Assembly (NCBI GenBank): GCA_027364655.1 | Contig: DAHXOX010000071.1 | Location: forward strand, 4,938-68,937 | Length of the DNA: 64,000 nt | Direction of reading: 5' to 3' | Source of the DNA: Paludibacter sp. | Lineage (GTDB): Bacteria > Bacteroidota > Bacteroidia > Bacteroidales > Paludibacteraceae | Shown here: positions 1 through 64,000 of the stretch, in pieces | Numbering within the stretch: position 1 is the stretch's first letter | How the letters are laid out: every line of letters starts with the position of its first letter | Notes under the pieces: generated by a model | Seen by the model: only the letters and a program-made list of their open reading frames with translations | What the model was told of the DNA's origin: nothing | Databases searched by the model: none | Program-made: the position numbers and the translations under genes

Positions 1-1
1 G

Positions 2-274
2 CTTTGGTATCCGAAACGAAAAGAAACGACACCCTTTAAGTGGAGATACTCAATTATCGGCATATCCATTTTTCTAAGCTTAGCCGATTTTCTCTATTTT
101 TTCGCTCTTTCTGACCCACATGCCATGATTTCTTTGTTAACTGTTGTCCGAAGATCGGGTGTTGTGGTCTCATTTTCCATCGGAGCCATCCTGTTTCGCG
201 AAAAAAACATTACCGTGAAAGCCATTTGCCTATCGGGAGTCATTATTGGCACCCTTTTATTACTCCTTACATAG
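2..274 (+). CDS. EamA/DMT-family transporter, C-terminal fragment (5' truncated by window edge)
   Basis: Not in the ORF track. Manual translation from base 2 gives LWYPKRKETTPFKWRYSIIGISIFLSLADFLYFFALSDPHAMISLLTVVRRSGVVVSFSIGAILFREKN...LLLLT*, with hydrophobic helices and the DMT-type 'ILFRE' end motif. Confidence 0.75.
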   Translation, partial: LWYPKRKETTPFKWRYSIIGISIFLSLADFLYFFALSDPHAMISLLTVVRRSGVVVSFSIGAILFREKNITVKAICLSGVIIGTLLLLLT

Positions 275-548
275 CTCTTTTGCCGGTCAATCATTTTGCA
301 CACACTTCCCGATGCAAATCTGCCGCTTTGAAACCTTTCAACTCATTGACTTTTCATCCCGACACAAAATCATTTCTAATACAAAATTTTTGACACATCA
401 GACATTATCGTTTAATGAACAATATTCTTACGTTTTGATATACAGCAACTTTGTTTTCTGTTATTTAACTTCAAAAACCAGAAAAAGGCGCCAGTTAGTT
501 TGGATTTGATGCCAAAAGAGTGTAACATTGCAGAAAAAAAATTACACC

Positions 549-1883
549 ATGAACATTGAAAAACTACTGACATCACTCGATGCAAAACATCCCGGCGAGT
601 CCGAATATTTGCAGGCAGTACGCGAAGTATTGCTAAGTATTGAAGAGGTATATAACCAGCACCCCGAGTTCGAAAAAGCTAAAATTGTCGAACGATTGGT
701 TGAACCCGATCGTATTTTTACGTTCAAAATTCCTTGGGTCGACGATCGAGGTGACGTACAGGTAAACATTGGATATCGTCTCCAATTCAACAATGCCATT
801 GGGCCTTATAAAGGAGGCTTACGGTTTCACTCATCAGTAAATCTCTCCATTCTGAAATTCTTAGGATTTGAACAAATCTTCAAGAATGCACTTACGACAC
901 TTCCTATGGGCGGTGCAAAAGGAGGATCCGACTTCAATCCCCGTGGAAAATCGGATGCCGAGGTGATGCGTTTTAGTCAAGCATTTATGTTGGAATTGTG
1001 GAAACATATTGGCCCTGACATGGATGTACCAGCCGGTGATATTGGCGTTGGTGCCAGAGAAATAGGTTATCTGAACGGCATGTATAAAAAATTGACCCGC
1101 ACTTGCACCGGCGTATTAACCGGGAAAGGTCTTGAATTTGGCGGGTCATTAGTTCGACCAGAAGCAACCGGTTTTGGGGGATTATACTTTATGAAACAGA
1201 TGCTTGAAACTAATGGAGATACACTGCAAGGAAAAACCATTGCCCTATCGGGATTCGGCAATGTAGCTTGGGGTGCTGCATTAAAAGCCACACAATTGGG
1301 CGGAAAGGTCATTACAATTTCAGGGCCTGATGGATATATTTACGATCCTCAAGGCATCGCTGGTGAAAAAATTGACTACTTACTCGATTTGCGCGCAACA
1401 TGTGAAGACATTGTGGAACCCTATGCAAAACGTTTTGGTGCCACATTTGTTGCAGGAAAAAGGCCTTGGGAAGTCAAAGCCGACATTGCCTTACCTTGTG
1501 CAACACAAAACGAATTGGACATCAATGACGCTAAACTTCTTATCAAAAACGGCGTTAAATGTATCGGTGAAATTTCCAATATGGGCTGTACGCCCGAAGC
1601 TATAAACTTATTCATCGAGAATAAAATTTTATATGGTCCAAGCAAAGCGGTGAACGCAGGAGGTGTGGCAACTTCAGGACTTGAAATGTCACAAAATGCT
1701 ATGCACTTGGTATGGCCGGCTGAAGAGGTAGATGCAAAACTTCACCAAATTATGGCAAGCATTCACGATCAATGTGTTGAGTATGGACGTCAGCCCGATG
1801 GCTATATCAATTACATGAAAGGCGCCAACATTGCAGGATTTATGAAGGTTGCCAAAGCGATGATGGCACAAGGAGTTGTTTAA
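549..1883 (+). CDS. gdhB: Glutamate dehydrogenase, NAD-specific Bacteroides GdhB type
   Basis: GPYKGGLRF, GGAKGG, VPAGDIG, GFGNVA and ISGPDG motifs. The N-terminus MNIEKLLTSLDAKHPGESEYLQAV closely resembles B. fragilis GdhB as I recall it. ATG 549 preferred over the TTG at 528. Confidence 0.9.
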   Translation: MNIEKLLTSLDAKHPGESEYLQAVREVLLSIEEVYNQHPEFEKAKIVERLVEPDRIFTFKIPWVDDRGDVQVNIGYRLQFNNAIGPYKGGLRFHSSVNLSILKFLGFEQIFKNALTTLPMGGAKGGSDFNPRGKSDAEVMRFSQAFMLELWKHIGPDMDVPAGDIGVGAREIGYLNGMYKKLTRTCTGVLTGKGLEFGGSLVRPEATGFGGLYFMKQMLETNGDTLQGKTIALSGFGNVAWGAALKATQLGGKVITISGPDGYIYDPQGIAGEKIDYLLDLRATCEDIVEPYAKRFGATFVAGKRPWEVKADIALPCATQNELDINDAKLLIKNGVKCIGEISNMGCTPEAINLFIENKILYGPSKAVNAGGVATSGLEMSQNAMHLVWPAEEVDAKLHQIMASIHDQCVEYGRQPDGYINYMKGANIAGFMKVAKAMMAQGVV

Positions 1884-1905
1884 AAACTCATTTGACAATG
1901 TTATG

Positions 1906-1944
1906 CAAATCCTCCGGCGATTATCCACATTACCGGAGGATTTG
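1906..1944 (+). terminator. Stem-loop after gdhB
   Basis: CAAATCCTCCGG...CCGGAGGATTTG inverted repeat about 20 nt after the stop; U-tract is weak. Confidence 0.6.
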
Positions 1945-1985
1945 ACTATTTTTGTAGTTCAATCTATTCAATCCATTTGAAAGCT

Positions 1986-3971
1986 ATGAGAAAAGATCTT
2001 AGTTCACAAATCACATTAGACCGTATTCCGGAACGTTTTTACAGGCCGCGCGATGCCTTCGAACAAGCAGCATTGACCCGTTTTGAGAAAGTGCCTGTTG
2101 AAATTTACGAAAATGCCAACGACGGCTCTAAGAAAGTAGCAGCCGAAATTGCTGCTCAAATTCGTAAAAAAAACAAAAAAGGTGAGCTTTTTGTATTAGG
2201 ATTGACCGGTGGACGAGCTGCGATGGAACTTTATGCCGAGTTGGTTCGGATACACAAAGAAGAACACTTAAGTTTCAAACAAGTAGCAGTAGTAAATCTC
2301 TACGAATATTATCCACTTTCGCATCCAATGAAAGCCAGCTTTTTGGCACGCATTAAAGAGATGTTGCTCGATCACATCGACATTGCTTCCGACAATATTC
2401 TTTCACCAGATGCAACCGTCGATCGCATCAACGTTATGAACCATTGCAAAGAGTTTGAAGAACGCATTGAAAAAATTGGCGGAATCGACCTTCAACTATT
2501 AGGAATCGGTCGTGGCGGCAATATCGGCTTTAACGAACCCGGCTCTCAACCCACATCGCACACCCGGCTCATCATGCTTAACAGCGATTCTCGAAAAGAA
2601 GCCTCCATCCATTTAGGCATCACCGACCAAGTTCCTGTGAGCGCCATCAGTCTTGGAATAGAAAACATCTTAAGCGCCCGTCAAATTATTTTATTGTCTT
2701 GGGGTGAAGATAAATCGGAAATTCTCAAAACAGCCATCGAAAGCCTTGCCTCAGCATCTTGTCCGGCATCATTTCTCCAACTGCATCAAAATGCATCGTT
2801 TGTTATCGACATTCATGCCGCCGGCGAATTGACTCGAATCAGCCAACCATGGCTTGTATCGTCGTGCGAGTGGGATGATAAACTTATTCGGAGAGCTATT
2901 GTGTGGTTGTGTCAAAAAGTAGATAAACCCATTCTTAAACTCACCGACAAGGATTACAATGAACACGGATTAAGCGAACTCTTGATTATCTTTGGGTCTG
3001 CCTACAATGCTAATATCAAAATATTCAATGATCTACAACACACAATAACCGGCTGGCCTGGAGGAAAACCTAATGCAGACGACACGCATCGTCCAGAACG
3101 CGCCCTGCCTTTCCCCAAAAAAGTTGTTGTGTTTAGTCCACATCCGGATGATGATGTTATTTCGATGGGAGGCACATTGAAACGTTTAGTTGATCAACAT
3201 CACGAAGTGCATGTCGCCTATCAGACATCGGGAAATATTGCAGTCAATGACGAAGAAATCATTCGCTTTTTAGCTTTTGTCAAAGGATTCAAAGACATGT
3301 TTGACCCGACAAATCAACCGCTTCAAAAACAATACGAAGAATTAGCCAGCTACTTAGTAACCAATATAAAAGAAAATGAAGTTGACAACTCCATTGTGTT
3401 ATCATTGAAAGGATTAATTCGAAGAGGGGAAGCAAAAGCAGCTTGTCGCTATGTGGGTGTTTCTTCCAAAAATGTGCACTTTCTCAATATGCCATTTTAT
3501 GAAACCGGATCGATCAAGAAAAAGCCGATTTCCGAACAAGATGTCGTTATTGTAAAACAACTTTTGCAAGAATTGCATCCTCATCAAATTTATGTTGCCG
3601 GCGATTTGGCCGATCCACATGGCACACACAAAGTCTGCTTAGACGCTATTTTAGCTGCCCTCGACGATCTTAAACATGAAACATGGTTTGAAGATTGTCG
3701 CGTTTGGATGTATCGTGGCGCTTGGATGGAATGGGAAATTGACCACATTGAAATGGCAGTTCCCATAAGTCCTGAAGAATTGCGCTACAAACGTAATGCT
3801 ATTTTGAAACACCAATCGCAAATGGAAAGTGCTCCTTATTTGGGCAATGACGATCGGCTTTTTTGGCAACGATCTGAAGCACGTAACAAAGCTACCGCTG
3901 AACTTTATAACAAGTTGGGACTTGCTGCTTATGAAGCTATTGAAGCTTTTGTACGGTATATCCCAATGTAA
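1986..3971 (+). CDS. Glucosamine-6-phosphate deaminase-like domain fused to a PIG-L/LmbE deacetylase domain
   Basis: N-terminal NagB fold (GIGRGGNIGFNEPGS, SFLQLH); C-terminal PHPDDD and DPHGTH metal-deacetylase motifs; about 660 aa, as in the long Bacteroidetes NagB paralogues. Confidence 0.85.
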   Translation: MRKDLSSQITLDRIPERFYRPRDAFEQAALTRFEKVPVEIYENANDGSKKVAAEIAAQIRKKNKKGELFVLGLTGGRAAMELYAELVRIHKEEHLSFKQVAVVNLYEYYPLSHPMKASFLARIKEMLLDHIDIASDNILSPDATVDRINVMNHCKEFEERIEKIGGIDLQLLGIGRGGNIGFNEPGSQPTSHTRLIMLNSDSRKEASIHLGITDQVPVSAISLGIENILSARQIILLSWGEDKSEILKTAIESLASASCPASFLQLHQNASFVIDIHAAGELTRISQPWLVSSCEWDDKLIRRAIVWLCQKVDKPILKLTDKDYNEHGLSELLIIFGSAYNANIKIFNDLQHTITGWPGGKPNADDTHRPERALPFPKKVVVFSPHPDDDVISMGGTLKRLVDQHHEVHVAYQTSGNIAVNDEEIIRFLAFVKGFKDMFDPTNQPLQKQYEELASYLVTNIKENEVDNSIVLSLKGLIRRGEAKAACRYVGVSSKNVHFLNMPFYETGSIKKKPISEQDVVIVKQLLQELHPHQIYVAGDLADPHGTHKVCLDAILAALDDLKHETWFEDCRVWMYRGAWMEWEIDHIEMAVPISPEELRYKRNAILKHQSQMESAPYLGNDDRLFWQRSEARNKATAELYNKLGLAAYEAIEAFVRYIPM

Positions 3972-4109
3972 TTCAATGACAATCAAATTCATTTTATAAT
4001 TATAGACGCATTTACCTTTTACCCGTAGATGCGTCTTCCGTATCTCTCTAAAAACGGATAAACGGCTTATGTTTGGGCTTAGTTCATAAGACCTTCAAAT
4101 TCAAACCCC

Positions 4110-5780
4110 ATGAAAAGTGATATAGAAATTGCACGTGCAGCTAACATGTTGCCCATACAAGAAATTGCAAGTCAACTCGAAGTAGATGCAGAGGACCTTG
4201 AATTCTATGGAAAATATAAAGCAAAACTCCCACTGCATTTAATAGATGAAGAAAAGATTCAAAAAGGAAAACTGATTTTAGTCACTGCTATTACGCCAAC
4301 ACCTGCCGGCGAAGGCAAAACTACTACGTCCATTAGTTTAGCAATGGGACTCAACAAAATTGGCAAGAAAGCCACTGTTGTTCTTCGCGAACCTTCTTTG
4401 GGGCCTGTGTTTGGAGTTAAAGGAGGCGCTGCTGGGGGAGGATTTGCCCAAGTCATTCCAATGGAAGATATTAATTTGCATTTTACAGGCGATTTATCAG
4501 CTATCGAAAAAGCAAACAATCTATTAGCAGCACTCATTGACAACACCTTACAAAACAAAAAACGAGGGCTTAACATTGATCCCAGAACCATCACATGGAA
4601 GCGGGTCATGGACATGAACGATCGTTCGTTGCGAAACACTGTCATTGGACTGGGTGGCATTGCCAATGGAATTCCACGCGAAACAGGCTTCAACATTACA
4701 GCCGCGAGCGAAGTGATGGCAATTCTATGTTTAGCAAAAGACTTGAGACATCTGCGTGAAATGTTAGGCAATATCTATATCGGACAAACGTATGAAGGAG
4801 AACCTGTATTTGCTCGTGATCTGAAAGCACAAGGAGCTATGGCGGTTTTATTGAAAGATGCCATTAAACCCAATCTGGTGCAAACCATTGAAAACACGCC
4901 GGCCATTATTCATGGTGGTCCTTTTGCCAATATTGCCCAAGGAACTAACAGTTTGATTGCCACAAAAATGGGGCTTTCACTGAGCGACATTGTGGTGACG
5001 GAAGCCGGTTTCGCTTCTGAACTTGGCGCCGAAAAATTCTTTGACATCAAAAGTCAATATGGCAATTTACGTCCAAATGCTGTAGTGATCGTCGCCACCA
5101 TCCGAGCACTGAAATATCACGGAGGAATTAATAAGAGTGGTTTTGCCACTCCCGATGTCGGTGCTGTGAAAAAAGGGTTAGCTAATCTGGAGAAACATAT
5201 TGAAAACATGAAACAGTTCGGGTTTTCTCCGGTGGTGTCACTTAACCGATTTTCAGCTGACAGTGAAGAAGAAATTGAGGTTGTTAAAGCACGATGCGCA
5301 GAACTTGAAGTGAGCATCGCAATCAACGAAGCATGGGAAAAGGGCGGAGAAGGCGCCATTGATTTGGCAGAAAAGGTATTAGCATCTATATCTAATTGCC
5401 CTTCATGCTTTAATCCGCTCTATGATCTTCAATGGGAAATTGAAAAAAAGATTGCCACTATTGCCACGCAGCTTTATGGCGCCAAGGCAGTAGAATATTC
5501 ACTAAAAGCACATAAAGACATTGAACTGATCAACAAATTAGGAATGGGACACTTAGCCATTTGTATGGCAAAGACGCAAAATTCACTTTCTGACAATCCG
5601 GATCTTCGTGGACGTCCCGAAGGATTTGTCTTGAATATTCGCGAAATTGAAATTGCATCGGGAGCAGGCTTTGTGATCCCAATTGCCGGTGCCATCATGC
5701 GAATGCCCGGACTCCCTGCCATTCCCGCAGCCGAAAATATTGACTTCGACGATGACGGAAATATCATGGGACTTTTTTGA
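4110..5780 (+). CDS. fhs: Formate--tetrahydrofolate ligase
   Basis: TPTPAGEGKTT P-loop, GVKGGAAGGG, HGGPFANIAQG, TEAGF and MRMPGLP motifs. Confidence 0.97.
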   Translation: MKSDIEIARAANMLPIQEIASQLEVDAEDLEFYGKYKAKLPLHLIDEEKIQKGKLILVTAITPTPAGEGKTTTSISLAMGLNKIGKKATVVLREPSLGPVFGVKGGAAGGGFAQVIPMEDINLHFTGDLSAIEKANNLLAALIDNTLQNKKRGLNIDPRTITWKRVMDMNDRSLRNTVIGLGGIANGIPRETGFNITAASEVMAILCLAKDLRHLREMLGNIYIGQTYEGEPVFARDLKAQGAMAVLLKDAIKPNLVQTIENTPAIIHGGPFANIAQGTNSLIATKMGLSLSDIVVTEAGFASELGAEKFFDIKSQYGNLRPNAVVIVATIRALKYHGGINKSGFATPDVGAVKKGLANLEKHIENMKQFGFSPVVSLNRFSADSEEEIEVVKARCAELEVSIAINEAWEKGGEGAIDLAEKVLASISNCPSCFNPLYDLQWEIEKKIATIATQLYGAKAVEYSLKAHKDIELINKLGMGHLAICMAKTQNSLSDNPDLRGRPEGFVLNIREIEIASGAGFVIPIAGAIMRMPGLPAIPAAENIDFDDDGNIMGLF

Positions 5781-5933
5781 CCCTTCAATACCACAGCCCC
5801 AAATTCAAGACTTCTCTGTATGTATCATTTTTTCAAATATTTATCTAAACATCTTCATATCTATAAGTTACCCATTTTTATCGATGGGGTTATGTTTGAA
5901 ATGTTTGAATAAAACTATTATTTAAACTTATAT

Positions 5934-5967
5934 ATGTTGCAACATTTAATGGCGTAACGTATATTTG
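5934..5967 (+). promoter_or_regulatory. Bacteroidetes sigma-A promoter with an overlapping palindrome
   Basis: TATATTTG (-7 box, TAnnTTTG) at 5960-5967. TTG about 19 nt upstream lies inside the perfect palindrome ATGTTGCAACAT (5934-5945). Confidence 0.6.
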
Positions 5968-5992
5968 TGGAAAATAATTCAAACAAAAAATT

Positions 5993-6610
5993 ATGGAAAC
6001 TAAAGCACTTTATCATGAACGACGTTCCGTCAACTATTTTGATGCAAACAAACCACTATCAAAAAGCACATTAGAAGAAATCATTAATTTGGCAGTGCTT
6101 GCTCCTTCCGCGTACAACTTGCAACCATGGCGCATCATAGCAGTCGAATCAAAGGAAGCCAAAGAAAAATTGAAAGCGCTTTCAAACAATCAACCAAAAA
6201 TAACAGAAGCTCCTATTACACTGATCATTGTAGGGAACAAAAGTGGATGGAACGAGTCAAATCCGGTATGGAAAGAGATGCTCCAAAGCGTAGGAAATAA
6301 CACGGACATGGTGGAAGGGGCAAAACAAGCAGCGGCATTTTTGTATGGCTCAAGTGAAGAACGTTCATTGAAATTTGCCGAAAGCAATGCCGGTTTATTG
6401 GCCATGTCAATTATGATTGCAGCCAAAGAACTGGGTGTGGATTCTCATCCGATGAGCGGCATCGATTTTGAAGGCATTCATAAAGCATTCACTCTAAAAC
6501 CAAATGAAACAGTCGTTATGACCATCGCTTTAGGTTATGTTGATCAGTCAAAAACGCTTTATCCCAGAAGACCAAGACGTGCTTTCAATGATATTACAAC
6601 TCTCGTATAA
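5993..6610 (+). CDS. Nitroreductase family protein
   Basis: RRSV..F, APSAYNLQPW, GVDSHPMSG and IALGY FMN-binding motifs. Confidence 0.92.
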   Translation: METKALYHERRSVNYFDANKPLSKSTLEEIINLAVLAPSAYNLQPWRIIAVESKEAKEKLKALSNNQPKITEAPITLIIVGNKSGWNESNPVWKEMLQSVGNNTDMVEGAKQAAAFLYGSSEERSLKFAESNAGLLAMSIMIAAKELGVDSHPMSGIDFEGIHKAFTLKPNETVVMTIALGYVDQSKTLYPRRPRRAFNDITTLV

Positions 6611-6627
6611 TAAATAACAGACTTCCA

Positions 6628-6909
6628 ATGAATGAATCACGATCACATGAGCAACCAAAACGAATTGAATTGTATTACACATTAACTTGCCCAAATTGCA
6701 AATTACTTAAACGCATGTTGGAAGAAATTCTGCCACAATTTGGTCATAAATTTGAACTGAAATATCGATTGGCAAACTCACCTATAGGCATAGTTAAAAC
6801 ATTAAAGTTAGGCATTCAAACAGTTCCAACATTGCTGATTGACAATCAGATAATTTTCAAAAGAGTACCTTCAAAAGAAGAACTTATTCACACATTAAAC
6901 AGCTATTAA
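6628..6909 (+). CDS. Small thioredoxin/glutaredoxin-fold protein (CPNC)
   Basis: CxxC (TCPNC) and cis-Pro loop (IQTVPTLLID); 93 aa. Confidence 0.85.
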   Translation: MNESRSHEQPKRIELYYTLTCPNCKLLKRMLEEILPQFGHKFELKYRLANSPIGIVKTLKLGIQTVPTLLIDNQIIFKRVPSKEELIHTLNSY

Positions 6910-6910
6910 A

Positions 6911-7144
6911 ATGGAGACAAAAAAGAAATTAAGATGCCCTCTGGGCGTTCCGGGTGCAATCGTTGCAGTTCTAATCGGATTAATTGGTATCGTTGTAAAC
7001 CTGATTACCTTTAATCTTATGGGGCTATTAACCTCATTAGCAATCTTTTTGTTAGGATTACCTTTTATTCGGGTAACGATGATGGTACATGCTGCAAACG
7101 ATCGATTAGATGAAATTGAAGCTAAAATAAATAAGCCATCATAA
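6911..7144 (+). CDS. Small hypothetical membrane protein (two predicted TM helices)
   Basis: 77 aa, starts 1 nt after the upstream stop; two hydrophobic stretches and a single Cys in RCPLG. Confidence 0.7.
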   Translation: METKKKLRCPLGVPGAIVAVLIGLIGIVVNLITFNLMGLLTSLAIFLLGLPFIRVTMMVHAANDRLDEIEAKINKPS

Positions 7145-7247
7145 CCTCATTTCGATCATAAATAACATATAACGTATTGCAAACAATTATTTTGTGAGTA
7201 ATATGTTTTATGCTTTCGTTTATATTACTCTTTCAAAACAAATCATT

Positions 7248-7598
7248 ATGGCAACTTCATTATCGACGTTGAGAAAAATTATTGGTTGGGTTATTGCCGG
7301 CATGCTTACTGCTTTATATGCTTATAGCTCAAGCGGAAAGATACTCCATCCACAAATGATGGATCACGTAGGATTAGCTAACTGGCGGATCCTTATTGCC
7401 ATCGGCGAAATTGCTTCTGCCTTGTTGTATTTATTTCCACGAACTAATTTAATCGGAACATTATTGCTAAGCTCGTATATGGGTGGAGCTATCTTATTAA
7501 GCATGACCAACAATTGGAGCATTTTAGTACCATCGATAGTCTTAATCATTATTTGGATTGGCGCTTTTGTCAGACATCCTGATTGGTTGAAATTATAA
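7248..7598 (+). CDS. DoxX-family membrane protein
   Basis: Four hydrophobic segments; GEIASALLYLFPRT..GTLLLSSYMGGAI is typical of DoxX_2-like proteins. ATG 7248 preferred. Confidence 0.8.
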   Translation: MATSLSTLRKIIGWVIAGMLTALYAYSSSGKILHPQMMDHVGLANWRILIAIGEIASALLYLFPRTNLIGTLLLSSYMGGAILLSMTNNWSILVPSIVLIIIWIGAFVRHPDWLKL

Positions 7599-7602
7599 TA
7601 AT

Positions 7603-8064
7603 ATGAGCATTGAAGAAGAACTTGACGGCCATTTTCGTAATGAATTTCACAAAGGATTGATCAATCTGATCTATACTACCAACGAAATCCATTTCGAGTT
7701 TCTGAGTTATCTCCGCACACACGGGCTTACTTCTCAGCAGTATAATGTACTAAAGCTACTGCGAGGATTTGGCGATGTACCGCGCTCAATAGATTTTTTG
7801 CGTAATAGAATGCTTGATAAAAAATCGGATATGAGTCGCATCATTGATCGGTTGTTTGCACAAAAATTAGTAGATCGCGTCGAGAATATTTCTGACAGAC
7901 GCCAAAAAGAAATTACAATTACGTCAAAAGGAATGTCATTGCTCGACAAAATGGACGATTGCGAAAAACATACCGATGGATTATTGAAAAATTTAACGGA
8001 AGAGGAAGTGCAGGAACTAAATCGTCTGTTGGATAAAATCAGAGAAAAACAGCCTCAGAAATAA
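7603..8064 (+). CDS. MarR-family transcriptional regulator
   Basis: LTSQQYNVL, SRIIDRL..QKLVDR, DRR and ITSKG winged-helix motifs. Confidence 0.92.
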   Translation: MSIEEELDGHFRNEFHKGLINLIYTTNEIHFEFLSYLRTHGLTSQQYNVLKLLRGFGDVPRSIDFLRNRMLDKKSDMSRIIDRLFAQKLVDRVENISDRRQKEITITSKGMSLLDKMDDCEKHTDGLLKNLTEEEVQELNRLLDKIREKQPQK

Positions 8065-8104
8065 AAGCAAAACATCTGATGACCTTAATTTACAGAGAAA
8101 ATTT

Positions 8105-8653
8105 ATGACATTTCCTTCAGATATTCTTAAAACAAAACGTTTTCTCTTTTTAGATCGCGACGGCGTGATTAATATACATCGTCAGAACGATTATGTAAAA
8201 ACAGTCGATGAATTCACTTTTTTGCCTGGAGCGCTCGAATCGTTGTGTGAATTGTCAAAGTATTTCGAACGCGTGGTGATAGTGACAAACCAAAGAGGAG
8301 TGAGCAAAGGCAAAATGAGTGAAACTGCTTTGAAAGAAGTCCATGCTTATCTCATGCAGCAAGTTGAGAAAGCAGGAGGAAAAATAGATGCTATCTATTA
8401 CAGTACTCATCTTGACGATAACCATCCTTATCGTAAACCCAACGGTGGTATGGCGCTCCAAGCAAAGAACGAATTTCCGGAAATTGATTTTCACCAAAGC
8501 GTCATGATCGGTGATAGTCGTTCTGATATTGAATTTGGGAAGCGTCTTGAAATGACCACCATACTCATTAGAAAGGAAGCGCCAATCTGGCAACAACCAA
8601 TTCCTGATTTTATCTATCCATCGCTTGCTGAGGTTGCTGCATTGTGGAAATAG
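8105..8653 (+). CDS. gmhB: HAD-IIIA phosphatase, D,D-heptose 1,7-bisphosphate phosphatase-like
   Basis: DRDGVIN, VTNQ, RKP..GM and MIGDSRSD motifs. Confidence 0.8.
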   Translation: MTFPSDILKTKRFLFLDRDGVINIHRQNDYVKTVDEFTFLPGALESLCELSKYFERVVIVTNQRGVSKGKMSETALKEVHAYLMQQVEKAGGKIDAIYYSTHLDDNHPYRKPNGGMALQAKNEFPEIDFHQSVMIGDSRSDIEFGKRLEMTTILIRKEAPIWQQPIPDFIYPSLAEVAALWK

Positions 8654-8667
8654 ACGAAGTAAGAATT

Positions 8668-9753
8668 TCAGAAAGTTAAGGGAGCGGAAGCTCTTGCCAT
8701 CAAATAATGATCGAGCAATGTCATAGCAGTCATGGCCTCCACGATGGGTACCGCACGTGGTAACACGCAAGCATCGTGTCTTCCACGCGCTTTAATCGTC
8801 GTTTCTTCTCCAAGTGTGTTAACGGTGTGCTGCTCTTGCAACAAAGTTGCCACAGGCTTAAAAACCACCCTGAAATAAATATCCTGTCCATTTGAAATGC
8901 CGCCTTGAATGCCTCCTGAACGATTGGTCAATGTAGTTACTTCCCCATCATGCATTACAAACTCATCGTTTGATTCAGAACCACGTAAAGCTACGCCTTC
9001 AAATCCACTCCCATAATCGAATCCCTTCACTGCATTGATGGAAAGCATCGCATTGCTCAGAGCAGCATGCAATTTATTGTAAATGGGTTCACCCCAACCT
9101 ACGGGAACATGACGAACAACACAAGTGATAATACCACCAATGGTATCGCCTGTTTTGTGAACATCACGAATCAACAGCTCCATTTGTTCTGCTACAATAG
9201 GATCGGGACAACGCACGGCATTGGATTCAATTAGCGAAAAGTCATAGGATTGATATGGTTTTGTCAAACAAATCGAGCCAACCTGCGATGTAAAAGCAGT
9301 GATTTGCACACCGAAAGTATGCAAAGCCAACTTGGCGATAGCACCTCCGACAATTCTTACTGCCGTTTCGCGTGCAGAGCTTCGACCTCCGCCCCGATGG
9401 TCACGGACTCCATATTTCGTTTGATAGGTATAATCGGCATGAGAAGGACGATATGTTTGTCGTAAATTCTCATAATCGGAAGAATGTTGATCAGCATTTC
9501 GAATGATAAATCCAATTGGAGAGCCTGTCGTTTTACCTTCAAAAATGCCGGAAAGGAATTCTACCTCATCGGCTTCTTTACGGGGTGTTACGATATCCGA
9601 TTGGCCGGGACGTCGCCGATTCATCTCTTGTTGTACAAAATCTATATCAACAGAAATGCCTGCCGGGCATCCATCAATGACACCACCAATGGCAACGCCG
9701 TGAGATTCACCAAAGGTAGTCAGACGAAAAATGGTTCCAAAAGTATTTGACAT
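8668..9753 (-). CDS. aroC: Chorismate synthase
   Basis: [34 protein letters not shown] and GRHD motifs. Confidence 0.97.
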
Positions 9754-9814
9754 AGACAACTAAAAAAAGGAAAAGAGATGGTTTTATGTACACATCCCTT
9801 TTCGCGTTTGTTCA

Positions 9815-10381
9815 TTATGAATGGCAGCTACAGCCACCACCACTATTACAACTGTCATCGTCAGATCCGCAACTGCAATCACTGCCACAGCCACCGCCTT
9901 GAAAAGCAGCCAAATCTTCTTCTGTAGCTTCTCGTACTTCAAGCACTGAGCCTTTGAAATGCAACGTTTCACCAGCTAACGGATGGTTAAAGTCAACTGT
10001 AACAGTAGCATCACCAATTTCAACAATTTGAGCATTCAAACGAGTGCCGTCACTGTCCATTAAAGGCACTACATTTCCTTCAAAAATCGTATTTGAATCC
10101 AATTCTCCATCTACTTCGAATATAGAACGTGGAAGTGCCACAACGTTTTCGTCGTCATATTCTCCATAAGCATTCTTACTGTCAATGCTGAAATCAAACG
10201 TATCGTTGATTTTTAAACCGCGCAAATTTTGTTCGAACTCGGCCAACATCATTCCTATTCCAAAGCAAAAGGTCAACGGATTCTGTGCAGTCGCTTGTTC
10301 CATTAATTCTGGTTCTTCCTCACTACCACCTACATACAAGTCGTAAGTAACTGAAACCATTTTGTTTTCTTCAATTGTCAT
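9815..10381 (-). CDS. slyD: FKBP-type peptidyl-prolyl isomerase, SlyD-like, with a Cys-rich tail
   Basis: NAYGEY and VDFNHPLAGETLHF motifs; C-terminal GGGCGSDCSCG...CSCHS. ATG 10381 chosen because a TATCTTTG promoter box lies at 10415-10422. Confidence 0.9.
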   Translation of the reverse strand: MTIEENKMVSVTYDLYVGGSEEEPELMEQATAQNPLTFCFGIGMMLAEFEQNLRGLKINDTFDFSIDSKNAYGEYDDENVVALPRSIFEVDGELDSNTIFEGNVVPLMDSDGTRLNAQIVEIGDATVTVDFNHPLAGETLHFKGSVLEVREATEEDLAAFQGGGCGSDCSCGSDDDSCNSGGGCSCHS

Positions 10382-10591
10382 TTTATTGCTGTTTATTGTG
10401 TATGAAAATTGGTACAAAGATAGGCATTGAACGTCAAACTACGACCGATGTTTTTGGCTTTCAGTTATTTTTAGGAAAACATCGGTTAAGAACCGTCATT
10501 CAATCTGACCTTTCTCACTTTCTTTTGAAGAAAAAAGCGTATCATTGGATGCTAATAATGTTCTACTTGTAATAATTTGAATAACACCACT

Positions 10592-11602
10592 ATGATGACA
10601 ATAAAGAACTTATTACTGACAGGTATCTGCTGCTTCCTTTTCAATACTGCTTTTGCACAACGCTCACACAAAGAGGCCATCATACCCATTGATACCTCCT
10701 ATTCTGTAGTTCATGAATGGACACAGAACCACAAAAAATATTCTTTCATCACGGTGGTAGAAGTGGGCGATACAACGGGATTGACAATCGAAAACAATAT
10801 TATTTACACTCATTACGGAGCAAGAAAACTTCATCTTGATGTGGCACAACCCAAGGGGATGACATCTGAAAAACAACCCGTTGTGCTCATTGTACATGCA
10901 GGTGGTTGGAGTTCAGGCAATCAAAGTATGGATCGAACTATTGCGTATGAATTAGCTCGTCATGGATTTGCCACCGTTTGTCCGGAATATCGTATGTCGC
11001 CGGAAGCCAAGTATCCAGCCGCTGTTCAAGATGTTGAAACCGCATTGCGTTGGATACGAGCCTCAGCAAAACGATTTCATTTCGATCCAAACAGAATTGC
11101 AATTTTGGGGACGTCAGCAGGAGGTCAACTTGCGGCACTCATTGGAAGTATAAACGCCCCATACCCGGCATTTGAGACTCCTGCATATACGCACAATTCT
11201 GTTCGCGTTAATGCCGTGGTTGACATGGATGGTATTTTGACTTTCATTGGTCATGGCTCAGGTGAAGGGCACGATGAACCCGGCAAATTATCAGCCGCTA
11301 CCCGCTGGTTTGGCGCTCCTATGAATATCGATCCTGCTCCGGCAATACAAGCATCTGCCCTGACACATGTCAATGCCAAAAGCGCACCGATTCTTTTTGT
11401 TAATAGTTGCCTTGCCCGAATGCATGCCGGTAGAGATGAAATGATTGCTAAACTCAATCAATATGGCATTTACAATGAAACACACGAAATACCTGACACA
11501 CCACACACATTTTGGCTATTTCATCCGTGGTTCGACACGGCTATGACCTTCACTATCGGTTTTTTACATAAAGAATTGAAAAATAACACACTGAAGAAAT
11601 GA
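10592..11602 (+). CDS. Secreted alpha/beta-hydrolase (esterase/lipase family)
   Basis: Signal peptide; HAGGW oxyanion motif, GTSAGG nucleophile elbow, C-terminal His (PHTFW). Confidence 0.85.
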   Translation: MMTIKNLLLTGICCFLFNTAFAQRSHKEAIIPIDTSYSVVHEWTQNHKKYSFITVVEVGDTTGLTIENNIIYTHYGARKLHLDVAQPKGMTSEKQPVVLIVHAGGWSSGNQSMDRTIAYELARHGFATVCPEYRMSPEAKYPAAVQDVETALRWIRASAKRFHFDPNRIAILGTSAGGQLAALIGSINAPYPAFETPAYTHNSVRVNAVVDMDGILTFIGHGSGEGHDEPGKLSAATRWFGAPMNIDPAPAIQASALTHVNAKSAPILFVNSCLARMHAGRDEMIAKLNQYGIYNETHEIPDTPHTFWLFHPWFDTAMTFTIGFLHKELKNNTLKK

Positions 11603-11676
11603 ATAAAACACCTAAGCACCAAAATTGTTACTCAAAACTTGCAAAGATGAATTAAAATGCCTATTTTGCGCCACTA

Positions 11677-12069
11677 ATGAAGGATGCCATGAAAAAAGAA
11701 AAGATTCAGTTAGAATATGTATTCTCGAACATTTCATTTAATGTTCTGTGGAATAATATAAGTACTGCAAGTGGCTTATCTGATTGGTTTGCCGACAAAG
11801 TGCATGTAGAAGGACGTTTGTTTAATTTTAGCTGGGGCGATCACAGCCAACAGGCAGAAATGATACAACTCCATAATGGATCTTTTATTCGATTTCGATG
11901 GTTAGACGACACGGAGCATACCTACTTCGAATTTAAACTCGTCGTGGACGAATTAGTCCCTGGCATTGCTCTCATTATCACCGATTTTGCTACTCCTGAA
12001 GAAAAAACAGATGTTGCATTGCTTTGGAATAAACAGGTAAGTTATCTCAAAGAACGTTCAGGTATTTAA
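11677..12069 (+). CDS. START-like (SRPBCC) domain protein, Bacteroidetes type
   Basis: ISTASGLSDWFADKV, FSW, IRFRW and LIITDFA pattern. Confidence 0.8.
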   Translation: MKDAMKKEKIQLEYVFSNISFNVLWNNISTASGLSDWFADKVHVEGRLFNFSWGDHSQQAEMIQLHNGSFIRFRWLDDTEHTYFEFKLVVDELVPGIALIITDFATPEEKTDVALLWNKQVSYLKERSGI

Positions 12070-12077
12070 GCTAACAC

Positions 12078-12662
12078 CTACAGATTTAAAAAATTAGTCA
12101 GAATTTGTTCTCCGACTTTCCCCGATTTTTCTGGATGGAACTGCACTGCAAAGAAATTATCTTTCTGTAAAGCAGCGCTATATGGAATCATATATTCAAC
12201 AGAAGCCAACGTGTACTCACTCAATGGGGCATAGAATCCATGAACAAAATAGACGTAACTATGTTCAGGAACCTGATTGAAAAGAGGTCCTTTCAAACCA
12301 AAAATATCGTTCCAACCAATTTGTGGAATTTTCAAACCTAACTGAGGAAATTGCCTGATAGGTCGATCAATGATGTTTAAGCAGTCGGTCTGATTCTCAT
12401 CGGAGAAATTGCACAACAACTGCATACCTAAACATATGCCCAAAACAGGTTGTTTCAGCGATTGGATCACTTGTGCCAATCCGTGTTCATTTAAATAACT
12501 CATTGCAGAAGAAGCTTCTCCTACTCCGGGAAATATCACTTTGTCAGCCTTACGAATTAAAGCAGGATCATCACTTACCACGGCATGATAGCCAAGCCGC
12601 TCTAAGGCAAAAAGTACAGAACGGATATTGCCTGCGTTATATTTTATGATTACAATTTCCAT
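12078..12662 (-). CDS. hisH: Imidazole glycerol phosphate synthase, glutaminase subunit
   Basis: YNAGN, PGVG, LGICLGMQ (catalytic Cys), YFVH and QFHPEKSG motifs. Confidence 0.95.
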   Translation of the reverse strand: MEIVIIKYNAGNIRSVLFALERLGYHAVVSDDPALIRKADKVIFPGVGEASSAMSYLNEHGLAQVIQSLKQPVLGICLGMQLLCNFSDENQTDCLNIIDRPIRQFPQLGLKIPQIGWNDIFGLKGPLFNQVPEHSYVYFVHGFYAPLSEYTLASVEYMIPYSAALQKDNFFAVQFHPEKSGKVGEQILTNFLNL

Positions 12663-12703
12663 ATCAAATTCTTGAAGAGATAATTTTTACATGCTTGCCC
12701 GAT

Positions 12704-12743
12704 AAAAAAAGTTTTGCCGGTATTTTCACAAACACCGGCAAAA
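12704..12743 (-). terminator. Intrinsic terminator after the ECF/DUF4252 operon
   Basis: TTTTGCCGG...CCGGCAAAA stem; the A7 run on + gives a U-tract on the minus strand. Confidence 0.65.
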
Positions 12744-12801
12744 GTAATCAATTTCAGGTAAAAAAAGATGAAAAAAAATCAAGTTGTAAAAGCACTGTCT
12801 G

Positions 12802-13272
12802 TTATTTTGCTATTTTCTCTAAGTCGTCGTGTGTTAAATTTCCCTTCATAATAATAAGACTCAATTGATCAGCATTCTGAGCCACAATTACTAATTCGGA
12901 ACCATTATTTGTATCTGTTGAACCATATACTGTTGAGTGATCTGTCTTGTTACGTGTTACCATCATTTTTTCAAAATTGCCTCTCGTTAGCACTTTGTCC
13001 AATTCCATTTGAAAATTTCTCCGCAAAACAGCTTTATTATCAAGATTAATGGTCAAAATTTTCATCGTCTTGATGCGTGATAACACCTCTTTTGTTTCCT
13101 TGTCGATATTCGCACCGCCAAACCATTGAGTCAAATTAAACAACCCCTTTTGAATGGAGACATACTCACAATCCTTATCGTTTGAATATTTATCTATCAG
13201 TTTATCAATTGTTTGAGCATTTACTGTTAGAGTAGCTAACGCTAACAGTACCAAAATAAGCTTAGTTTTCAT
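12802..13272 (-). CDS. DUF4252-family exported protein
   Basis: Signal peptide; IDKLIDKY....EYVSI.K.LF pattern and C-terminal ELVI...LIIMKGNLT; lies downstream of an ECF sigma/anti-sigma pair. Confidence 0.8.
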   Translation of the reverse strand: MKTKLILVLLALATLTVNAQTIDKLIDKYSNDKDCEYVSIQKGLFNLTQWFGGANIDKETKEVLSRIKTMKILTINLDNKAVLRRNFQMELDKVLTRGNFEKMMVTRNKTDHSTVYGSTDTNNGSELVIVAQNADQLSLIIMKGNLTHDDLEKIAK

Positions 13273-13810
13273 TCTTAGTTATCGTTTCGTTTATAGTTGC
13301 AGAATCATTTGAAAGGGTATCGTGTTTTTGAAACAAAGAAACAAGGCTTAAATGCTTTTCGACACGGCCAAATTTCTCAACCTGAGCAAGGCCTGTATTG
13401 AAATTCCCCGTTACCAGATGAAGTTTTGCAGCAGCCATCATTAACGCTTTTTCAGGGTCATTGATACGCTGACCATTGACAATCATATAATTATTTTGAC
13501 GTTCAAGGTAATAAACAGTTCCTAAGGTGAGGAAAAGCGATGCCGCTGCCGCCGTACTCCACAATACAAGATGATGCACAAATGAATGGCGTTTATGTGT
13601 CAATTTTGCAAGAATGGTCCTCTCAAAATGTTGATCTAATAAACTTTCATTATGTTGATCGCTTAGATTGACAAACAAATAGCGGTATTTTTCCAATGAT
13701 GAAGGTAATTCGCTTGTCAAAAAATATTTTTTTAACAACGCCTCTTCTTGCAAAGAAGTTTCTGCATCAAAATATTTTTGCAAAAGTGTTTCAACGTTGT
13801 TCATATTCAT
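13262..13810 (-). CDS. Putative membrane anti-sigma factor
   Basis: N-terminal LLQKYFDAETSLQEEALLKKYF helix, one TM segment; overlaps the ECF sigma stop by 4 nt. Confidence 0.75.
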   Translation of the reverse strand: MNMNNVETLLQKYFDAETSLQEEALLKKYFLTSELPSSLEKYRYLFVNLSDQHNESLLDQHFERTILAKLTHKRHSFVHHLVLWSTAAAASLFLTLGTVYYLERQNNYMIVNGQRINDPEKALMMAAAKLHLVTGNFNTGLAQVEKFGRVEKHLSLVSLFQKHDTLSNDSATINETITKNEN

Positions 13811-14298
13811 TTTCCATTAATTAAATCTCTTATCCGTTGTCTTGCCCGTGAAAGATTTACTTTAATCGCATTTTCTGTCAATCCTGTAATCTGGACTATT
13901 TCATCAAACTCCAAATCTTCAACATCTCGTAAATGGATGACCGTCCGCTGCTGCTCCGGCAATAAAGCCATCAATTTTTTTATTCTATCAACTAAATCTT
14001 GCTGTTCAGCTTGTTCGTAAGGAGATCGCTCCGAAGAGAAGTTGTCATCAGTTATTTCTTGAAAATCATTTCTTTTTAGAATCCTCAATTGATCCAAACA
14101 ATGATTTCGTGCTAACTGCAAACAAAAAGCTCTGACATTCTCAGCTTTCTCAATTTGATCTCTTTGCGCCCACAATTTCAAATAAATATCCTGCACTGCA
14201 TCTTCTGCATACGTTGCATTGCCGAGCAGCGCTTTTGCTAATCGATAAATGTTATTCTTTAGCGGTAGGATTTTTATTTCAAATTGGTGTAAATCCAT
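13807..14298 (-). CDS. ECF RNA polymerase sigma factor
   Basis: Region 2 (AEDAVQDIYLKLW, RNHCLD) and region 4 (LPEQQRTVIHLR..EI..ITG....VKVNLSRARQRIR-like) motifs. Confidence 0.95.
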   Translation of the reverse strand: MDLHQFEIKILPLKNNIYRLAKALLGNATYAEDAVQDIYLKLWAQRDQIEKAENVRAFCLQLARNHCLDQLRILKRNDFQEITDDNFSSERSPYEQAEQQDLVDRIKKLMALLPEQQRTVIHLRDVEDLEFDEIVQITGLTENAIKVNLSRARQRIRDLINGK

Positions 14299-14310
14299 TA
14301 CATAATAGAT

Positions 14311-14336
14311 GACGAATGCGCCGGAAAAAGGTTACA
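14311..14336 (-). promoter_or_regulatory. ECF-type autoregulatory promoter, TGTAAC-N16-CGTC
   Basis: The minus strand reads TGTAAC ctttttccggcgcatt CGTC, ending 12 nt before the sigma ATG; classic AAC/CGT ECF spacing. Confidence 0.75.
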
Positions 14337-14441
14337 GCGGTTATTCTTTTTTAACTAACAAAACTTCATCACTCCTATTTCACGATGTAAAAATAGCTAT
14401 TTTTGTACCCCTTTCATTACAATCATAATTTATTATCTACT

Positions 14442-15218
14442 ATGAAGAAAACGTTTTCATTCTTATTGGTCCTTGCTGGCTTTATAATGCCGCAGATGGC
14501 TTTTGGCTGGGGCATGACCGGCCATCGTGTCATTGGAAAAATTGCTGAGATGAATCTTGGAAAACATACCATAAAAAACTTAAATCAAGTCTTAGATAAC
14601 GCCAGTGTGGCAATGGTTTCCAATTGGGGTGATTTTGTCAAGTCTGACTCAGCTTTGGCATACACTGCAATATGGCACTACAAGGATTTACCCTCTGGCC
14701 TTTCGCGTGAAGAATTTAACAAACAAGCCATTACCTTAGATAATGGTGAAGTGGTATATCGCGTTTTACAACTTATTGCAGAACTAAAAAAGCAACCGGA
14801 CAATGCGAACAACCTGAAAATGTTGATTCATTTGATTGGCGACATGCACCAACCGCTACATATGGGGCATCCTGAAGACAAAGGCGGAAACATGATTAAA
14901 ATCCGATGGATGGGAAGAGAAACCAACTTGCATTCACTATGGGACAGCGGATTAATAGATTTCCAACAATTAAGCTACACGGAATATGCCCATTATTTGT
15001 TCAAAACACACACTTTCGCTTTACCACCTTTCAAACCCTCGATGGTACTCGATTGGGCATGGGGAACCTACCAGGCAGCTCAAGTTGTGTACAATTCAGT
15101 AGATCAACTGAAAAATCCATTTTATTACGACTATCGGTATCTTTCATTATTGGAAAGTCGTTTAACTGATGCCGGCGATCATCTTGCCATTGTACTTAAT
15201 TATTTGTACAATAAATAA
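14442..15218 (+). CDS. S1/P1 nuclease, secreted
   Basis: Signal peptide followed by WGMTGH (Trp1/His6 Zn ligands); WHY, HLIGDMHQPLH and NLHSLWD motifs. Confidence 0.93.
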   Translation: MKKTFSFLLVLAGFIMPQMAFGWGMTGHRVIGKIAEMNLGKHTIKNLNQVLDNASVAMVSNWGDFVKSDSALAYTAIWHYKDLPSGLSREEFNKQAITLDNGEVVYRVLQLIAELKKQPDNANNLKMLIHLIGDMHQPLHMGHPEDKGGNMIKIRWMGRETNLHSLWDSGLIDFQQLSYTEYAHYLFKTHTFALPPFKPSMVLDWAWGTYQAAQVVYNSVDQLKNPFYYDYRYLSLLESRLTDAGDHLAIVLNYLYNK

Positions 15219-15253
15219 GTAAAACCACATTCACAACGCACATTTCTTCTACT

Positions 15254-15304
15254 AATTCATCCTCATCAGTTGGCTTGAAGTCACCGGATGAGGATGAATT
15301 TTTC
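15254..15304. terminator. Bidirectional terminator between convergent genes
   Basis: 14-bp stem AATTCATCCTCATC/GATGAGGATGAATT followed by a T-run. Confidence 0.75.
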
Positions 15305-15330
15305 TACATTTGAGTACAACAATATCGTAA

Positions 15331-16110
15331 TCACCCGCACAAAACATACAAATCAGATCGAGGATTGAGAAACAACAGTGGAACACGGCTTGTGGCAATC
15401 ATTTTGCGTTCCGGCGGGCCAAATATCAAATCATCTAATCCATATTCTCTGGAAGCAGTTAAAATCACACCGTCAGCCTCTCCTCGCGAAGCTCGTTTAA
15501 CGGCCTCTTGCTGAATACTAAAACTATCTTTCACCCCTTTCACAATCTGATAAGAAACAGAGAATTTTGAGAACAGAGATTGAATGGCATCCAAATTGCT
15601 TGCTGCCCGAGTTCCATAATCGTTGGCTAACAACAAATCAACGGATGATCCATGAAAACGAGCAAACGATGAGGCAATGACTCCTTTTTCTTTTTCTTCA
15701 GGCAAAAAACTAACAGGAACCAACCAACGTTTGAGCGACGACGGAGAAATTTCTTCTTTCGTAAAAACATAGGGAATTCGCAAATCGCGACAAGCTCGAA
15801 GCAAAGGCATAATGCGATAAGAATGTACTTTTTGTGTCAAAGACATAATCAGCATGACAGCTTCCATCTCACTCAAAACAGTCGATAAAGAAGATAACGA
15901 CCCCAAAGCGCAATGCGTTAAAAAGGGTTGTTCATTTTGCCTTTTCCACTGAAGATGAATGGGTTCAATGTCAATCACATCTTTCGCATTCGAAGCCAAA
16001 GAAAGCAAGCAAAGCGGTTTATCAAAAGAGTTTGCCACTTCCAGAGCCAAACGAAAAGCTTGTGTCGGAAAATATCGAACATCGCACAATATCACAATGG
16101 AACCTTTCAT
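15331..16110 (-). CDS. Universal-stress-protein-like (tandem adenine nucleotide alpha-hydrolase domains)
   Basis: WLVPVSF, GVILTASREYG...GPPERKMIATSRVPLLFLNP, resembling the Usp C-terminal motif. Confidence 0.7.
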   Translation of the reverse strand: MKGSIVILCDVRYFPTQAFRLALEVANSFDKPLCLLSLASNAKDVIDIEPIHLQWKRQNEQPFLTHCALGSLSSLSTVLSEMEAVMLIMSLTQKVHSYRIMPLLRACRDLRIPYVFTKEEISPSSLKRWLVPVSFLPEEKEKGVIASSFARFHGSSVDLLLANDYGTRAASNLDAIQSLFSKFSVSYQIVKGVKDSFSIQQEAVKRASRGEADGVILTASREYGLDDLIFGPPERKMIATSRVPLLFLNPRSDLYVLCG

Positions 16111-16186
16111 CCAAAAATAATTTGTTTATTGAACGCCGGAAAGAGCTTTTTCGCTAACGAGATATGTGTCACCGCGAAAAAGAATT

Positions 16187-17074
16187 TTAAGTCAAAAAAA
16201 GCAATACACAGCCGCCCACACTGACAAATGCACCAACTACTTGAAAAAGAGTAATTCGTTGTTTAAACATAATCGCAGACGGTACGATGATAAAAATGGG
16301 CACTAAGCCGATTAAGGTAGCTGCCACTCCGGCAGAAGTATGTTGAATGGCGTACAATGAAAGCGCCACGCCTACAAAAGGGCCGAAGAAAGAACCAATA
16401 AAAACGGAACGAAGTCCCTTTCGGTCTTTTGAAGCAATGCGCACATTTCCCCAACGCTGCAAAAAAGTCACCAAAATGATAAAGGAAAGCCCGCCGGTCA
16501 ACGCCCGAATTTGTGTAGCTGCCATTGCATCGTAATTACCAATGCCTTTTTTACTGATCACCAATCCTAATGCTTGGCCAACAGCTCCACCCAGCGCAAA
16601 TAAAAAGCCTTTTAATGGCACTTTAAAATTGAGTTTTTCGCCTGTTTCTTTGCCCAACATAGCAATGAGAATTCCTGACACAGTGACAAAGATTCCGATC
16701 GTTTTGAGCCAAGAGAGTCTTTCGCCTAAGAAGACAAAGCCAACAAAAGCAGTGATTGGAGGAGCCAATGTCATCACTAATTGTGCCATACGCGACCCAA
16801 TGATGGTGTAAGAGTAAAAAAGACAGAGATCGCCTAAGAAAAACCCGATAAAGCCTGACAATGAAAGCCAAAACCATTGATATGGGGTAGCATCCAACGG
16901 CAGAAAGAGGCCACGTGTGATCCATGTGGCGACTCCCAACAACACAACAGCCATCACCAGCCGAATCACATTCACAGACAACGATCCAAGACGACTCCCT
17001 GCCATCTCAAAAAAAAGAGCACTCACTGTCCAGCAAAAAGCAACGCCAAGGGCGGAAATTTCTCCAATATACAC
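16187..17074 (-). CDS. EamA/DMT-family transporter
   Basis: About 10 TM segments in two repeats (GFFLGD, FLGERL, GPFVGV). GTG start at 17074 (VYIGEISAL) preferred over 17233. Confidence 0.88.
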   Translation of the reverse strand: MYIGEISALGVAFCWTVSALFFEMAGSRLGSLSVNVIRLVMAVVLLGVATWITRGLFLPLDATPYQWFWLSLSGFIGFFLGDLCLFYSYTIIGSRMAQLVMTLAPPITAFVGFVFLGERLSWLKTIGIFVTVSGILIAMLGKETGEKLNFKVPLKGFLFALGGAVGQALGLVISKKGIGNYDAMAATQIRALTGGLSFIILVTFLQRWGNVRIASKDRKGLRSVFIGSFFGPFVGVALSLYAIQHTSAGVAATLIGLVPIFIIVPSAIMFKQRITLFQVVGAFVSVGGCVLLFLT

Positions 17075-17246
17075 GTTAAACAGGAATAAAAAATGAAATG
17101 CAAAAGTAGGTAATATCTTTTGAATGAGCAGGTATTTGTTGCTTTTACGTTTAAATTCTACCTTTGTCAATAAAATATGCCCATCACACACACGAAGTTT
17201 GTTGATTTGCATGCCATTATTTGTCACATTCACACTTACCTTTGCT

Positions 17247-17984
17247 ATGGCAACAATTTCTAAAGAAAGAATATTATTCCTTGATATTGAGACAGTTTCT
17301 CAAACAAGAGATTACCATGAACTTCCCCCGCGACTTGCCCATTTATGGGAGGAGAAAGCTATTTCTCTTCAACAACGCATTCCTGACTCCTACACAAAAG
17401 AGATGGATGCCCAATCCATTTTTGCCAAAGGAGCCGCCATCTTTGCAGAATTCGGGAAGATCATTTGCATCTCAGTAGGCTTTATTTATCACAAAGAAAA
17501 TGAAGATCATTTTAGAGTAAAATCATTTTATGGCCATGATGAGAAAGCCATTCTATTGGAATTTGTAGCTATGCTTTCCCATTTTGGAAATACCGCCGAC
17601 ATTAATCTTTGCGGACACAACATCAAGGAGTTTGACATCCCTTATATTTGCAGAAGATTACTAATAAATAATCTGCCACTACCTGAAATTTTGAATATAG
17701 GAGCAAAAAAACCATGGGAAGTGCCCTTATTAGACACGTTGGAAATGTGGAAATTTGGTGATTACAAGCATTATACTTCTCTCAATTTATTGACAGCTCT
17801 TTTCGATATACCAACGCCAAAGGACGATATTAACGGAAGTCAGGTAACCGGCGTATATTACGAAGAGAACGATGTAAAACGAATATCTACCTATTGTGAA
17901 AAAGATGTCATAGCGACAACTCAACTCTTTCTGCGGCTTAACCAGATACCTATGATACAATTACATAATATTGAACACGTGTGA
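17247..17984 (+). CDS. PolB-related DEDD 3'-5' exonuclease
   Basis: FLDIET (ExoI), GHNIKEFDIPY (ExoII) and YCEKDV (ExoIII) motifs. Confidence 0.88.
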   Translation: MATISKERILFLDIETVSQTRDYHELPPRLAHLWEEKAISLQQRIPDSYTKEMDAQSIFAKGAAIFAEFGKIICISVGFIYHKENEDHFRVKSFYGHDEKAILLEFVAMLSHFGNTADINLCGHNIKEFDIPYICRRLLINNLPLPEILNIGAKKPWEVPLLDTLEMWKFGDYKHYTSLNLLTALFDIPTPKDDINGSQVTGVYYEENDVKRISTYCEKDVIATTQLFLRLNQIPMIQLHNIEHV

Positions 17985-18031
17985 ACTAATTAACAGCCGA
18001 TGAGGGCAACGCACAACCAAAACTGTACGAC

Positions 18032-19429
18032 ATGCTCATAGTAAAGAATCTTATCAGGACACTGTCAAGACATTTTTTTCTTGCCTTGCTTTTTATATTT
18101 CTGCTTCTGTCAGTTGGATGCCAAAGAAAAATTCGATCAGTTAAACCATCCGATTCTCTTTCCACAATTATCAAGCGAGACACGTTGAACGCTATCATGC
18201 TTTATGGTTCGTCAACCTATTTCATCTACAAAGACCAACCAATGGGCTATGATTATGATCTTTGCCACAATTTAGCCGATACACTTGGCGTAAAACTCAA
18301 TGTGATTGTTGCAAAAAACATTCAGGAAGCAATCAGACTTTTGCAAACAAGGAAAGGCGATCTTATTGCAGCGCCCATCGATCCAACATTTTATCATAAA
18401 AACCAATTAGCCGCTACTGACGTTGGCGAACAAAGCACGCAGGTGCTTGTGCAACCCTTGGGGAAAAACGCGTTGAATGATGTTACCGAGTTGGCAGGCA
18501 AAACCATTTATGTACAATCAAACTCCCGATATGCACAAAGATTACGCGATCTTAACAACGAATTAGGCAACACATTTACAATAAGGGAGGTAGCTGATTC
18601 TGTCAGTATGGATGCTTTGATTGAAATGGTAGCAAAAGGGAAGATTCAATACACCGTTACTTCGAATAAAATAGCAGAATTGAATCAAAACAATATTACG
18701 GGCGTCGATTTTCATTTAGTCATCAGTTTTCCGCAACGTTCCTCGTGGGTCACTTTAGTTTCAAACCAACCCTTAGTTGACCGCATCAATGAATGGTACA
18801 AACAAGCCGTTGCGTTAGGTACCACACAAGATTTGTATAGCAAATACACCTCTGAAAATAAATTTTTTGCCGATAAAACGATAAGGGTGCCACGAGGAGC
18901 AATTTCCCCTTATGATCGAATTTTCCAACATTACGCCAAACAGTTGGGCTGGAATTGGCGGTTATTAGCTGCTCAAGCCTACAATGAATCCCATTTTGAT
19001 GCTAACTGCGTCTCTTGGTCGGGTGCATCAGGGTTAATGCAACTTATGCCCAATACAGCAAGGAGGTTCGGAATTGATGGCAATGCTATCTTCAATCCCA
19101 CCAGCAATACTGACGCCGCGGTGCAATATCTCAAAATGCTCAATATGATTTTCCACAACATCCAAAACAAAGAAGAACGCATAAAATTTATTCTGGCAGC
19201 CTATCATACCGGACCGGGACACGTATTAGACGCCATGGCTTTAGCGAAGAAGTTTGGCAAAAATGCCCATCTTTGGGTTGGAAATGTTGAAACCTTTTTG
19301 AAATTAAAATCCGAACCTCAATATTACAATGATCCGGTGTGCCATAATGGGTATGTAAATGCCACACAAACTATTCGCTACGTGAAAGATGTTTTGGCGA
19401 AATTCGATTCGTATATGCGTCGCAAATAG
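18032..19429 (+). CDS. mltF: Membrane-bound lytic murein transglycosylase F-like (solute-binding domain + SLT domain)
   Basis: Lipobox (SVGC), PMGYDYDL, and SLT motifs NESHF, GASGLMQLMP, AAYHTG. Confidence 0.88.
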   Translation: MLIVKNLIRTLSRHFFLALLFIFLLLSVGCQRKIRSVKPSDSLSTIIKRDTLNAIMLYGSSTYFIYKDQPMGYDYDLCHNLADTLGVKLNVIVAKNIQEAIRLLQTRKGDLIAAPIDPTFYHKNQLAATDVGEQSTQVLVQPLGKNALNDVTELAGKTIYVQSNSRYAQRLRDLNNELGNTFTIREVADSVSMDALIEMVAKGKIQYTVTSNKIAELNQNNITGVDFHLVISFPQRSSWVTLVSNQPLVDRINEWYKQAVALGTTQDLYSKYTSENKFFADKTIRVPRGAISPYDRIFQHYAKQLGWNWRLLAAQAYNESHFDANCVSWSGASGLMQLMPNTARRFGIDGNAIFNPTSNTDAAVQYLKMLNMIFHNIQNKEERIKFILAAYHTGPGHVLDAMALAKKFGKNAHLWVGNVETFLKLKSEPQYYNDPVCHNGYVNATQTIRYVKDVLAKFDSYMRRK

Positions 19430-19448
19430 AGCGATAACAATCTTTTTC

Positions 19449-20582
19449 ATGGAGAGAAACCTACATATAATTGCCTTTGACGTTCCCTATCCTCCTAATT
19501 ACGGTGGTGTTATCGATATCTTTTATAAAATAAAATCGCTTAGTGAATCCGGCATTAAGATCACGCTTCATTGCTTTGAATACAATCGTAGTCATGCCAT
19601 TGAATTAGACGAATATTGCGAAAAAATCTATTATTATAAACGACAAACAGGAATTCTTTCCAATCTAAGCCTGCTGCCTTATATTGTTCTAAGTCGTAAA
19701 AACAAAAGCCTGATTGACAATTTGTTGATTGATCCATCTCCAATACTGTTTGAAGGAATCCATTCATGTTACTATTTAAACGACAAACGATTGAAATCGC
19801 GGCTAAAAATATACCGAGAAAGCAACATTGAACATACTTATTATTTTCATTTATTTCTATCTCAAAGAAACCTAATTAAATCTGCTTATTTTCTAATAGA
19901 ATCAATTCGTCTTTATTTTTATCAAAGAAGATTGCAAGCGGCCAATTTAATGCTGGCAGTTTCAAAAAAAGACACTAGTTATCTCAAGCGATTTTTCCCA
20001 AAAGTAAACGTTGTTTACTTGCCTTCTTTTCATGCCAATACACACATCACGGCATTGGAAGGACGTGGAGATTATGTTCTCTATCATGGCAATTTATCTG
20101 TACAAGAAAACGAAAAGGTTGCCATCTTTCTGTTGAAGGATGTCTTTAACGATCTGCCGGTTCGCTTTGTAATTGCGGGATTACATCCTTCCACGCAACT
20201 CAAAACATTGATAGCAAAATATCCGCATGTTGAATTGTATGATTCACCAAATGAAGAAACCATGAGCGAGCTTATCCATAATGCTCATATTCACACGATG
20301 ATAACATTTCAACGGACAGGGTTTAAGTTGAAATTGATCAATGTCTTGTATTCTGGTAGATTTTGTTTGTGCAACAATCAAATGTTATGGGGAACTGACT
20401 TAGAGAAGCTTTGCATTGTTACAAAATCTGCCTTCGATATGAAAATGGCTGTCACTCGGCTTATGAAAGAAACGTTTTCCAAAAGAGAGCTTCTGAATCG
20501 TGCTGCTGTATTAGACAAAACTTTTGGAAATAAGATCAATAGTGAAAAAATAATTTCCTTGCTATTCTCTATTTATAACTGA
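19449..20582 (+). CDS. Glycosyltransferase, GT-B fold (family 4-like)
   Basis: PYPPNYGGVIDIFYKIK, RESNIEH, YHGNLSV and GFKLKLINVL pattern of Bacteroidales GT4-like proteins. Confidence 0.8.
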   Translation: MERNLHIIAFDVPYPPNYGGVIDIFYKIKSLSESGIKITLHCFEYNRSHAIELDEYCEKIYYYKRQTGILSNLSLLPYIVLSRKNKSLIDNLLIDPSPILFEGIHSCYYLNDKRLKSRLKIYRESNIEHTYYFHLFLSQRNLIKSAYFLIESIRLYFYQRRLQAANLMLAVSKKDTSYLKRFFPKVNVVYLPSFHANTHITALEGRGDYVLYHGNLSVQENEKVAIFLLKDVFNDLPVRFVIAGLHPSTQLKTLIAKYPHVELYDSPNEETMSELIHNAHIHTMITFQRTGFKLKLINVLYSGRFCLCNNQMLWGTDLEKLCIVTKSAFDMKMAVTRLMKETFSKRELLNRAAVLDKTFGNKINSEKIISLLFSIYN

Positions 20583-20768
20583 CAACTTGACAGTGCTGCT
20601 TTTCCTCTTTATTGCATAATGGGAAATTTTGACACATATCTTTCTCGTAAAAAAATTTCATGAAAATAGAAAGTGCATTTATTCATCTTCCTATTATTCA
20701 GTTATGTATTTCTATATTAAATAGATAAATAACAAATCCATTCCTTTTGCATCAAAACATCTCAATCA

Positions 20769-20784
20769 TGGCACAGAAAATGCA
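20769..20784 (+). promoter_or_regulatory. Candidate sigma-54 (-24/-12) promoter for groESL
   Basis: TGGCAC AGAAA ATGCA gives exact GG-N10-GC spacing, 54 nt before the groES ATG. Confidence 0.45.
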
Positions 20785-20837
20785 AGGACAAAGTACGAAT
20801 AGATTTTATGTTTAACCATTTTAAAATAGTTGACGTT

Positions 20838-21107
20838 ATGAATATTAAACCATTAGCGGACAGAGTATTAATTCAACCGGCAGCAGCCGAAGACAAAACA
20901 GCAAGCGGAATCATCATTCCGGATTCGGCTAAAGAAAAACCATTAAAAGGAAGCGTTGTTGCTGTAGGGAAAGGCACAAAAGATGAAGAAATGGTAGTAA
21001 AAGTAGGAGATCAGGTTCTTTATGGCAAATACGCAGGCACTGAGATAGAGCTTGATAATGAAAAATACATCATTATGCGCCAATCAGACATTTTAGCCGT
21101 CATTTAA
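20838..21107 (+). CDS. groES: Co-chaperonin GroES
   Basis: [21 protein letters not shown] and KYAGTE motifs. Confidence 0.98.
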
Positions 21108-21138
21108 TCAAGCTATGAGAAGCAAATAGAACATTTAA

Positions 21139-22812
<1,674 letters not shown>

Positions 22813-22853
22813 TCGTTGCTCAAGGGAAATAATTTATCTTAGATTTATTCAAT

Positions 22854-22888
22854 AAAACCGCTGTGCAGTTGATTGCACAGCGGTTTTT
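22854..22888 (+). terminator. groEL intrinsic terminator
   Basis: AAACCGCTGTGCA/TGCACAGCGGTTT stem followed by a T-run. Confidence 0.85.
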
Positions 22889-22954
22889 GTTTTCCTTTTC
22901 TTGACTTTCAAATGCCCTATGGGAATGACACCACTATCAATATATCAAAAATAA

Positions 22955-22994
22955 AAAGAGGTTGCCGCATCTGAAAAGATGAAACAACCTCTTT
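22955..22994 (-). terminator. rpoC terminator
   Basis: AAAGAGGTTG/CAACCTCTTT stem with an A-run on +. Confidence 0.7.
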
Positions 22995-23026
22995 ATGATT
23001 TTTATACGTGAACCCTTACAACACCC

Positions 23027-26000
23027 TTAAACTTCTTCTGGAAGAAGAGCTTTGCGAGCTTCGTTAATGCGATCTTGCTCATCAATTGATCCAACAATCA
23101 GTTTATCGAATTCGCGTTGACCAGTTCCGGCTGGAATTAGATGACCGCAAATAACATTTTCTTTGAGGCCTTCTAATTTATCTATTTTACCAGAGATCGC
23201 CGCTTCATTTAACACCTTTGTCGTTTCTTGGAAAGATGCAGCAGACATAAAACTGTTGGTTTGCAACGACGCACGGGTAATACCTTGTAAAACCTGACTT
23301 GAAGTAGCTGGCACGGCATCCCGAGATTCAACCAATCGCAAATCTTTACGTTTTAACGAACTATTTTCATCGCGCAATTTGCGAGCTGTTACAATTTGTC
23401 CAGCTTTTAAAGTTTGTGAATCTGCGGGATCAATCACCACTTTCTTGCCCCACAAACGGTCATTTTCTTCAAAAAAATCATTTTTATCAACAATTTGTTG
23501 CTCAAGAAAACGAGTATCTCCTTGATCCTCAACTAATACCTTGCGCATCATTTGACGCACAATCACCTCGAAGTGTTTATCATTAATCTTCACTCCTTGT
23601 AAACGATACACATCTTGTACCTCATTCACAATGTATTCTTGTACTGCAGTCGGCCCTTTGATAGCTAAAATATCGGATGGAGTGGTAGCTCCATCTGAGA
23701 GAGGGATACCGGCACGAACATAATCGCTTTCTTGCACCAAAATTTGCTTTGACAGAGGAACGAGATACTTCTTAATTTCGCCCATTTTTGAAGTAATAGC
23801 AATCTCACGATTCCCTCGTTTAATTTTACCGAAAGAAACCTCTCCATCAATTTCAGCCACTACTGCAGGATTTGATGGATTACGTGCCTCAAACAATTCA
23901 GTTACGCGAGGAAGACCTCCCGTAATATCGCCTGCTTTACCGACAGCACGTGGAATTTTAACAAGCAATTGACCTGCTTTGATTGTATCTCCTTCATCCA
24001 GGACTAAGTGAGCACCAACAGGCAAACTGTAATTGCGTAACATCGCCCCATCTTCTCCTACAACATGCACTGTAGGAATTCTATTTTTATCTTTTGATTC
24101 CACAATTACTTTTTCGCGTAAACCAGTGGCTTCGTCAGACTCAACTTTAAACGTTATATTTTCAAGAATGTCCTGAAACTCAAGTTTACCACCCATTTCA
24201 GATATAATCACCGCATTAAAAGGATCCCATTCACATATTAATTGACCTTTTTTGACCAGTTCTCCTTGTTTAGCATATAATTTTGAGCCGTAAGGAATAT
24301 GTTGATTTGTCAATACAATTTTGGTACGAGGATCAATTATTCTCAATTCGGTAAGACGACCGACAACAACCTGATGTTGATTATTTAACTCATCAACCGC
24401 TTCAACAACGCGTAATTCTTCCAATTCAACTATCCCGTCATAACGAGATTTGATATTAGATTCAGCAGCAATGTTTGATGCAATACCTCCCACGTGGAAT
24501 GTTCTCAATGTCAACTGGGTACCAGGCTCTCCAATCGATTGAGCCGCAATAACTCCAACTGCTTCGCCTCTGTGAACCATTTTCCCTGTTGCTAAATTGC
24601 GACCATAACATTTTGCACAAACGCCTTTTTTCGATTCACAAGTTAACACCGAACGAATTTCAACTCGTTCAATAGGAGATTCCTGTATTATTTTAGCGCT
24701 GTCTTCTGTAATTTCTTCACCCGAGCGAACAATAATATCACCCGTAAGCGGATGCTGAATATCATGAAGTGAAACACGTCCTAAAATTCTTTCATAAAGT
24801 GATGCTATCACCTCTTCATTGTTCTTCAACTCAACAGCAGTAAGACCACGTAAAGTACCACAATCTTCTTCATTAATAATCACATCTTGTGATACATCAA
24901 CCAAACGACGTGTTAGATAACCAGCATCAGCTGTTTTTAATGCTGTATCGGCCAACCCCTTACGAGCACCGTGCGTTGAAATAAAATATTCCAATACAGA
25001 TAATCCTTCTTTGAAGTTAGCTAAAATCGGATTCTCAATAATCTGACCGCCTTCAGCCCCTGATTTTTGTGGTTTAGCCATCAACCCCCGCATACCGGAA
25101 AGCTGACGTATTTGTTCCTTCGAACCACGCGCTCCTGAATCCAACATCATGTAAACAGAGTTGAAGCCTTGATTGTCGCTCGAGAGTTGCTTCATCAAAA
25201 TATTGGACAATTTAGAATTGACGTGTGTCCACGTGTCAATAATTTGATTGTAGCGTTCATTATAAGTAATGAAGCCCATATTGTAATTGTTCAATATCTC
25301 TTCTACCTCATCATATCCTTCTTGTACCAAAGCATCTTTTTCAGCTGGAATGATCACGTCGCCCAAATTAAATGATAATCCACCTTTGAAGGCCATTTGA
25401 TAGCCCAAATCTTTAATATCATCCAAAAATTTAGCAGTAACAGCTACACCACATGTTTTGATGATGTTTCCAATAATATCGCGAAGTGATTTCTTTGAAA
25501 GTACTTCATTGATATATCCAACTTGCTTCGGTACGCTTTTGTTAAAGATCACGCGACCAACAGTTGTCTGGATTAGTTGTTCTGTCAACTCACCATTAGC
25601 ATCCAAATCTTTTTCGCGGACTTTAATTTGGGCATGAAGCGCTACTCGGCCTTCATTGTAAGCAATCTCTACTTCTTCTGTACCATAAAAAATCATGCCC
25701 TCGCCTTTTGCACCTGGACGCAATTTTGTGATATAATACAAACCCAACACCATGTCTTGCGATGGCACAGTGATAGGAGCACCATTAGCCGGATTCAAAA
25801 TATTATGTGATGCAAGCATCAGCATTTGTGCCTCGGCAATTGCCTCATTACCAAGAGGTAAGTGGACAGCCATTTGGTCACCATCAAAGTCAGCATTAAA
25901 CGCAGTACAAGCTAACGGGTGCAGCTGAATCGCCTTACCTTCAATCATTTTTGGTTGAAAAGCCTGAATACCTAAGCGGTGAAGTGTCGGAGCACGGTTT

Positions 26001-27307
26001 AGCAAAACTGGATGACCTTTCATAACATACTCCAGAATATCCCAGACGACAGGTTCTTTACGATCGATGATTTTCTTAGCCGATTTAACGGTCTTAACTA
26101 TACCACGTTCAATCAGTTTACGAATAATAAACGGTTTATAAAGTTCAGCAGCCATATCTTTTGGCAATCCACACTCGTGCATCTTTAATTCTGGCCCAAC
26201 GACAATAACTGAACGTGCTGAGTAATCAACTCGTTTCCCCAATAAGTTTTGACGAAAACGTCCTTGTTTACCTTTCAAGCTATCAGAAAGTGATTTAAGC
26301 GGACGATTAGAATCTGTTTTAACAGCGCTGGCCTTGCGTGAATTATCGAATAGCGAATCAACCGATTCTTGTAACATTCGCTTTTCATTTCGAAGAATCA
26401 CCTCAGGAGCCTTAATTTCAATCAAGCGCTTTAAGCGATTGTTGCGAATGATAACACGACGATACAAATCATTTAAATCAGATGTTGCAAACCGACCGCC
26501 ATCTAATGGAACTAATGGACGAAGCTCCGGCGGAATAACCGGCAAAACTTTCAAAATCATCCATTCTGGCTTATTGCGTTGACGCGAGGCTCTAAAGGAC
26601 TCAATTACCTGCAACCGTTTCAACGCTTCTGTTTTCTTTTGTTGTGAGTTCGTCGTGCTGCCAATATGCCTTAGATCATACGATAAGGTGTCTAAATCCA
26701 AGTTTTTAAGTAAATCATAAATAGACTCAGCCCCCATCTTGGCAATAAATTTAGTAGAATCAGTATCAGGCAATTGCTGGTTTTCGCGAGGAAGTGTATC
26801 TAAAATATCGAGATATTCTTCTTCGGACAATAATTCACCGATTACCATATTCTCTTTGCCTTCCAAGATACCAGGTTGAATAATCACATATTTCTCATAA
26901 TAAATGATAGAGTCCAACTTTTTGGTAGACATTCCGAGCAAATAACCAATTTTATTTGGCAATGAACGGAAATACCAAATGTGCGCAATGGGAACGACTA
27001 AAGCAATATGTCCCATTCGCTCACGACGAACTTTTTTCTCTGTCACTTCAACACCACATCGATCACAGACAATGCCTTTGTAGCGTATTCTCTTATATTT
27101 GCCACAATGGCATTCATAATCACGCACCGGACCAAAAATTCTTTCACAAAAGAGTCCATCACGTTCGGGTTTATACGTACGATAATTAATAGTTTCAGGT
27201 TTCAAAACTTCGCCGTGCGACATCTCTAAAATTTCTTCCGGTGATGCTAACCCGATGGATATTTTACTGAAATTGCTCTTTATCTTATTTTCTCTGATAA
27301 AAGCCAT
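23027..27307 (-). CDS. rpoC: RNA polymerase beta' subunit
   Basis: [12 protein letters not shown] catalytic motif and Zn-finger cysteines; no intein-sized insertion. Confidence 0.99.
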
Positions 27308-27430
27308 ATTGAATGTATTTTAGTTACTTGCTCTATTCTCAAAAGAACGTTGCAAGCGCTCATTGTTTGAAGATTTATTTCGGATCACGTTTCTTCGAAT
27401 GTTTCCAATTCATTCATGCAAACTAGTTAC

Positions 27431-30400
27431 TTACTCCAACCGGACGCTTAGCCCTAATCCTTGTAGTTCATGCAACAAAACGTTCAAAGATTCCGGAAGT
27501 GCCGGCGTTGGCATCGGTTCACCCTTGACGATAGCTTCGTAAGAACGAGCGCGCCCTACCACGTCATCGGATTTGACAGTCAATATTTCTTGCAAAATAT
27601 GAGCAGCTCCAAATGCCTCAAGCGCCCAAACTTCCATTTCTCCAAAACGTTGGCCACCAAATTGAGCTTTACCACCTAACGGTTGCTGTGTGATAAGCGA
27701 GTATGGCCCAATAGACCGAGCATGCATCTTGTCTTCAACCATGTGACCAAGTTTCAGCATGTAAATGATTCCAACAGTTGCAGGTTGGTCAAAACGATCG
27801 CCGGTTCCACCATCATAAAGATACGTTTTGCCATAATTTGGAACACCTGCTTTTTCTGTCCATAGATTAAGATCCTCTAAAGTTGCTCCATCAAAAATCG
27901 GTGTTGCAAACTTTACGCCAAGAGTTTGACCAGCCCATCCTAACACAGTTTCAAAAATCTGTCCAAGATTCATACGAGAAGGCACACCCAAGGGATTCAA
28001 TACAATATCAACAGTAGTTCCATCTTCTAAGAAAGGCATATCTTCTTCTCTTACAATACGAGAAACGATACCTTTGTTACCATGTCGTCCTGCCATCTTA
28101 TCACCGACTCTGACTTTTCGCTTTTTAGCGATATACACTTTTGCTAATTGCACAATACCCGCCGGAAGTTCATCTCCAATCGTAATATTAAATTTCTTCC
28201 TTTTTAATTGCGCATCAAGCTCTTTGTATTTCTTCAAATAATTCACGATAACAGCTTGAATAAGCTCATTACGATGCGTATCTGTTGTCCAACGGCTTAC
28301 ATGAACAGTGGTGTAATCAATTTCGTTCATCGCCTTTTGGGTAAATTTACTTCCTTTGGAAATCAAATCATTACCTAAAAAGTCTTTTACTCCTTGTGAC
28401 GTTTTACCTTGTGTCAACGCTACCAATTTCTCAATTAAGCGATTCTTTAAAAGAAGTGCTTCTTTGTCAAATTCTTCTTCCAATTTTGGAAGCACGGCCT
28501 TATCGGCAAGACTTGATTTACGATTCTTCATAGCACGCGTGAACAAACTTTTCCCGATAACAACTCCCCGCAGCGAAGGGGAAGCTTTCAAGGAGGCATC
28601 TTTCACATCACCGGCCTTATCACCAAAAATAGCGCGCAATAACTTTTCCTCCGGAGAAGGATCAGACTCTCCTTTCGGAGTAATCTTTCCAATAAGAATA
28701 TCGCCTGGTACCACTTGAGCACCAACACGGATAATTCCATTTTGATCCAAATTACGAGTTGCCTCTTCGCTAACATTTGGAATATCAGCTGTTAGTTCTT
28801 CCATCCCCCGCTTTGTTTCCCGTACTTCCAACGAATATTCCGAAACGTGCACTGACGTAAAATAATCTTCTCTTACGACACGTTCGTTAATCACAATAGC
28901 ATCCTCAAAATTATACCCTTTCCAAGGCATAAACGCTACTTTTAGATTTCGCCCTAAAGCCAATTCTCCATTTTCAGTAGCATAACCTTCAGTCAGAATC
29001 TGACCTTTTGTCACACGAACACCCTTTTCAATAATTGGCCGTAAGTCGATAGTCGTTTCTTGATTTGTACGCTGAAATTTCGGAATAAGATATTCTTTTA
29101 CCGAGTCTTCAAAATGAATAAAATCTTCTTCTTCCGTACGGTCGTAACGGATTACAATTTTTTGCGCATCTACAAATTCAACGACGCCTTCGCCTTCAGC
29201 GGTGATCTGCGATCTGGAATCCTGAATAATTTGGCCTTCAATGCCAGTCCCAACAATAGGTGCTTCGCAACGTAACAATGGAACGGCCTGACGCATCATG
29301 TTTGATCCCATTAACGCACGGTTAGCATCATCATGCTCCAAAAATGGAATCAAAGAAGCAGCAATGGAAGCTATCTGCGTAGGCGACACGTCCATCAAAT
29401 TGATTTCGTCTGGCGGTACAACAGGATAATCAGCATCTTTTCGTGCTTTGACTTTAGCCTTAATGAAAGAGCCATCCTCTTCTAATGGAGCATTCCCTTG
29501 AGCTATAATTTTCCCATCTTCTTCCTCTGCAGTTAAATAGACAATATTTGTAGCATCTAAATCTACTTTCCCCTCTTCAACTTTGCGATAAGGGGTAATA
29601 ATAAACCCGAGATTATTAATTTTAGCATACACACACAAAGAAGAAATAAGTCCGATATTCGGACCTTCAGGCGTTTCAATTGGACATAGACGGCCATAAT
29701 GGGTATAATGCACGTCACGCACCTCAAAGCCAGCCCTTTCCCTCGAAAGACCGCCAGGGCCTAACGCTGAAAGGCGTCGTTTGTGCGTAATCTCAGCCAA
29801 AGGATTCGTTTGATCCATAAACTGCGACAACGCATTGGTTCCAAAGAAAGTATTGATTACCGACGAAATAGTTTTAGCATTGATCAAATCCGTAGGCGTA
29901 AACACTTCATTGTCCCGCACATTCATTCGTTCACGAATAGTTCTTGCCATACGCGATAAAGCAACGCCAAATTGATTGTAAAGTTGCTCTCCAACTGTCC
30001 GAACACGTCTATTGCTCAAGTGATCAATATCATCCACCTCAGCTTTTGAATTGATCAGCTCAATTAAATATTTTATAATTTCAATTATATCCTCTTTTGT
30101 CAAAACCCGCACATCCATTTCTGTGTTCAGGTTTAACTTACGATTAATCCGATAACGGCCTACCTCGCCCAAATCGTATCGTTTTTCTGAAAAGAAAAGA
30201 CCGTTGATTACCTCTCGTGCAGACGCATCATCAGCTGGTTCAGCGCTACGCAGTTGTCGATAAATGTACAAAACAGCGTCCCGTTCCGAATTACTTGGAT
30301 CCTTTTGAAGTGTGTTATAAATGATTGAGAAGTCATTTTGATTTTGTTCTTCACGGTGCAAAAGAATAGTCTGTGCTCCAGAATCAACAATGGCATCAAT

Positions 30401-31243
30401 ATGCTTATTATCTAAAATTGTTTCACGATCAATGACCACTTCGTTACGTTCAATGGAAACCACCTCTCCGGTATCTTCATCTACAAAGTCCTCATTCCAA
30501 GATTTAAGAACACGAGCTGCTAATTTTCTTCCTACAACTTTTTTAAGGCTACTTTTATTCACCTTTACTTCTTCTGCAAGATCAAAAATTTCAAGTATGT
30601 CTTTATCGCTTTCGTATCCAATAGCACGTAACAATGTTGTGACAGGTAGCTTTTTCTTCCGGTCGATATATGCATACATCACGTTATTGATGTCAGTGGC
30701 AAACTCAATCCACGCACCTTTAAATGGAATAATACGAGCAGAATAAAGTTTTGTTCCATTCGTATGTACGCTTTGACCAAAAAACACACCAGGTGACCTA
30801 TGCAACTGCGACACAACAACGCGTTCTGCCCCATTGATGACAAAAGTACCTTTTTCAGTCATATAAGGGATTGTTCCCAAATAAACATCTTGAATTACAG
30901 TATCAAAATCTTCATGTTCGGGATCAGTACAATACAACTTGAGTTTCGCTTTAAGCGGAACACTGTGTGTGAGACCTCTATCAATGCACTCTTGGATAGT
31001 ATAGCGAGGTGGGTCTATGAAATAGTCCAAAAATTCGAGCACAAAATTATTTCGCGTATCCGAAATGGGAAAGTTTTCTGCAAAAACGCTAAAAAGACCT
31101 TCATTCTTCCGCTTTTCTGGAGGAGCATCTAACTGGAAAAAATCTTGAAAAGATTTCAATTGCACTTCAAGAAAATCAGGATACTCTAAGGGACTCTTAA
31201 ATGAAGCAAAGTTAATTCTTTGGTTTGGTTTATTGGAGATCAT
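27431..31243 (-). CDS. rpoB: RNA polymerase beta subunit
   Basis: [21 protein letters not shown] and SQFMDQTNP motifs. Confidence 0.99.
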
Positions 31244-31464
31244 TGGGAAGGAAAGTTTGGTTGAACTTGAAAAGCCAATTCTCGTTTAGGCGTTTATCGA
31301 GTAAAGTGTAAATGACAAGAAATAGGATTCATTCGTTGATACCTGCATCAGCCGAGTCAAATGCAGTTGACGAAAAGCATTTTGGTGAAAACCTCAAAAC
31401 CTTTCAGTCTATCGACAGCTATTAAAAGATCTTACCTTGCCGGGTGAGCGTGAATCACTCCCCT

Positions 31465-31472
31465 CAAATATA
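31465..31472 (-). promoter_or_regulatory. Candidate rpoBC promoter -7 box (TATATTTG)
   Basis: CAAATATA on +, just downstream (minus sense) of the rplL terminator. Confidence 0.55.
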
Positions 31473-31483
31473 CATTAATACGC

Positions 31484-31522
31484 AAAAAGGTTTAGAATCT
31501 CACGATCATGAGATTCTAAACC
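31484..31522 (-). terminator. rplL intrinsic terminator
   Basis: 13-bp stem GGTTTAGAATCTC/GAGATTCTAAACC followed by TTTTT on the minus strand. Confidence 0.85.
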
Positions 31523-31546
31523 AACTTGCTATCTACCAATGAGATA

Positions 31547-31918
31547 CTATTTAACTTCAACTTCAGCGCCGCCGTCAGTTAATTGCTTTTGCAAAGCCGC
31601 AGCTTCATCTTTAGAAACGCCTTCTTTAACCGGGTTTGGAGCACCATCCACTAAATCTTTAGCTTCTTTCAATCCAAGGCCGGTAAGCTCTTTTACTAAT
31701 TTTACAATAGCTAACTTGTTAGCACCCGGTGCTTTCAAGATAACGTCAAACGAAGTTTTTTCTTCAACGGCTGCAGCGGCAGCAGCAGGAGCTGCAACAG
31801 CAACAGCAGCAGCTGCTGGTTCAATGCCATATTCGTTTTTCAAAATTTCCGCCAACTCGTTTACTTCTTTTACGGTCAAGTTAACCAATTGTTCTGCAAA
31901 TGCTTTCAAATCTGCCAT
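31547..31918 (-). CDS. rplL: 50S ribosomal protein L7/L12
   Basis: Ala-rich hinge; [10 protein letters not shown] and [11 protein letters not shown] motifs. Confidence 0.99.
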
Positions 31919-31961
31919 GATGAGTTATTTTTAAATGTTTCAATTAATTTTTTATATATTC

Positions 31962-32483
31962 TTATCGTTCCGACAGCGTTTTTAATACGCCATGGATGGT
32001 ATTACCTCCGGATTGAAGGGCGGACACAACGTTCTTAGCTGGCGATTGCAGCAAAGCAATAACATCAGCAATAAGCTCGTTTTTACTCTTGACATGAATC
32101 AATGCTTCCAATTGATTAGCTCCTATATAGAAACTTTGTTCTACAAAAGCAGCCTTTAAGACTGGCTTCTCAGCTTTATTTGTTTTGCTGAATTCTTTAA
32201 TCAATTTGGCAGGTTCATTTCCAGTGTTTGACAGCAACAAGGCTGTAGAGCCTTTCAGCGATCCAAACAAAGGGCTAAAATCTGTTTCATTCGATTCGAG
32301 TGCCTTGATAAGCAATTTATTTTTTACTACCAACAATCTGATATCTTTGTTGTAGCATGCCTTTCTCAACTTACTCGTTTGTTCGGCATTTAAACCATCA
32401 CTATCTGTTAAATAGAAATGATTGTATGATCCCAATGTCGTTCTGATGGATTCAATGATGACGCTTTTATCTTCCTTTTTCAT
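31962..32483 (-). CDS. rplJ: 50S ribosomal protein L10
   Basis: VVKN motif and SKNELIADVIALLQSP; expected position in the operon. Confidence 0.97.
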   Translation of the reverse strand: MKKEDKSVIIESIRTTLGSYNHFYLTDSDGLNAEQTSKLRKACYNKDIRLLVVKNKLLIKALESNETDFSPLFGSLKGSTALLLSNTGNEPAKLIKEFSKTNKAEKPVLKAAFVEQSFYIGANQLEALIHVKSKNELIADVIALLQSPAKNVVSALQSGGNTIHGVLKTLSER

Positions 32484-32495
32484 ACTACAACTTTT

Positions 32496-33194
32496 TTAGT
32501 TTTCTTCAACCGATTTAGGGTCAATTTTCACACCAAGACTCATTGTACTTGAAAGATAAATACTCTTCACGTAAGTACCTTTTGCCGTTGATGGCTTCAG
32601 TTTGATAAGCGTTTGAATAAATTCTTTCGCGTTATCAGTGAGTTTATCCGCATCAAACGACACTTTACCAACAGAAGCATGTACGATACCACTTTTATCA
32701 ACTTTGAAATCGATCTTACCTTGTTTCACCTCTTTCACAGCCGTTGCAATGTCATTCGTAACTGTGCCACTTTTAGGATTTGGCATTAAACCACGAGGGC
32801 CTAACACGCGTCCTAAAGCACCAATTTTACCCATGATTGCCGGTTGTGTAATGATTACATCGATATCCGTCCATCCTCCTTTAATCTTTTCGATATATTC
32901 GTCCAGACCAACAAAGTCTGCACCTGCAGCCTTAGCATCCGCCTCAGCCTCGGGTGAACATAACGCGAGAACCCTAATTTGTTTACCTGTACCATGCGGT
33001 AGCGAAACAACCCCACGAACCATTTGATTTGATTTTCGAGGATCAACGCCTAAACGCACATCGAGGTCAACAGAAGCATCGAATTTAGTAAAAGTAAGCT
33101 CTTTTACTAAAGCAGCAGCCTCTTTAAGTGAGTAGGTTTTCCCGGCTTCAACTTTGCTGTTTGCCAACTTTTGATTTTTCGTTAGTTTACTCAT
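32496..33194 (-). CDS. rplA: 50S ribosomal protein L1
   Basis: [13 protein letters not shown] and [16 protein letters not shown] motifs. Confidence 0.99.
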
Positions 33195-33206
33195 GTTGAA
33201 AGTTTT

Positions 33207-33650
33207 TTAATTTGTTCCGGGGAATTGCCCTTTAATGGTAATACCCATACTTCGAGCTGTACCAGCCACCATTGTCATTGCTGACTCCACCGTAAAGCAG
33301 TTTAAATCGACCATTTTATCTTGGGCGATGGTTTGCACTTGTTCCCAAGTGATTTCTGCCACTTTAGCACGATTTGGTTCAGCCGATCCTCCTTTTAGTT
33401 TTGCTGCTTCCAATAATTGTATGGCAACTGGAGGTGTTTTGACAACAAACTCGTATGACTTGTCCGTATAATAGGTAATGACCACAGGCAAAATCTTTCC
33501 TGCTTTTTCTTGAGTTCTGGCATTAAATTGCTTACAAAACTCCATAATATTGATTCCCTTGGATCCCAATGCGGGACCCACAGGAGGTGATGGGTTTGCA
33601 GCACCACCTTTTATCTGCAATTTAATAAGTCCTGCAACTTGTTTTGCCAT
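33207..33650 (-). CDS. rplK: 50S ribosomal protein L11
   Basis: [19 protein letters not shown] and GTARSMG motifs. Confidence 0.99.
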
Positions 33651-33702
33651 TGTTTTGAAATTTAATAATTAATAACCGAGCAGCTGCGTGCGTAACCACC
33701 AT

Positions 33703-34248
33703 CTACTCTTTTTCCACTTGCAAAAAGCCTAATTCTAAAGGAGTCTTTCGCCCAAATATTTTCACCATAACTTTGAGCTTCTTCTTTTCATTATTCACCT
33801 CTTCTACTACACCACTAAACCCGGTAAACGGACCAATGATCACTTTTACATTTTCACCGATAGCATACAACAAAGCAAGCTCTTCGCCTGCCTCTTGCAG
33901 CTCGTCCATTGTACCAAGAATGCGATTAACTTCAGAGATTCGGAGCGGAGTCGGAGAATCATTTCTTTCTCCAAGGAACCCAAGTACATTTGGCAATTGT
34001 TTTAAACGATGCGCAACATCACCAATTAAATTAGCTTCCACCAAGATATATCCTGGCAAATAACTCTTTTCTTTGGTAATTCGTTTACCGTTGCGAACTT
34101 GCACCACTTTTTCGGTTGGAATAAGCACTTGAGAAACAAATTGACCAAGATTTGTATTCTTGATTTCCGCCTCAATATACTCTTTTACCTTATGCTCTTT
34201 ACCGCTAATCGCACGAAGAACATACCATTTGTGTGCAGTCTCAACCAT
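33703..34248 (-). CDS. nusG: Transcription elongation factor NusG
   Basis: WYVL, PGYILVE, KOW motif and VKIFGRKTPLEL. Confidence 0.98.
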   Translation of the reverse strand: MVETAHKWYVLRAISGKEHKVKEYIEAEIKNTNLGQFVSQVLIPTEKVVQVRNGKRITKEKSYLPGYILVEANLIGDVAHRLKQLPNVLGFLGERNDSPTPLRISEVNRILGTMDELQEAGEELALLYAIGENVKVIIGPFTGFSGVVEEVNNEKKKLKVMVKIFGRKTPLELGFLQVEKE

Positions 34249-34257
34249 GAGTACCTC

Positions 34258-34452
34258 CTAAATAATCTGTTTGTAAATAAACTTCATAATATTCTCGAAT
34301 CCTAAATCCATGACCCAAACTATCAATGCAATCACTACGGAAGCCACTAATACAACAACTGCACTGTTTGTAAGCTCTTTGTAAGATGGCCATGACACTT
34401 TATGAACGAGTTCGGTGTACGACTCCTTAAAATAACTAATCACTTTTTTCAT
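34258..34452 (-). CDS. secE: Preprotein translocase subunit SecE
   Basis: ELVHKVSWP followed by one TM helix. Confidence 0.96.
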   Translation of the reverse strand: MKKVISYFKESYTELVHKVSWPSYKELTNSAVVVLVASVVIALIVWVMDLGFENIMKFIYKQII

Positions 34453-34475
34453 AGCGTGTGGTTTTCTTTAAAATG

Positions 34476-34548
34476 CACGGGTCGTAAGATTCGAACTCAC
34501 GACACTCGGTTTTGGAGACCGATGCTCTACCAGCTGAGCTAGACCCGT
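34476..34548 (-). tRNA. tRNA-Trp(CCA)
   Basis: Cloverleaf folded by hand: ACGGGTC/GACCCGT acceptor, anticodon loop CTCCAAA, TTCGAAT T-loop. Confidence 0.97.
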
Positions 34549-34604
34549 AAATTAACAGTTCCTTGAGCTAAATAGACAATCTCAAACTGTTCATTAGGAT
34601 TAAA

Positions 34605-34636
34605 GATCCTGACAAGCATTTCCTCATGTCAGGATC
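34605..34636 (-). terminator. Stem-loop between tuf and tRNA-Trp
   Basis: GATCCTGACA/TGTCAGGATC 10-bp stem. Confidence 0.55.
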
Positions 34637-34711
34637 CTCATTTATTGATTCAGCTCTCATCAACAACCTTTATGCACATATCAAAAAGTAGTTGAATCGA
34701 ACACAACTTCA

Positions 34712-35899
34712 TTAGTCAAGAAGTTCAGTTATCTGACCAGCACCAACGGTACGTCCACCTTCACGAATAGCGAAACGTAAACCTAAGTCACAAGCTACCG
34801 GATAAATCAACTCAACAGTAATGGTTAAGTTATCACCAGGCATTACCATTTCGGTTCCTTCAGGAAGGGTAATTTCACCGGTAACATCCAACGTACGAAT
34901 GTAGAATTGAGGACGATACTTGTTATGGAATGGAGTGTGGCGACCACCTTCCTCTTTTTTCAAGATATATACTTGAGCTTTGAAGCGAGTATGAGGTTTT
35001 ACTTTGCCCGGATGGCATATAACCATACCACGTTTGATTTCTTCTTTGTCGATACCACGAAGCAATAATCCTACATTATCACCAGCTTGACCGTCATCCA
35101 AAATCTTACGGAACATTTCAACACCGGTAACGACTGATTTTTTTCCTTCAGCTCCCAACCCAATGATTTGAACTTCTTCGCCTGTTTTAATACGGCCTGT
35201 TTCAATACGACCTGTTGCGACAGTTCCGCGACCAGTAATCGAGAATACGTCTTCAACTGGCATCAAGAAAGGTTTATCGGTATCACGCAGAGGAAGTGGA
35301 ATCCATGTATCAACAGCTTCCATCAACTCCATAACTTTATCTTCCCATTCTGCAACGCCATTCAATGCACCTAAAGCAGAACCACGAATTACAGGAGTAT
35401 TATCGCCATCAAATTCGTAGAATGAAAGCAATTCGCGCATTTCCATTTCTACCAAATCAAGCATTTCAGGGTCATCTACCATGTCGCATTTATTCATGAA
35501 AACAACTAATTTCGGTACGTTTACCTGACGTGCCAAAAGAATGTGTTCGCGTGTTTGAGGCATAGGGCCGTCTGTGGCAGCCACCACAATGATTGCACCA
35601 TCCATTTGAGCTGCACCAGTAACCATGTTCTTTACATAATCGGCGTGGCCCGGACAGTCAACGTGTGCGTAGTGACGGTTTGCAGTTTCATATTCAACGT
35701 GAGCAGTATTAATGGTAATACCACGTTCTTTTTCTTCAGGAGCGTTGTCGATTGAATCAAACGAACGAACTTCAGAAAGTCCTTTTTTTGCTAATACAGT
35801 AGTAATCGCAGCTGTCAACGTCGTTTTTCCGTGGTCAACGTGGCCGATGGTACCGATGTTAACGTGCGGCTTGGTCCTGTTAAAATGTTCTTTTGCCAT
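34712..35899 (-). CDS. tuf: Elongation factor Tu
   Basis: [14 protein letters not shown] and NKCD G-domain motifs. Confidence 0.99.
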
Positions 35900-35952
35900 A
35901 ACTCAGAAAATTATTTATTAATAAATAGATTGGGTCTCATCGTTCTTTTTTG

Positions 35953-36024
<72 letters not shown>

Positions 36025-36115
36025 AAACTCGCTGTTTCTTGTTTACTCAATATCTTTTATTCAAGACATTGTTTGCTTTGTTGTTTCAATAATAGCAACT
36101 CTTTAGTTGCTTTTG

Positions 36116-36188
36116 AGCGGGAAACGGGACTCAAACCCGCGACCCTCAGCTTGGAAGGCTGATGCTCTATCGACTGAGCTATTCCCGC
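36116..36188 (-). tRNA. tRNA-Gly(TCC)
   Basis: GCGGGAA/TTCCCGC acceptor, anticodon loop CTTCCAA; variant D-loop AGTCGATA and T-loop TTTGAGT. Confidence 0.95.
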
Positions 36189-36200
36189 AATAATTGTTTG

Positions 36201-36282
36201 TGGGCAGTGATGGATTCGAACCACCGTAGGCATCGCCAGCAGATTTACAGTCTGCCCCATTTGGCCACTCTGGTAACTGCCC
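36201..36282 (-). tRNA. tRNA-Tyr(GTA)
   Basis: GGGCAGT acceptor, anticodon loop CTGTAAA, long variable arm, TTCGAAT T-loop. Confidence 0.97.
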
Positions 36283-36471
36283 TTTTATTTTGTTCCTTTT
36301 CGCACCCCTTCTTCAAAAACCATTACATTCAATTTCGCAATCAAATGAAAAGGATAGCTAATGTGGCTCATTCACAAATATCTTTCTCAAACATGATGAA
36401 GAAAAACTTGTTGAAATCCCCTTTAATCATCATTTAAAAGCCGTTTTAACTTTCACTGCTAAAACGGCTTG

Positions 36472-36479
36472 CAAATGTA
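36472..36479 (-). promoter_or_regulatory. Promoter -7 box (TACATTTG) for the tRNA-tuf cluster
   Basis: GCAAATGTA on +, flanked by a T-rich upstream element, about 190 nt before tRNA-Tyr. Confidence 0.6.
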
Positions 36480-36617
36480 GACGTTTTTTTCTGAAGTACA
36501 AAATCTTCTTTCCCTTTTCTTTGAAAAAATATTATGCTCAATTTTTAATCTGAAATGAATTGATTCAACCAGAAGGATTCTGTTTATGTCTCAACATATT
36601 GAGTCAAATTCCCTTTC

Positions 36618-36911
36618 TTACTTTACTTTTTCTTTATGCTTCAAAATTTGTTTTTCAATCGCTTCAACAGCTGTATCGACGGCTTCTTCGAAAGTGTCGC
36701 ATACTTTTGAGGCAAAAAGTTCGTGACCAGGCACATTAATACGAACAGCGACTTCTTTATTAGCAGCACTTTCTGGTTTTATCACCTTAAGAATAACTTC
36801 AGCGGTGATTATTTCATCAAAAAAATGTTCGAGCTTCGTTACCTTTTTAGTAATGTGCTCTTCCAATTTTTGTGTAGCTTCAAACTTGATGGATTGAATG
36901 TTAACAGTCAT
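36618..36911 (-). CDS. raiA: Ribosome hibernation factor (HPF/RaiA)
   Basis: LEEHITKKVTKLEHF and FEEAVDTAVEAIEKQILKHKEK; ATGA overlap with the xerC stop. Confidence 0.93.
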   Translation of the reverse strand: MTVNIQSIKFEATQKLEEHITKKVTKLEHFFDEIITAEVILKVIKPESAANKEVAVRINVPGHELFASKVCDTFEEAVDTAVEAIEKQILKHKEKVK

Positions 36912-37801
36912 GGATGCCTCCTTTTTTGTGCCCTTGGATGGGCTTGTTTATAAATGGAATGTATTTGATCAAACGTTGTATGCGTATAGATCTCAGTAGC
37001 CGATAAATTGCTATGTCCTAATAATTCTTTTACCGCATTCAATTCTGCTCCGTTATTTAGCAACGTAGTAGCAAACGTATGACGTAGCACGTGAGGGCTC
37101 CGTTTCGAAAGTGTGCTTACTCCACTAAATGCGTTATGCACCTTATTATACACTAACTTTGAATACACCGGCGCTCCGGTTTTTAAAGTGATCAATCGTT
37201 CTGCAGGATGATCTATGGCATCATTACGCGTCGAAAGATAGCGCATCATTTCTGTGCTTAATGTTTCTCCAAAAGGGATAAGTCTTTCTTTGTTTCGCTT
37301 ACCAAGTACGCGTAATGTTTTACGCGAAAAATCAACATCAGAATCCTTGACACCAATCAGTTCAGAACATCGAATGCCCGTTTGATAAAATAATTCGATG
37401 ATCAATTTATCTCGTGACTCTTCAAAAGAATTTTCGAGCATATTGCTTTGGACAAAATTAATATCCTTTTCTTTGAAAAACAAGGGAAGCTGCTTTTTTG
37501 TTTTAAGCGACGTGAGTTTTTTTGTCGGATTGCTTGTTAATAGTGATTTATGGTTTAAGAACCGATAAAATGCTTTTAATGCCGACACTTTTCGATTCAC
37601 AGTTCGCGCAGTATCCCCGGCTTCCAAAAGAGAAACAATCCAAGCCCGCACCTGTATAGCAGTAACAGTTGCCGGATCGAAAGAAGCGACATCCTCTGAA
37701 ATATAACGAGCAAATTGGGTTAAATCTGTACGATACGATAATTCAGTATGAGAAGACGAACCTTTCTCATACCGTAAATATTGCAAGTAACGGTCGATCA
37801 T
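36908..37801 (-). CDS. xerC: Tyrosine recombinase, XerC-type housekeeping
   Basis: TGIRCSE (R), GKRNKER (K), PHVLRHTFAT (HxxR), LGH and TEIYTH (Y); SAM-like N-terminal domain; rpsU-xerC-hpf synteny. Confidence 0.88.
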   Translation of the reverse strand: MIDRYLQYLRYEKGSSSHTELSYRTDLTQFARYISEDVASFDPATVTAIQVRAWIVSLLEAGDTARTVNRKVSALKAFYRFLNHKSLLTSNPTKKLTSLKTKKQLPLFFKEKDINFVQSNMLENSFEESRDKLIIELFYQTGIRCSELIGVKDSDVDFSRKTLRVLGKRNKERLIPFGETLSTEMMRYLSTRNDAIDHPAERLITLKTGAPVYSKLVYNKVHNAFSGVSTLSKRSPHVLRHTFATTLLNNGAELNAVKELLGHSNLSATEIYTHTTFDQIHSIYKQAHPRAQKRRHP

Positions 37802-37856
37802 AGAAGCAAAGGTATTTGCTACAAAGATAACCTAAAAAAGCAAATTGAGGACGATC

Positions 37857-38048
37857 TTATTCCTGATTTTGCTGCAATTGTTGTACGTAGGCAGCATGAA
37901 TCACCTCTTCACGACGCTTTACAGAAGGCTTGGCGAAGGCTTGGCGTCTTCTTAACTCTTTTACCACCCCGGTTTTTTCAAATTTTCTTTTGAATTTTTT
38001 CAAGGCTTTTTCAATGTTCTCGCCTTCTTTTACAGGAACTACAATCAT
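37857..38048 (-). CDS. rpsU: 30S ribosomal protein S21
   Basis: VKEGENIEKALKKFKRK...KPSVKRR; TACCTTTG promoter box at 38093-38100. Confidence 0.98.
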   Translation of the reverse strand: MIVVPVKEGENIEKALKKFKRKFEKTGVVKELRRRQAFAKPSVKRREEVIHAAYVQQLQQNQE

Positions 38049-38529
38049 GTGAATAAATCAAGTTTTGTTAAATGTTTGATGAATTATGGCTGCAAAGGTA
38101 ATGAAAGGATCTGAAATGCACAACATCACCAAAAAATTATTTTTTCTTTGAGCCACTCCCTATCAAAGCCTCTGTTAGCAACATTATATCCACTAAGTTT
38201 CTCAATTAATTTAAGTCTCTTCATACATTAATCAAGTAAACAGTGAGTCAAGAATTCACAACGTATTCTATTCATTCAGAGCTTCGCAAAACAACCACAT
38301 CTTATCATGCAAGCTACAAAAGAGAACTTTATGTCCGAAAACATGTAAATACTTCAATCACCATAACTCTTGCTAAATTTAGCAAGGTGTGTGTGATACA
38401 CAAAAAACAGTGGCGCACAGCATACCTTATTCTGTTAAAATGGCACACTATCATAAAAAAAGAGCAGGTTCGATGTGATTTGCAGATAATTTTATATACC
38501 TTTGCACGGTTTTTAATGTAGCATTTACT

Positions 38530-39102
38530 GTGGGAAAATTTGATGCATATTCGATTCCATTAAAGGCGTTAACGACAGGCAGTCAAACTTTTGAATATCA
38601 TCTAAACAATGATTATTTCTCAAAAATAGACAGTCCTGAAGTGCGCAAAGGAAATCTTCATGCACTTATTTCAGTCAAAAAAAGCAGCACCGGATATGAA
38701 TTAATTTTTGAAATTAACGGCAACATTATTATCTCGTGCGATCGCTGCTTGGATGACATGGAACAACCAGTAACCATTCGAGAAAAACTATTTGTCAAGT
38801 TAGGCAAAACTTTTTCAGAAGAAGGTACTGATATTGTGATTGTTCCAGAAGACGAAGGTGAAATTAACATTGCTTGGTTTCTTTACGAATTTATCGTATT
38901 GTCAATCCCCATCAAGCACGTACATCTACCCAGAAAATGCAACAAAGCAATGACATCACAGTTACGCAAACACACAGCTAAAACGACAGAAGAATCCGAT
39001 GATAATCTACCAACAGAAGAAAGCGATACGTATTCAGAATCTGAAGAACCTGAACATGACGCCCGCTGGGATAAGTTGAAAGATATAATCGATAACGACT
39101 AA
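38530..39102 (+). CDS. yceD: YceD/DUF177 family protein
   Basis: CDRCL and EFIVLSIP motifs, DARWDKLK end; upstream of rpmF; TACCTTTG box at 38497-38504. Confidence 0.92.
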   Translation: MGKFDAYSIPLKALTTGSQTFEYHLNNDYFSKIDSPEVRKGNLHALISVKKSSTGYELIFEINGNIIISCDRCLDDMEQPVTIREKLFVKLGKTFSEEGTDIVIVPEDEGEINIAWFLYEFIVLSIPIKHVHLPRKCNKAMTSQLRKHTAKTTEESDDNLPTEESDTYSESEEPEHDARWDKLKDIIDND

Positions 39103-39115
39103 AAACTGATATAAA

Positions 39116-39301
39116 ATGGCACATCCAAAAAGAAAACATTCGAAACAACGCACAGCAAAAAGAAGAACGCACGACAAAGCAATTGTTCCAACTTTAACTG
39201 TTTGCCCAAACTGTGGTTCTATGCACATTTATCATACCGTTTGTGGTTCATGTGGCTACTACCGAGGCAAATTGGCCATCGAGAAATTAGCAAGTGCTTA
39301 A
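39116..39301 (+). CDS. rpmF: 50S ribosomal protein L32 (Zn-ribbon form)
   Basis: MAHPKRKHSKQR, CPNCG and VCGSCGYYRG motifs. Confidence 0.98.
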   Translation: MAHPKRKHSKQRTAKRRTHDKAIVPTLTVCPNCGSMHIYHTVCGSCGYYRGKLAIEKLASA

Positions 39302-39338
39302 GGCTTAGTTAGCTCTTTATGCTGACAGATAAGGAATT

Positions 39339-39374
39339 TGCCCTAAAACCCTACTGTTTTTAGGGCATTTTTTT
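39339..39374 (+). terminator. rpmF terminator
   Basis: TGCCCTAAAA/TTTTAGGGCA stem followed by a T7 run. Confidence 0.8.
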
Positions 39375-39581
39375 CTTTTGCTATTTTTGCTCCTAAAACC
39401 CAACTTCCCTGCCCTTGCAAACAGATAAAGATCCTTCAGGACTTTAAATGAACCGAGCATTAAATCAAGATTAACCCCATGAAGATGCTTATTTGCGCGT
39501 TCCATACATCCTTAGTGTAGGAAGATAAAATAAACGCATGAAATTTCAATGATTCTATATAAATAACTAACCAAATTCCGC

Positions 39582-40604
39582 ATGAATAAGATTTTTGCCA
39601 AAATCACAGGATTAGGAATGTATGTTCCTGATTATGTGCTAACCAACGAAGAGCTTTCTCGTATGGTAGATACCACTGATGAGTGGATTATGACACGTAT
39701 TGGCATCAAAGAACGCCACATTTTGAAAGAAAAAGGATTAGGCACTTCTTTTCTAGCAGCCAAAGCCATTGAACAACTCCTCAAAAAAACGAATACCAAA
39801 CCGGAAGAAATTGATGCTATCGTTTGTGCAACCGTAACTCCTGATCATAATTTTCCATCAACAGCTATTTTAGCGGCTGAGCGTGTAGGTATTAAAAATG
39901 CGTTTGCATACGATTTGGGTGCTGCCTGCTCAGGCTTTACCTTTGGATTACAGAGTGCCTCGGCATTAGTTGAATCAGGAAAATACAAAAAAGTGATTTT
40001 GATTGGAGCCGACAAGCTATCTTCTTTTGTCGATTATACAGACAGAAGTATTTGCCCACTTTTTGGTGATGGAGCAGGTGCTGTTCTATTAGAACCTACC
40101 GAAGAAGAAGTTGGATTGATTGATGCAAAACTCTATACTGATGGCATTGGCTATCCTCACTTGCACCTGAAAGCCGGAGGATCGGTATTCCCTGCCTCCC
40201 ATGAAACTGTGGACGCAAAACAACATTACATTTATCAGGAAGGACAAGTTGTTTTCAAATATGCAGTTATAAAAATGGCCGATGTGTCAGCCGAAATCAT
40301 GGAACGCAACAACTTATCCCACGATGATATTGCATGGGTAGTTCCTCATCAAGCCAACCTGCGCATCATCGATGCTGTCGCTAAACGCTTGGAAGTTCCC
40401 AAAGAAAAGGTAATGGTGAATATCGAAAAATACGGTAATACCACTGCCGCTACCTTGCCAATATGCCTCAATGAATGGGAACCTAAACTAAAAAAAGGTG
40501 ATAAAATCATTCTTACCACATTCGGTGGTGGATTTACATGGGGCGCAGCTTACATCATCTGGGCTTATGATGGAGAAGAAATGACAACCCAAAAAAAGAA
40601 ATAA
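39582..40604 (+). CDS. fabH: Beta-ketoacyl-ACP synthase III
   Basis: AACSGF (Cys), PHQAN (His) and YGNT (Asn) catalytic triad; GDGAGA and GGGFTWG motifs. Confidence 0.97.
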
Positions 40605-40681
40605 AGCTATATTGTTACAACAATCTATCCGGAACTTTGTAACAATATGTGACTTATGCAAATTCCAAATTATACAACACA

Positions 40682-42022
40682 ATGAATATCGTCAGAAAAG
40701 ATATTGATGCATTAAACGCACAACTTCTTGTGCAAATAACCTCATCGGATTATGCCGAAAAGGTGGAAAAAACATTGAAAGATTACAAACGCAAAGCAAA
40801 CATTCCAGGATTTCGTCCAGGTATGGTTCCTCTCGGATTGCTCAAGAAAATGTATGGCAAAACCATTACGGTTGAAGAAGTCAACAAAGTGGTGAGTGAT
40901 GCTCTTAACGAGTATATCCGCGACAATAAGCTGAATCTAATGGGTGAAATACTGCCAAACGAGACAGAACAAGCGCAAATCAATTTCGACACCGACGAAA
41001 CTTTTGAACTTCTCTTTGATTTTGCCGTTACTCCAGAATTTGAATTGTCACTTAGCAAAGATGATTCAATTATTTATTACGATATCGAAGTAGAAGAACA
41101 AATGGTTGATGACCAAATTAAGAATATTCAAGATCGTTTAGGCACCCACGTTGATGCCGAAATGACGGAAGAAAAGGATTTGGTAAAAGGCGTTTTGGAA
41201 GAAGTTAACGATTCAGAGACAAAACATGTAGTTGTTGATGCAGTATTAACTCCATCACTCATGACTCCGGAACAAAAAGCGTTATTTGTCGGCAAGAAAG
41301 TTGGCGATATTGTGACGTTCAATCCTTCGGTAGCTTTTACAAATGAAACTGAAATAGCTACCTTGCTTAAAGTGCCGAAAGAAGAGGTTCAAAACTTCAA
41401 ATCAGACTTCACGTTTACTCTACAAAACATCAATCGTTTTCAACCTCATCCGTTAGATCAAGAGCTTTTTGATTTAGTTTATGGGAAAGAGACTGTGACG
41501 AGCGAAACAGAAGCTCGCGAAAAAGAAAAGGAAGCCATTATGACCATCATGGAAGAAAACAGTTTCTACCGTTTTGCAGATGATGCACACACTTACTTGT
41601 TGAAAAAACTGGCTGATGTAGCTTTTCCTGAAGCCTTTTTGAAAAGATGGCTGTTGGCAACCAACGAAAAAGTAACGGAGGAAATTATCGAAACAGAGTT
41701 TGACGCCATGCTCGACACGGTTAAATGGCAACTCATTCGGAATAAATTGGCCGAAACAAATGAAATTAAAGTTGGTCAAGAAGACTTGGAAGCCTATGCA
41801 ATCCGATCCATCAAAGCCCAATATGCTCAATATGGCATCACCAACTTCCCTGAGGATCTTTTAGTAGAATATGCAAAAGACACACTCAAGAAAGAAGAAC
41901 AAGCTGAAAAATATTTTGAACGAGTGTTAGATGAAAAAGTTTTTGCCATCGTCAAAGAGACAGTCAAATTGGACATTATTCCTATAAAGCTAACCGATTT
42001 TCACGCGCTACCTCGCAATTAA
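40682..42022 (+). CDS. tig: Trigger factor
   Basis: IPGFRPGMVP ribosome-binding motif; Bacteroidetes-type length. Confidence 0.95.
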   Translation: MNIVRKDIDALNAQLLVQITSSDYAEKVEKTLKDYKRKANIPGFRPGMVPLGLLKKMYGKTITVEEVNKVVSDALNEYIRDNKLNLMGEILPNETEQAQINFDTDETFELLFDFAVTPEFELSLSKDDSIIYYDIEVEEQMVDDQIKNIQDRLGTHVDAEMTEEKDLVKGVLEEVNDSETKHVVVDAVLTPSLMTPEQKALFVGKKVGDIVTFNPSVAFTNETEIATLLKVPKEEVQNFKSDFTFTLQNINRFQPHPLDQELFDLVYGKETVTSETEAREKEKEAIMTIMEENSFYRFADDAHTYLLKKLADVAFPEAFLKRWLLATNEKVTEEIIETEFDAMLDTVKWQLIRNKLAETNEIKVGQEDLEAYAIRSIKAQYAQYGITNFPEDLLVEYAKDTLKKEEQAEKYFERVLDEKVFAIVKETVKLDIIPIKLTDFHALPRN

Positions 42023-42040
42023 AGATCACAAAATAAATAG

Positions 42041-42088
42041 AAGGAAACCGGCAAAGCCACATTAAATGACTTTGCCGGTTTCCTTTTT
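42041..42088. terminator. Bidirectional terminator between tig and the PAP2 gene
   Basis: 16-bp stem AAGGAAACCGGCAAAG/CTTTGCCGGTTTCCTT with flanking T/A runs. Confidence 0.85.
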
Positions 42089-42092
42089 CTTG

Positions 42093-42773
42093 TCAAAATA
42101 TACAGGCAACAACCACTACCACAAAGAAGCCCAAGCCAATCCAAAAGAAATAACGAACATTTTTAGGCGACATACGAGCCGGAGATGCCATCCAGCGAAC
42201 CTTCTCCCAATGATGCGCAATCGATGTCATTAAAAAATAACTGAAGCCTCCTGAAGCCAAACCAATAACCGCTCCACCGATTACATCAAGCGGGAAATGT
42301 ACGCCAAGATACATGCGCGAATAGCACGTAATCAATGACCATGAAAAGAAAAGCCACGAAAGCAGCTTTTTGCGTATCAACAGAGTAACGAAAAAAGCAG
42401 CACCCATTGTATTTGCAGCATGCGAAGAAACAAAGCCATATAAACCGCCGGAGTAATTATGGACTAAACGCACCATCGATTGAATCGATGGATCATGTGT
42501 CGGACGCAAACGCGCTACTAAAGGCTTGACAAATCCTGACGCGATCTGATCGGCAATTAAAATGGTTAAGGCCAAAAACAAAATATACCCAAAGGTTCTT
42601 AACCCATTATTCTTCCATAAGAAAAAGAGTAACAGAATGGATAAAACTACCGGAAACAGTTTACTCGACATAAGCCAGAAAAACGAATCCGCCCACGGGC
42701 TGTGCCACCCGTTGATAGCTAATAAAAGATGTTTATCCCACTCAATCAGCGCATTGAAAAAAGGCTTGACCAT
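42093..42773 (-). CDS. PAP2-family phosphatase (lipid/undecaprenyl-pyrophosphate phosphatase-like)
   Basis: KPLVARLRP (C1), FVSSHA (C2) and SRMYLGVHFPLDV (C3) motifs. Confidence 0.93.
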   Translation of the reverse strand: MVKPFFNALIEWDKHLLLAINGWHSPWADSFFWLMSSKLFPVVLSILLLFFLWKNNGLRTFGYILFLALTILIADQIASGFVKPLVARLRPTHDPSIQSMVRLVHNYSGGLYGFVSSHAANTMGAAFFVTLLIRKKLLSWLFFSWSLITCYSRMYLGVHFPLDVIGGAVIGLASGGFSYFLMTSIAHHWEKVRWMASPARMSPKNVRYFFWIGLGFFVVVVVACIF

Positions 42774-42959
42774 ATTGATTTAGTTATTTGTTGAAATGAA
42801 CAGAATCCTCATATCTCTGATCTATTTGTTAGCAAGCTGAGTTTACAATTGACATCAAAGCATGGCTACAAATGTAACAAAAAAAAGAGGACACAAAGTT
42901 CCTCTTTCTTTTGTTCTGAATTTAAAATTCTGATTCAAAGGATAAAGTATCAAAAACAG

Positions 42960-43376
42960 TTAACCAATAACCATTAAATCAACACCTTCAAGCACAGAAT
43001 CACCTTTGGCAACTTTTATTTCAAGTACCTTTCCATCACGATCGGCATTGATGACATTCTCCATTTTCATGGCTTCAAGCAATAATACTTTCTGTCCCGC
43101 TTTCACAACATCGCCCACTTTCACGGCAATGTCAAGGATCACACCGGGAAGCGGAGACTTGATAGCTTCTGCTATTTCGCCTGCTACAGCATTGGATGCT
43201 TTTGAAGCAACAGATACAACAGGACGAACGATAGCTTGAGGCACAGCTTTAACCGGCTTTTCCATCTCAACCTGATAAGCAACGCCATTTACTTCGAGGG
43301 ATGCTACAGAATCTTCAACACTTACAACGTTGACTTTATATTCCTGCCCATTAATTTTATATGAATATTCTTTCAT
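42960..43376 (-). CDS. mmdC: Biotin carboxyl carrier protein (MmdC/1.3S-like)
   Basis: EAMKMEN biotinylation motif, SPLPG, Ala/Pro/Val linker. Confidence 0.9.
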   Translation of the reverse strand: MKEYSYKINGQEYKVNVVSVEDSVASLEVNGVAYQVEMEKPVKAVPQAIVRPVVSVASKASNAVAGEIAEAIKSPLPGVILDIAVKVGDVVKAGQKVLLLEAMKMENVINADRDGKVLEIKVAKGDSVLEGVDLMVIG

Positions 43377-43605
43377 ACCATTATTTTTTATTGTTTACAC
43401 TAAAGACATATGGAACTCGCAAATAATCATGGTTTTATAGTGAAGCCTGAATGAATGCTCGTTTCATGAGTAAATCTTATATTTTACCATTAAGATCACA
43501 TAGCCTCATGCTACATGAAAATAAGTTAGTTAAGTAATTGAATCATTGTGATTACATGAAAATCGATTCCATTTGCATTTGCTGATAACAGCATTCATGC
43601 ACGAG

Positions 43606-43791
43606 TCAATGTTTTTTTACCTGCAAAGGCTGACGCATTAACAATGCCTTGGAACTCCAGGGAGAATAGCCAAAGTTATTATATTGAATGGTCAGCACGT
43701 TGCTTTCGATGTCGTGCACCTCATCAGCCATTTCGTGTAAAGCTATCCCAATGGCAGCCAAAACAGCACCTTCTATTTCTACATTTTTCAT
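43606..43791 (-). CDS. Small soluble protein resembling the C-terminal tail of OadG/MmdD (gamma/delta) subunits
   Basis: AAIGIALHEM..EVHDIESNVLTI....YSPWSSK...LMRQP, as I recall from the Bacteroides OadG C-terminus; no N-terminal anchor region. Confidence 0.75.
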   Translation of the reverse strand: MKNVEIEGAVLAAIGIALHEMADEVHDIESNVLTIQYNNFGYSPWSSKALLMRQPLQVKKH

Positions 43792-43812
43792 AAATTCAAT
43801 AGTTTAGAAATA

Positions 43813-45366
43813 TTACAATGGCAAATTTCCATGTTTCTTTGAAGGATTAACCACCTTTTTGGTAGCTAATTGCTGCAATGCTCTGATCACACGGAAACGG
43901 GTATTTCGCGGCTCAATAACATCATCAATGTAACCATACCGTGCAGCGCTGTACGGATTTGAAAACGCATCACGATACTCTTGTTCTTTTTTTGCAACAA
44001 AAGCTGCCGGGTCTTCTGTGGTTGCAGCTTCTTTAGCATAAAGCACTTCAATAGCCCCTGAAGCGCCCATTACCGCAATTTCGGCAGTTGGCCAAGCATA
44101 ATTCATATCACTGCGAAGATGTTTGGAACTCATCACAATGTAAGCACCTCCATAAGCCTTGCGCAACGTAACAGTGACTTTTGGAACCGTCGCCTCACCA
44201 TAAGCATAAAGCAATTTAGCACCATGCAAAATTACACCGTTATACTCTTGTCCGGTACCCGGCAAGAATCCTGGGACATCCACCAATGTAACCAATGGAA
44301 TATTGAAAGCATCGCAAAAACGAACAAAACGAGCCGCTTTACGCGAAGCATTCGAGTCAAGCACACCGGCAAGCACTCTAGGTTGGTTTGCAACAATTCC
44401 AACAGACATTCCATTGAAACGAGCAAAACCAACAATCATATTTTGTGCATAATCGCGATGTACTTCGAGAAACTCCCCATTGTCGATAATGCTACCAATG
44501 ACTTCGTACATGTCGTATGGTTTGTTAGGATTATCAGGAATCACCTCATTCAAGGCATCGTCCATCCGGTCAATCGGGTCTTCACATGGTTTTAACGGAG
44601 CCTCTTCTAGATTATTTTGAGGAATGAAACTAAGCAAATGACGAATTAAAGCTACGCCATCTTCTTCAGCATCGACAGCAAAATGAGCTACGCCTGATTT
44701 GGAAGCATGTACACTCGCTCCACCAAGTTGTTCTTGCGAAACATCTTCTCCGGTTACGGTTTTTACCACTTTTGGGCCGGTCAAAAACATATAACTGGAA
44801 CCTTTAGCCATAATCGTAAAGTCAGTCAATGCAGGAGAATAAACAGCGCCACCGGCTGAAGGACCAAAAATAGCCGAAATCTGAGGCACTACCCCCGAAG
44901 CCATAATATTGCGTTGGAAGATTTCGCCATAGCCGGCTAATGCATTGATACCTTCCTGAATACGAGCACCACCCGAATCATTAACACCAATTACCGGAGC
45001 GCCCATCTTCATGGCTTGATCCATTACCTTGCATATCTTCAATGCCATGGTTTCAGAGAGCGAACCTCCAAAAACAGTGAAATCCTGAGCAAAAATATAG
45101 ACTAAACGGCCTTCAATGGTTCCACAACCAGTAACCACACCATCGCCAAGATAACTCTCTTTCTCCATGCCGAAATTGGTGCAACGGTGCTGGAGAAACA
45201 TATCAAACTCTTCGAAACTACCCTCGTCAAGCAACATGGCGATGCGTTCGCGTGCCGTGTACTTTCCCTTTTTATGCTGTGAATCAATTCGTTTTTGACC
45301 GCCACCTAAGCGTGCCTTAGCACGCAAATCAATGAGTTCTTGTACTTTATTGAGTTGATTGCTCAT
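43813..45366 (-). CDS. mmdA: Acyl-CoA carboxyltransferase (methylmalonyl-CoA decarboxylase alpha / transcarboxylase 12S / PccB family)
   Basis: [22 protein letters not shown] and KKHGNLPL motifs. Confidence 0.93.
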
Positions 45367-45450
45367 AAGAAATAAATTTTTGATTAGAAATGAGATTCGT
45401 AAAAAAACGAGGGAATACCCTCCGTTATTGTATTTGATGCCGCTATTATC

Positions 45451-45858
45451 TTATTCTGGATGCTCGCAAAGTTCGGTTAAGACGCCAAAAGTAGATTTCG
45501 GATGAAGGAAGGCAATATTCAAACCTTCTGCCCCTTTTCGTGGAGTCTTGTCAATCAATTGCATTCCCTCTTCGGCCAAAAGAGTCAATTGTTCTTGAAG
45601 ACCTTCGACGGCAAAGGCAATATGATGTACGCCTTCGCCTTTTTTCTCAAGGAACTTACCGACAGGGCCTTCTGGATCCGTGGAAGCTAAAAGTTCAATC
45701 TTGGTTTGCCCAATTTTGAAAAAAGCCGTTTTTACTTTTTGATCAGCAACTTCTTCTACAGCATAACATTTGCTGCCTAACAATTTCTCGTAGTACGAAA
45801 TGGCAACGTCAAGATCTTTGACGGCAATGCCAATGTGCTCAATGTGTGATGGATTCAT
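45451..45858 (-). CDS. mce: Methylmalonyl-CoA epimerase
   Basis: HIEHIGIAV, TKIELL, GEGVHHIAF, FLHPKSTFGVLTELCE; VOC fold. Confidence 0.96.
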   Translation of the reverse strand: MNPSHIEHIGIAVKDLDVAISYYEKLLGSKCYAVEEVADQKVKTAFFKIGQTKIELLASTDPEGPVGKFLEKKGEGVHHIAFAVEGLQEQLTLLAEEGMQLIDKTPRKGAEGLNIAFLHPKSTFGVLTELCEHPE

Positions 45859-46316
45859 GTGCAATTTGTTTTTACAACAAGGCCAGATAGAACTCTTCCC
45901 GAAACTTTGAGAATCATTTCATAACTAACCAATTAATTATATTGTATTTACGGAATAATTTCTTTATTCCTCCTTTGCGCACAAAGTTAAGGGAATAATT
46001 ATACACTGCCTAACCGCGAACATAATTTTTTACACACATCCCTGAGAAAATTTGATTGCAAAGATAAGCATTTTTCTATAGAACATTACTATCTCATTTT
46101 CAGTGATTAACAACACATAGCCATTGCCTCCCCGAGCCTTAACACTGTTAAGAAGAACAAAGAAACTTCTTTTTCGAAAGGAAATTCTATCTTTGTCGGT
46201 TCATATCATGCGTTACAAGCCAAATCATAGAATTAAAGCACCTATTCTAAACTTGTTACACTATCTTGATAAAATAAGTATCAATGTTTTTTATCTCATT
46301 TTAACTCAAATTGTTT

Positions 46317-47513
46317 ATGAAAAAAATGACCTTGTTCGTGATGCTGACGTTTGTTGTCAGTGTCACAATGGCTCGCGAAACGAAAAAAAAACCTGTAGAA
46401 GAAGGGTTTGTGTTTACCACCGTGAAAGCAAACCCTATTACTTCTGTCAAAAACCAAGCCAATTCAGGCACTTGCTGGGACTACTCAGGCCTTGGATTTT
46501 TAGAATCAGAATTACTGCGTATGGGCAAACCTGCCTACGATTTATCGGAAATGTTTGTAGTTGATCATGAATATCAACAAAAAGCTGTCAAATATGTGCG
46601 TATGCACGGAAAACTTAATTTTGGCGCCGGTGGCGAGTTTTGGGATGTCTTCGATATCATCAAAAAATATGGTATTGTTCCTGCATCAGTCATGGAAGGG
46701 CTTAACTACGGAGACACCCTCAACAACCATGGAGAATTGGATGCCACCACGTTGGCCTACGTAGACGCTATCGTTGCCGATCCTAACAAGCATTTATCAA
46801 CCGCTTGGTTCAATGGTTTTAAAGGTATCCTGACTGCCTATCTGGGAACCATTCCCGAAACGTTCTCCTACCAAGGGGTTCAATACACGCCAAAATCTTT
46901 TGCGGCATCATTAGGGCTTAACATGGACGACTACGTTTCCATCACTTCGTTTACGCATCACCCTTTTTACAAACCTTTTGCCATCGAAATTGAAGACAAC
47001 TGGCGCTGGGCACAATCATACAACATACCATTGGACAGCTTAATGGCAACCATCGACAACGCTATCAATAACGGATATACGGTAGGCTGGGCTGCCGATG
47101 TAAGCGAAAAGGGATTCACACGTCAGGGCATTGGCGTAGTACCCGATGTAAATCCTAACGTTTGTCCAGCTGGAACTGACGAAGCCAAATGGATCGCAAT
47201 GACACCAAAAGAGCGTGACGAATTAGTTTACAAAGTGACCAAACCTGTTCCCGAAAAAGTGATTACCCAAGAAATGCGTCAAAAAGCGTTTGACAACTAC
47301 GAAACAACCGACGATCATGGCATGCAAATCTTCGGGATTGCCAAAGATCAAAACGGCACAAAATATTACATGGTGAAAAACTCATGGGGCACCGAAAACA
47401 AATACAAAGGTATCTGGTATGTTTCCGAAGCCTACGTCCGTTACAAAACCATTGATATTGCCATTAATAAAGCGGCTATACCTGAACCTATTCGCCAAAA
47501 ACTCGGGTTTTAA
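46317..47513 (+). CDS. pepC: Secreted C1B cysteine aminopeptidase (bleomycin hydrolase/PepC-like)
   Basis: Signal peptide; QANSGTCW, DDHGM and VKNSWG catalytic motifs; TATCTTTG box at 46188-46195. Confidence 0.9.
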   Translation: MKKMTLFVMLTFVVSVTMARETKKKPVEEGFVFTTVKANPITSVKNQANSGTCWDYSGLGFLESELLRMGKPAYDLSEMFVVDHEYQQKAVKYVRMHGKLNFGAGGEFWDVFDIIKKYGIVPASVMEGLNYGDTLNNHGELDATTLAYVDAIVADPNKHLSTAWFNGFKGILTAYLGTIPETFSYQGVQYTPKSFAASLGLNMDDYVSITSFTHHPFYKPFAIEIEDNWRWAQSYNIPLDSLMATIDNAINNGYTVGWAADVSEKGFTRQGIGVVPDVNPNVCPAGTDEAKWIAMTPKERDELVYKVTKPVPEKVITQEMRQKAFDNYETTDDHGMQIFGIAKDQNGTKYYMVKNSWGTENKYKGIWYVSEAYVRYKTIDIAINKAAIPEPIRQKLGF

Positions 47514-47530
47514 TCCTGCCATTCAACAGT

Positions 47531-47565
47531 AGTGAAGCCCTCACGTAACGTGAAGGCTTCACTTT
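47531..47565 (+). terminator. pepC terminator
   Basis: AGTGAAGCC...GGCTTCACT stem followed by TT. Confidence 0.65.
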
Positions 47566-47578
47566 AATAAACACCGCC

Positions 47579-48658
47579 ATGGACAAAACGATTGCCTTCT
47601 TTGTACCAACATTCATTTACTTAGTAATCTTTGCATTAAATGCATTATTACCGGGACGCTGGGTAACGGGTTATGTCACGAAAGTAAATTCGTCAGAAAA
47701 AATGAGATACCACCTCAATGGTATTCTCATCTTCTTCGTCATGGTTATGCTATGGCTTTTATTAGGATGTTATCATATCATATCCTGCGATTGGCTCTAT
47801 CAATATCGTTGGTACGAATTGGCAGGCGCTTTTATTTTTGGCATCATGGTTAGTTTAGTCGTCGTTTTGCCCTACCCGCGTATCAGAAATTCATTTTGGT
47901 CTGATTTCTATTTGGGAAGAATAGAAAACTTACAACTGTTGGGTGGACGTATTGACGCAAAAATGTGGTTGTACTTAGCCGGAGCCATTCTATTAGAGCT
48001 GAATGTACTAAGCTTTGCCGCCCATCACTGGATATTGTATGGAATTCACGCTTCGCCTGGTATTTATCTCACAACCATATTGGTCACCTATTTTCTGATC
48101 GATTATCTGACCTTTGAAGAAGTACACCTCTACACATACGATTTATTCGCCGAACGGGTTGGATTCAAATTAGCATGGGGATGTCTTGTCTTTTATCCCT
48201 ATTTTTATGCAATCTCCCTGTGGTCAACGGTCGATCTACCAAATCCTCATACGACAACCTGGTTATTTGGCATTTATGCCCTTATCTTCTTTTTGGGCTG
48301 GAGCCTATCGCGTGGTGCCAACCTTCAAAAGTATTTCTTTAAAAAGGATCCCGAAAAATCTTTTCTGGGCATTGTGCCCAAAACCATCACCGATGGCAAT
48401 CGAACCTTGTTAGTAAATGGCTTTTGGGGAATTAGCCGGCACGTGAATTATTTAGGAGAGATACTCATGGGCACGGGCATCATCCTTTGCACAGGCTATC
48501 CAATGCTTATCTGGCCTTGGTTATATCCATTATATTATGTGGCGCTCTTATTCCCCCGTCAGAAAGACGATGACGTGCGATGTGAACTGAAATACGGCAC
48601 CTTATGGAACGAATACAAACAAAAAGTGCCTTACCGAATCATTCCTTATATCTATTGA
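47579..48658 (+). CDS. ERG4/ERG24-family (delta14/delta7/delta24 sterol reductase-like) integral membrane reductase
   Basis: Y.LNG near the N-terminus, FYLGR, YDLFAERVGFKLAWGCLVFYP, SRGANLQKYFFK, LLVNGFWGISRHVNYLGE, RQKDDD.RC.LKYG..WNEY...VPYRIIP; these are the hallmark blocks of ERG24/DHCR7/LBR-type reductases. Confidence 0.88.
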   Translation: MDKTIAFFVPTFIYLVIFALNALLPGRWVTGYVTKVNSSEKMRYHLNGILIFFVMVMLWLLLGCYHIISCDWLYQYRWYELAGAFIFGIMVSLVVVLPYPRIRNSFWSDFYLGRIENLQLLGGRIDAKMWLYLAGAILLELNVLSFAAHHWILYGIHASPGIYLTTILVTYFLIDYLTFEEVHLYTYDLFAERVGFKLAWGCLVFYPYFYAISLWSTVDLPNPHTTTWLFGIYALIFFLGWSLSRGANLQKYFFKKDPEKSFLGIVPKTITDGNRTLLVNGFWGISRHVNYLGEILMGTGIILCTGYPMLIWPWLYPLYYVALLFPRQKDDDVRCELKYGTLWNEYKQKVPYRIIPYIY

Positions 48659-48715
48659 TTTCAGCAAAAGAATTGAATATTTTGAAGAAAATTGCCGTCA
48701 TCAGACGTTATGAAC

Positions 48716-49879
48716 TCAATAATTAAAATCTTCCGGTTCGCCGTTTAGCAATCTTCCTTGAAGAATAATTTTTCGCATCATTTGAATAATATTATCTTCA
48801 TCGTAGGCTTTTTTGACTTTTCCCGCGCTTTCTTTAGATGACAAACCCAACTCATTAAACAGTCTATATTCCTCATAAACAACATCCAATGCTTCCGCAA
48901 TTTTAATGTTGTTGTATTTTTTAGCGGCAAATACAATGGCTTCGTTCCAGTTGAGATGCGATGGAAGATATATTTGTCTGTCAGCCGATGACAAAACATC
49001 TATAGCCACTTCAACATCTTCAGGGAAAGGAATTACGCTTTCTTTATTATACTGAACTTCAAACCCTTTAAAGAGTTGAATAAAATATTTATCCGATTCA
49101 AAGTATTTGGCAAATGCAATGAGTTCATCGCCCATTCCGATTAGTAAAGGCCTATGATCTTGGGTTTCAGATGGAGTAGGAAGTACGCCATTATTTTCAT
49201 GAACGAGTCTTAGATAAAAAGTTTCTTTTTGCTCTTTCGAATTGGATAAGTTAAGTAAGACTCCGGTACCCATTCGGCTATCATAAAATTCATACCAGGC
49301 AGGCATATCTGCCATATTTCCATGCTCATCCTTTTGAGTAAGCTCCTCGTAATCCTGCCACGACCCGAACATCGGCTCATCTATCGCTTTATCAAACTCA
49401 TTAGCCGTGAGAAGATATTCTTTCATAAACTCCTTTTCATGTGGCTCAATAGATGGAATAAACGGGCATGAAGTAATATGATTTTCCCAAAAATGAAAAT
49501 CATAACAAATATCAACTTCATCAATCTGTTTTTGACCAGCCCGCCAAAGCAATTGCAGGTTAAACAATTTCTTCTGTAGAATGGCATGTAACGCGTTTTC
49601 CGCTTTTTTATGAAAGATCAATTCATAGTCTTCCTTTTGACGGAGAATCTCATTGTAATATTCATACGATTTGGCTAATTCAACTTTTTTCCGTGCATAG
49701 CTTTCAATAAAATATTCAATATGTCTGCCATTGAATTGCTCAAAATAAGCTTTTGCATTTTCCGAGTTTCGCACATCGGCATAAAATGATTTTTCAAGTT
49801 CTTTGAAAAAAGCATCCTGCTCACCAAATTCTTTGGGCAAGCGACTTTTGTGAAACGTAAAACTTTCGAAATCAATCAT
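48716..49879 (-). CDS. Hypothetical protein (387 aa, acidic, soluble)
   Basis: Long open frame with protein-like composition; contains LQKKLFNLQLLWRA and MPAWYEFYDSRMGTG; no family recognised. Confidence 0.8.
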   Translation of the reverse strand: MIDFESFTFHKSRLPKEFGEQDAFFKELEKSFYADVRNSENAKAYFEQFNGRHIEYFIESYARKKVELAKSYEYYNEILRQKEDYELIFHKKAENALHAILQKKLFNLQLLWRAGQKQIDEVDICYDFHFWENHITSCPFIPSIEPHEKEFMKEYLLTANEFDKAIDEPMFGSWQDYEELTQKDEHGNMADMPAWYEFYDSRMGTGVLLNLSNSKEQKETFYLRLVHENNGVLPTPSETQDHRPLLIGMGDELIAFAKYFESDKYFIQLFKGFEVQYNKESVIPFPEDVEVAIDVLSSADRQIYLPSHLNWNEAIVFAAKKYNNIKIAEALDVVYEEYRLFNELGLSSKESAGKVKKAYDEDNIIQMMRKIILQGRLLNGEPEDFNY

Positions 49880-49938
49880 AGGACAAAACTGAATTACGGT
49901 AATAAAATACCCTGTTGTAGTACCCTTAAAATGCTAAA

Positions 49939-50736
49939 TCATAACCGATACATTTTCTTCGTGTTATCACCCATCAACGTAATCGCCATTTTGCGTGACA
50001 TCATCTTTTGCATAAGAAACGATGCTACACGATTGCCGCTTCCAATGATATAGGAAGGCCGCTTCCCCAATTTCTTGAAACATTCATTAGGTATCTCTTC
50101 CGGCAATTGCACTCTGGGAGCAAAGATACTTATTTTTTCGGGCAGTGTATTTTTGAAGTTGGGTGTAGCCGTAGCGCCTGCACAACAGGCAATGATATCT
50201 ACTCCATTGTTTTTCCACTCATACCATAAACTTTCGGCCAACACACGATTATAGGCTTTTGTTGCAGCATACATCGTAAAAAAACCGCTTCCCTGAAAAC
50301 CTGCCAACGATGCCATCAACACAATCGCGCCTCGTCCTTTGGCCAGCATCTTTCCGCCGAACGTATGAAGGAAATTCAAAGGAGAAAGCATATTCACCTG
50401 AGCCATCTGTTCATGGTACTCTACGGAATTTTCTATAAACGGACCAATATATGACAGCGCAGCATTATAGACCAACAAATTGATTTCCTTCCCATGCAGT
50501 GCTTCTTCTATTTGCTGTGTAGCATTGGCATTTGCCAAATCACAAGGAATACACGTTACCTCAACGTGATACCTGCTTTTCAACTTGTCGACCATTTGTT
50601 GCAACGGTTCAAGACGGCGTGCAATAAGCACCATATCCAATCCTTCAGTCGCCAAATAAGTTGCAAAGGCAGCTCCGATACCTTCCGAAGCTCCCGCCAC
50701 CATCGCTGTCTTACCATATTTCTGTTGTAGATTTAT
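49939..50736 (-). CDS. Short-chain dehydrogenase/reductase (17beta-HSD/3-ketoacyl-CoA reductase-like); start ambiguous
   Basis: AGASEGIG Rossmann motif, IARR (NADP-type), YNAA, catalytic YAATK. The conserved N-terminal INLQQKYGKTAMV lies upstream of the first in-frame ATG (50703). Confidence 0.85.
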   Translation of the reverse strand: MNLQQKYGKTAMVAGASEGIGAAFATYLATEGLDMVLIARRLEPLQQMVDKLKSRYHVEVTCIPCDLANANATQQIEEALHGKEINLLVYNAALSYIGPFIENSVEYHEQMAQVNMLSPLNFLHTFGGKMLAKGRGAIVLMASLAGFQGSGFFTMYAATKAYNRVLAESLWYEWKNNGVDIIACCAGATATPNFKNTLPEKISIFAPRVQLPEEIPNECFKKLGKRPSYIIGSGNRVASFLMQKMMSRKMAITLMGDNTKKMYRL

Positions 50737-50991
50737 TGATTTATCTTTTTGATATGATGACCATTACAATGTGTTGGAGCAATAATCGATCTTAGCATTA
50801 ACACAAAACCTACCCATTTTGAGAATCAAATTGGGCAGGGTTTTTACAAAAAACTCGTTGATGAATGAATGTGTATTATCTCTATGCAGATGCAAATATA
50901 GACATAAAATTCACATAATCGGGTTTCACACGTACATATCGCTTTTTTGCCAACATAAAACGCATTTTCAGTTACATATCAAGGCAAAAAA

Positions 50992-53673
50992 TTACTCTAA
51001 CCAGTTAATTATCATGGCATCCAACATTGCCTGATTAATCTTGCCATTCATATTTTCATTGTAGGATTCAAAAGTAAGGGTTATCAGATGTTTTCCTTGA
51101 CTCAACGGTACGTGGACAGCATTACTAAAGCCCCAGTTTGACCATTCGTTAGTTCCTCTTTGCGGCAAAACGATTGCCCCTGCTTGTTTTCCATCGATCT
51201 TAAGTGTACGGATTGCACATTTGTTGTCTGTATTTATTGGGCCATTACCGTTGGCATAACGAAAATCAATTGCATAAAGGCCTGCTTTCTTCATCACCAC
51301 AGGGATGGAAATATTTCTATTTTTAGTTTTGCTTATTTCCACATAACCTTCACCCCAATAATTCTTGTAATTACAAGTAGCCTTAGGGGCATAATTCTCG
51401 ATTTCAAACTCTTTTGCGAATTTTTGATCATTATAAACAACAGGCTCACTTGCAAAAGAGGCTATTCCTCTTGCATCAAAAGCAACCACCTGATATTCTG
51501 CATAGTTTGAACCTTTCATTTTATATGACAGCCCAGATGTTTGGACTAACGGATGTCCGTTCTTCAGAATAGTATAACTGACAGCTCCCTTCACGGCATG
51601 CCACGAGAATATGCCATGAGAGATACTTCCAACAGGAAGATCAATACTGGTATAGTTGGCAACTTGATTCATTTTTGAATCCGATAATTCACTATTTGCC
51701 AACACAATATTTATGGTATGCATTCCGGTCAGTGAACATGGAATCGAAGGCTTTGCTGCTTTTCCATCTAATTCAAACGACTTAATTATGTTACCAAAAC
51801 CCTGCATTTCGATGTTCAGAACAGCTTTTCTGTATCTGAAATTAGTTAGCGAGCGGGTTCCTGCCAACGCCCTTGGCACAAAAGGATGGAAAAGAAGTCT
51901 ATCTTTTCTAAATTCAATTCCGAAAATTACTTTATAAATAAGGCTTAAATTACCTGAAAGACTCCACAACATGTTGCTGGAATTAATTTGCGTACCGGCA
52001 AAGTCGCCGCTGCTTGCAACAAAATTCTCTTTATTAGTAAGAAAAAGAGCAGCAGGACGATAAACAGCAGCTATCGACTCTAATACTGACTTTTCGTTAC
52101 CTGCTTTTGCTGATGCCAGCGCCCAATACGATTGCACAAATGGCCATACCGCATTGTTGTGATAAGGCGGAATACCTGGTATTTGTGGATAAATGCACGA
52201 AATGCCAAAATCGGTAATCGGTGTATTTTCTATCACCGATTTTTTCTGCCGTGCATCGGCAACATCGAATAACACACTCAGTGCTTCACCAAGCGCTTCA
52301 TCTCTTGGCGAAAGAATTCTATAATTTCGGCCATATAAATATTGCCCATAATATCCTTTGTCCTCCATCCACAACCATTTGTTTATTCCTGCTCTGATTT
52401 TCCCGGCTTGCTCCCTATAAAAAACAGCAGCCTTTGCATTATGCAACAAATCAGCCATTTTCGACAAAACAATATTTGCACGGTAATGAACCACATTCGT
52501 TCCCAAATCTTCCGATTGATAAATATCAGCCGGCTGCATCCACTTGGGATAAGTTTGTTCCCGCCAATCAAGAAACGTCGATTCTCCATGCACAAGTCCC
52601 GTGACATGATCATACGCATTTCTCATATCGTCATTCACCGAATTGAGGATGATGGCATAAGATTGCTTAAGCCAGGCAGTATCACCGGTAGCTTTGTAAA
52701 GTTCCCATGCTGCATCTGCCCAAATCATACGATCGGTTGAAACCGGATAAGCGCCGCCCGTCCCTGTATCCTGAATTATTCTTCCATCCTTCACCTTTCG
52801 CAACAGACTGTATTTAGCTACTTTGGGCTGCAAATAAGCCATTGACAAAATAATACTATAGCTAATATCACGCGTCCAAACTCCAGCCCACTCTTTTCCC
52901 GTTCGAAAAGTACTGTCAGGTTCAATTGCTTTTGTCATTTCCTCCAATGCCAGATTATATAAGGCATCTGATAGCGGGAAATCCGATTTGTATTGCGGAA
53001 ACGCCGAAACATCTTTTGAAAGTGCCCATTGGGATTTGGTTTTCTGCTCATTCCCTTTGGCATTCATAACAAGTGTGGTTTCGTAAATACCATCACCGTC
53101 AGGATCTTTCAATTGATATTCAGGTTGCTTTCCAAGATTGTTAAAATCCCATGACAAAGGACGCGTTCCTCCAGCAATATATACTCCTTTAAAATCAGCC
53201 CTGTACAATTTATCCCCATTGTAAAGCGTATAATAGCCTTTCTCATTAAACGCCTTTAACACCTCACGCATATCAAGACGAATAATCCATCTGGTATTAG
53301 GAGCCAAGTTAACTCCATTCGTCACCGGAATCGTATCAATAGACGGGTTACCAAACTGAACCGTGGTTACACATTCCCCATTCCTGGGTTGTAACGTAAT
53401 CCAATGATGTTCCTGAGAACGCATTTCATTATCACGCAAGTTAATACTGAATTTAAAACAGATTGTCGGACTATATCTTTCGGATTCAGGGCTTTGATAA
53501 TTTGAGGATAATGCAGTGTTTGACAAAGCTTCTGCTCTAAACTTGCCCTGTTCCACCCGATTTCCATAAACAGTATAAGCATTCGACTCATAAATTGTTC
53601 GTGAAGTCTGTGCCAGCGACACCTGAAGCGAACAACAACCAAGCATTGCCAGAAATAAATTACGTAGCGCCAT
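50992..53673 (-). CDS. Secreted multi-domain glycoside hydrolase with an (alpha/alpha)6-barrel-like catalytic domain and putative CBMs
   Basis: Signal peptide; LKDPDGDGIYETTL (CBM48/20-like); VWTRDISYS, GESTFLDWRE and YHNNAVWPF as in amylo-alpha-1,6-glucosidase/MGH1-like enzymes; C-terminal FRYANG...W..W module (CBM6/35-like). Confidence 0.75.
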   Translation of the reverse strand: MALRNLFLAMLGCCSLQVSLAQTSRTIYESNAYTVYGNRVEQGKFRAEALSNTALSSNYQSPESERYSPTICFKFSINLRDNEMRSQEHHWITLQPRNGECVTTVQFGNPSIDTIPVTNGVNLAPNTRWIIRLDMREVLKAFNEKGYYTLYNGDKLYRADFKGVYIAGGTRPLSWDFNNLGKQPEYQLKDPDGDGIYETTLVMNAKGNEQKTKSQWALSKDVSAFPQYKSDFPLSDALYNLALEEMTKAIEPDSTFRTGKEWAGVWTRDISYSIILSMAYLQPKVAKYSLLRKVKDGRIIQDTGTGGAYPVSTDRMIWADAAWELYKATGDTAWLKQSYAIILNSVNDDMRNAYDHVTGLVHGESTFLDWREQTYPKWMQPADIYQSEDLGTNVVHYRANIVLSKMADLLHNAKAAVFYREQAGKIRAGINKWLWMEDKGYYGQYLYGRNYRILSPRDEALGEALSVLFDVADARQKKSVIENTPITDFGISCIYPQIPGIPPYHNNAVWPFVQSYWALASAKAGNEKSVLESIAAVYRPAALFLTNKENFVASSGDFAGTQINSSNMLWSLSGNLSLIYKVIFGIEFRKDRLLFHPFVPRALAGTRSLTNFRYRKAVLNIEMQGFGNIIKSFELDGKAAKPSIPCSLTGMHTINIVLANSELSDSKMNQVANYTSIDLPVGSISHGIFSWHAVKGAVSYTILKNGHPLVQTSGLSYKMKGSNYAEYQVVAFDARGIASFASEPVVYNDQKFAKEFEIENYAPKATCNYKNYWGEGYVEISKTKNRNISIPVVMKKAGLYAIDFRYANGNGPINTDNKCAIRTLKIDGKQAGAIVLPQRGTNEWSNWGFSNAVHVPLSQGKHLITLTFESYNENMNGKINQAMLDAMIINWLE

Positions 53674-53734
53674 TTTTGGATTTTTAGTTGATTAATACCG
53701 AAAAAAATTCGGGCAAAAGCATTTCATTTTGCGG

Positions 53735-55492
53735 TTAATTGTACTCAACAACCACCATATCCCAATATTGAAGGCTTGGCAAAGTAAACACAACGTTCCC
53801 GCCTGTTTGCGTGAAGGATAATACTTGTGGCGTACCATCTTGATAATCAGGAGAAGCCATCCATACATTCTTTACTGTTTTGGTGGTTGAAAACGACACC
53901 TTTGTATTCACAATGGCATCGGGAGTCGGTTGCGTACCATTCGTATCACGCCAGTTGAGACTGTTTGCATTGGTGAAATTCAACAAATGAATTACTTGCT
54001 CATTCCCCAAATCCTTACCAAATACTGCCACGCTTCCAATTTGAGGCGGCCACTGGTTAAGGACCATTTTCCCGTCCAAACATGCAACTGATGGTGTGTT
54101 TGTGATGCCTCCATCTCGCAACAAGTTTTCGTAAGCCACCAGAAAATCGTAATAATGAATCAATGCGTCCCGTAAATCGCCTTTCATTTGCAGGTTATTG
54201 TTCGGAAAATATTCTTTGTCTAACATGTGCTCTCCCAGTTCGAGATGAGAACCACCAAAAGCAAATATCACCGCATCAGTCATTAGAACTCCTGGAGTAT
54301 TGAAAAAACCAGTGGAATTAGCCAGGTCATAATCCATATAGGCCGCAAGCGTTGTTTTCTTAGTATTATTGCTGTACCCGTTGTTATTGGCAATAATAGT
54401 TGCCAAATCAGCATATCCGTCATTAGGACTCCAAACTTCGGTGTAAAGAAAATCCACCGGAGAATCGGCTATGTTTTGCTGCCCAAACTGATTCACAGCA
54501 TTCATCACCAATCGTTTATTTGGCTGATCAACTTTCATAGCTTTGATAAAACTTTCGAATCCTGAAGGCAGATTTACAAGCTGGCCTGAATAATTGTACA
54601 ACGTGCCCAAATCTCCCAATTGATCGATATGATAACCGTCAAAATCCAGAACTTTATACACGTCATCGGTTTTGTCGGCAATATATTGCTGCCAGGCGGT
54701 ATTAAAAGGATCAAGCACCCAAATGTAACTTTTGAACATGGAAGGGTCGAGTTTAAAAACTTTCTTATTGACATGGTACTTGTCTGTGTAGACATACCAT
54801 GTATCGGAAACCCCGTCTGCAGCAGCATCGCTTAAAGCTCCGTATATCAGGTTATACGACATGGCCTTCATGTTGCAAGCATGTGCTGCATCTATGTATC
54901 CTTTTACCGTAGAAAGATAGGTATTCCGTTTACCAATATCCTGCCATTCGCTGGCCGGATTTGTTACCGTACCTGCAAGGGGTTGATGGTGTTCGTATTC
55001 CCAATCATAAAACTGTAACCCGTTAATATGATGCCTATTCAGGTCGTTGATCACGTAATCAATTGCAGATGTGGTCATTTGTGGATAAGCCGACAAAAAA
55101 CCGTAACGTGGGAAGTGTGACCAATCAGATGAGACGTCCACTCCTATACTACCATAAATTACTTCCTTTCCATTTACCGTATCGAAAACATCGGCCATGT
55201 AACCTGTAAAATCAGTACTCGGCGCTGTCCATTGCCAGGTAGTTCCCGAAAGAGTGTTCACAGCAACCACATTCGACAAATGACGATATCGCACTTTTGC
55301 CGTTTCCGGAAGCGAATGGTCAATAGTAAAAGTCACCACATCATTTGGAGAATAGCAGGCCTTATCGGTAGCAATTATAACAGACGTAGCTGCGTTTTGA
55401 ACAGGAGATAAGGGAATATTATTGCCTTTGCTGCACGAAGTAGTAAGCATCGAAAAGACAAAAAACAAATACACAAACGGAGAGAGTCTCAT
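53735..55492 (-). CDS. GH66 dextranase (cycloisomalto-oligosaccharide glucanotransferase family) lipoprotein
   Basis: Lipobox LTTSC; PRYGFLS, LQFYDW, DGYHIDQLG (nucleophile Asp), LYTEVW (acid Glu), GGSHLELG and YYDFLVAYENLL motifs. Confidence 0.92.
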   Translation of the reverse strand: MRLSPFVYLFFVFSMLTTSCSKGNNIPLSPVQNAATSVIIATDKACYSPNDVVTFTIDHSLPETAKVRYRHLSNVVAVNTLSGTTWQWTAPSTDFTGYMADVFDTVNGKEVIYGSIGVDVSSDWSHFPRYGFLSAYPQMTTSAIDYVINDLNRHHINGLQFYDWEYEHHQPLAGTVTNPASEWQDIGKRNTYLSTVKGYIDAAHACNMKAMSYNLIYGALSDAAADGVSDTWYVYTDKYHVNKKVFKLDPSMFKSYIWVLDPFNTAWQQYIADKTDDVYKVLDFDGYHIDQLGDLGTLYNYSGQLVNLPSGFESFIKAMKVDQPNKRLVMNAVNQFGQQNIADSPVDFLYTEVWSPNDGYADLATIIANNNGYSNNTKKTTLAAYMDYDLANSTGFFNTPGVLMTDAVIFAFGGSHLELGEHMLDKEYFPNNNLQMKGDLRDALIHYYDFLVAYENLLRDGGITNTPSVACLDGKMVLNQWPPQIGSVAVFGKDLGNEQVIHLLNFTNANSLNWRDTNGTQPTPDAIVNTKVSFSTTKTVKNVWMASPDYQDGTPQVLSFTQTGGNVVFTLPSLQYWDMVVVEYN

Positions 55493-55509
55493 GAGTAATT
55501 AATTTAAGA

Positions 55510-55562
55510 AAAAACAGAGAAAGGGTTGTCTGATTCTCATACAAAACCCTTTCCCTGTTTTC
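55510..55562 (-). terminator. Intra-PUL terminator-like hairpin between susE and GH66
   Basis: ACAGAGAAAGGGTT/AACCCTTTCCCTGT stem with a T6 run downstream on the minus strand. Confidence 0.7.
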
Positions 55563-55569
55563 AATGATG

Positions 55570-57027
55570 TTATTGTTTTTGAATGCTTATTGATAGCGTT
55601 TCCACGTTTGCTGTAATAACGTAATTGCCAGCCGCAGTAATTGTCCACTTATTATCGTCGGAAGCACCACCGACATGTCGATACATGTGCGTATTGTCAA
55701 CCATCATATACATATCCTGCCCCCAATCGGTATTTCGGTTTACAGGAAACTTGAACTGTCCGGCTACTAAAGGACCGCTATATGTAAAAATACAACCATC
55801 TGTAGCATCTTCTGTTAAAGCAATTGCCTGACCGATATCCCAACCAATAGGAGTAGCATCCCCTACTATGTAAAGTTCAGTACGTTGAATTTTGACCGTG
55901 TTATCTGCCAGATTCAGCGTTAGCGTGTAATATCCTTTCTTTGCTATTGTCCATTGGTTGTCATCAGAAGCTCCTCCTTGGTGTAAATACATGGTAGAAT
56001 CGTTAACCCGCATGTACATGTTTTGCCCCCATGATGTACTTGTATTGACTGGAAATTTAAATGTCCCTGCATTCAAAACTCCTTGATAAGTAAAAATAAA
56101 CGGATTGCTAATACTCTGAACTAATGGAGTAGCGTTTGCTATATCCCATCCGTTCGGAGCGGCACTTCCTACAAGATATAGGGTACTGTAAGGTGGCGCT
56201 GTCGCCTTGGCAATGGAGATAGTTGAATCCAAAAGACTTACGGTAATCTTATATAATCCTGCTGCCGGAATAGCAAACTTATTATCAGGTTGGCTATTGT
56301 CAGTACGATAAACAATGTGAGTGGAATCGGCACCTTCGTTATAAGAAGGCAAGAATTGCCCCAAGGTTGTAATGAATTTTAAGGCACCGGCATTTAATGA
56401 CCCTTGATAAACAAACACGGTAGGATCTGTAATACTTGGAGTCAGGGCAATAGCCGTATTGGCATCCCAACCATTGGGAGAAGCATCACCAAGCAGATAC
56501 AAAGTTTTGCTAACCGGTTGATATGGCGTCACGTTCATATACACTGATCCGGAAACATCATTTGTCATTGGTGCAGAATATACCGTATCAATGACCCGTG
56601 CTTCAAGCTGTGCAACAACTCCCGCCTGAAAATTCCAGTGATTGAGCAAAGAATCATTCAGTTCGGCAACGGTGAAACTCTTCGTATAAATTCCTTTCCC
56701 CATATTAAACTGAATCGCTGTCGCAAAATTATTGCCTTTCTTATCTATTTGCAATACATAAGCAATGGAAGATCCTGTGCCATGATTTGTTCCTGTTGTC
56801 CAATTCAAGGTCAGTGCAGTTGAATTATCATTTTTCTGAGCCAATACAAGATTGTCAGTCGATGAAGTAATGGCTAATGGACCAGCCACAGCTATATTAT
56901 TCATCAAATTATCCTGACAGGAACTCATCATCATAGCAATAATAAAAAACAGAATGCTGCAGGAACAAAATGCAAGGCTTGCGCGCACATGTTGCACACG
57001 AATGTGCATTATAGTGTGTTTTTTCAT
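55570..57027 (-). CDS. susE: SusE/SusF-like surface glycan-binding lipoprotein
   Basis: Lipobox MSSC, SusE-like N-terminal domain, three repeats of LY(L/I)(L/V)G(D/S)A.P.GWD. Confidence 0.88.
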   Translation of the reverse strand: MKKHTIMHIRVQHVRASLAFCSCSILFFIIAMMMSSCQDNLMNNIAVAGPLAITSSTDNLVLAQKNDNSTALTLNWTTGTNHGTGSSIAYVLQIDKKGNNFATAIQFNMGKGIYTKSFTVAELNDSLLNHWNFQAGVVAQLEARVIDTVYSAPMTNDVSGSVYMNVTPYQPVSKTLYLLGDASPNGWDANTAIALTPSITDPTVFVYQGSLNAGALKFITTLGQFLPSYNEGADSTHIVYRTDNSQPDNKFAIPAAGLYKITVSLLDSTISIAKATAPPYSTLYLVGSAAPNGWDIANATPLVQSISNPFIFTYQGVLNAGTFKFPVNTSTSWGQNMYMRVNDSTMYLHQGGASDDNQWTIAKKGYYTLTLNLADNTVKIQRTELYIVGDATPIGWDIGQAIALTEDATDGCIFTYSGPLVAGQFKFPVNRNTDWGQDMYMMVDNTHMYRHVGGASDDNKWTITAAGNYVITANVETLSISIQKQ

Positions 57028-57056
57028 TTTACTTTAGTGTTTAATGTGGAGATTGA

Positions 57057-58532
57057 TTAATAACCGGGGTTTTGTACTAAGTTTGGATTCGCGTCAATAT
57101 CTACCTGAGGAATTGGCATCAAAAGAAATTTAGTATTCATATTTAGTTTCCCAATAGAATGCAGAAAATCAATACCATACTGACCATTGTTAACACGGAT
57201 CAGATCGAACCAGCGTTGCCCTTCAAAAGCTAATTCCATGCGACGCTCATGCAGTATTTTATTTCTCATATCGCTTTGTGAAAGTCCGCTTATGGCTCCC
57301 AATCCGGCACGGGCGCGAACTTCATTCAAAGGCTCCTCAGCTTGGGATGTTTGTCCCATTTCATTCAACGCTTCAGCCTTCATTAAAAGAACATCTGCAT
57401 AACGCAATACAGGAAAATCTTCAGGACTATTGTTGTATGATGATGCTATTGACATGGGTACTAAAAATTTTCGCACATTATATCCGGTAGTGGAATAGCT
57501 GCTTGAATAATCCATGCCGTTAAATTGTGGACATCCCTGGTAAAAAATTGTCACATCCTTTCGCAAATCACCTGGCTCGTAAGAATTGACAAACTCTTGT
57601 GTGGGTTGATTCCAACCCCAACCACCGGCAACCATATTAGAGCCGCGTGGCCCCATAAACGTACTTGTCCAGGAAGCTTGGTTTTCGTTTGCCCAGAAAT
57701 TATAAGCTACGCTTCCCGAATATTGTATCTCAAACAATGACTCCTTCGAATTTTTTGTAAGCGGATTAAAATTGTCTGCATAGTTTGCATCCAAAGCATA
57801 ACCTAAACCCTTTACCGAATCACTAAGAGTGACTACCCGTTGCCAATTGCCAAGGGTAAGAAAAACCTTTGCAAGCATTCCTTCCGCCGATCCTTTTGAA
57901 GCACGGCCAACATCAGAACCCGAATAACTCTCACGAGGAGGTAGCAGTGTTATTGCACTAGAAAAATCGGAAATAATTTGATTATAGACTTCTGCTTTAG
58001 GTGTTCTTGCAGGACGTAGGTTATCTCCGGGCGTTACTGGTTTTGTAACTAACGGTACATCTCCAAAAAATCGTACCAGAATGAAATAATAGAGACCGCG
58101 AAGAAAATGTGCTTCTCCTAACACCCTGTTTTTTAATGTTGTATTAATATTCATACCGGGAACTTCTTGTAATATAATGTTACAACGGAGTATGCCTGGC
58201 CATGGCCCCCGCCATAAATCGAGCACACCGGCATTGTCAGGTGCTGTAACAAAATTAGCTTCTTCCTGTGTTTCTATTCCATCCGTTCCCCCACCGGCGC
58301 CCACAACACTGTTGCCGGCATAGATATCGGATGTCCACATGCGCATGTTGTACAACTTCGGCCACTGTAGAGGCTGATACGCACCGTTAATAGCAGAAAC
58401 AGCGTCGCCTTCCGTCTGGAAAAAATTGGATGTATTGATAGAATCTTCCGGCGCTTTGTTCAGAAAATCATTACTGCATCCCATTAATGTCACAGACAAA
58501 ATAAAGATTGATAAATACACTATGTATTTCAT
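57057..58532 (-). CDS. susD: SusD/RagB-family nutrient-binding lipoprotein
   Basis: Lipobox LMGC; GEAHFLRGLYYFILVRFFGDVP, RYADVLLMKAEA and ERRMELAFEGQRWFDL motifs. Confidence 0.97.
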   Translation of the reverse strand: MKYIVYLSIFILSVTLMGCSNDFLNKAPEDSINTSNFFQTEGDAVSAINGAYQPLQWPKLYNMRMWTSDIYAGNSVVGAGGGTDGIETQEEANFVTAPDNAGVLDLWRGPWPGILRCNIILQEVPGMNINTTLKNRVLGEAHFLRGLYYFILVRFFGDVPLVTKPVTPGDNLRPARTPKAEVYNQIISDFSSAITLLPPRESYSGSDVGRASKGSAEGMLAKVFLTLGNWQRVVTLSDSVKGLGYALDANYADNFNPLTKNSKESLFEIQYSGSVAYNFWANENQASWTSTFMGPRGSNMVAGGWGWNQPTQEFVNSYEPGDLRKDVTIFYQGCPQFNGMDYSSSYSTTGYNVRKFLVPMSIASSYNNSPEDFPVLRYADVLLMKAEALNEMGQTSQAEEPLNEVRARAGLGAISGLSQSDMRNKILHERRMELAFEGQRWFDLIRVNNGQYGIDFLHSIGKLNMNTKFLLMPIPQVDIDANPNLVQNPGY

Positions 58533-58552
58533 ATGAATTTGTGTTTAGAATA

Positions 58553-61500
58553 TTAAAAACCAAGATTAACGCCCATGCTTACAGTACGCGTAACAGGATA
58601 AACGTTATTGTCTATTCCACTTGCCCCGACTTCAGGATCAAAGCCCGTGTATTTTGTTAATGTATATAAGTTTTCGGCTGAGATATAAATGCGGGCAGAA
58701 GCAATTGAAAGAGGCTTTAAGAGTTTTTGCGGTATCGTATAATTAAGCGTTACGTTCTTAATTCTCAAATAAGAGCCATCTTCAATATATCTGTCGGACG
58801 GGCGGGTATTTTCATTTGGATCGTTGTACACGGCACGAGGCATAGAGTTGCTTGTTCCGGGTCCTGTCCAGCGGGTTAGCACTGCCGTTGTCTGGTTATA
58901 TGCCGCATACATACTTTCATCATAAAGCCGATTGGCATTCAATATTTTATTTCCGGCAACTCCTTGCAGGAAAATGCTTAAATCAAACCCCATATATGAA
59001 AACGTATTGCTTAATGAAAAAATGAATGTCGGATTTGGATTTCCCAAAAAAGTTCGGTCTTTACCATTGATCACTCCATCGTTATTAAGATCTTTGAACC
59101 GTATATCCCCGGGAGAAGTGCGATTATACGGATCATTCCCTGGAACTTGTAATGCATGGCTATTCACCTCAGCCTGAGTCTGAAAAATACCATCGGTTAC
59201 ATATCCGTAAAACTCATTAATAGGTTGTCCGGCCTGTATCAGTGCTAAGTTATAATTCAATCCGATACTCCCTGTTGGCATAGGCACAGTGTCATTGATA
59301 CTGATTACTTTGTTCTGATTGTAGGAAATATTGAAAGAGGAAGACCATTTAAATTTACCGGTCAAATTCTTGGTATTTACAGACAGTTCCACTCCCTTAT
59401 TTTCCATTTTACCGGCATTGATGGAAGGCACGTATACATCGGAGTAACCTGTCGTAATTGGAACGGACATAGGCACTAACATCTTATCTGTGTACTTGAG
59501 ATAACCATCCAGCGTGAAATTAATTCTATCATTCAGGAGTATGGCGTCAATCCCGATATTGGTTTGTTTTTGTTCCTCCCATTGCACATTAGGGTTGGGC
59601 ATTACATTAGGCACCACAGCCGACACAATAGAATTGTTGAAGTTGTATGCTATAGTTTGTAAAGCTGAAGCAAACGAATAATTACCGATTTGCTGGTTAC
59701 CTGTGACACCGAAGCCTGCACGTAGTTTAAGATCATCCACGAAACGAATGTTTTTGAAGAAATCTTCTTTTGAAATCCTCCATGCTGCCGACCCGGAAGG
59801 AAACATTCCCCATTTATTTCTACTTCCAAAACGGGAAGATCCATCCCTGCGTAACGTTGCTGTAACAAGATATTTCTCTGCATAATTGTAATTCACACGC
59901 CCCATGTAGGATAATAATGACCAACTGCTTTCGTCTCCGCCAACGGTTGGGTTGGTGGTGCCATTAGTCATTTGCTGGGTTAGATCACTGGCAAATCCCT
60001 GAATAGAGCCATTCAAGAAATTATATTGGTTCTCCTGGGCGCTCGTTCCGACCATGGCGGTCACATGATGTTGTCCAAACTGTTTGTCGTAAGTAAGCGT
60101 GTTATCCCAATTCCATGTGAAACTCTTATTATATTGTTCACTAAGATATGCATTTGGATTGATGCTGGTATCCCACGAATATTCTGGCGCCCAGGTTCTG
60201 CTGTCCCATAAATTCCCTTGAAGACCTGCAGTAGATTTCAGTTTTAGCCCTTTAATTATCTCCAGCTCTCCATAAATCGATCCGATGATATTGTACCCAT
60301 TTGTAGCATTATCCACAGTTTTTGCCAAACCAATCGGATTAACAAGATCACCATCCCATATCGGCTGTGCAACAGGACCTGAATACGATCCGTTAGCTCT
60401 GTAAATAGGTTGAGTTGGTAAGGCCAGCATGGCATTCTGAATGCTATAATTTCCATTTGTTCTGATATCATGGTTCAAGGTAAGACTATTGCCAAATCGC
60501 AGGTTGCTCAACAACTGATCATCTGCATTAAATTGCAGTGTGAGCTTCTTATAGCCGGTATTGACAACTATGCCGTTTTGATCAATATAATTACCTGAAA
60601 CATAATAATTTGATTTGTCATTGCCTCGTGAGTACGAGAATGAAAGATTGTGCATTGGCGCAACATTGAAAAGCGCTCCAAGCCAATCAGTGCCTTTCCC
60701 TAAAGAAGCAGGGTTAGCATAAGCCGGATCTCTTGCCAGACCGGCATTGTCCATCATATCATTATGTAATGCAGCAAATTGTGCAGCATCCAACATGTGT
60801 ACAGTTTTTGCCGCTTGCTGAAGCCCAAAATAATAGTTCAGGTTTATCTGCGGTTTTGAGTCATTTTTACCATGTTTTGTGGTCACAATCACAACGCCAT
60901 TTGCACCCTGAGAACCATAAATGGCTGTAGCGGAAGCATCTTTTAATATCTGAACAGACTCAACATCGTTCATGTTCAGTTCTCCCAATCCGCTTGACAC
61001 TGGAACACCATCGATCACATAAAGAGGAGAAGCGTCATTGATAGTCCCCACCCCGCGTATAAGAACTGTCGGATCGCTACCAGGTACTCCGGAAGAAATA
61101 ATCTGCACTCCGGCAGCCCTACCCTCTAAAGCATCACCAATCGTTGCAACGGGTATTGAATTCAGATCTTTGGGTTCAATCACGGCAACCGACCCTGTTA
61201 AATCTTTTTTGCGCTGCGTTCCATAGCCCACCACTACCACTTCATCAAGTGCTTTGGATTCTTCGGTCATTACAATATGAAGTGGAGCATCACCTTTCGG
61301 AACAATTTCTTGTGAAGAAAATCCCACATACGAAAATCGAAGAACAGGATTCTTAATCGTTTTGTTCGAAAGAGTGAATTTTCCGTCAGCATTGGTTATT
61401 GTACCTATAGAGGTTCCTTCAAACACAACACTGACACCAATAAGCGCCTCGCCTTTAGCATCGACCACCGTGCCGGTGATCATTCCCGTAGTCTGGGCTG

Positions 61501-61603
61501 TTAATCCCTGCGAGATGAATAGCATACAACATATCATCACTATGCTGTATGACACTTTTTTTAGATATACCATTGATTTGAAATTTAAGGTTGTTACTTT
61601 CAT
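58553..61603 (-). CDS. susC: SusC/RagA TonB-dependent transporter
   Basis: N-terminal carboxypeptidase-regulatory-like domain, VVVGYGTQ, plug LKDASATAIYGSQGANGVV, C-terminal Phe. An alternative start is ATG 61573. Confidence 0.98.
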   Translation of the reverse strand: MKVTTLNFKSMVYLKKVSYSIVMICCMLFISQGLTAQTTGMITGTVVDAKGEALIGVSVVFEGTSIGTITNADGKFTLSNKTIKNPVLRFSYVGFSSQEIVPKGDAPLHIVMTEESKALDEVVVVGYGTQRKKDLTGSVAVIEPKDLNSIPVATIGDALEGRAAGVQIISSGVPGSDPTVLIRGVGTINDASPLYVIDGVPVSSGLGELNMNDVESVQILKDASATAIYGSQGANGVVIVTTKHGKNDSKPQINLNYYFGLQQAAKTVHMLDAAQFAALHNDMMDNAGLARDPAYANPASLGKGTDWLGALFNVAPMHNLSFSYSRGNDKSNYYVSGNYIDQNGIVVNTGYKKLTLQFNADDQLLSNLRFGNSLTLNHDIRTNGNYSIQNAMLALPTQPIYRANGSYSGPVAQPIWDGDLVNPIGLAKTVDNATNGYNIIGSIYGELEIIKGLKLKSTAGLQGNLWDSRTWAPEYSWDTSINPNAYLSEQYNKSFTWNWDNTLTYDKQFGQHHVTAMVGTSAQENQYNFLNGSIQGFASDLTQQMTNGTTNPTVGGDESSWSLLSYMGRVNYNYAEKYLVTATLRRDGSSRFGSRNKWGMFPSGSAAWRISKEDFFKNIRFVDDLKLRAGFGVTGNQQIGNYSFASALQTIAYNFNNSIVSAVVPNVMPNPNVQWEEQKQTNIGIDAILLNDRINFTLDGYLKYTDKMLVPMSVPITTGYSDVYVPSINAGKMENKGVELSVNTKNLTGKFKWSSSFNISYNQNKVISINDTVPMPTGSIGLNYNLALIQAGQPINEFYGYVTDGIFQTQAEVNSHALQVPGNDPYNRTSPGDIRFKDLNNDGVINGKDRTFLGNPNPTFIFSLSNTFSYMGFDLSIFLQGVAGNKILNANRLYDESMYAAYNQTTAVLTRWTGPGTSNSMPRAVYNDPNENTRPSDRYIEDGSYLRIKNVTLNYTIPQKLLKPLSIASARIYISAENLYTLTKYTGFDPEVGASGIDNNVYPVTRTVSMGVNLGF

Positions 61604-61690
61604 TTCCAGATAGTTGTTTTTTTAAATGATTGATAATTTACACGTAGAATAACTCTGCCAACAGAATTAGGCCGGTTGAGTTACTAAATT

Positions 61691-61756
61691 TCAGGGAGGC
61701 GGATGTTTAAAAGGTAGTTGTTTTTTCATTGATTTCAAATTTAAATAGTTAACCAT
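61691..61756 (-). CDS. Putative leader peptide (uORF) MVNYLNLKSMKKQLPFKHPPP*, or 12-aa MKKQLPFKHPPP* from ATG 61729
   Basis: Manual translation. The ORF lies between the susC promoter and susC, its ATG 61729 has the same AAATCAATG context as susC ATG 61573, and it ends Pro-Pro-Pro-stop. Confidence 0.5.
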   Translation of the reverse strand: MVNYLNLKSMKKQLPFKHPPP

Positions 61757-61796
61757 CGAAGACAAGGTCTCAAGTCAATCGCTTGCTTTTATGCAG

Positions 61797-61804
61797 CAAA
61801 TGTA
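61797..61804 (-). promoter_or_regulatory. susC promoter -7 box (TACATTTG)
   Basis: CAAATGTA on +, about 190 nt upstream of susC. Confidence 0.65.
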
Positions 61805-61932
61805 GAAACGATTCACTCGCGTAAATTTCACAGAAATGTAAATGTAGTAACCGTAGCATGTATACAGCTGCTATCATGCTGTCAAACAAGACATTTATAT
61901 GTATGAGTACGGAAAAGAATGTAGTAGAATTC

Positions 61933-61975
61933 AAAAAAAAGTCCTATAAGAACCTTTTTTTCTTATAGGACTTTT
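61933..61975 (-). terminator. susR terminator
   Basis: AAAAGTCCTATAAGA/TCTTATAGGACTTTT stem with an A8 run on +. Confidence 0.85.
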
Positions 61976-61994
61976 CGTTCGAATACCACAAAAT

Positions 61995-63641
61995 CTACTG
62001 TATATTCGTCCCAATCCGCATCACTTGCGCTTCAAATTCTTCACGAGCACCTATGGCTTTGTTTCTTGCTTTCGTGCGATAGTTGTATATAGTCGATAAT
62101 GAATAGCGCAAAAAATGGGATATTTTGACACTATCGGTGATTCCAAGACGAATAAGGGCAAAAATCCGTAATTCCGTATTCAGGAGTTCTCCTGACTTAG
62201 GAACAATAGCCTCGCCTTTCACCAATAAGCTATTGAATTCTTCAATAAAATTGGGAAAAAGCTGCAAGAAGGTAGTGTCGAAATTGGCGTAAAACTCTTT
62301 CAGCTCATCTTCAATAAACTGATTTGACTTGATGGCCAGCAAAAGATCATTGATTTTACCTGCAGCAGCTGTTCTGTTTAATAAATGACGATAATTATCC
62401 AGCTTGTCAATATAGAGGGAGCATTGATCCATATAACGACCAATATATTCTTCTTTAATGAGGTTGGCTTCAAAAAGTGTGTTATTCGTCTCTTTGAGCT
62501 GCTGATTAGTTGAAAAAAACTCATTATTCAACCCATTCAATTGCTCATTTGCCCGACTTAAATCCATCCGTGCTTTCTTCAGTTTCTTCATTTGCCTATA
62601 TAGCAAAAACAAAACGATCAGCAAAAACAAAGACAACACACTGATACTTATCAAGAAAACGATCAATTGCCGTTGCCGCGCCTTAGTTTCCAACTGATAG
62701 GCTTTTTCAATGATGGGCAACATCTGCGATATTTCAATAGTGCGCAAACGGGCATTACAAAAAAGAGCGTCTTCAAGCGAGCGTTTTATATATTTGTAAG
62801 CTCTGTCAATTTCACCGTCTTCATATAGGATAAATGCAAGACTACGCAGGGAGATATATTCTTTCGTGTCCGATTGTAAATCGTAAATTGCCGATATGGT
62901 AAGCCATTTCTCTTCAAGATTCCGCTCTCTTTTTCCATGATAGGCTTGCGATATGCTATAAGCAATGATCGCACGATCATGATTATCTTTTGGTATTGTG
63001 GGGTAATATGCCTGCAATAATTTCAAAGCCTCATCATATTTCTTATTGACAATCAATTGATCCGATCTCACCATAATGTACGGACTGGATTTCGGAGGAT
63101 TGGCTATAAGAAGTGAGTCACGGTAATTGGCAGTTAAATAATCATATCGGGCTTTCTCTTGATTTGAAACCGCATAATCAGCCAGATATCCGTAAATAGT
63201 TCGATAGATATAAAAATAATAGGCTCTTAAATTGGGTGAATACTTTATATCTACGCTTTTTACAATGTCTAAGGCTTCATTATACATGCCAACGGTGCCC
63301 ATGATAGAAGCCAGATTCAAGCGAGCCTCATTCAGCTTATTTTTATCGTGAAGTTTCTCCGCAATTTGCAATTTGATGCGGGCATAACTAAGCGCAGAAT
63401 CTGATGTATACGCTTTATATTCGTCAAATAGCTGACCGCAAAGATTGTATCTCACTTCATCCGAAGAAGTAATTTGCAACAGCTCTTTTAGGTGGTGTAA
63501 TTTAGCCTCTTTAATCTTATCATAGATCGCATGATTGTCTATGGTTTGATCCAACACTCGTAACAACGAATCCATTTCGTTGCCGGCAAATCCAATATGA
63601 GTGATAAACAAACAAACAAAACCGAAACAAACTCTTTTCAT
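61995..63641 (-). CDS. susR: SusR-like membrane-spanning PUL regulator (DUF6377-type)
   Basis: Signal peptide, TPR-like periplasmic region, TM helix, [14 protein letters not shown] and [32 protein letters not shown]. Confidence 0.9.
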
Positions 63642-63682
63642 GGCCGACTATTTTTCCTGACAAAAATACACCTAAAATGCGA

Positions 63683-63717
63683 GAATGTTCCGAAATAACC
63701 TATATTTCGGAACATTC
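63683..63717 (-). terminator. Stem-loop between the peptidase gene and susR
   Basis: 15-bp stem GAATGTTCCGAAATA/TATTTCGGAACATTC. Confidence 0.65.
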
Positions 63718-63839
63718 CCCAAATCAGTGAATCAAACTCCTTGTGCCCCAGTCGGATTTACCCGATTAAGTTGATTGACAAATCCTTCGTTTACTCTTTT
63801 GTCAGAATGGTTTGATTATTTCTTGCATACTTCAGAATC

Positions 63840-63998
63840 TTATTTCCCTTTTACATTGGTAAATACCTGATTTTCGACTAATTTCTTTACATCGTACGGG
63901 GCAGGTGCTCCACCAAGGTATTTATGGAACCAATCTAAATGAGCATCGTAATAGAGCGGCATCGATTTTACCACATTAGGCCAATGCCCGTCATTTTT
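63840..63998 (-). CDS. S9 prolyl-oligopeptidase-family peptidase, C-terminal fragment (truncated by window edge)
   Basis: Not in the ORF track. Manual translation KNDGHWPNVVKSMPLYYDAHLDWFHKYLGGAPAPYDVKKLVENQVFTNVKGK* contains the catalytic-His 'DGHW' and the 'DWF.KYL' S9 ending. Confidence 0.7.
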   Translation of the reverse strand, partial: KNDGHWPNVVKSMPLYYDAHLDWFHKYLGGAPAPYDVKKLVENQVFTNVKGK

Positions 63999-64000
63999 GA

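Follow-up and report, generated by a model that had tools for sequence, protein, structure and literature searches.

The operon studied here lies in a 64,000-nt stretch of DNA (the window) and encodes the soluble parts of a Na+-pumping methylmalonyl-CoA decarboxylase. Judging from the gene content, its products probably, though by no means certainly, form a soluble methylmalonyl-CoA:pyruvate transcarboxylase, which would have arisen from the Na+ pump once its membrane subunits were lost. The comparison covered 12 genomes, the window's own and those of 11 congeners including Microbacter margulisiae, of a propionate-forming genus of Bacteroidales that NCBI labels as Microbacter. Since the soluble parts and an unlinked pyruvate carboxyltransferase-like protein (P0001) are kept, while the pump is absent and biotin carboxylase is mostly absent, this genus most likely runs a Propionibacterium-style transcarboxylase assembled from decarboxylase parts.

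Table 1 Positions of the operon features in the window and of the unlinked P0001 gene
Feature	Position	Strand	Evidence or remark
Methylmalonyl-CoA epimerase gene, mce	45451..45858	(-)	TIGR03081, 149 bits (cut-off 115); Glyoxalase_4 domain
Short GC hairpin followed by T7, terminator-like, between mce and the CT gene	45409..45422	(-)	Consensus scan
Acyl-CoA carboxyltransferase (CT), MmdA/PccB/12S type, 517 aa	43813..45366	(-)	PF01039, 675 bits
p61, 61-aa protein, OadG/MmdD-like C-terminal tail module	43606..43791	(-)	Alignment to longer homologues
229-nt spacer from p61 to the carrier gene	43377..43605	(-)	Carries a dispersed element at its end
Biotin carboxyl carrier, MmdC/1.3S-like, 138 aa, EAMKME	42960..43376	(-)	PF00364, 58.6 bits
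Intrinsic-terminator-like hairpin with U-run, operon end	42884..42907	(-)	MFE -22.5 kcal/mol, z = -3.0
P0001, OadA/5S-like pyruvate carboxyltransferase, 593 aa	G000:C89:22435-24216		On another contig than the operon

The four genes that a preliminary description had recognized, encoding the epimerase, the CT, p61, and the biotin carrier, were all recovered on the minus strand (Table 1), and the terminator-like hairpin that it placed after them is indeed followed by an unrelated PAP2 gene (PF01569). The reading frame of mce is open already from a TTG at 45864, and mce is kept upstream of the CT gene in nearly all related loci. The spacer between p61 and the carrier gene is 25–29 nt long in seven congeners and 82–183 nt in G011, G004, and G008. 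The last ~50 nt of the 229-nt spacer in the window correspond to a dispersed upstream element directly adjoining the carrier start codon; ~20 copies of this element are present in the genome, nearly all of them immediately 5' of an ATG. No Rfam family was detected across the operon region.

The CT scored 807 bits against the mmdA model TIGR01117, which is under the model cut-off of 999, and matched in the PDB the PCC beta subunit (739 bits) and, over its full length, the 12S protein of Propionibacterium freudenreichii subsp. shermanii (1on3, 605 bits). It shares 81–85% identity with alpha subunits encoded in canonical Bacteroidales mmd pump operons and was the sole match in the window's genome for both PF01039 and PF03255. 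The 138-aa carrier was matched by the MmdC and BCCP models of NCBIfam, by each under its own cut-off, and this genome has no second biotin carrier; the three other Biotin_lipoyl matches were two lipoyl E2 proteins and one RND adaptor. The alpha carboxyltransferase and gamma biotin carrier of a pump-type decarboxylase are therefore both present, as are the 12S-type CT and the small 1.3S-like biotinyl carrier of a transcarboxylase (EC 2.1.3.1). The inventory of biotin enzymes in the genome consisted of one acyl-CoA CT, one carrier, and one PYC_OADA protein, and a BirA-like ligase is also encoded.

Across 80 related loci, the CT and carrier genes usually flank a gene of ~300 codons, and p61 aligned only with the last ~50 aa of this canonical product, in agreement with the earlier proposal that the OadG-like gene is reduced to its soluble tail. 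It also aligned with residues 76–112 of 121-aa OAD_gamma proteins. It had no match in PDB, Pfam, or NCBIfam. These alignments indicate that p61 is the cytoplasmic tail of an OadG/MmdD-like subunit from which the membrane helix is gone. The gene was found in 12/12 genomes of the genus, in every case without the helix. Because dN/dS is 0.02–0.14 and all nucleotide differences across seven species are synonymous, p61 is a real gene under strong purifying selection. It may resemble the small epsilon subunit (MmdE) of Veillonella parvula.

Neither the membrane beta subunit nor the membrane-anchored delta/OadG subunit of the pump was detected in the genus. OAD_beta (PF03977) was found in 0/12 genomes, closed assemblies and M. 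margulisiae included, and OAD_gamma (PF04277) likewise in 0/12; fragments of OadB were absent from the window's genome even at E = 10. OAD_beta is present in 12 of the 13 other genera of the family. Biotin carboxylase (PF02785) was absent from the window's genome and from 10 of the 11 congeners, that is, from 11/12, and a tblastn search of the window's genome with E. coli AccC gave no match. The ATP-grasp biotin carboxylase partner that propionyl-CoA carboxylase or acetyl-CoA carboxylase requires was thus not found. The absence of MmdB/OadB and of biotin carboxylase, noted in the preliminary description for the operon, thus extends to the whole genome and, apart from the biotin carboxylase of a single congener, to the genus, as does the absence of a full-length membrane-anchored oadG.

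A gene for a 5S/OadA-like pyruvate carboxyltransferase, of the kind that the same description had proposed to look for elsewhere, is present in the window's genome and in all congeners. Its product, P0001, has PYC_OADA and HMGL-like domains and is the only PYC_OADA protein in the window's genome. It matched V. cholerae OadA (2nx9), the P. shermanii 5S protein (1rqb), and PycB (5ks8) equally at E ~1e-37 (1.9e-37 for 1rqb), and its AF2 model gave TM scores of 0.81–0.83 against 5S and OadA (0.81 to 1rqb). The RDxxQS, KDMAG, and HxH motifs were invariant in 18 homologues. In the C-terminal biotinyl-like domain, Q[STA]x-Y stands in place of EAMK, and P0001 is predicted not to be biotinylatable itself because the lysine of this motif is replaced. 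By its motifs P0001 thus resembles a 5S-type protein, with an intact metal and carbamyl-lysine site and no biotin of its own. Its scores were under all curated NCBIfam cut-offs (e.g. 246 bits vs 402 for PycB), and it therefore appears to belong to a divergent subfamily, of which pyruvate is the putative substrate.

Orthologues of P0001 were found in 11/11 congeners and in four more pump-less genomes with the reduced operon, two from Dysgonomonas isolates and two Bacteroidaceae MAGs. The idea that pump-less genomes are enriched in P0001-like genes was considered and rejected: these genes occur in 13/47 pump-less and 54/154 pump-bearing genomes, that is, about equally often with or without the pump, and are therefore not specific to pump loss. 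The P0001 gene never lay beside the CT operon in the 110 loci examined, which thus give no gene-neighbourhood support for a pairing of P0001 with the CT. A P0001 paralogue of ~730 aa, which has a real biotinyl domain, shares its operon with another acyl-CoA CT, in a gene cluster that lacks biotin carboxylase. This arrangement shows members of the P0001 family in Bacteroidales paired with acyl-CoA CTs.

We infer that the CT and P0001 are paired through the one carrier. (S)-methylmalonyl-CoA would be supplied by the B12 mutase and the epimerase, and the CT would load its carboxyl group onto the biotin of the carrier (138 aa), with release of propionyl-CoA. The carboxybiotin would then be discharged on P0001, where pyruvate is converted into oxaloacetate; this acceptor is proposed because no beta subunit, no biotin carboxylase, and no other biotin-dependent catalytic protein were found. 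The net reaction, methylmalonyl-CoA + pyruvate <-> propionyl-CoA + oxaloacetate (EC 2.1.3.1), would presumably run in this direction and would close a Wood-Werkman-type cycle via malate, fumarate, and succinate. With its membrane anchor gone, p61 may be a subunit that helps to assemble or stabilise the complex. The remaining steps of the cycle have genes as well, for the genome encodes both mutase subunits, MeaB, fumarate reductase, CoA-transferase, and malic enzyme. ATP-type PEPCK was absent from the window's genome and from 8 of the 11 congeners. The idea that PEPCK is lacking and that transcarboxylation is the sole source of oxaloacetate was nevertheless rejected, since an anaplerotic GTP-type PEPCK is encoded in 12/12 genomes of the genus and transcarboxylation is therefore not the only route. 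Protein from one congener (G011) is 100% identical to a Microbacter margulisiae NCBI record, and the gene set of G011 is the same. M. margulisiae is a cultured species that is termed 'propionigenic' (IJSEM 2014 64:3936 as cited in PMC7565709).

The genome also encodes FabH, FabD, FabG, ACP, and FabF, whereas AccA, AccC, AccD, and an AccB of the E. coli type were not found in it. Since genes of fatty-acid synthesis are present without acetyl-CoA carboxylase, the system may also make malonyl-CoA. It is possible, but on balance doubtful, that this anabolic reaction is its main job: the CT, the carrier, and P0001 would carboxylate acetyl-CoA to malonyl-CoA without ATP, with oxaloacetate or methylmalonyl-CoA as the carboxyl donor, and would replace the missing carboxylase. 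This would be compatible with the transcarboxylase reading. In its favor, biotin carboxylase is likewise absent in 26 of 41 sampled Bacteroidales, and Entamoeba and Mastigamoeba make malonyl-CoA by an oxaloacetate:acetyl-CoA transcarboxylase without biotin carboxylase (PMC8136499). However, the close identity of the CT to the alpha subunits of mmd pumps points elsewhere, and its putative co-transcription with mce argues for C3/C4 acyl-CoA substrates. Acetyl-CoA is only a putative substrate of the CT, and malonyl-CoA may still come from another source such as a malonyl-CoA synthetase. That one carrier with two carboxyltransferases is also the sole source of malonyl-CoA in Microbacter, perhaps also in many Bacteroidales that lack biotin carboxylase, is possible but less likely than not. 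If so, fatty-acid synthesis would be coupled directly to the propionate/oxaloacetate node, and in this sodium-pump-derived system bacteria would have an equivalent of the Entamoeba enzyme.

The preliminary description had left two routes to propionate, carboxyl transfer to pyruvate or an uncoupled decarboxylase, and every genomic check that it proposed was in line with this pair. Of the two, carboxyl transfer to pyruvate has the stronger support in the gene content. An uncoupled soluble decarboxylase, in which carboxybiotin loses CO2 spontaneously or through a soluble factor, with no energy conservation and no involvement of pyruvate, is improbable. It would account for the retention of the alpha, gamma, and epsilon-like small subunits together under selection, and it agrees with the lack of linkage between the pyruvate carboxyltransferase gene and the operon. 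However, carboxybiotin decarboxylation in the known enzymes is catalyzed by the membrane beta subunit (PMC8473912), and neither this subunit nor a substitute was found. The only crotonase match to the biotin-independent soluble decarboxylase of E. coli (YgfG/ScpB) was MenB, which scored above its cut-off and is encoded beside menD. The candidate acceptor P0001 is, moreover, kept throughout the congeners and in the four pump-less genomes mentioned above, as well as in part of the pump-less genomes order-wide. That a pump is present but was missed, either because DNA carrying the beta and gamma genes was not assembled for the window's genome, a 257-contig MAG of 97% completeness, or because a non-homologous membrane partner is used, is highly improbable, given that assemblies of one, two, and four contigs with 99–100% completeness are among the 12 genomes without OAD_beta or OAD_gamma matches and that every one of these genomes has an OadG-like gene stripped specifically of the membrane helix.

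Annotation of Bacteroidota routinely assigns propionate formation to the Na+-pumping decarboxylase, with mmdA as the marker gene. mmdA without the pump occurs throughout a genus whose type species is cultured and propionigenic, in Dysgonomonas isolates, and in other lineages; ~6% of the species in an order-wide sample lack OAD_beta but have an OadA-like protein. If transcarboxylation to pyruvate takes place in these taxa, the energy yield and CO2 dependence of their propionate fermentation would depart from the textbook Bacteroides scheme, and mmdA-based genome predictions of Na+ bioenergetics would be wrong for them. It would also represent a second origin of transcarboxylase, from decarboxylase parts. 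The complete FAS II initiation set without acetyl-CoA carboxylase raises the question of where malonyl-CoA originates, and M. margulisiae is available in culture. In our literature searches, neither a pump-less Mmd nor a transcarboxylase was found to have been reported from Bacteroidales, and a survey of gut genomes placed transcarboxylase in Actinobacteria only (PMC9403272).

The operon shares its carrier, gene order, and mce linkage with the canonical Bacteroidales operon mce-mmdA-(OadG-like)-mmdC-mmdB. [quoted passage not shown] A split Mmd is known from Xylanibacter (Prevotella) ruminicola, in which a reduced locus contains mmdA, a gene for a hypothetical protein of ~50 aa, mmdC, and mce, and a second locus, oadG-mmdC-mmdB, completes the pump (PMC11575231). 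The case of X. ruminicola, with the reduced operon plus a pump locus elsewhere, means that this operon is not diagnostic by itself; Microbacter has the same reduced locus but no oadG-mmdC-mmdB locus. A further related system is the oxaloacetate decarboxylase OadA-OadB-OadG of Vibrio and Klebsiella, together with the oadG-oadA-oadB operons of related Bacteroidales (loci L143-L145). P0001 shares catalytic motifs and 55–57% identity with the Bacteroidales OadA proteins. The latter carry the EAMK biotin motif and their genes adjoin oadB, whereas P0001 has neither the biotin lysine nor an oadB partner.

The enzyme of Entamoeba and Mastigamoeba, anaerobes without acetyl-CoA carboxylase, is similarly a biotin enzyme in which an acyl-CoA CT and a pyruvate CT are combined with a carrier, and it has no biotin carboxylase (PMC8136499). 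In these eukaryotes, however, the parts are fused into one protein, the CT is of the ACC type, and the function has been demonstrated, whereas the function proposed here is hypothetical. Among the closest known systems is also the transcarboxylase of P. shermanii (12S + 5S + 1.3S, EC 2.1.3.1), which consists of the same three catalytic and carrier modules and likewise has no biotin carboxylase, no membrane subunit, and a 5S-like protein without its own biotin. The genes of the two carboxyltransferases are clustered in Propionibacterium, whereas the 5S-like gene here is unlinked and its product retains a degenerate C-terminal biotinyl-like domain. P0001 is only 25–26% identical to the P. shermanii 5S protein in the fold alignment, and the 61-aa OadG-tail protein is an additional component of the present system. 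The orthology of the CT and the carrier to subunits of the Na+ pump makes it likely that this system originated independently of the P. shermanii enzyme.

The operon consists of four tightly packed genes on the minus strand, mce, an acyl-CoA carboxyltransferase (CT) gene, a 61-aa ORF (p61) and a biotin carrier gene. As the preliminary description stated, it contains one CT and one carrier, but neither a beta subunit nor a biotin carboxylase, and ends at a hairpin followed by a PAP2 gene. Profile searches matched CT to PF01039 (675 bits) and the mmdA model (807 bits), and comparison with the PDB gave 739 bits for PCC beta and 605 bits for 12S. The reading frame of mce is open from position 45864, a TTG. 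Within the apparent single operon, mce and the CT gene are separated by a terminator-like GC hairpin with T7 behind it (45409-45422).

Features of the carboxyltransferase operon and its flank
Feature	Position	Strand	Remark
mce	45858-45451	minus	epimerase; score exceeds equivalog cut-off
CT gene	45366-43813	minus	517 aa; MmdA/PccB/12S type
p61 ORF	43791-43606	minus	61 aa
Spacer, p61 to carrier		minus	229 nt
~50-nt element	43377-43430	minus	abuts the carrier-gene ATG
Biotin carrier gene	43376-42960	minus	138 aa; EAMKME biotinylation motif
Hairpin and U-run	42884-42907	minus	3' of carrier gene
PAP2 gene			3' of hairpin

The Na+-pump subunits were missing throughout the genus (Microbacter by NCBI labels). 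OAD_beta (PF03977) had no match in the own genome or the 11 other genomes, whereas 12 of the family's 13 other genera have it; two Bacteroidales OadB queries gave no tblastn match in the own genome at E = 10. OAD_gamma was absent from all 12 genomes, and Biotin_carb_C, the biotin carboxylase domain, from the own genome and 10 of the 11 congeners. The absences of oadB/mmdB, full-length oadG and biotin carboxylase that a pump-less enzyme implied were thus borne out. It is unlikely that a pump is present but was missed, as the genus set includes 1-, 2- and 4-contig assemblies; the own genome is a MAG, 97% complete. E. coli AccB, AccC and Ppc as tblastn queries also found no match in the own genome, which encodes exactly one Carboxyl_trans/ACCA protein, CT of the window, and exactly one biotin carrier. 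The remaining Biotin_lipoyl matches were ruled out as carriers, being two lipoyl E2 proteins and an RND adaptor.

p61 matched nothing in any family library searched. Among 80 loci fetched with CT, the usual Bacteroidales order is mce, CT, a ~300-aa gene, carrier and OadB. The ~300-aa protein starts with an exported domain, continues with a single membrane helix that matches the OadG family weakly and a charged linker, and ends in a conserved tail of ~50 aa. p61 aligns solely to this tail (residues 265-322 in locus L007, where the protein has 322 aa), and also matches residues 76-112 of 121-aa Pfam-OAD_gamma proteins of sister genera. The earlier term 'mini-OadG', a gene cut down to its soluble tail, is therefore correct; the membrane helix and all preceding parts are gone. 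Each of the genus's 12 genomes encodes p61, with dN/dS of 0.02-0.14 in one subclade and up to 6 nucleotide differences, all synonymous, among seven species of the other. This pattern marks p61 as a functional protein. In canonical loci, L007:6535-7503 among them, the OadG/MmdD-like subunit has a conserved N-terminal domain of ~200 aa, with a signal-peptide-like start, ahead of its membrane helix; this implies that some part of the canonical Bacteroidales Mmd pump would lie outside the cytoplasm. The sister-genus operons are ordered CT, OadG (121 aa), carrier (239-243 aa) and OadB (L005:2834-3565, L002:431-1150); with two Pfam Biotin_lipoyl stretches, this carrier appears to have two tandem biotinyl domains.

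Searches with PYC_OADA and HMGL-like revealed one more biotin-enzyme part in the own genome, P0001 (593 aa, contig C89), which would answer to the 5S-type pyruvate carboxyltransferase sought on the preliminary reading and has orthologues in 11/11 congeners. V. cholerae OadA, P. shermanii 5S and PycB resemble P0001 to an equal degree (E about 1e-37). The AlphaFold model of P0001 (pLDDT 80) gave TM 0.81-0.83 against 5S and OadA and superposes on PycB across the full length. RDxxQS, KDMAG and HxH, which make up the metal and carbamyl-lysine motifs, are invariant among 18 homologues. The C-terminal ~80 residues of P0001 align to the biotinyl domain of close relatives with Q[STA]x-Y in place of EAMK, a replacement that makes biotin attachment impossible. 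The relatives form three types: type 1 (612-614 aa, genuine EAMK) within oadG-oadA-oadB operons; type 2, P0001 and its orthologues, in unlinked genes; and a ~730-aa type, whose biotinyl domain is genuine and whose gene shares an operon with another acyl-CoA CT. The last operon, at L165:1169-7415 (G074) and L166 (G109), encodes an acyl-CoA CT (535 aa), an enoyl-CoA hydratase, a 728-aa OadA-like protein, an HMG-CoA-lyase-like protein and a CoA-transferase; the cluster contains no biotin carboxylase, and OadB is missing from both genomes. The gene set resembles a methylglutaconyl/methylcrotonyl-CoA:pyruvate transcarboxylase of a leucine or isovalerate pathway.

Since one carrier and two carboxyltransferases are encoded without a carboxylase or decarboxylase module, transcarboxylation is the sole complete biotin cycle encoded. 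Of the two activities proposed at the outset, carboxyl transfer is thus favored, and an uncoupled soluble decarboxylase is unlikely. Both subunits of methylmalonyl-CoA mutase, MeaB, fumarate reductase, CoA-transferase, malic enzyme and a BirA-like ligase are also encoded. As far as genomics reaches, a Wood-Werkman reaction, in which the methylmalonyl-CoA carboxyl group would pass to pyruvate, is supported with moderate confidence. In pump-bearing genomes, carboxyl groups derived from oxaloacetate probably reach the same carrier and pump through the type-2 protein; such a two-substrate decarboxylase would become a transcarboxylase in a single step once its membrane subunits were lost. Transcarboxylation as the only oxaloacetate source was rejected, since GTP-type PEPCK (G000:C247:4123-5196) occurs in 12/12 genomes of the genus although ATP-type PEPCK, present in 27 of 29 other sampled genera, is mostly missing. 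At the PEP-oxaloacetate node, the GTP-type enzyme has thus replaced the ATP-type.

FabH, FabD, FabG, ACP and FabF are encoded in the own genome (C236, C244, C119, C240) and in the genus, and AccA, AccC, AccD and E. coli-type AccB are not; of 41 Bacteroidales sampled, 26 likewise lack biotin carboxylase. The same CT may therefore also act on acetyl-CoA, like an Entamoeba transcarboxylase that carboxylates it (PMC8136499).

The p61-carrier spacer is 25-29 nt in seven congeners versus 229 nt in the window, where its length is due to the ~50-nt element (core GCGAGTTCCATATGTC..TAGTGTAAA.AATAAAA). About 20 further copies in the own genome precede start codons of other genes at a nearly always equal distance (C51, C251, C219 twice, C199, C129, C119, C97, C94, C79, C198, C180, C149, C101, C40, C26, C23, C239 and C31). 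No Rfam family matches the element, which resembles a dispersed cassette serving as promoter or leader.

Even sampling across Bacteroidales (197 high-quality species; 201 genomes in all) gave 45 species without OAD_beta and 66 with a P0001-like protein; 13 of the 201 genomes combined this protein with absence of the pump. P0001-like genes were not commoner in genomes without a pump than with one, and never adjoined the CT operon in 110 loci. Together with GTP-PEPCK, which is universal in the genus, these results speak against a specific link. The combination of pump absence, reduced operon and full-length P0001 orthologue recurs in, among others, Dysgonomonas macrotermitis, Dysgonomonas sp. 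HGC4 and two Bacteroidaceae MAGs. G030, of another family, is likewise without OadB but with a P0001 orthologue; its CT-to-carrier interval is short and gave no detectable p61 match.

The P0001 orthologues of G004 and G011 are 100% identical to records of a 'Microbacter sp.' MAG and of M. margulisiae, respectively. As M. margulisiae is described as propionigenic (IJSEM 2014 64:3936, as cited in PMC7565709), a cultured propionate producer has the pump-less gene set. The reduced locus by itself is not new: X. ruminicola has an mmdA, 50-aa protein, mmdC, mce locus (PMC11575231), but in contrast to Microbacter keeps oadG-mmdC-mmdB at a second, separate locus, and in Paraprevotella OadB likewise lies at another site. 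Transcarboxylase is a known kind of enzyme, which a survey of gut genomes found only in Actinobacteria (PMC9403272). The variant proposed here is new in its construction from Na+-pump subunits, an OadA-like protein without biotin and an OadG remnant reduced to its tail, in its occurrence in Bacteroidales, and in having no description in the literature searched.

Follow-up and report, generated by a model that had tools for sequence, protein, structure and literature searches.

A sediment Bacteroidales bacterium with a fermentative lifestyle carries a membrane reductase from a large, uncharacterised branch of the ERG4/ERG24 family, which is distinguished by a predicted active-site signature of its own (Phe/Glu plus His/Lys/Cys/Tyr) and by an obligate SDR partner. 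The gene lies in a 64,000-nucleotide stretch of Paludibacter sp. DNA (contig DAHXOX010000071.1), referred to here as the window. Reductase and SDR form a strictly coupled two-gene module, across phyla and gene orders, which is under purifying selection in this lineage and is, in all probability, a functional unit. The explanation considered best, with about an even chance of being right as a whole, is that of an NADPH-dependent C=C reductase and an SDR jointly saturating an exogenous lipid, the likeliest substrate being of the sterol or steroid type.

The reductase, a non-canonical member of the ERG4/ERG24 fold called here the F/E type, is encoded at 47579..48658 on the forward strand by a frame that is open from its ATG start, with stop codons throughout the opposite strand. 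The initial annotation, made from the sequence alone, described an intact 359-aa membrane protein with the signature blocks of the family; both the frame and the blocks were found as described (TLLVNGFWGISRHVNYLGE, residues 276–294, and RCELKYGTLWNEYKQKVPYRIIPYIY, residues 334–359). Pfam PF01222 (ERG4_ERG24) matched residues 7–359 at model positions 71–432 of 432 with 152.9 bits (E 1.5e-44, cut-off 27), far above chance expectation, which confirms the existence of the reductase as a PF01222 protein. The match to DUF1295 (PF06966) was marginal (21.6 bits over 80 residues, cut-off 20.4), no PF02544 match was found by Pfam and no SRD5A or ICMT structure was among the fold matches; hence, it truly belongs to PF01222 and is no generic DUF1295/SRD5A/ICMT-like protein. 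The NCBIfam search returned nothing for the reductase, and the genome harbors a single PF01222 copy.

The top solved structure by sequence was that of MaSR1, the delta14-sterol reductase of Methylotuvimicrobium alcaliphilum (4quv, E 2.3e-36). The AlphaFold model (pLDDT 86.4) aligned with 4quv in Foldseek over 356 columns (TM 0.80, E 1.6e-15), with no other significant match, so the reductase is predicted to adopt a MaSR1-like polytopic fold. At the same time, the first TM helix of MaSR1 is missing: the alignment begins at Pfam model position 71 and, for MaSR1, at residue 85, no open frame upstream could supply the N-terminal helix, and nine helices are counted in place of the ten transmembrane segments of a canonical C-14 reductase.

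The NADPH-binding residues N359 and R395 of MaSR1, equivalent to N547 and R583 of LBR (PMC4951196), are represented in the reductase by Asn290 and Arg327, both unchanged across 48 clade members. By alignment, the two residues predicted to be catalytic in the sterol C-14 reductases, a Tyr and an Asp (PMC12489058), are replaced. Phe172 stands at the position of the Tyr (MaSR1 Y241, ScERG24 Y257) and Glu294 at that of the Asp (MaSR1 D363, ScERG24 D374), each invariant in the clade; the latter exchange is conservative and thus weaker evidence if taken alone. Across 87 family representatives, the Tyr column holds Phe in 70 and Tyr in 14 (MaSR1 among them), and the solved delta14-reductase 9l5r and ScERG24, like MaSR1, retain both Tyr and Asp. 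In the comparison with the MaSR1 group, the branch-specific residues were F172, H183, K197, C202, Y206 and E294, that group displaying at the same columns Y, a variable residue (M/I/Q), M, D, a variable residue (I/V/Y) and D. The F/E-type branch thus delimited takes in other bacteria and uncharacterised protist proteins. Cluster look-ups for subfamily names yielded almost nothing informative, and a profile search built on MaSR1-type proteins retrieved unnamed bacterial sequences only; the label given to clade members by JGI is delta14-sterol reductase. To judge by these residues, the active site of the reductase is a remodelled one. The enzyme does not count as a canonical sterol reductase of eukaryotic derivation. 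As a statement of function, the ERG24/DHCR7/LBR assignment of the initial annotation finds no support, in view of the clade-invariant replacement of the predicted catalytic Tyr241/Asp363 by Phe172/Glu294 and the absent first helix.

The partner, a classical SDR of the NADP(H) type (~265 aa), is encoded on the reverse strand at 49939..50736. It sits next to the reductase gene, in convergent orientation, at 71 of 80 related loci (median gap 39 bp), and all six carriers without an adjacent SDR possess a copy elsewhere in the genome (59–67% identity). Orthologues of the SDR (at least 55% identity) occur, among 301 genomes of the order, only in the three that carry the reductase. A gammaproteobacterial reductase gene (51% identical at the protein level) overlaps its SDR gene within one operon, the SDR being 40% identical to the partner over its full length; another relative has an SDR adjacent in divergent orientation, and an F/E-type protein of Salpingoeca is annotated as a fusion with a 3Beta_HSD/Epimerase-like domain. 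No other recurrent neighbour was seen among the 80 loci; on this ground the nearby C1 peptidase, methylmalonyl-CoA genes and dextran PUL were rejected as linked genes. The obligate SDR, which the initial annotation did not mention, alters the chemistry to be expected.

The SDR displays the motifs AGASEGIG, LIARR (NADP(H) type) and YNAA together with Ser143 and Y156-x3-K, and its C-terminal tail is conserved with SDR orthologues. Its best NCBIfam match is NF050024, 7beta-hydroxysteroid dehydrogenase (155.8 bits, full length), and the top structures, 5fyd/5gt9 (E 3.6e-40), are of the same enzyme. The score falls short of the equivalog cut-off of 300, and mycolate reductase follows close behind (136.8 bits), so the SDR is not a 7-beta-HSDH orthologue; it resembles very-long-chain ketoacyl reductases as well. 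The gene no longer has its canonical ATG: ATA stands at the homologous start position (50736-50734), with the following ATG at 50703. The nine codons between the two have undergone synonymous changes only. Between the two genes of the module, at 48716..49879 on the reverse strand, lies a lineage-specific ORF of 387 aa, which is outside the conserved module, has a lower GC (0.34–0.39), matches nothing in Pfam, NCBIfam, PADLOC or PHROGs, and was seen only here and at the locus of a Paludibacter MAG, with a reductase–SDR gap of 1280 bp.

The state of the two genes bears on the view that, in this lineage, reductase and SDR are decaying relics, now functionless. The lost ATG, the inserted ORF splitting the pair and the absence of the genes from most relatives in the family speak for it, but both frames and all catalytic and cofactor motifs are intact, the codons downstream of the ATA are conserved as described, and dN/dS against the Paludibacter MAG copy (90% identical reductase protein) comes to 0.06 (reductase) and 0.135 (SDR, counted from the ATA); a relic is accordingly very improbable.

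The genome is 96.9% complete. No match to SQHop_cyclase_C and no P450 was found in it, and tblastn detected no oxidosqualene cyclase (OSC), squalene synthase, squalene epoxidase or HMG-CoA reductase. Thus, the absence of squalene epoxidase and OSC, initially noticed in the window, extends to the whole genome; the reductase is, as supposed, an orphan in a genome devoid of a squalene or sterol pathway, and, unlike a canonical enzyme, it has no OSC or CYP51 acting before it in its own organism. Hence, the substrate would be either taken up from the sediment or be a non-triterpenoid lipid of the cell. Full-length OSC beside SQS and SE was found in 9 of 42 carriers vs. none of 400 genomes of the phylum (p = 2.7e-10); the carriers are mostly uncultured MAGs and the reference is a sample of the phylum, and the enrichment may partly be due to shared lineage or habitat. 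P450s scoring ~300 bits are present in six of the nine cyclase-positive carriers; they were considered as CYP51 C-14 demethylases and rejected, their helix I reading AGHETT or AGNETS, not the GQHTS of CYP51. With no CYP51-type P450, the protosterols made by these carriers would lack a double bond conjugated to C3. The gammaproteobacterial operon also comprises a Rieske/KshA_C oxygenase, a Polyketide_cyc2 (SRPBCC) protein and a sulfotransferase.

The module is sparsely distributed, its prevalence in the genome samples being 3/121, 3/301 and 2/401, with less than 1% of the sampled Bacteroidota genomes carrying it. These figures dispose of the idea of a phylum-wide housekeeping gene, which the 70% identity across orders had suggested. 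Two of the three carriers among the 301 Bacteroidales genomes belong to the genus of the window, and most relatives in the family lack both genes. The reductase is placed in a bacterial short-form clade whose tree mostly tracks the order-level taxonomy of Bacteroidota; a recent eukaryotic import was rejected on this ground, and the designation “eukaryote-type” is not borne out either. The suggested link to anaerobiosis is not supported: the genus lacks heme-copper O2 reductases, but most carriers possess terminal oxidases. The clade inhabits free-living Bacteroidota of sediments, soils and lakes, and the members sampled all come from uncultured organisms, with no cultured isolate among them. 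The window sequence was present only in DNA assemblies from sediment and mine drainage, and in no RNA runs. The novelty claimed for Bacteroidales stands, inasmuch as no paper describing the reductase in Bacteroidota was found; the “8,14-sterol reductase” of a 2026 J Bacteriol paper is an unrelated enzyme with an NTF2 fold.

The constant association of the same SDR with the remodelled reductase suggests that the pair probably saturates a sterol-like or isoprenoid lipid. The SDR would interconvert a hydroxyl and a carbonyl beside a double bond; the membrane reductase would then use NADPH to deliver a hydride to the conjugated C=C, dispensing with the tyrosine proton donor of canonical C-14 reductases, and the SDR would reduce the carbonyl to the alcohol again, the net result being conversion of an unsaturated lipid alcohol into its saturated form. 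DHRSX and SRD5A3 in dolichol synthesis offer a precedent for these three steps (PMC11250103). We infer the order of these reactions and the substrate, as well as the carbonyl intermediate and the conjugate reduction, the last two because the Tyr proton donor is gone and His, Lys and Tyr have been gained. Such SDR-assisted conjugate reduction has slightly less than an even chance of being the actual mechanism. On the substrate side, a 3-hydroxy sterol or steroid-type lipid is the favoured class, although the case for a sterol or steroid is evenly balanced; this leaning stems from the OSC enrichment, the content of the gammaproteobacterial operon and the 7beta-hydroxysteroid dehydrogenase matches of the SDR. 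Counted against the best explanation are the lost ATG of the SDR in the window, the nearly equal score of the SDR against mycolate reductase, the lack of a cyclase in this genome and in 33 of the 42 carriers, the lack of CYP51 in the cyclase-positive ones and the convergent gene order, which implies that reductase and SDR are not co-transcribed in Bacteroidota.

The same module could act, by the same route of oxidation, conjugate reduction and re-reduction, on an allylic-alcohol lipid which is not a steroid, e.g., converting an endogenous polyprenol (undecaprenol) into an alpha-saturated dolichol-like carrier or chlorophyll-derived phytol into dihydrophytol, or acting on a sphingoid base. The remodelled site with Phe for the catalytic Tyr, the obligate SDR, the absence of a squalene/sterol pathway from this genome and most carriers, the resemblance of the SDR to mycolate and very-long-chain ketoacyl reductases and a tree compatible with a long-kept cellular function all agree with this, and the DHRSX/SRD5A3 pathway provides a precedent (PMC11250103). 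Yet none of the 80 loci links the pair with a gene for polyprenol, phytol or sphingolipid, an essential carrier-lipid role would not be confined to so few Bacteroidota genomes, and polycyclic substrates are favoured by the enriched OSC and by the neighbouring KshA_C and SRPBCC genes. We also know of no characterised PF01222 enzyme that works on a non-sterol, and a non-steroid lipid is regarded as a distinctly weaker, though sizeable, possibility.

A conventional stand-alone delta14, delta7 or delta24(28) reductase, reducing scavenged sterol dienes in the usual way, by protonation and hydride transfer, with the SDR as a mere neighbour, would be in keeping with the strong PF01222 match, the complete C-terminal signature, the JGI label and the enrichment of OSC in carriers; Coxiella likewise has orphan sterol reductases modifying host sterols (PMC8787468). 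Against it stand the absent first TM helix, the strictness of SDR co-occurrence and the predicted proton-donor Tyr being Phe in all clade members, whereas MaSR1, ScERG24 and 9l5r keep Tyr/Asp (PMC12489058). Cyclase-positive carriers without CYP51 would, moreover, have no delta14 substrate. Delta8,14 sterols are also rare outside biosynthesis. Overall, a stand-alone reductase appears unlikely.

Within the favoured reading of a reductase–SDR pair saturating a sterol-type lipid, a narrower proposal is that the pair is the microbial system that, by hydrogenation, turns sterols into stanols where sediments, peat and lake bottoms are anoxic. The SDR would convert a delta5-3-beta-sterol into the delta4-3-ketone, the F/E-type membrane reductase would put hydride across the conjugated double bond, and the SDR would reduce the ketone to the alcohol. 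The stanol-forming enzymes of the IsmA type have to date turned up in vertebrate gut microbiomes only, bar one low-confidence case from a termite microbiome (PMC12362056). The proposal is, if anything, a long shot. If true, it would provide a gene marker for environmental stanol formation, through which both the stanol/stenol redox proxy and the source of 5-alpha/5-beta steranes in sediments could be traced genetically.

To our knowledge, all characterised ERG4/ERG24 enzymes are sterol-biosynthetic reductases, and bacterial members are usually taken to mark sterol synthesis or to have been imported from eukaryotes. The F/E-type branch is found in protists and in bacteria incapable of sterol synthesis, fermentative Bacteroidales of sediments among them; the automatic label “delta14-sterol reductase” on its genes is probably wrong, and metagenome or biomarker work should not take this label as a sign of sterol synthesis. 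The six diagnostic residues offer a simple rule for separating F/E-type from MaSR1-type enzymes. The pair itself is a compact candidate for O2-independent lipid saturation, e.g., of sterols to stanols or of polyprenols to dolichol-like lipids, reactions for which we know of no microbial enzymes in sediments.

Among the known systems, MaSR1 (4QUV) and ERG24/TM7SF2/LBR belong to the same Pfam family as the reductase. MaSR1 is 29–30% identical to it and shares the NADPH-site Asn/Arg and the C-terminal KYG..W..Y signature, but has ten helices vs. nine, the first being absent from the reductase, and lacks His183, Lys197, Cys202 and Tyr206 of the F/E-type branch. Unlike these enzymes, the reductase has an SDR partner and resides in a genome without CYP51, OSC or any sterol pathway. 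Coxiella burnetii resembles this genome in possessing ERG4/ERG24-family enzymes, Stmp1 (CBU1206) and CBU1158, without any other part of the sterol pathway; their presumed targets are the sterols of another organism (PMC8787468). These enzymes, compared here by description only, are seen as recent amoebal acquisitions of an intracellular pathogen, whereas the reductase clade is free-living, follows an order-tracking tree and has an SDR partner. The 7-beta-hydroxysteroid dehydrogenase of Collinsella aerofaciens (5FYD/5GT9) is, like the partner, an NADP(H)-type classical SDR. Gut Odoribacteraceae/Bacteroidales reportedly harbor clusters of a 5-alpha-reductase and a 3-beta-HSDH, said by Sato et al. 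in 2021 to belong to producers of isoallo-lithocholate. These clusters resemble the proposed module in linking a Bacteroidales membrane C=C reductase to a hydroxysteroid-dehydrogenase-type SDR, and the module would share with them the use of a steroid from another organism without O2; they are SRD5A-type, from the gut and act on bile acids, whereas the reductase clade is PF01222-type and environmental. In dolichol synthesis, DHRSX and SRD5A3 oxidise an alcohol to a carbonyl, reduce the conjugated C=C and return the carbonyl to the alcohol (PMC11250103). Like the module, this pair (human; Dfg10 in yeast) combines a soluble SDR with a polytopic NADPH-dependent membrane reductase; SRD5A3 is a 7-TM member of the steroid 5-alpha-reductase family (PF02544), not of PF01222, so the likeness is one of working logic rather than of family, and the strict genetic coupling of SDR and membrane reductase which such logic entails is what the carriers display.

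The reductase gene at window positions 47579-48658 (+) is an uninterrupted open reading frame of 359 codons with an ATG start, and the reading frame on the opposite strand is closed. The initial annotation had described an intact membrane protein of the PF01222 type; this is borne out, since both sequence blocks quoted there are present and the HMMER check returned Pfam PF01222 (ERG4/ERG24) at 152.9 bits (E 1.5e-44), as opposed to a marginal 21.6 bits for DUF1295. By sequence, the nearest solved structure is that of MaSR1, a bacterial delta14-sterol reductase (PDB 4quv, E 2.3e-36), followed by a 592-aa delta14-sterol reductase (9l5r, E 5.9e-25); 4quv was also the sole PDB match (TM 0.80 over 356 columns) of an AlphaFold model computed from 48 homologues (pLDDT 86.4, pTM 0.87). 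The NADPH-site residues N359 and R395 of MaSR1, the equivalents of which give rise to Greenberg dysplasia when mutated in human LBR (PMC4951196), have their counterparts in Asn290 and Arg327, which are invariant across the clade.

Judged by its sequence, the protein is a family-level member of PF01222 and not a canonical sterol C-14 reductase, because three features defining the latter are not found in it. The first transmembrane helix is absent, since the match to the Pfam model starts only at position 71 and the alignment with MaSR1 only at residue 85. Of greater weight is the exchange of the two residues predicted to be catalytic in C-14 reductases. MaSR1 has Tyr241 and Asp363 there (yeast ERG24 Tyr257 and Asp374), the Tyr being proposed to protonate C15 prior to hydride transfer (PMC12489058); here, the positions are taken by Phe172 and Glu294. 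In an alignment of 87 family members (the best representatives of an exhaustive HMMER search plus MaSR1, named DHCR7 and ERG4 not being among them), Phe replaces the Tyr in 70, and 91% of those carry Glu at the Asp position. This Phe-type group embraces all the Bacteroidota members, most other bacterial short forms, and amoebozoan, chytrid and choanoflagellate proteins. The Tyr-type (14/87, with Asp retained in 71%) includes MaSR1 and a myxobacterial cluster; the solved 9l5r keeps both residues. His183, Lys197, Cys202 (Asp in MaSR1), Tyr206 and Trp241 are near-invariant in the Phe-type branch (here named F/E-type) and lacking in the Tyr-type, and the new polar residues lie in the same region as the lost general-acid Tyr.

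The reductase is one half of a two-gene module. When ORFs were called and clustered in 80 related loci from species genomes, the sole recurrent neighbour was a short-chain dehydrogenase/reductase (SDR) of ~265 aa, encoded on the opposite strand immediately downstream and adjoining the reductase in 71 loci (median gap 39 bp, with overlap in ten); three further loci end within 218 bp of the reductase, and in the six carriers left the SDR gene (59-67% identity) lies at a different place in the genome. Among 301 genomes of the order, the SDR occurs at ≥55% identity only in the three bearing the reductase, all other matches being ≤38% identical. The coupling reaches beyond the phylum: the start of a gammaproteobacterial reductase (51% identity) overlaps the end of an SDR which is 40% identical to the Bacteroidota partner over its full length, including the C-terminal tail, and in another relative an SDR gene lies upstream in divergent orientation. 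Purifying selection acts on both genes in the window's lineage (dN/dS 0.06 for the reductase, 0.135 for the SDR). Overall, the two proteins very probably work as a pair.

The 785-aa protein P0193 of Salpingoeca rosetta carries an ERG4/ERG24 domain of the F/E-type, ending at model position 401, and is annotated with a subsequent 3Beta_HSD/Epimerase-like domain; it could be a Rosetta-stone fusion backing the coupling of reductase and dehydrogenase or an artefact of a merged gene model. A 2.2-kb contig assigned by binning to Luminiphilus sp. (Cellvibrionales) holds a Bacteroidota-type reductase (66% identity), nested among Chitinophagales sequences in the tree, with a convergent SDR; contamination during binning is the most likely explanation, ahead of gene transfer.

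The partner SDR of the window (49939-50736, -) has intact AGASEGIG, YNAA, Ser and Y-x3-K motifs and, after strand 2, the Arg-Arg marking NADP(H) preference. Its best family match is 7-beta-hydroxysteroid dehydrogenase NF050024 (155.8 bits, below the equivalog cut-off), its best structure matches are 7-beta-hydroxysteroid dehydrogenases 5fyd/5gt9 (E 3.6e-40), and mycolate reductase scores close behind. The gene lacks a canonical start at the homologous position (50703-50766, -), where the Paludibacter MAG reads ATG ATG AAC and the window TCA ATA AAT. Since all differences from the MAG in the nine codons before the following ATG (50703) are synonymous, translation probably begins at this ATA (50736-50734), unless the base was misassembled. 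Inserted between the two genes is an ORF (48716-49879, -) for an acidic protein of 387 aa with a lower GC content (0.34-0.39), common only to the window and the Paludibacter MAG (83% identity, dN/dS 0.19) and without matches in Pfam, NCBIfam, PADLOC and PHROGs. Upstream of the reductase, a long hairpin (47531-47563, +), whose outer stem of 9 bp (AGTGAAGCC/GGCTTCACT) and inner stem of 5 bp enclose a TAA loop, followed by TTTAATAAA without a clean T-run, separates the stop codon of a C1-peptidase gene (47511-47513) from the ATG; hence, the reductase may have its own, unrecognised promoter or depend on read-through.

More than 3400 homologues, nearly all exactly 359 aa (62-86% identity), occur in metagenome-derived protein collections, labelled "delta14-sterol reductase", "Ste14" or "DUF1295"; none of those looked up came from a cultured isolate. 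The reductase was found in 3/121 genomes of the family (one genus), 3/301 of the order and 2/401 of a phylum-wide sample. A tree of 75 copies shows largely order-wise grouping with short branches, a Bacteroidales and Marinilabiliales clade standing apart from Chitinophagales, Saprospirales and Sphingobacteriales sequences. Together with the rarity, this makes the module look old, slowly evolving and patchily retained, and not like a recent import; the initial label "eukaryote-type" is not supported.

The window belongs to contig C236 of a 2.51-Mb assembly (96.9% complete), and its sequence occurs in one metagenome from sediment and, with a smaller share, in one from mine drainage. The closest public reductase copy is that of the Paludibacter sp. 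MAG (90% identity); a Microbacter MAG of the same GTDB genus has one at 73%. The genome has a single PF01222 gene. The absence of osc and sqe noted for the window extends to the whole assembly: the domain search found no squalene-hopene or oxidosqualene cyclase, and tblastn with Bacteroidota queries no oxidosqualene cyclase (OSC), squalene synthase, squalene epoxidase or HMG-CoA reductase. The sole COX1-family (heme-copper oxidase) gene, a 767-aa ORF at C163:5910-7247 (-), falls by size and score into a second, weaker set of matches seen in other carriers; its length and score (181 bits) point to a probable nitric-oxide reductase of the quinol type and not to an enzyme that reduces O2. Neither of two sister genomes has a heme-copper oxidase match. 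Hence, an anaerobic host making no sterols is a fair description, as the initial annotation had it. The module is not confined to anaerobes, since true terminal oxidases are present in most other carriers.

A steroid-type substrate is about evenly balanced. A full-length OSC is present in 9/42 carriers as opposed to 0/400 phylum genomes (Fisher's exact p = 2.7e-10, without phylogenetic control, which counts against this reading); seven of the nine cyclases have the ITDCTAE motif, with squalene synthase (6/9) and squalene epoxidase (5/9) as neighbours. Also in favour are the partner SDR's nearest characterised relative, a hydroxysteroid dehydrogenase, and the metagenome contig of the gammaproteobacterial pair, L109, with seven co-directional genes (5485-12133): Sulfotransfer_3, two PRK06197-like SDRs, Polyketide_cyc2 (SRPBCC), the partner-type SDR, the F/E-type reductase and a Rieske/KshA_C oxygenase, a candidate operon for polycyclic-lipid tailoring, possibly with sulfation. 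Against it count the lack of a cyclase in most carriers, the missing Tyr proton donor and the P450s of the cyclase-positive carriers, none of which is of the CYP51 type; therefore, protosterols without a delta14 bond or a bond conjugated to C3 are expected there. A non-steroid isoprenoid or sphingoid substrate is rather unlikely, and the conventional stand-alone sterol diene reductase initially proposed, with which the family membership agrees and the lost Tyr does not, is quite improbable. The cyclase-positive MAGs (L086-L094; uncultured Chitinophagales-like and other Bacteroidota) have OSC clusters, with HMG-CoA reductase in three of nine and, in four, an adjoining conserved 413-aa protein without a Pfam family; these MAGs look like further protosterol producers of the phylum, in addition to the published Fluviicola and Eudoraea cases.

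For dolichol synthesis, it was recently established that the SDR DHRSX makes an aldehyde, that the conjugated double bond is then reduced by the membrane reductase SRD5A3, and that DHRSX finally turns the aldehyde into the alcohol again (PMC11250103). Such an arrangement fits best, because the NADPH site is kept, the general-acid Tyr is lost, new polar residues have appeared and the SDR is obligate; by this analogy, an SDR-assisted route is tentatively proposed, at slightly less than even confidence. The SDR would oxidise a lipid alcohol to the carbonyl, the membrane reductase would saturate the double bond conjugated to it, and the SDR would turn the carbonyl back into the alcohol. A delta5-3-beta-sterol would thereby pass via the delta4-3-ketone to the stanol, and a polyprenol or phytol would give the alpha-saturated alcohol. 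A stanol-forming system would be of high value but is of low probability.

As the initial annotation had supposed for Bacteroidales, the literature search found nothing on this reductase clade in Bacteroidota. The nearest working analogies to the pair are DHRSX/SRD5A3 and the 5-alpha-reductase and 3-beta-HSDH clusters of gut Bacteroidales. For the reductase itself, Coxiella with its orphan sterol reductases (PMC8787468) offers the nearest known situation.

Follow-up and report, generated by a model that had tools for sequence, protein, structure and literature searches.

A conserved reductase–SDR gene pair in Paludibacter and its plausible steroid-type substrate

What a member of the sterol reductase family and an SDR resembling hydroxysteroid dehydrogenases may be doing side by side, in a bacterium whose own genome (G000, 96.9% complete) gives no PF13243 cyclase match, is the question raised by a locus of Paludibacter sp. 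contained in the stretch of 64,000 nucleotides analysed here (the window). A preliminary description of this DNA, made from the sequence alone, had seen in it three neighbouring genes, encoding the reductase, a protein of 387 residues and the SDR, and had proposed that they form a small steroid-transforming island. Here we ask which of these genes belong together, what the encoded enzymes are related to, and on which type of lipid they could act. In the literature on ERG24 or sterol reductase in Bacteroidetes/Bacteroidota, we found no paper on this pair.

The locus and its inserted gene

The open reading frames and their orientation were confirmed on the sequence. The reductase gene (positions 47,579 to 48,658, forward strand, 359 residues) converges on two genes of the reverse strand, namely that of the 387-residue protein (48,716 to 49,879) and that of the SDR (49,939 to 50,736, 265 residues). 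Since the genes are convergent, reductase and SDR are not co-transcribed. On the upstream side, a hairpin read directly from the sequence follows pepC (47,532 to 47,562, forward strand; GTGAAGCC...GGCTTCAC, then TTT) and ends 16 nt ahead of the reductase start. It is terminator-like, though its T run is short, and it is absent from the output of a consensus terminator scan; the sigma-70 promoter and terminator scans, which do not cover Bacteroidota promoters, detected sites no more often than they did in shuffled sequence. None of the RNA runs searched for this stretch holds it.

The tail-to-tail spacer between reductase and SDR (48,659 to 49,938), about 30 nt long in most species, is widened here by the gene of the 387-residue protein. 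This protein is acidic, all-alpha and cytoplasmic. It has no match among Pfam, NCBIfam and PDB sequences, and its AF2 model (pLDDT 86) has none among PDB folds. The family comprises 97 homologues, and the four examined in other genomes lie in unrelated contexts with no conserved neighbour. Among the other loci, only L002 and L085 have the gene between reductase and SDR; the close relative L082 has the same pepC synteny and lacks it, the pair being 29 nt apart. The suspicion that it had inserted between two former neighbours is thus borne out by L082 and by the unrelated settings of the family elsewhere: it is a lineage-specific later insertion, unrelated to the pair and outside the module. The same site carries other inserted cassettes in L049 and L070, the insertions seen at the spacer in other genomes being small cassettes that resemble toxin-antitoxin systems and a transposase of the IS110 type.

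All three genes are under purifying selection, with dN/dS of 0.06-0.08 for the reductase, 0.13-0.19 for the 387-residue protein and 0.10-0.14 for the SDR. Their GC content (0.35-0.43) is similar to that of the flanks, no integrase or mobility genes were seen at the three-gene block, and the three genes travel together within one lineage only. With a base composition that is not distinct and a middle gene unrelated to the other two, a three-gene mini-island is improbable.

The two enzymes and their characterised relatives

The reductase matches the Pfam family PF01222 (ERG4_ERG24) with 152.9 bits for a cut-off of 27, its residues 7-359 falling on profile positions 71-432. Its best match among solved structures is MaSR1, the delta(14)-sterol reductase of Methylotuvimicrobium alcaliphilum (PDB 4QUV; E 2.3e-36; 18-359 aligned to 85-427), which belongs to PF01222 as do the eukaryotic ERG24, TM7SF2 and LBR, and with which the whole C-terminal part aligns. 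Three NADPH-site motifs show no variation in A1 and have aligned counterparts in MaSR1, namely R245-G-A-N248-x-Q-K251, S286-R-H-x-N-Y-x-G-E294 and R327...D330-D331..R334-C..K338-Y-G, so that RGANxQK, SRHxNYxGE/D and R-x3-DD-x2-C-x2-KYG are common to both proteins. Judged from its sequence, the enzyme is a polytopic membrane C=C reductase of the NADPH type, with the NADPH-binding C-terminal half intact. It is about 67 N-terminal residues shorter than MaSR1, starting at approximately residue 68-85 of the latter, and a crude hydropathy scan finds some 7-8 hydrophobic stretches; the MaSR1/ERG24 type has ten transmembrane segments.

The differences extend to the proposed catalytic residues, which in MaSR1 are Tyr241 and Asp363 (PMC12489058). 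Their positions are occupied by F172 and E294, invariant in all 81 members of the clade, which we call the Phe-type branch; 'HLYTYD' stands in place of 'TTWD', and the sterol-reductase signature 1 is degenerate. Two canonical paralogues of 454-461 residues from the same genome set kept the Tyr, and they also carry Glu. A very long branch separates the window's enzyme from MaSR1 in the tree, and its host very probably makes no sterols. The reductase tree itself is roughly taxonomic with some groups misplaced, which is compatible with vertical descent and loss or with transfer. One scan found the Phe-type branch in over 570 species, and relatives of this type are also present in protists (Rigifila and one eukaryotic contig). 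In bacteria, proteins of this family usually bear the annotation 'delta14-sterol reductase' or 'DUF1295' and are regarded as remnants of a sterol pathway.

For a sterol reductase whose host is a sterol non-producer, Stmp1 (CBU1206) of Coxiella burnetii is a precedent (PMC8787468). Like the enzyme considered here, it is an ERG4/ERG24 member, and it is thought to modify eukaryote-derived sterols, but its host is an intracellular pathogen and not a free-living environmental bacterium. We know of no conserved SDR partner of Stmp1.

The SDR matches PF00106 (adh_short) with 129.6 bits. The motifs first pointed out, AGASEGIG, IARR and YAATK, are all found in its translation, and they correspond to the features of a classical SDR: the Gly-rich AGASEGIG, the catalytic MASLAG...YAATK and the basic IARR after strand beta-2. 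Its sole strong PDB match is the 7beta-hydroxysteroid dehydrogenase of Collinsella (5FYD; E 4.8e-34), 45 bits over the next SDR. With this NADPH-dependent enzyme of Collinsella aerofaciens (5FYD/5GT9; NF050024), it aligns from the first residue (MNLxxKYG) to about residue 236, with an Arg-Arg NADP site and catalytic Ser, Tyr and Lys residues in common; an additional C-terminal segment of about 30 residues and the pairing with a membrane reductase set it apart. The top NCBIfam match is equally NF050024, the 7beta-HSDH equivalog, but its 142.9 bits fall far under the cut-off of 300, and the SDR is therefore not a 7beta-HSDH equivalog. It scores almost as high against mycolate reductase, a beta-keto-lipid reductase, also under the cut-off of that family. 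The preliminary description had assigned the SDR to the 17beta-HSD3/12-KAR-like branch, a placement to be taken as tentative; the best matches found are the two families just named. By these comparisons, it is a soluble classical enzyme of the NADP(H) type, in a 7beta-HSDH-like subfamily.

Conservation of the pair and its genomic context

Of the 74 loci of other Bacteroidota species that were informative, 69 have a convergent SDR gene just downstream of the reductase gene, tail to tail and with a median gap of about 30 nt, far more than chance would give. All other neighbours vary, so that the pair occurs in many different contexts, and it is kept together in hundreds of environmental Bacteroidota. 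This neighbourhood and co-occurrence analysis had been set beforehand as a possible refutation of the functional link, which was said to rest on proximity only; the link now has a much broader basis, made of adjacency across the phylum, co-occurrence, and a translationally coupled version in a gammaproteobacterium. In the contig concerned, an SDR of the same subfamily (40% identity over its full length) and a Phe-type reductase (51% identity) are arranged head to tail with an overlap of 8 nt, in a cluster that also holds a Rieske/KshA_C (KshA-like) oxygenase, an SRPBCC protein and a sulfotransferase. In a same-genus genome, reductase and SDR lie apart and both are retained. Where the SDR is not adjacent (L021, L039, L042 and L043), the reductase is flanked by unrelated genes, including one IS110 transposase, and by no sterol cluster. 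Altogether, reductase and SDR are best explained as a two-enzyme module inherited as a unit. In a sample of the phylum the pair is rare, with one further genome in 400.

The surroundings of the pair at the genome scale give hints of sterol chemistry. EBP-like genes (sterol-isomerase family) occur, among 401 genomes of the phylum, in G231 and G159 only, exactly the two other genomes with an SDR orthologue in that sample, and the EBP-like gene of G159 overlaps the SDR gene (ATGA). No EBP-like gene is present in the genome from which the window comes (97% complete). Triterpene cyclases were found in 7 of the 80 genomes that carry the reductase and in 0 of 399 background genomes (Fisher p = 3e-6), an enrichment that is phylogenetically clustered and that compares MAGs with high-quality genomes. 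The seven cyclases are supported by domain matches at E <= 1e-46, with open frames of 737-765 residues in six of them, and six of the seven genomes carry an EBP-like gene as well. In G412, G422, G425 and G432 the 359-residue type is the only ERG4/ERG24 member, these being the paralogue-checked genomes without a second copy. One of them, G422, has cyclase, EBP-like gene and reductase on a single contig of 136 kb, with no sterol genes in the neighbourhood of the cyclase. Among the cyclase-bearing loci, the SDR is adjacent to the reductase in L054 and L081 and apart from it in L021, L039 and L042.

The remaining 73 of the 80 reductase-bearing genomes (about 90%) have no triterpene cyclase. Because these hosts include the present one, and because Phe replaces the proposed catalytic Tyr of sterol C-14 reductases, the role of the pair would not be sterol synthesis. 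The hosts are bacteria of fens, soil, sediment and sludge, and many of them, from fens and sediments, are probably anaerobes.

Possible substrates and what they would mean

The reading that we favour, with evenly balanced confidence, is that of an inherited reductase–SDR module working on a sterol-like membrane lipid that is taken up and not made, the 387-residue protein being an unrelated later arrival. A steroid-type substrate is plausible in view of 7beta-HSDH as the nearest characterised relative of the SDR and of the co-occurrence with EBP-like genes. The two enzymes would share a single substrate, a membrane lipid whose rings resemble those of a sterol. This bacterium would not make the lipid, since its almost complete genome contains no triterpene cyclase, and may take it up from material of eukaryotic origin, be it plants, fungi or protists. 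The SDR would interconvert a ring hydroxyl and a ketone, C-3 or C-7 being candidate positions, and the membrane enzyme would pass a hydride from NADPH to a nearby C=C. Given that the proton-donating Tyr is Phe throughout the clade, this double bond probably owes its activation to conjugation with the carbonyl produced by the SDR.

A model for such a division of labour is offered by the conversion of polyprenol to dolichol, where an SDR, DHRSX, and a polytopic NADPH reductase, SRD5A3, serve one membrane lipid, the SDR forming the carbonyl by which the C=C is activated, and reducing it again afterwards (PMC11250103). The order of steps might here be the same: oxidation, conjugate reduction, re-reduction. 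The likeness is one of proposed mechanism only, as SRD5A3 is a member of another Pfam family, that of steroid 5-alpha-reductase, but it offers a route without the catalytic Tyr. The gut pathway from cholesterol to coprostanol (IsmA-type 3beta-HSD and reductases), invoked in the preliminary description, shares the general logic of hydroxysteroid oxidation and C=C reduction; it is a weak analogy, as the hosts of the pair are environmental and not gut bacteria and the reductase is a membrane ERG4/ERG24 enzyme of a branch without the proposed catalytic Tyr.

Several other explanations must be weighed. The strongest would be that the membrane lipid which the pair saturates and reduces is not a sterol, candidates being isoprenoid alcohols, of the polyprenol type or other, and beta-keto or enoyl lipids with a long chain; the Phe-type branch would then stand outside sterol chemistry. 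The missing catalytic Tyr and the degenerate signature 1 make a non-sterol substrate quite possible; the Phe is universal in the clade while canonical paralogues keep the Tyr, most hosts are devoid of cyclase, the score of the SDR against mycolate reductase is nearly as high, DHRSX/SRD5A3 is a precedent on polyprenol (PMC11250103), and Phe-type relatives exist in protists too. The rarity of the pair, nevertheless, argues against a common endogenous lipid, and the association with EBP-like genes and cyclases, the KshA-type Rieske oxygenase of the gammaproteobacterial cluster and the steroid substrate of the nearest solved relative of the SDR all speak against this reading, so that we hold this option as possible but doubtful. 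A 3-ketosphinganine reductase of sphingolipid synthesis, or a sulfonolipid role, was also considered and dropped: absence of the pair from nearly all 400 sampled Bacteroidota genomes argues against the making of any lipid widespread in the phylum. As for de novo sterol biosynthesis through C-14-type and 3-ketosteroid reductions, the seven cyclase-bearing genomes, with their EBP-like genes and, in four, the 359-residue type as sole family member, would speak for it, but this genome has neither cyclase nor EBP-like gene, nor do 73 of the 80 hosts have a cyclase; moreover, the SDR is separated from the reductase in three of the seven and reductase and cyclase do not form a cluster, which makes such a role here very improbable.

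The local state of the module raises a different doubt. The preliminary description had placed the end of the SDR gene at 50,736; the codon at 50,736-50,734 is ATA and not ATG, GTG or TTG, the frame being open to this position and beyond. Relatives show ATG there, and the ATA is confirmed in contigs of two separate metagenome studies. As the ancestral ATG is lost, the SDR must start in this genome either at the ATA or at the internal ATG (giving 49,939 to 50,703), which would cost 11 residues, including the beginning of strand beta-1 of the Rossmann fold. One could thus see a module in decay, with an SDR translated poorly or not at all and partners split by the insertion. We find this improbable, because the frame is fully open, the SDR is constrained (dN/dS as above), its 11 codons upstream of the internal ATG encode residues identical to those of L002, ATA is an accepted though weak start codon in table 11, and in L002 and L085 an intact ATG coexists with the insertion. 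Finally, that the three genes are unrelated chance neighbours might be suggested by their convergence without a shared transcript and by the truly unrelated 387-residue protein. For the reductase and the SDR it is refuted by their persistence together while flanking genes change and by the recurrence of the pairing in another phylum and in another arrangement, which leaves a practically negligible probability for the whole.

Returning to the scavenged sterol-like lipid, a bolder version can be put forward, though we regard it as rather unlikely: the pair, sometimes joined by an EBP-like isomerase, would constitute an undescribed sterol-remodelling toolkit of free-living bacteria of several phyla and of some protists, through which non-producers, anaerobes included, would convert scavenged eukaryotic sterols (such as delta-7, delta-5,7 or 7-oxo species) into usable forms by the same oxidation, conjugate reduction and re-reduction, with no need for the catalytic Tyr.

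The Phe-type branch emerges as large and coherent, without the proposed catalytic tyrosine, present mostly in bacteria unable to cyclise squalene, and tied both to one SDR subfamily and, through a statistical association, to EBP-like genes. Should the pair act on an exogenous sterol, the transformation of eukaryotic sterols by environmental bacteria, anaerobes among them, would be widespread, which would matter for the sterol biomarkers of sediments and for the turnover of sterols in peat and soil. Should the substrate be of another kind, an entire branch of this textbook sterol family would have a different task. In either case, the pair is a compact two-gene system.

The locus and the conserved pair

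Beyond a hairpin read from the sequence 3′ of pepC (47532..47562), the window carries a reductase of 359 aa on the forward strand (47579..48658; Pfam ERG4_ERG24, 152.9 bits) and, on the reverse strand, an unknown protein of 387 aa (48716..49879) and an SDR whose gene ends at 49939 (Pfam adh_short, 129.6 bits). An ORF check bore out the positions given for these genes in the preliminary description, and the motifs AGASEGIG, IARR and YAATK that it had claimed for the SDR are all found in the translation. The GC content of the three genes (0.35-0.43) is no different from that of the flanks. The extension of the SDR to 50736 fits the frame and the length of its homologues (265-266 aa, starting MMNLQQKYGKTA or MNL...), but the codon at this ancestral start (50736-50734) is ATA, as against ATGATG in L002 and ATAATG in L082, two loci of relatives, and the first ATG is at 50703. 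The same ATA occurs in contigs of two different metagenome studies, of sediment and of mine drainage, and is therefore genuine and no assembly slip. Conservation persists in the 11 codons that separate it from the next ATG (50701-50766). Furthermore, all three genes are under purifying selection, dN/dS being 0.06-0.08 (reductase), 0.10-0.14 (SDR) and 0.13-0.19 (387-aa gene).

A scan with one genome per species gave at least 578 stretches that code for a protein related to the reductase, and the neighbourhood counts rest on the best 80 of these (64-90% identical), with taxon names taken as the recorded titles give them. Almost all of them belong to Bacteroidota MAGs obtained from fens, peat, soil, lakes and activated sludge, the nearest being that of a Paludibacter sp. 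(L002, 90% reductase identity). The neighbourhood analysis that the preliminary description proposed has now been run and ties the two enzymes together: of 74 loci in which 900 nt or more are available 3′ of the reductase, 69 have an SDR orthologue (52-89% identity) directly downstream on the opposite strand. The gap has a median of about 30 nt and ranges from -11 to 323 nt, being larger in three loci. Clustering of all flanking ORFs in the 80 loci revealed no other conserved neighbour, the next commonest occurring in 11/80. Two short pair-bearing contigs binned as "Candidatus Gracilibacteria" (L029) and "Luminiphilus" (L059) are nested within Bacteroidota clades of the reductase tree, and are probably mis-binned Bacteroidota contigs.

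The pair is rare, since 400 genomes drawn evenly from the phylum contained the reductase in one other only, of the same genus (G231), where reductase and SDR lie on different contigs and both are retained. A gammaproteobacterial contig (L108) has a reductase 51% identical to the window's and, overlapping it by 8 nt, an SDR with 40% full-length identity to the window's and the same two best NCBIfam matches. The link thus holds across two gene arrangements and two phyla. We are highly confident that the two enzymes are functionally paired, and the idea that they are chance neighbours can practically be dismissed.

An insertion in the spacer

The preliminary description had regarded the three genes as a possible steroid-transforming island, into which the 387-aa gene had perhaps been inserted. 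In L082, which shares the pepC, mce and carboxyltransferase synteny of the window and 86% reductase identity, SDR and reductase are direct neighbours at a distance of 29 nt; in L085 and L002, the 387-aa gene is present in the spacer. Its family has 97 detectable members, the named ones belonging to Bacteroidales or other Bacteroidota, and homologues in four other genomes stand in unrelated contexts, none of them conserved. The gene's absence from L082 and these contexts elsewhere therefore vindicate the insertion idea: the 387-aa gene almost certainly came to lie between two former neighbours, and the supposed island is in fact a two-gene module. Pfam and NCBIfam searches with the protein gave no match and, with its confident, all-alpha AlphaFold model (pLDDT 86), Foldseek found no fold match in the PDB (best E-value 0.9).

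The tail-to-tail spacer has repeatedly acquired small cassettes in other loci as well. It holds a RelE/ParE-like toxin-antitoxin pair in L049 (9105-9619) and an antitoxin-like gene with a lipoprotein in L070 (7309-8308), names that come from reading the sequences and not from a profile search, while in L043 (5240-6205) the SDR is replaced by an IS110 transposase.

What the two enzymes are

The best match of the reductase among solved structures is the delta(14)-sterol reductase MaSR1 (4QUV, E 2.3e-36). Residues 18-359 align with MaSR1 85-427, and roughly the first 67 residues are therefore missing. The NADPH-site motifs are invariant. The catalytic residues proposed for the family, MaSR1 Tyr241 and Asp363 (PMC12489058), align with F172 and E294, and Phe and Glu occupy these positions in 81/81 clade members; two canonical ERG4/ERG24 paralogues (454-461 aa) found in that set of genomes have Tyr at the Tyr241 position. 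A tree sets the 359-aa clade apart as a monophyletic group, a very long way from both MaSR1 and the canonical paralogues. Hence, although the protein falls within Pfam ERG4_ERG24, it lacks the proposed catalytic Tyr of MaSR1 and, on these residues, should not carry the C-14 reductase name. This Phe-type branch has relatives, 41-51% identical, in a gammaproteobacterial MAG, the protist Rigifila and a eukaryotic contig. The protist proteins (P0347 of Rigifila ramosa and L109 on the eukaryotic contig) are 43-46% identical to the window's, so that the branch is not confined to bacteria.

In SDRs, an Arg-Arg pair following strand beta-2 points to NADP(H) as cofactor, and its presence here indicates that the window's enzyme would use it. 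The top NCBIfam match is 7beta-HSDH, with mycolate reductase second, and among PDB sequences only the Collinsella 7beta-HSDH (5FYD/5GT9; E 4.8e-34) falls below E 1e-20, in an alignment that begins at residue 1 and scores 45 bits over the next SDR. The next most similar SDRs within the window's genome are only 26-30% identical. Nevertheless, the NCBIfam score of 142.9 bits lies under the equivalog cut-off of 300, and by this measure the SDR should not be named 7beta-HSDH.

Sterol-type company and the candidate substrate

The genes accompanying the pair in L108 (485-7133) are, in order, sulfotransferase, SDR, SDR, SRPBCC (Polyketide_cyc2), SDR, Phe-type reductase and Rieske/KshA_C oxygenase, the last SDR being the one that overlaps the reductase; as far as their sequences tell, these accessory genes are of steroid type. 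EBP/EXPERA (PF05241), the sterol delta8-delta7 isomerase family (PMC4263179), is found in exactly two genomes of a 401-genome sample, G231 and G159, which are also the only ones besides the window's with an SDR orthologue (61% and 53% identity), an overlap with a chance of about 4e-5 by our own arithmetic (3/401 x 2/400). G159, a closed Bacteroidia genome, has neither reductase nor cyclase; 3′ of a sulfatase, its 187-aa EBP/EXPERA membrane protein gene and the SDR orthologue overlap by ATGA (L089 4607-7669; G159:C1, about 3390600-3393670). This SDR groups with the pair-associated SDRs in the SDR tree, and the G159 genes could possibly form a second sterol-type module around the same SDR.

Triterpene cyclase genes (E <= 1e-46) were detected in only 7/80 reductase-bearing genomes, six in open frames of 737-765 aa and the seventh on a short contig, against 0/399 in the phylum sample (Fisher p = 3e-6), a comparison of MAGs with high-quality genomes in which the cyclase genomes are phylogenetically clustered. 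A 165-aa EBP-like gene is also present in 6/7 cyclase-bearing genomes. Among the five of the seven checked for ERG4/ERG24 paralogues, the 359-aa type is the sole member in G412, G422, G425 and G432, and a canonical paralogue exists besides it in G445. Six MAGs combine a cyclase frame with the EBP-like gene (G412, G422, G425, G432, G445 and G460; loci L021, L039, L042, L054, L081 and L032); they are candidate sterol producers, where the reductase might serve biosynthesis. The SDR is not adjacent to the reductase in three of them.

De novo sterol synthesis in the window's organism is nonetheless very improbable, as a search of its genome, 97% complete, found no triterpene cyclase, even if gene absence from a MAG is soft evidence. 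A non-sterol lipid as substrate would agree with hosts devoid of cyclase, with the Tyr-to-Phe change in the reductase and with the similarity of the SDR to mycolate reductase; the rarity of the pair and the steroid-type genes accompanying it speak against such a substrate, which we deem somewhat unlikely. The ATA start of the SDR would suit a module decaying in the window's genome, a reading compatible with the others to which we give little credence. On balance we lean, by a little, towards a sterol-like substrate.

The lipid would be scavenged from eukaryotic material and not made by the window's bacterium, a situation with a precedent in Coxiella Stmp1, a sterol reductase in a bacterium making no sterols (PMC8787468). 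The SDR would form a ring ketone, the reductase would deliver hydride to the neighbouring C=C in a conjugate addition, and the SDR would then re-reduce the ketone. This scheme is favoured on account of the Tyr-to-Phe change, which removes the usual proton donor, and it has a parallel in DHRSX/SRD5A3 (PMC11250103). A literature search found no publication on the reductase-SDR pair; new here are its convergent arrangement in Bacteroidota, the co-occurrence with EBP-like genes and the history of the insertion. Taken as a whole, the explanation that the pair tailors the ring system of a sterol-like lipid taken from eukaryotic material may, in our estimation, equally well hold or fail.

Follow-up and report, generated by a model that had tools for sequence, protein, structure and literature searches.

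The TnaC leader peptide of the Escherichia coli tna operon ends Pro24-UGA. Like the upstream ORF (uORF) described here, it is a short leader ORF in which the last sense codon is a Pro codon followed by UGA, and the ribosome held at its stop codon controls transcriptional read-through into downstream catabolic and transport genes. TnaC differs in needing free tryptophan and in blocking Rho access to rut/boxA, whereas the peptides of the uORF family are shorter (6–20 aa) and variable, and the neighbouring element in a sister clade looks like an intrinsic terminator. Work in E. coli showed that a Pro-Pro at the C-terminus disturbs termination in all contexts examined, and Pro-stop is known to slow it (PMC3834316). 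The X-Pro-Pro-stop of YbeL-PP similarly hinders peptide release (PMC3834316), but YbeL-PP is a laboratory model of ribosome rescue in E. coli and not a regulatory element. The pyrBI leader (pyrL) is alike in that a leading ribosome near the terminator hairpin blocks its formation and no antiterminator is needed. However, the pyrL ORF runs through the attenuator and its signal is UTP-sensitive pausing of RNA polymerase, whereas the uORF of clade D, the sister clade (see below), ends just before a hairpin and termination at the Pro-stop would supply the pause. The Salmonella mgtL and mgtP ORFs, which precede mgtA and mgtCBR, are also short, Pro-rich and located in long transporter leaders, and ribosome speed sets the conformation of those leaders. 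Those ORFs work through specific alternative stem-loops, with proline, EF-P or Mg2+ as the signals, while the uORF family shows no conservation of consecutive Pro codons and yielded no alternative stems.

Expression of PULs is explained by dedicated sensors (SusR-like, hybrid two-component, ECF sigma/anti-sigma), sRNAs, RNA-binding proteins and the global regulator Cur. The post-transcriptional controls of Bacteroides PULs, namely the FopS/GibS sRNAs with RbpB, the DonS antisense RNAs and the roc leader, resemble the present case in that they target the 5' end or start region of the gene that opens the PUL, as a rule susC, and add a layer above a dedicated transcriptional sensor. They differ in that they are trans-acting RNAs or proteins, or have a mechanism that is not established, and include no translated leader peptide. 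FopS sRNAs bind susC start regions (PMC11697453). A 2023 paper gives only riboswitches, sRNA targets and RNA-binding-protein sites as leader mechanisms in Bacteroidetes (PMC10294740), and a 2020 paper on the Bacteroides thetaiotaomicron transcriptome only remarks that some long 5' UTRs hold unvalidated sORFs (PMC7366714). Full-text literature searches returned no leader-peptide control of a PUL, in agreement with the first-pass annotation of this DNA, which knew of no such mechanism. Classed by its proposed mode of action, the uORF in the dextran-PUL leader described here is ribosome-mediated leader control that lies outside the TnaC, pyrL and mgtL/mgtP families.

Genetic context of the leader

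The window, which is the whole 64,000-nucleotide stretch of DNA analysed, is from a MAG of the Microbacter/Paludibacter group, and the genus set includes Microbacter margulisiae. The genes on the minus strand are arranged as follows: a SusR-like regulator gene, its terminator, a 390-nt intergenic region, susC, susD, a SusE/F-like gene and a GH66 dextranase gene. The features around the intergenic region are:

61995–63641, minus strand: SusR-like regulator gene (domain matches to TPR_SusR and SusR_C/DUF6377)
61936–61976, minus strand: intrinsic terminator of the SusR-like gene (terminator scan; susR RNA contigs of a relative end here)
61918–61926, minus strand: TACTACATT, distal operator-like repeat
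61841–61849, minus strand: TACTACATT, promoter-proximal operator-like repeat
61797–61804, minus strand: TACATTTG, Bacteroidetes -7 promoter box, with a predicted TSS near 61790 (TAnnTTTG kept in all SusR-type orthologs)
58553–61603, minus strand: susC-like gene for a TonB-dependent transporter, first gene of the susC-susD-susE/F-GH66 dextran PUL

GH66 adjoins this susC in G003, G005, G006 and G011 and is on other contigs in G001 and G008. Because GH66 neighbours susC in the majority of the genus members examined, the locus seems to be the same dextran PUL.

All SusR-type orthologs examined carry two copies of the motif (C)ACTACATTT ahead of the promoter, and the -7 box is at a fixed distance from the two operator-like repeats in all SusR-type orthologs. 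The copies form a direct repeat ~75–90 bp apart, with the proximal one ~35–45 bp upstream of TAnnTTTG in most SusR-type orthologs and farther from this box in some clade D leaders. The motif was also seen in L016, L029, L031, L033, L039, L010, L097, L098, L118, L225-227 and L188-191. The (C)ACTACATTT direct repeat is a strong candidate for the SusR-like operator.

The RNA evidence consists of bioreactor metatranscriptome contigs of an A2-type relative (see below). In runs X25, X27 and X35, RNA contigs begin at L116 ~780–798, about 7–25 nt past the homologous -7 box (766–773), and in runs X26 and X29 they reach further upstream. The A2-type contigs traverse the uORF (L116 857–892) and continue into susC, with one run giving an unbroken contig of 15 kb, and A2-type susR contigs end at or before the susR terminator. 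The contig starts just past the -7 box support a TSS at ~61790, with the uORF inside the PUL leader. The dRNA-seq tables for B. thetaiotaomicron contain no TSS for BT_3090.

A second perfect TAnnTTTG, TAAATTTG, is present at 61736–61743 on the minus strand. It lies in the repeat copy immediately ahead of the uORF ATG and is restricted to the window and G003. As a -7 motif it would put the transcription start at about the uORF ATG, but it is not conserved in L095 or G008 and is therefore probably fortuitous. By inspection, the plus strand has no TAnnTTTG that could represent an antisense (DonS-like) promoter.

The leader ORF and its start codon

The first-pass annotation reported an ORF ending CAT-CCG-CCT-CCC-TGA, 87 nt ahead of susC and between the promoter and susC. 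This ORF is present exactly as described, with the TACATTTG box upstream and susC downstream. From 61756 to 61691, the minus strand reads ATG GTT AAC TAT TTA AAT TTG AAA TCA ATG AAA AAA CAA CTA CCT TTT AAA CAT CCG CCT CCC TGA, and translation from ATG 61756 gives MVNYLNLKSMKKQLPFKHPPP followed by the TGA at 61693–61691, with an internal in-frame ATG at 61729. The uORF is 67 nt past the conserved -7 box, about 60 nt downstream of the SusR-controlled promoter, and its stop codon is 87 nt from the first susC ATG (61603) and 117 nt from the second (61573). Its parts are:

61730–61756, minus strand: in-frame N-terminal extension MVNYLNLKS from ATG 61756, not conserved as coding
61691–61729, minus strand: conserved leader ORF, short form, MKKQLPFKHPPP and stop, 12 codons (ATG AAA AAA CAA CTA CCT TTT AAA CAT CCG CCT CCC TGA; ORF homologue kept in 15/17 lineages, and codon-position test)
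61691–61705, minus strand: CAT CCG CCT CCC TGA, His-Pro-Pro-Pro-stop, proposed termination-pause site (site variants CCC, GCT and CTC; stop TGA, TAA or TAG by lineage)
61727–61744, minus strand: TTAAATTTGAAATCAATG, copy A of the initiation-region repeat, which ends in the uORF start codon (17/18 identical to copy B)
61571–61588, minus strand: TTAAATTTCAAATCAATG, copy B, which ends in the probable true susC start codon, ATG 61573

Of the two starts that had been put forward, the internal one at 61729 is conserved and the one at 61756 is not. ATG 61756 is replaced by ATT in L095 and CTG in L178, and in G008 the frame that begins with it ends after 9 codons. Judged by these alignments, the conserved coding unit is the short form from ATG 61729 and not the ATG 61756 form.

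The 18-nt repeat TTAAATTT[G/C]AAATCAATG is found in two copies, one before each start codon, and has no others in the genome. A AACCTTAAATT-like motif is also present ahead of the uORF in clades B and C. The uORF start, like the susC start, has A at -6, -12 and -13, a configuration that favours initiation in Bacteroidetes, where there is no Shine-Dalgarno pairing and spurious AUGs near start sites are normally avoided (PMC6847099). The upstream ATG of susC is absent from the orthologs L016 and L029. In L180 (1–950), an IS that carries a DUF772 transposase gene has replaced the whole leader up to CAACCTTAAATTTTAAATCAATGG, removing the uORF, the promoter and the first susC ATG and creating a natural leader knock-out. 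L180 retains only the equivalent of ATG 61573 (MVYLKK...), which argues for ATG 61573 as the functional susC start.

A second repeat, of 38 nt, is found in the leader at an offset of 103/104, and when the two halves of the leader are aligned locally, the score exceeds that of shuffled sequences in the window and in G011 (p about 0.02–0.03). MVNYLNLKSM resembles the MKVTTLNFKSM of susC. From these repeats, the leader looks as though it arose when the start region of susC was duplicated, in part, in tandem. AAATT(T/A) boxes at 61742, 61691, 61639 and 61586 are spaced by 51–53 nt, about five helical turns. We set this ~52-nt periodicity aside, as the boxes are present in the window but mutated in G008 and absent from G011.

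Orthologous leaders

Protein clusters and their encoding contigs, together with a family-wide genome search, yielded 17 distinct leader lineages. A survey of 400 genomes from the order and 400 from the family returned no clade D matches but revealed clade C. The leader peptides, each followed by its stop codon, are:

Clade A, window: MKKQLPFKHPPP, TGA
Clade A, G003: MKKQHLFKHPPP, TGA
Clade A, L095: MRKKHTFKHPPP, TGA
Clade A, L178/L186: MKKQHPFKHAPP, TGA
Clade A, L187: MKKHHP, TAA (clean 18-nt deletion, homologous Pro-stop retained)
Clade A, G008: frameshifted; skipping one A of the A7 run restores MKKQHLFKHLPP; TAA as read
Clade A2, L116 and L184 types: MKKQY[MV]PKQSP, TAG or TAA (one codon shorter)
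Clade B, G011 M. margulisiae: MKHASH, TAG (ATG AAA CAT GCT TCC CAT TAG)
Clade C, three other species of the genus: MT[NH][QR]T......SP, TGA (13 codons)
Clade D, uncultured Bacteroidales with SusC 72–75% identical: M.KQ....G....[C/R]ANSPP, TAG or TAA (20 codons)

The G011 sequence aligns with ...AAA CAT GCT CCT CCC TGA of L178 and is 18 nt shorter on the N-terminal side. In G008 (L003; homologous to window 61721–61737), an extra A that converts an A6 run to A7 breaks the frame, and 1 nt has been deleted before the ATG. The two indels preserve the spacing and break the frame, and if one A is skipped the reading is ...FKHLPP-stop. This frame break could be a real loss, a site of slippage or an assembly error.

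Selection on the reading frame

The uORF start codon is present in all 17 lineages. Indels within the uORF are all multiples of three (18 nt in L187, 18 nt in G011 and 3 nt in L116/L184), and the homologous stop position is occupied by TGA, TAA or TAG. In 15/17 lineages the final sense codon encodes Pro (PPP, APP, HHP, QSP, SP or ANSPP before the stop), while the rest of the peptide has largely turned over. With clades pooled, the minimum numbers of changes in the C-terminal codons are 2, 1 and 13 at codon positions 1, 2 and 3, respectively (13:3, binomial p = 1.2e-4), and for the [C/R]ANSPP codons of clade D alone they are 1, 0 and 8. In-frame indels, stop codon exchange, an excess of third-position changes and a retained terminal Pro are not expected of a purely RNA- or DNA-level element. 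Such an element is therefore unlikely, and the ORF is very probably translated, with a C-terminus that matters. On this comparative evidence, we are largely confident that the uORF is genuinely selected and translated.

The signal of coding selection is weaker inside the window's own subclade than when pooled over clades. From the FKHPPP codons through susC, the window leader and its relatives share identities of 0.86–0.98, compared with 0.73–0.81 at four-fold sites of susC, a sign of purifying selection on the leader. In the window clade, uORF codons 2–6 evolve at the neutral rate, and the conserved block that begins with the FKHPPP codons crosses the stop codon into the next 30 nt (0.87–0.97 identity). 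This local conservation could be explained by nucleotide-level constraint alone. Comparison of 3–4 near-identical relatives alone looks unfavourable to coding, given the G008 frameshift and the neutral codons 2–6.

The Pro-stop ending in other contexts

In the genome, 36 PPP-stop sites (CCN-CCN-CCN-stop) were observed and 21 are expected from base composition. Short ATG-initiated ORFs that end PPP-stop number six, two of them in the window. A lone occurrence is thus not significant, and significance can come only via comparative data. None of the other ten susC leaders of this genome includes a Pro-rich or Pro-stop uORF, and among 132 leaders of susC homologs from public genomes and metagenomes PPP-stop uORFs were found only in close relatives of this locus. 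After dereplication, 12 uORFs in susC leaders have Pro-stop endings, compared with 8.5 +/- 3.1 expected and 10 on the antisense strand. A Pro-stop or PPP-stop uORF as a general trait of susC leaders was therefore rejected, as it is not enriched. Orthologs with 61–68% SusC identity have leaders of ~110 nt from which the uORF is absent.

Among the 17 lineages, PPP is found in three that are close kin (window, G003 and L095). X-Pro-Pro is found in 9/17 as read, or in 10/17 if the G008 frame is restored, a single Pro is found in six, and G011 has none.

RNA structure downstream of the uORF

A conserved hairpin lies between the uORF and susC in the window:

61650–61669, minus strand: leader hairpin UAAUUCUG-UUGG-CAGAGUUA, then UUCUACGU (8 bp; 96% of cells paired in 7 lineages)

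This hairpin is 22 nt past the uORF stop codon, has two G-C pairs and is followed by a weak U-rich tail. Its loop varies (GG, GU, AA, AG or UAAG), and there is one compensatory change, from U-A to C-G. It was not flagged in the terminator scan, which found no convincing intrinsic terminator between the uORF and susC in the window. The predicted folds of the window leader are diffuse (z = -0.48), with the uORF stop codon at the base of a predicted imperfect long stem, and the sequence after the stop codon is G-poor, which is not diagnostic. Neither a conserved alternative pairing nor mgtL- or mgtP-like alternative stem-loops were found in the window, and none overlaps the Pro codons. Rfam scans of the window leader and five related loci returned nothing above noise, and no copy or complement of the C-rich block (a potential trans partner) was found in the genome or genus. 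RNAalifold proposed that the stop region (UGAAAUUUAG) pairs with the start region of susC, but this pairing was rejected: ensemble probabilities were 0.03–0.6, with different partners in each lineage. It is not robust, as AAAUUU boxes are self-complementary and promiscuous.

In clade D, a hairpin starts 1–6 nt from the first base of the uORF stop codon and is followed by 7–9 T in 12 nt. The sequences of these hairpins are unrelated between lineages. The terminator scan called two sites in clade D, at L191 919–931 and L189 564–577, where 0.1–0.5 are expected. The stability of the five hairpins is low (-0.5 to -6.5 kcal/mol), to the point of being negligible for one. The clade D geometry would allow direct occlusion of the hairpin by a ribosome at the stop codon.

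Proposed mechanism

We propose that ribosomes would release the leader peptide slowly, by analogy with E. coli, where both the joining of Pro to Pro and termination after a Pro residue are slow. A stalled ribosome would stay on the stop codon and shield about 12 nt downstream, and its occupancy would prevent or reshape folding of the RNA just past the stop. In clade D, it would cover the 5' arm of the terminator-like hairpin and so suppress premature termination, and in the window the output could be either read-through or access to the susC start region. The net effect would be that the susC PUL is expressed only when SusR activates it and the leader is also being translated. The reading as a leader peptide, probably translated, on which ribosomes would pause at termination is well supported, and we infer that its output is attenuation or start-site access. 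We give an even chance to the full reading, in which the 12-codon ORF at 61729–61691 is a translated dextran-PUL leader peptide that pauses ribosomes at its Pro-stop and gates susC. The broader proposal is more tentative, and we hold it to be possible rather than probable: the dextran PULs of Microbacter/Paludibacter-like Bacteroidales and the sister clade may share a family of leader peptides that arrest termination (x-Pro-stop or x-Pro-Pro-stop), in which the paused ribosome blocks an adjacent attenuator.

If a Pro-stop pause gates the PUL, a cis-acting, translation-coupled layer is added to its control, which is mechanistically interesting in Bacteroidota as they lack Shine-Dalgarno-guided initiation. 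It would be the first leader-peptide (ribosome-mediated) control of a PUL and among the first such attenuators outside amino-acid operons in Bacteroidota, and it would couple synthesis of a glycan transporter to translational capacity, besides the SusR sugar sensor. Natural variants provide ready-made mutants (PPP, APP, SPP, SP, a lost stop, a frameshift, an 18-nt deletion and an IS-replaced leader), and a named species, Microbacter margulisiae, has a homologous leader.

Alternative explanations

The first-pass annotation had proposed leader-peptide control through a polyproline stall relieved by EF-P, in the manner of mgtL and mgtP. The leader-peptide part is supported by the selected ORF, the Pro-stop in 15/17 lineages, placement in the mRNA of a relative and the clade D hairpin, but the PPP/EF-P sensor is not (PPP 3/17). 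In a sensor of that kind, PPP would stall ribosomes unless EF-P or prolyl-tRNA suffices, and SusC would report translation or proline status. It would fit the CCN-CCN-CCN of the window, G003 and L095, as well as the APP of L178 and the SPP of clade D, which are also X-Pro-Pro. The genome has one efp gene (one PF01132 match, contig C73), but EF-P is near-universal and the presence of efp is therefore uninformative. However, lineages other than the three with PPP read APP, SPP, SP or HP, with a single Pro in clades C and A2 and L187, and M. margulisiae has no Pro. The Pro codons of the uORF are common ones, PPP is found 15 times in ordinary proteins of this genome, and there are no alternative stem-loops over the Pro codons. 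Nor is there an evident physiological link between proline or EF-P and dextran use. As PPP is not conserved, the data do not support sensing specific to EF-P, a dedicated mgtP-type sensor of EF-P or proline is unlikely, and we consider this explanation improbable. A TnaC-like arrest peptide, in which the C-terminal residues and the tunnel bind a small molecule (a sugar or carbon-status metabolite) that inhibits release, would account for conservation of the last 5–6 residues ([C/R]ANSPP or FKH[PA]PP) and for a Pro before the stop, as in TnaC Pro24-UGA. However, each clade conserves different residues, L187 keeps only MKKHHP, peptides of 6–20 aa would barely fill the tunnel, and no data point to any ligand. 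The prospects of this explanation are equally slim.

Two further explanations deny the peptide a role. The ORF could be incidental to a nucleotide-level element, with the C-rich block acting as an RNA structure or as a site for an sRNA or RNA-binding protein (compare FopS/RbpB targets). This is consistent with the conserved block that spans the stop codon in the window clade, with the retention of spacing but not frame in G008, and with a nominally synonymous TTT-to-TTC change that also turns a G-U into a G-C pair in a small predicted local hairpin. It is at odds with the third-position excess (13/16), three in-frame indels, three stop codons at one site and the kept terminal Pro, and the block is without a copy, a complement or an Rfam match. 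We regard it as decidedly unlikely. Alternatively, the uORF may be a relic or decoy start left by tandem duplication of the susC 5' end, with the peptide and Pro-stop irrelevant and translation serving only a stand-by or decoy role. The 17/18 identical repeat, the 38-nt repeat, the alignment of the leader halves, the resemblance of MVNYLNLKSM to the susC N-terminus and the uORF-free short leaders of other orthologs all favour it. However, duplication accounts for the origin of the start codon and not for retention of the ORF, and selection on the C-terminus, retention of the Pro-stop and the clade D post-stop hairpin are left unexplained. This explanation is unlikely, though worth keeping in mind. 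We therefore prefer a translated leader peptide with a pause at its Pro-stop.

Other features of the related leaders

In one clade D leader (L191, 855–980), the uORF stop codon has been replaced by GGC, resulting in a 41-codon read-through across the terminator-like hairpin. This natural stop-loss variant was called as a gene by JGI. Approximately 25–60 nt past the uORF stop codon, clade D leaders (L188-L191 and L254) share a near-invariant block, TTTTCATTTTTTATGCAANCGAT[AT]TAGGAA, the conservation of which exceeds the need of a U-tract. The block contains a 4-codon mini-ORF (MQxI-stop), but as the third codon of this ORF varies at position 1 the constraint is probably at the RNA level.

In one lineage, the susC leader of L116 (948–1165), and those of L179, L181 and L182, include a 218-nt insert 3' of the uORF that is absent in the L184 type. 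Numerous unrelated contigs, both RNA and DNA, match this element; the depth is high and the flanking sequences differ. Judged by this distribution, it looks like a small mobile repeat that is MITE-like.
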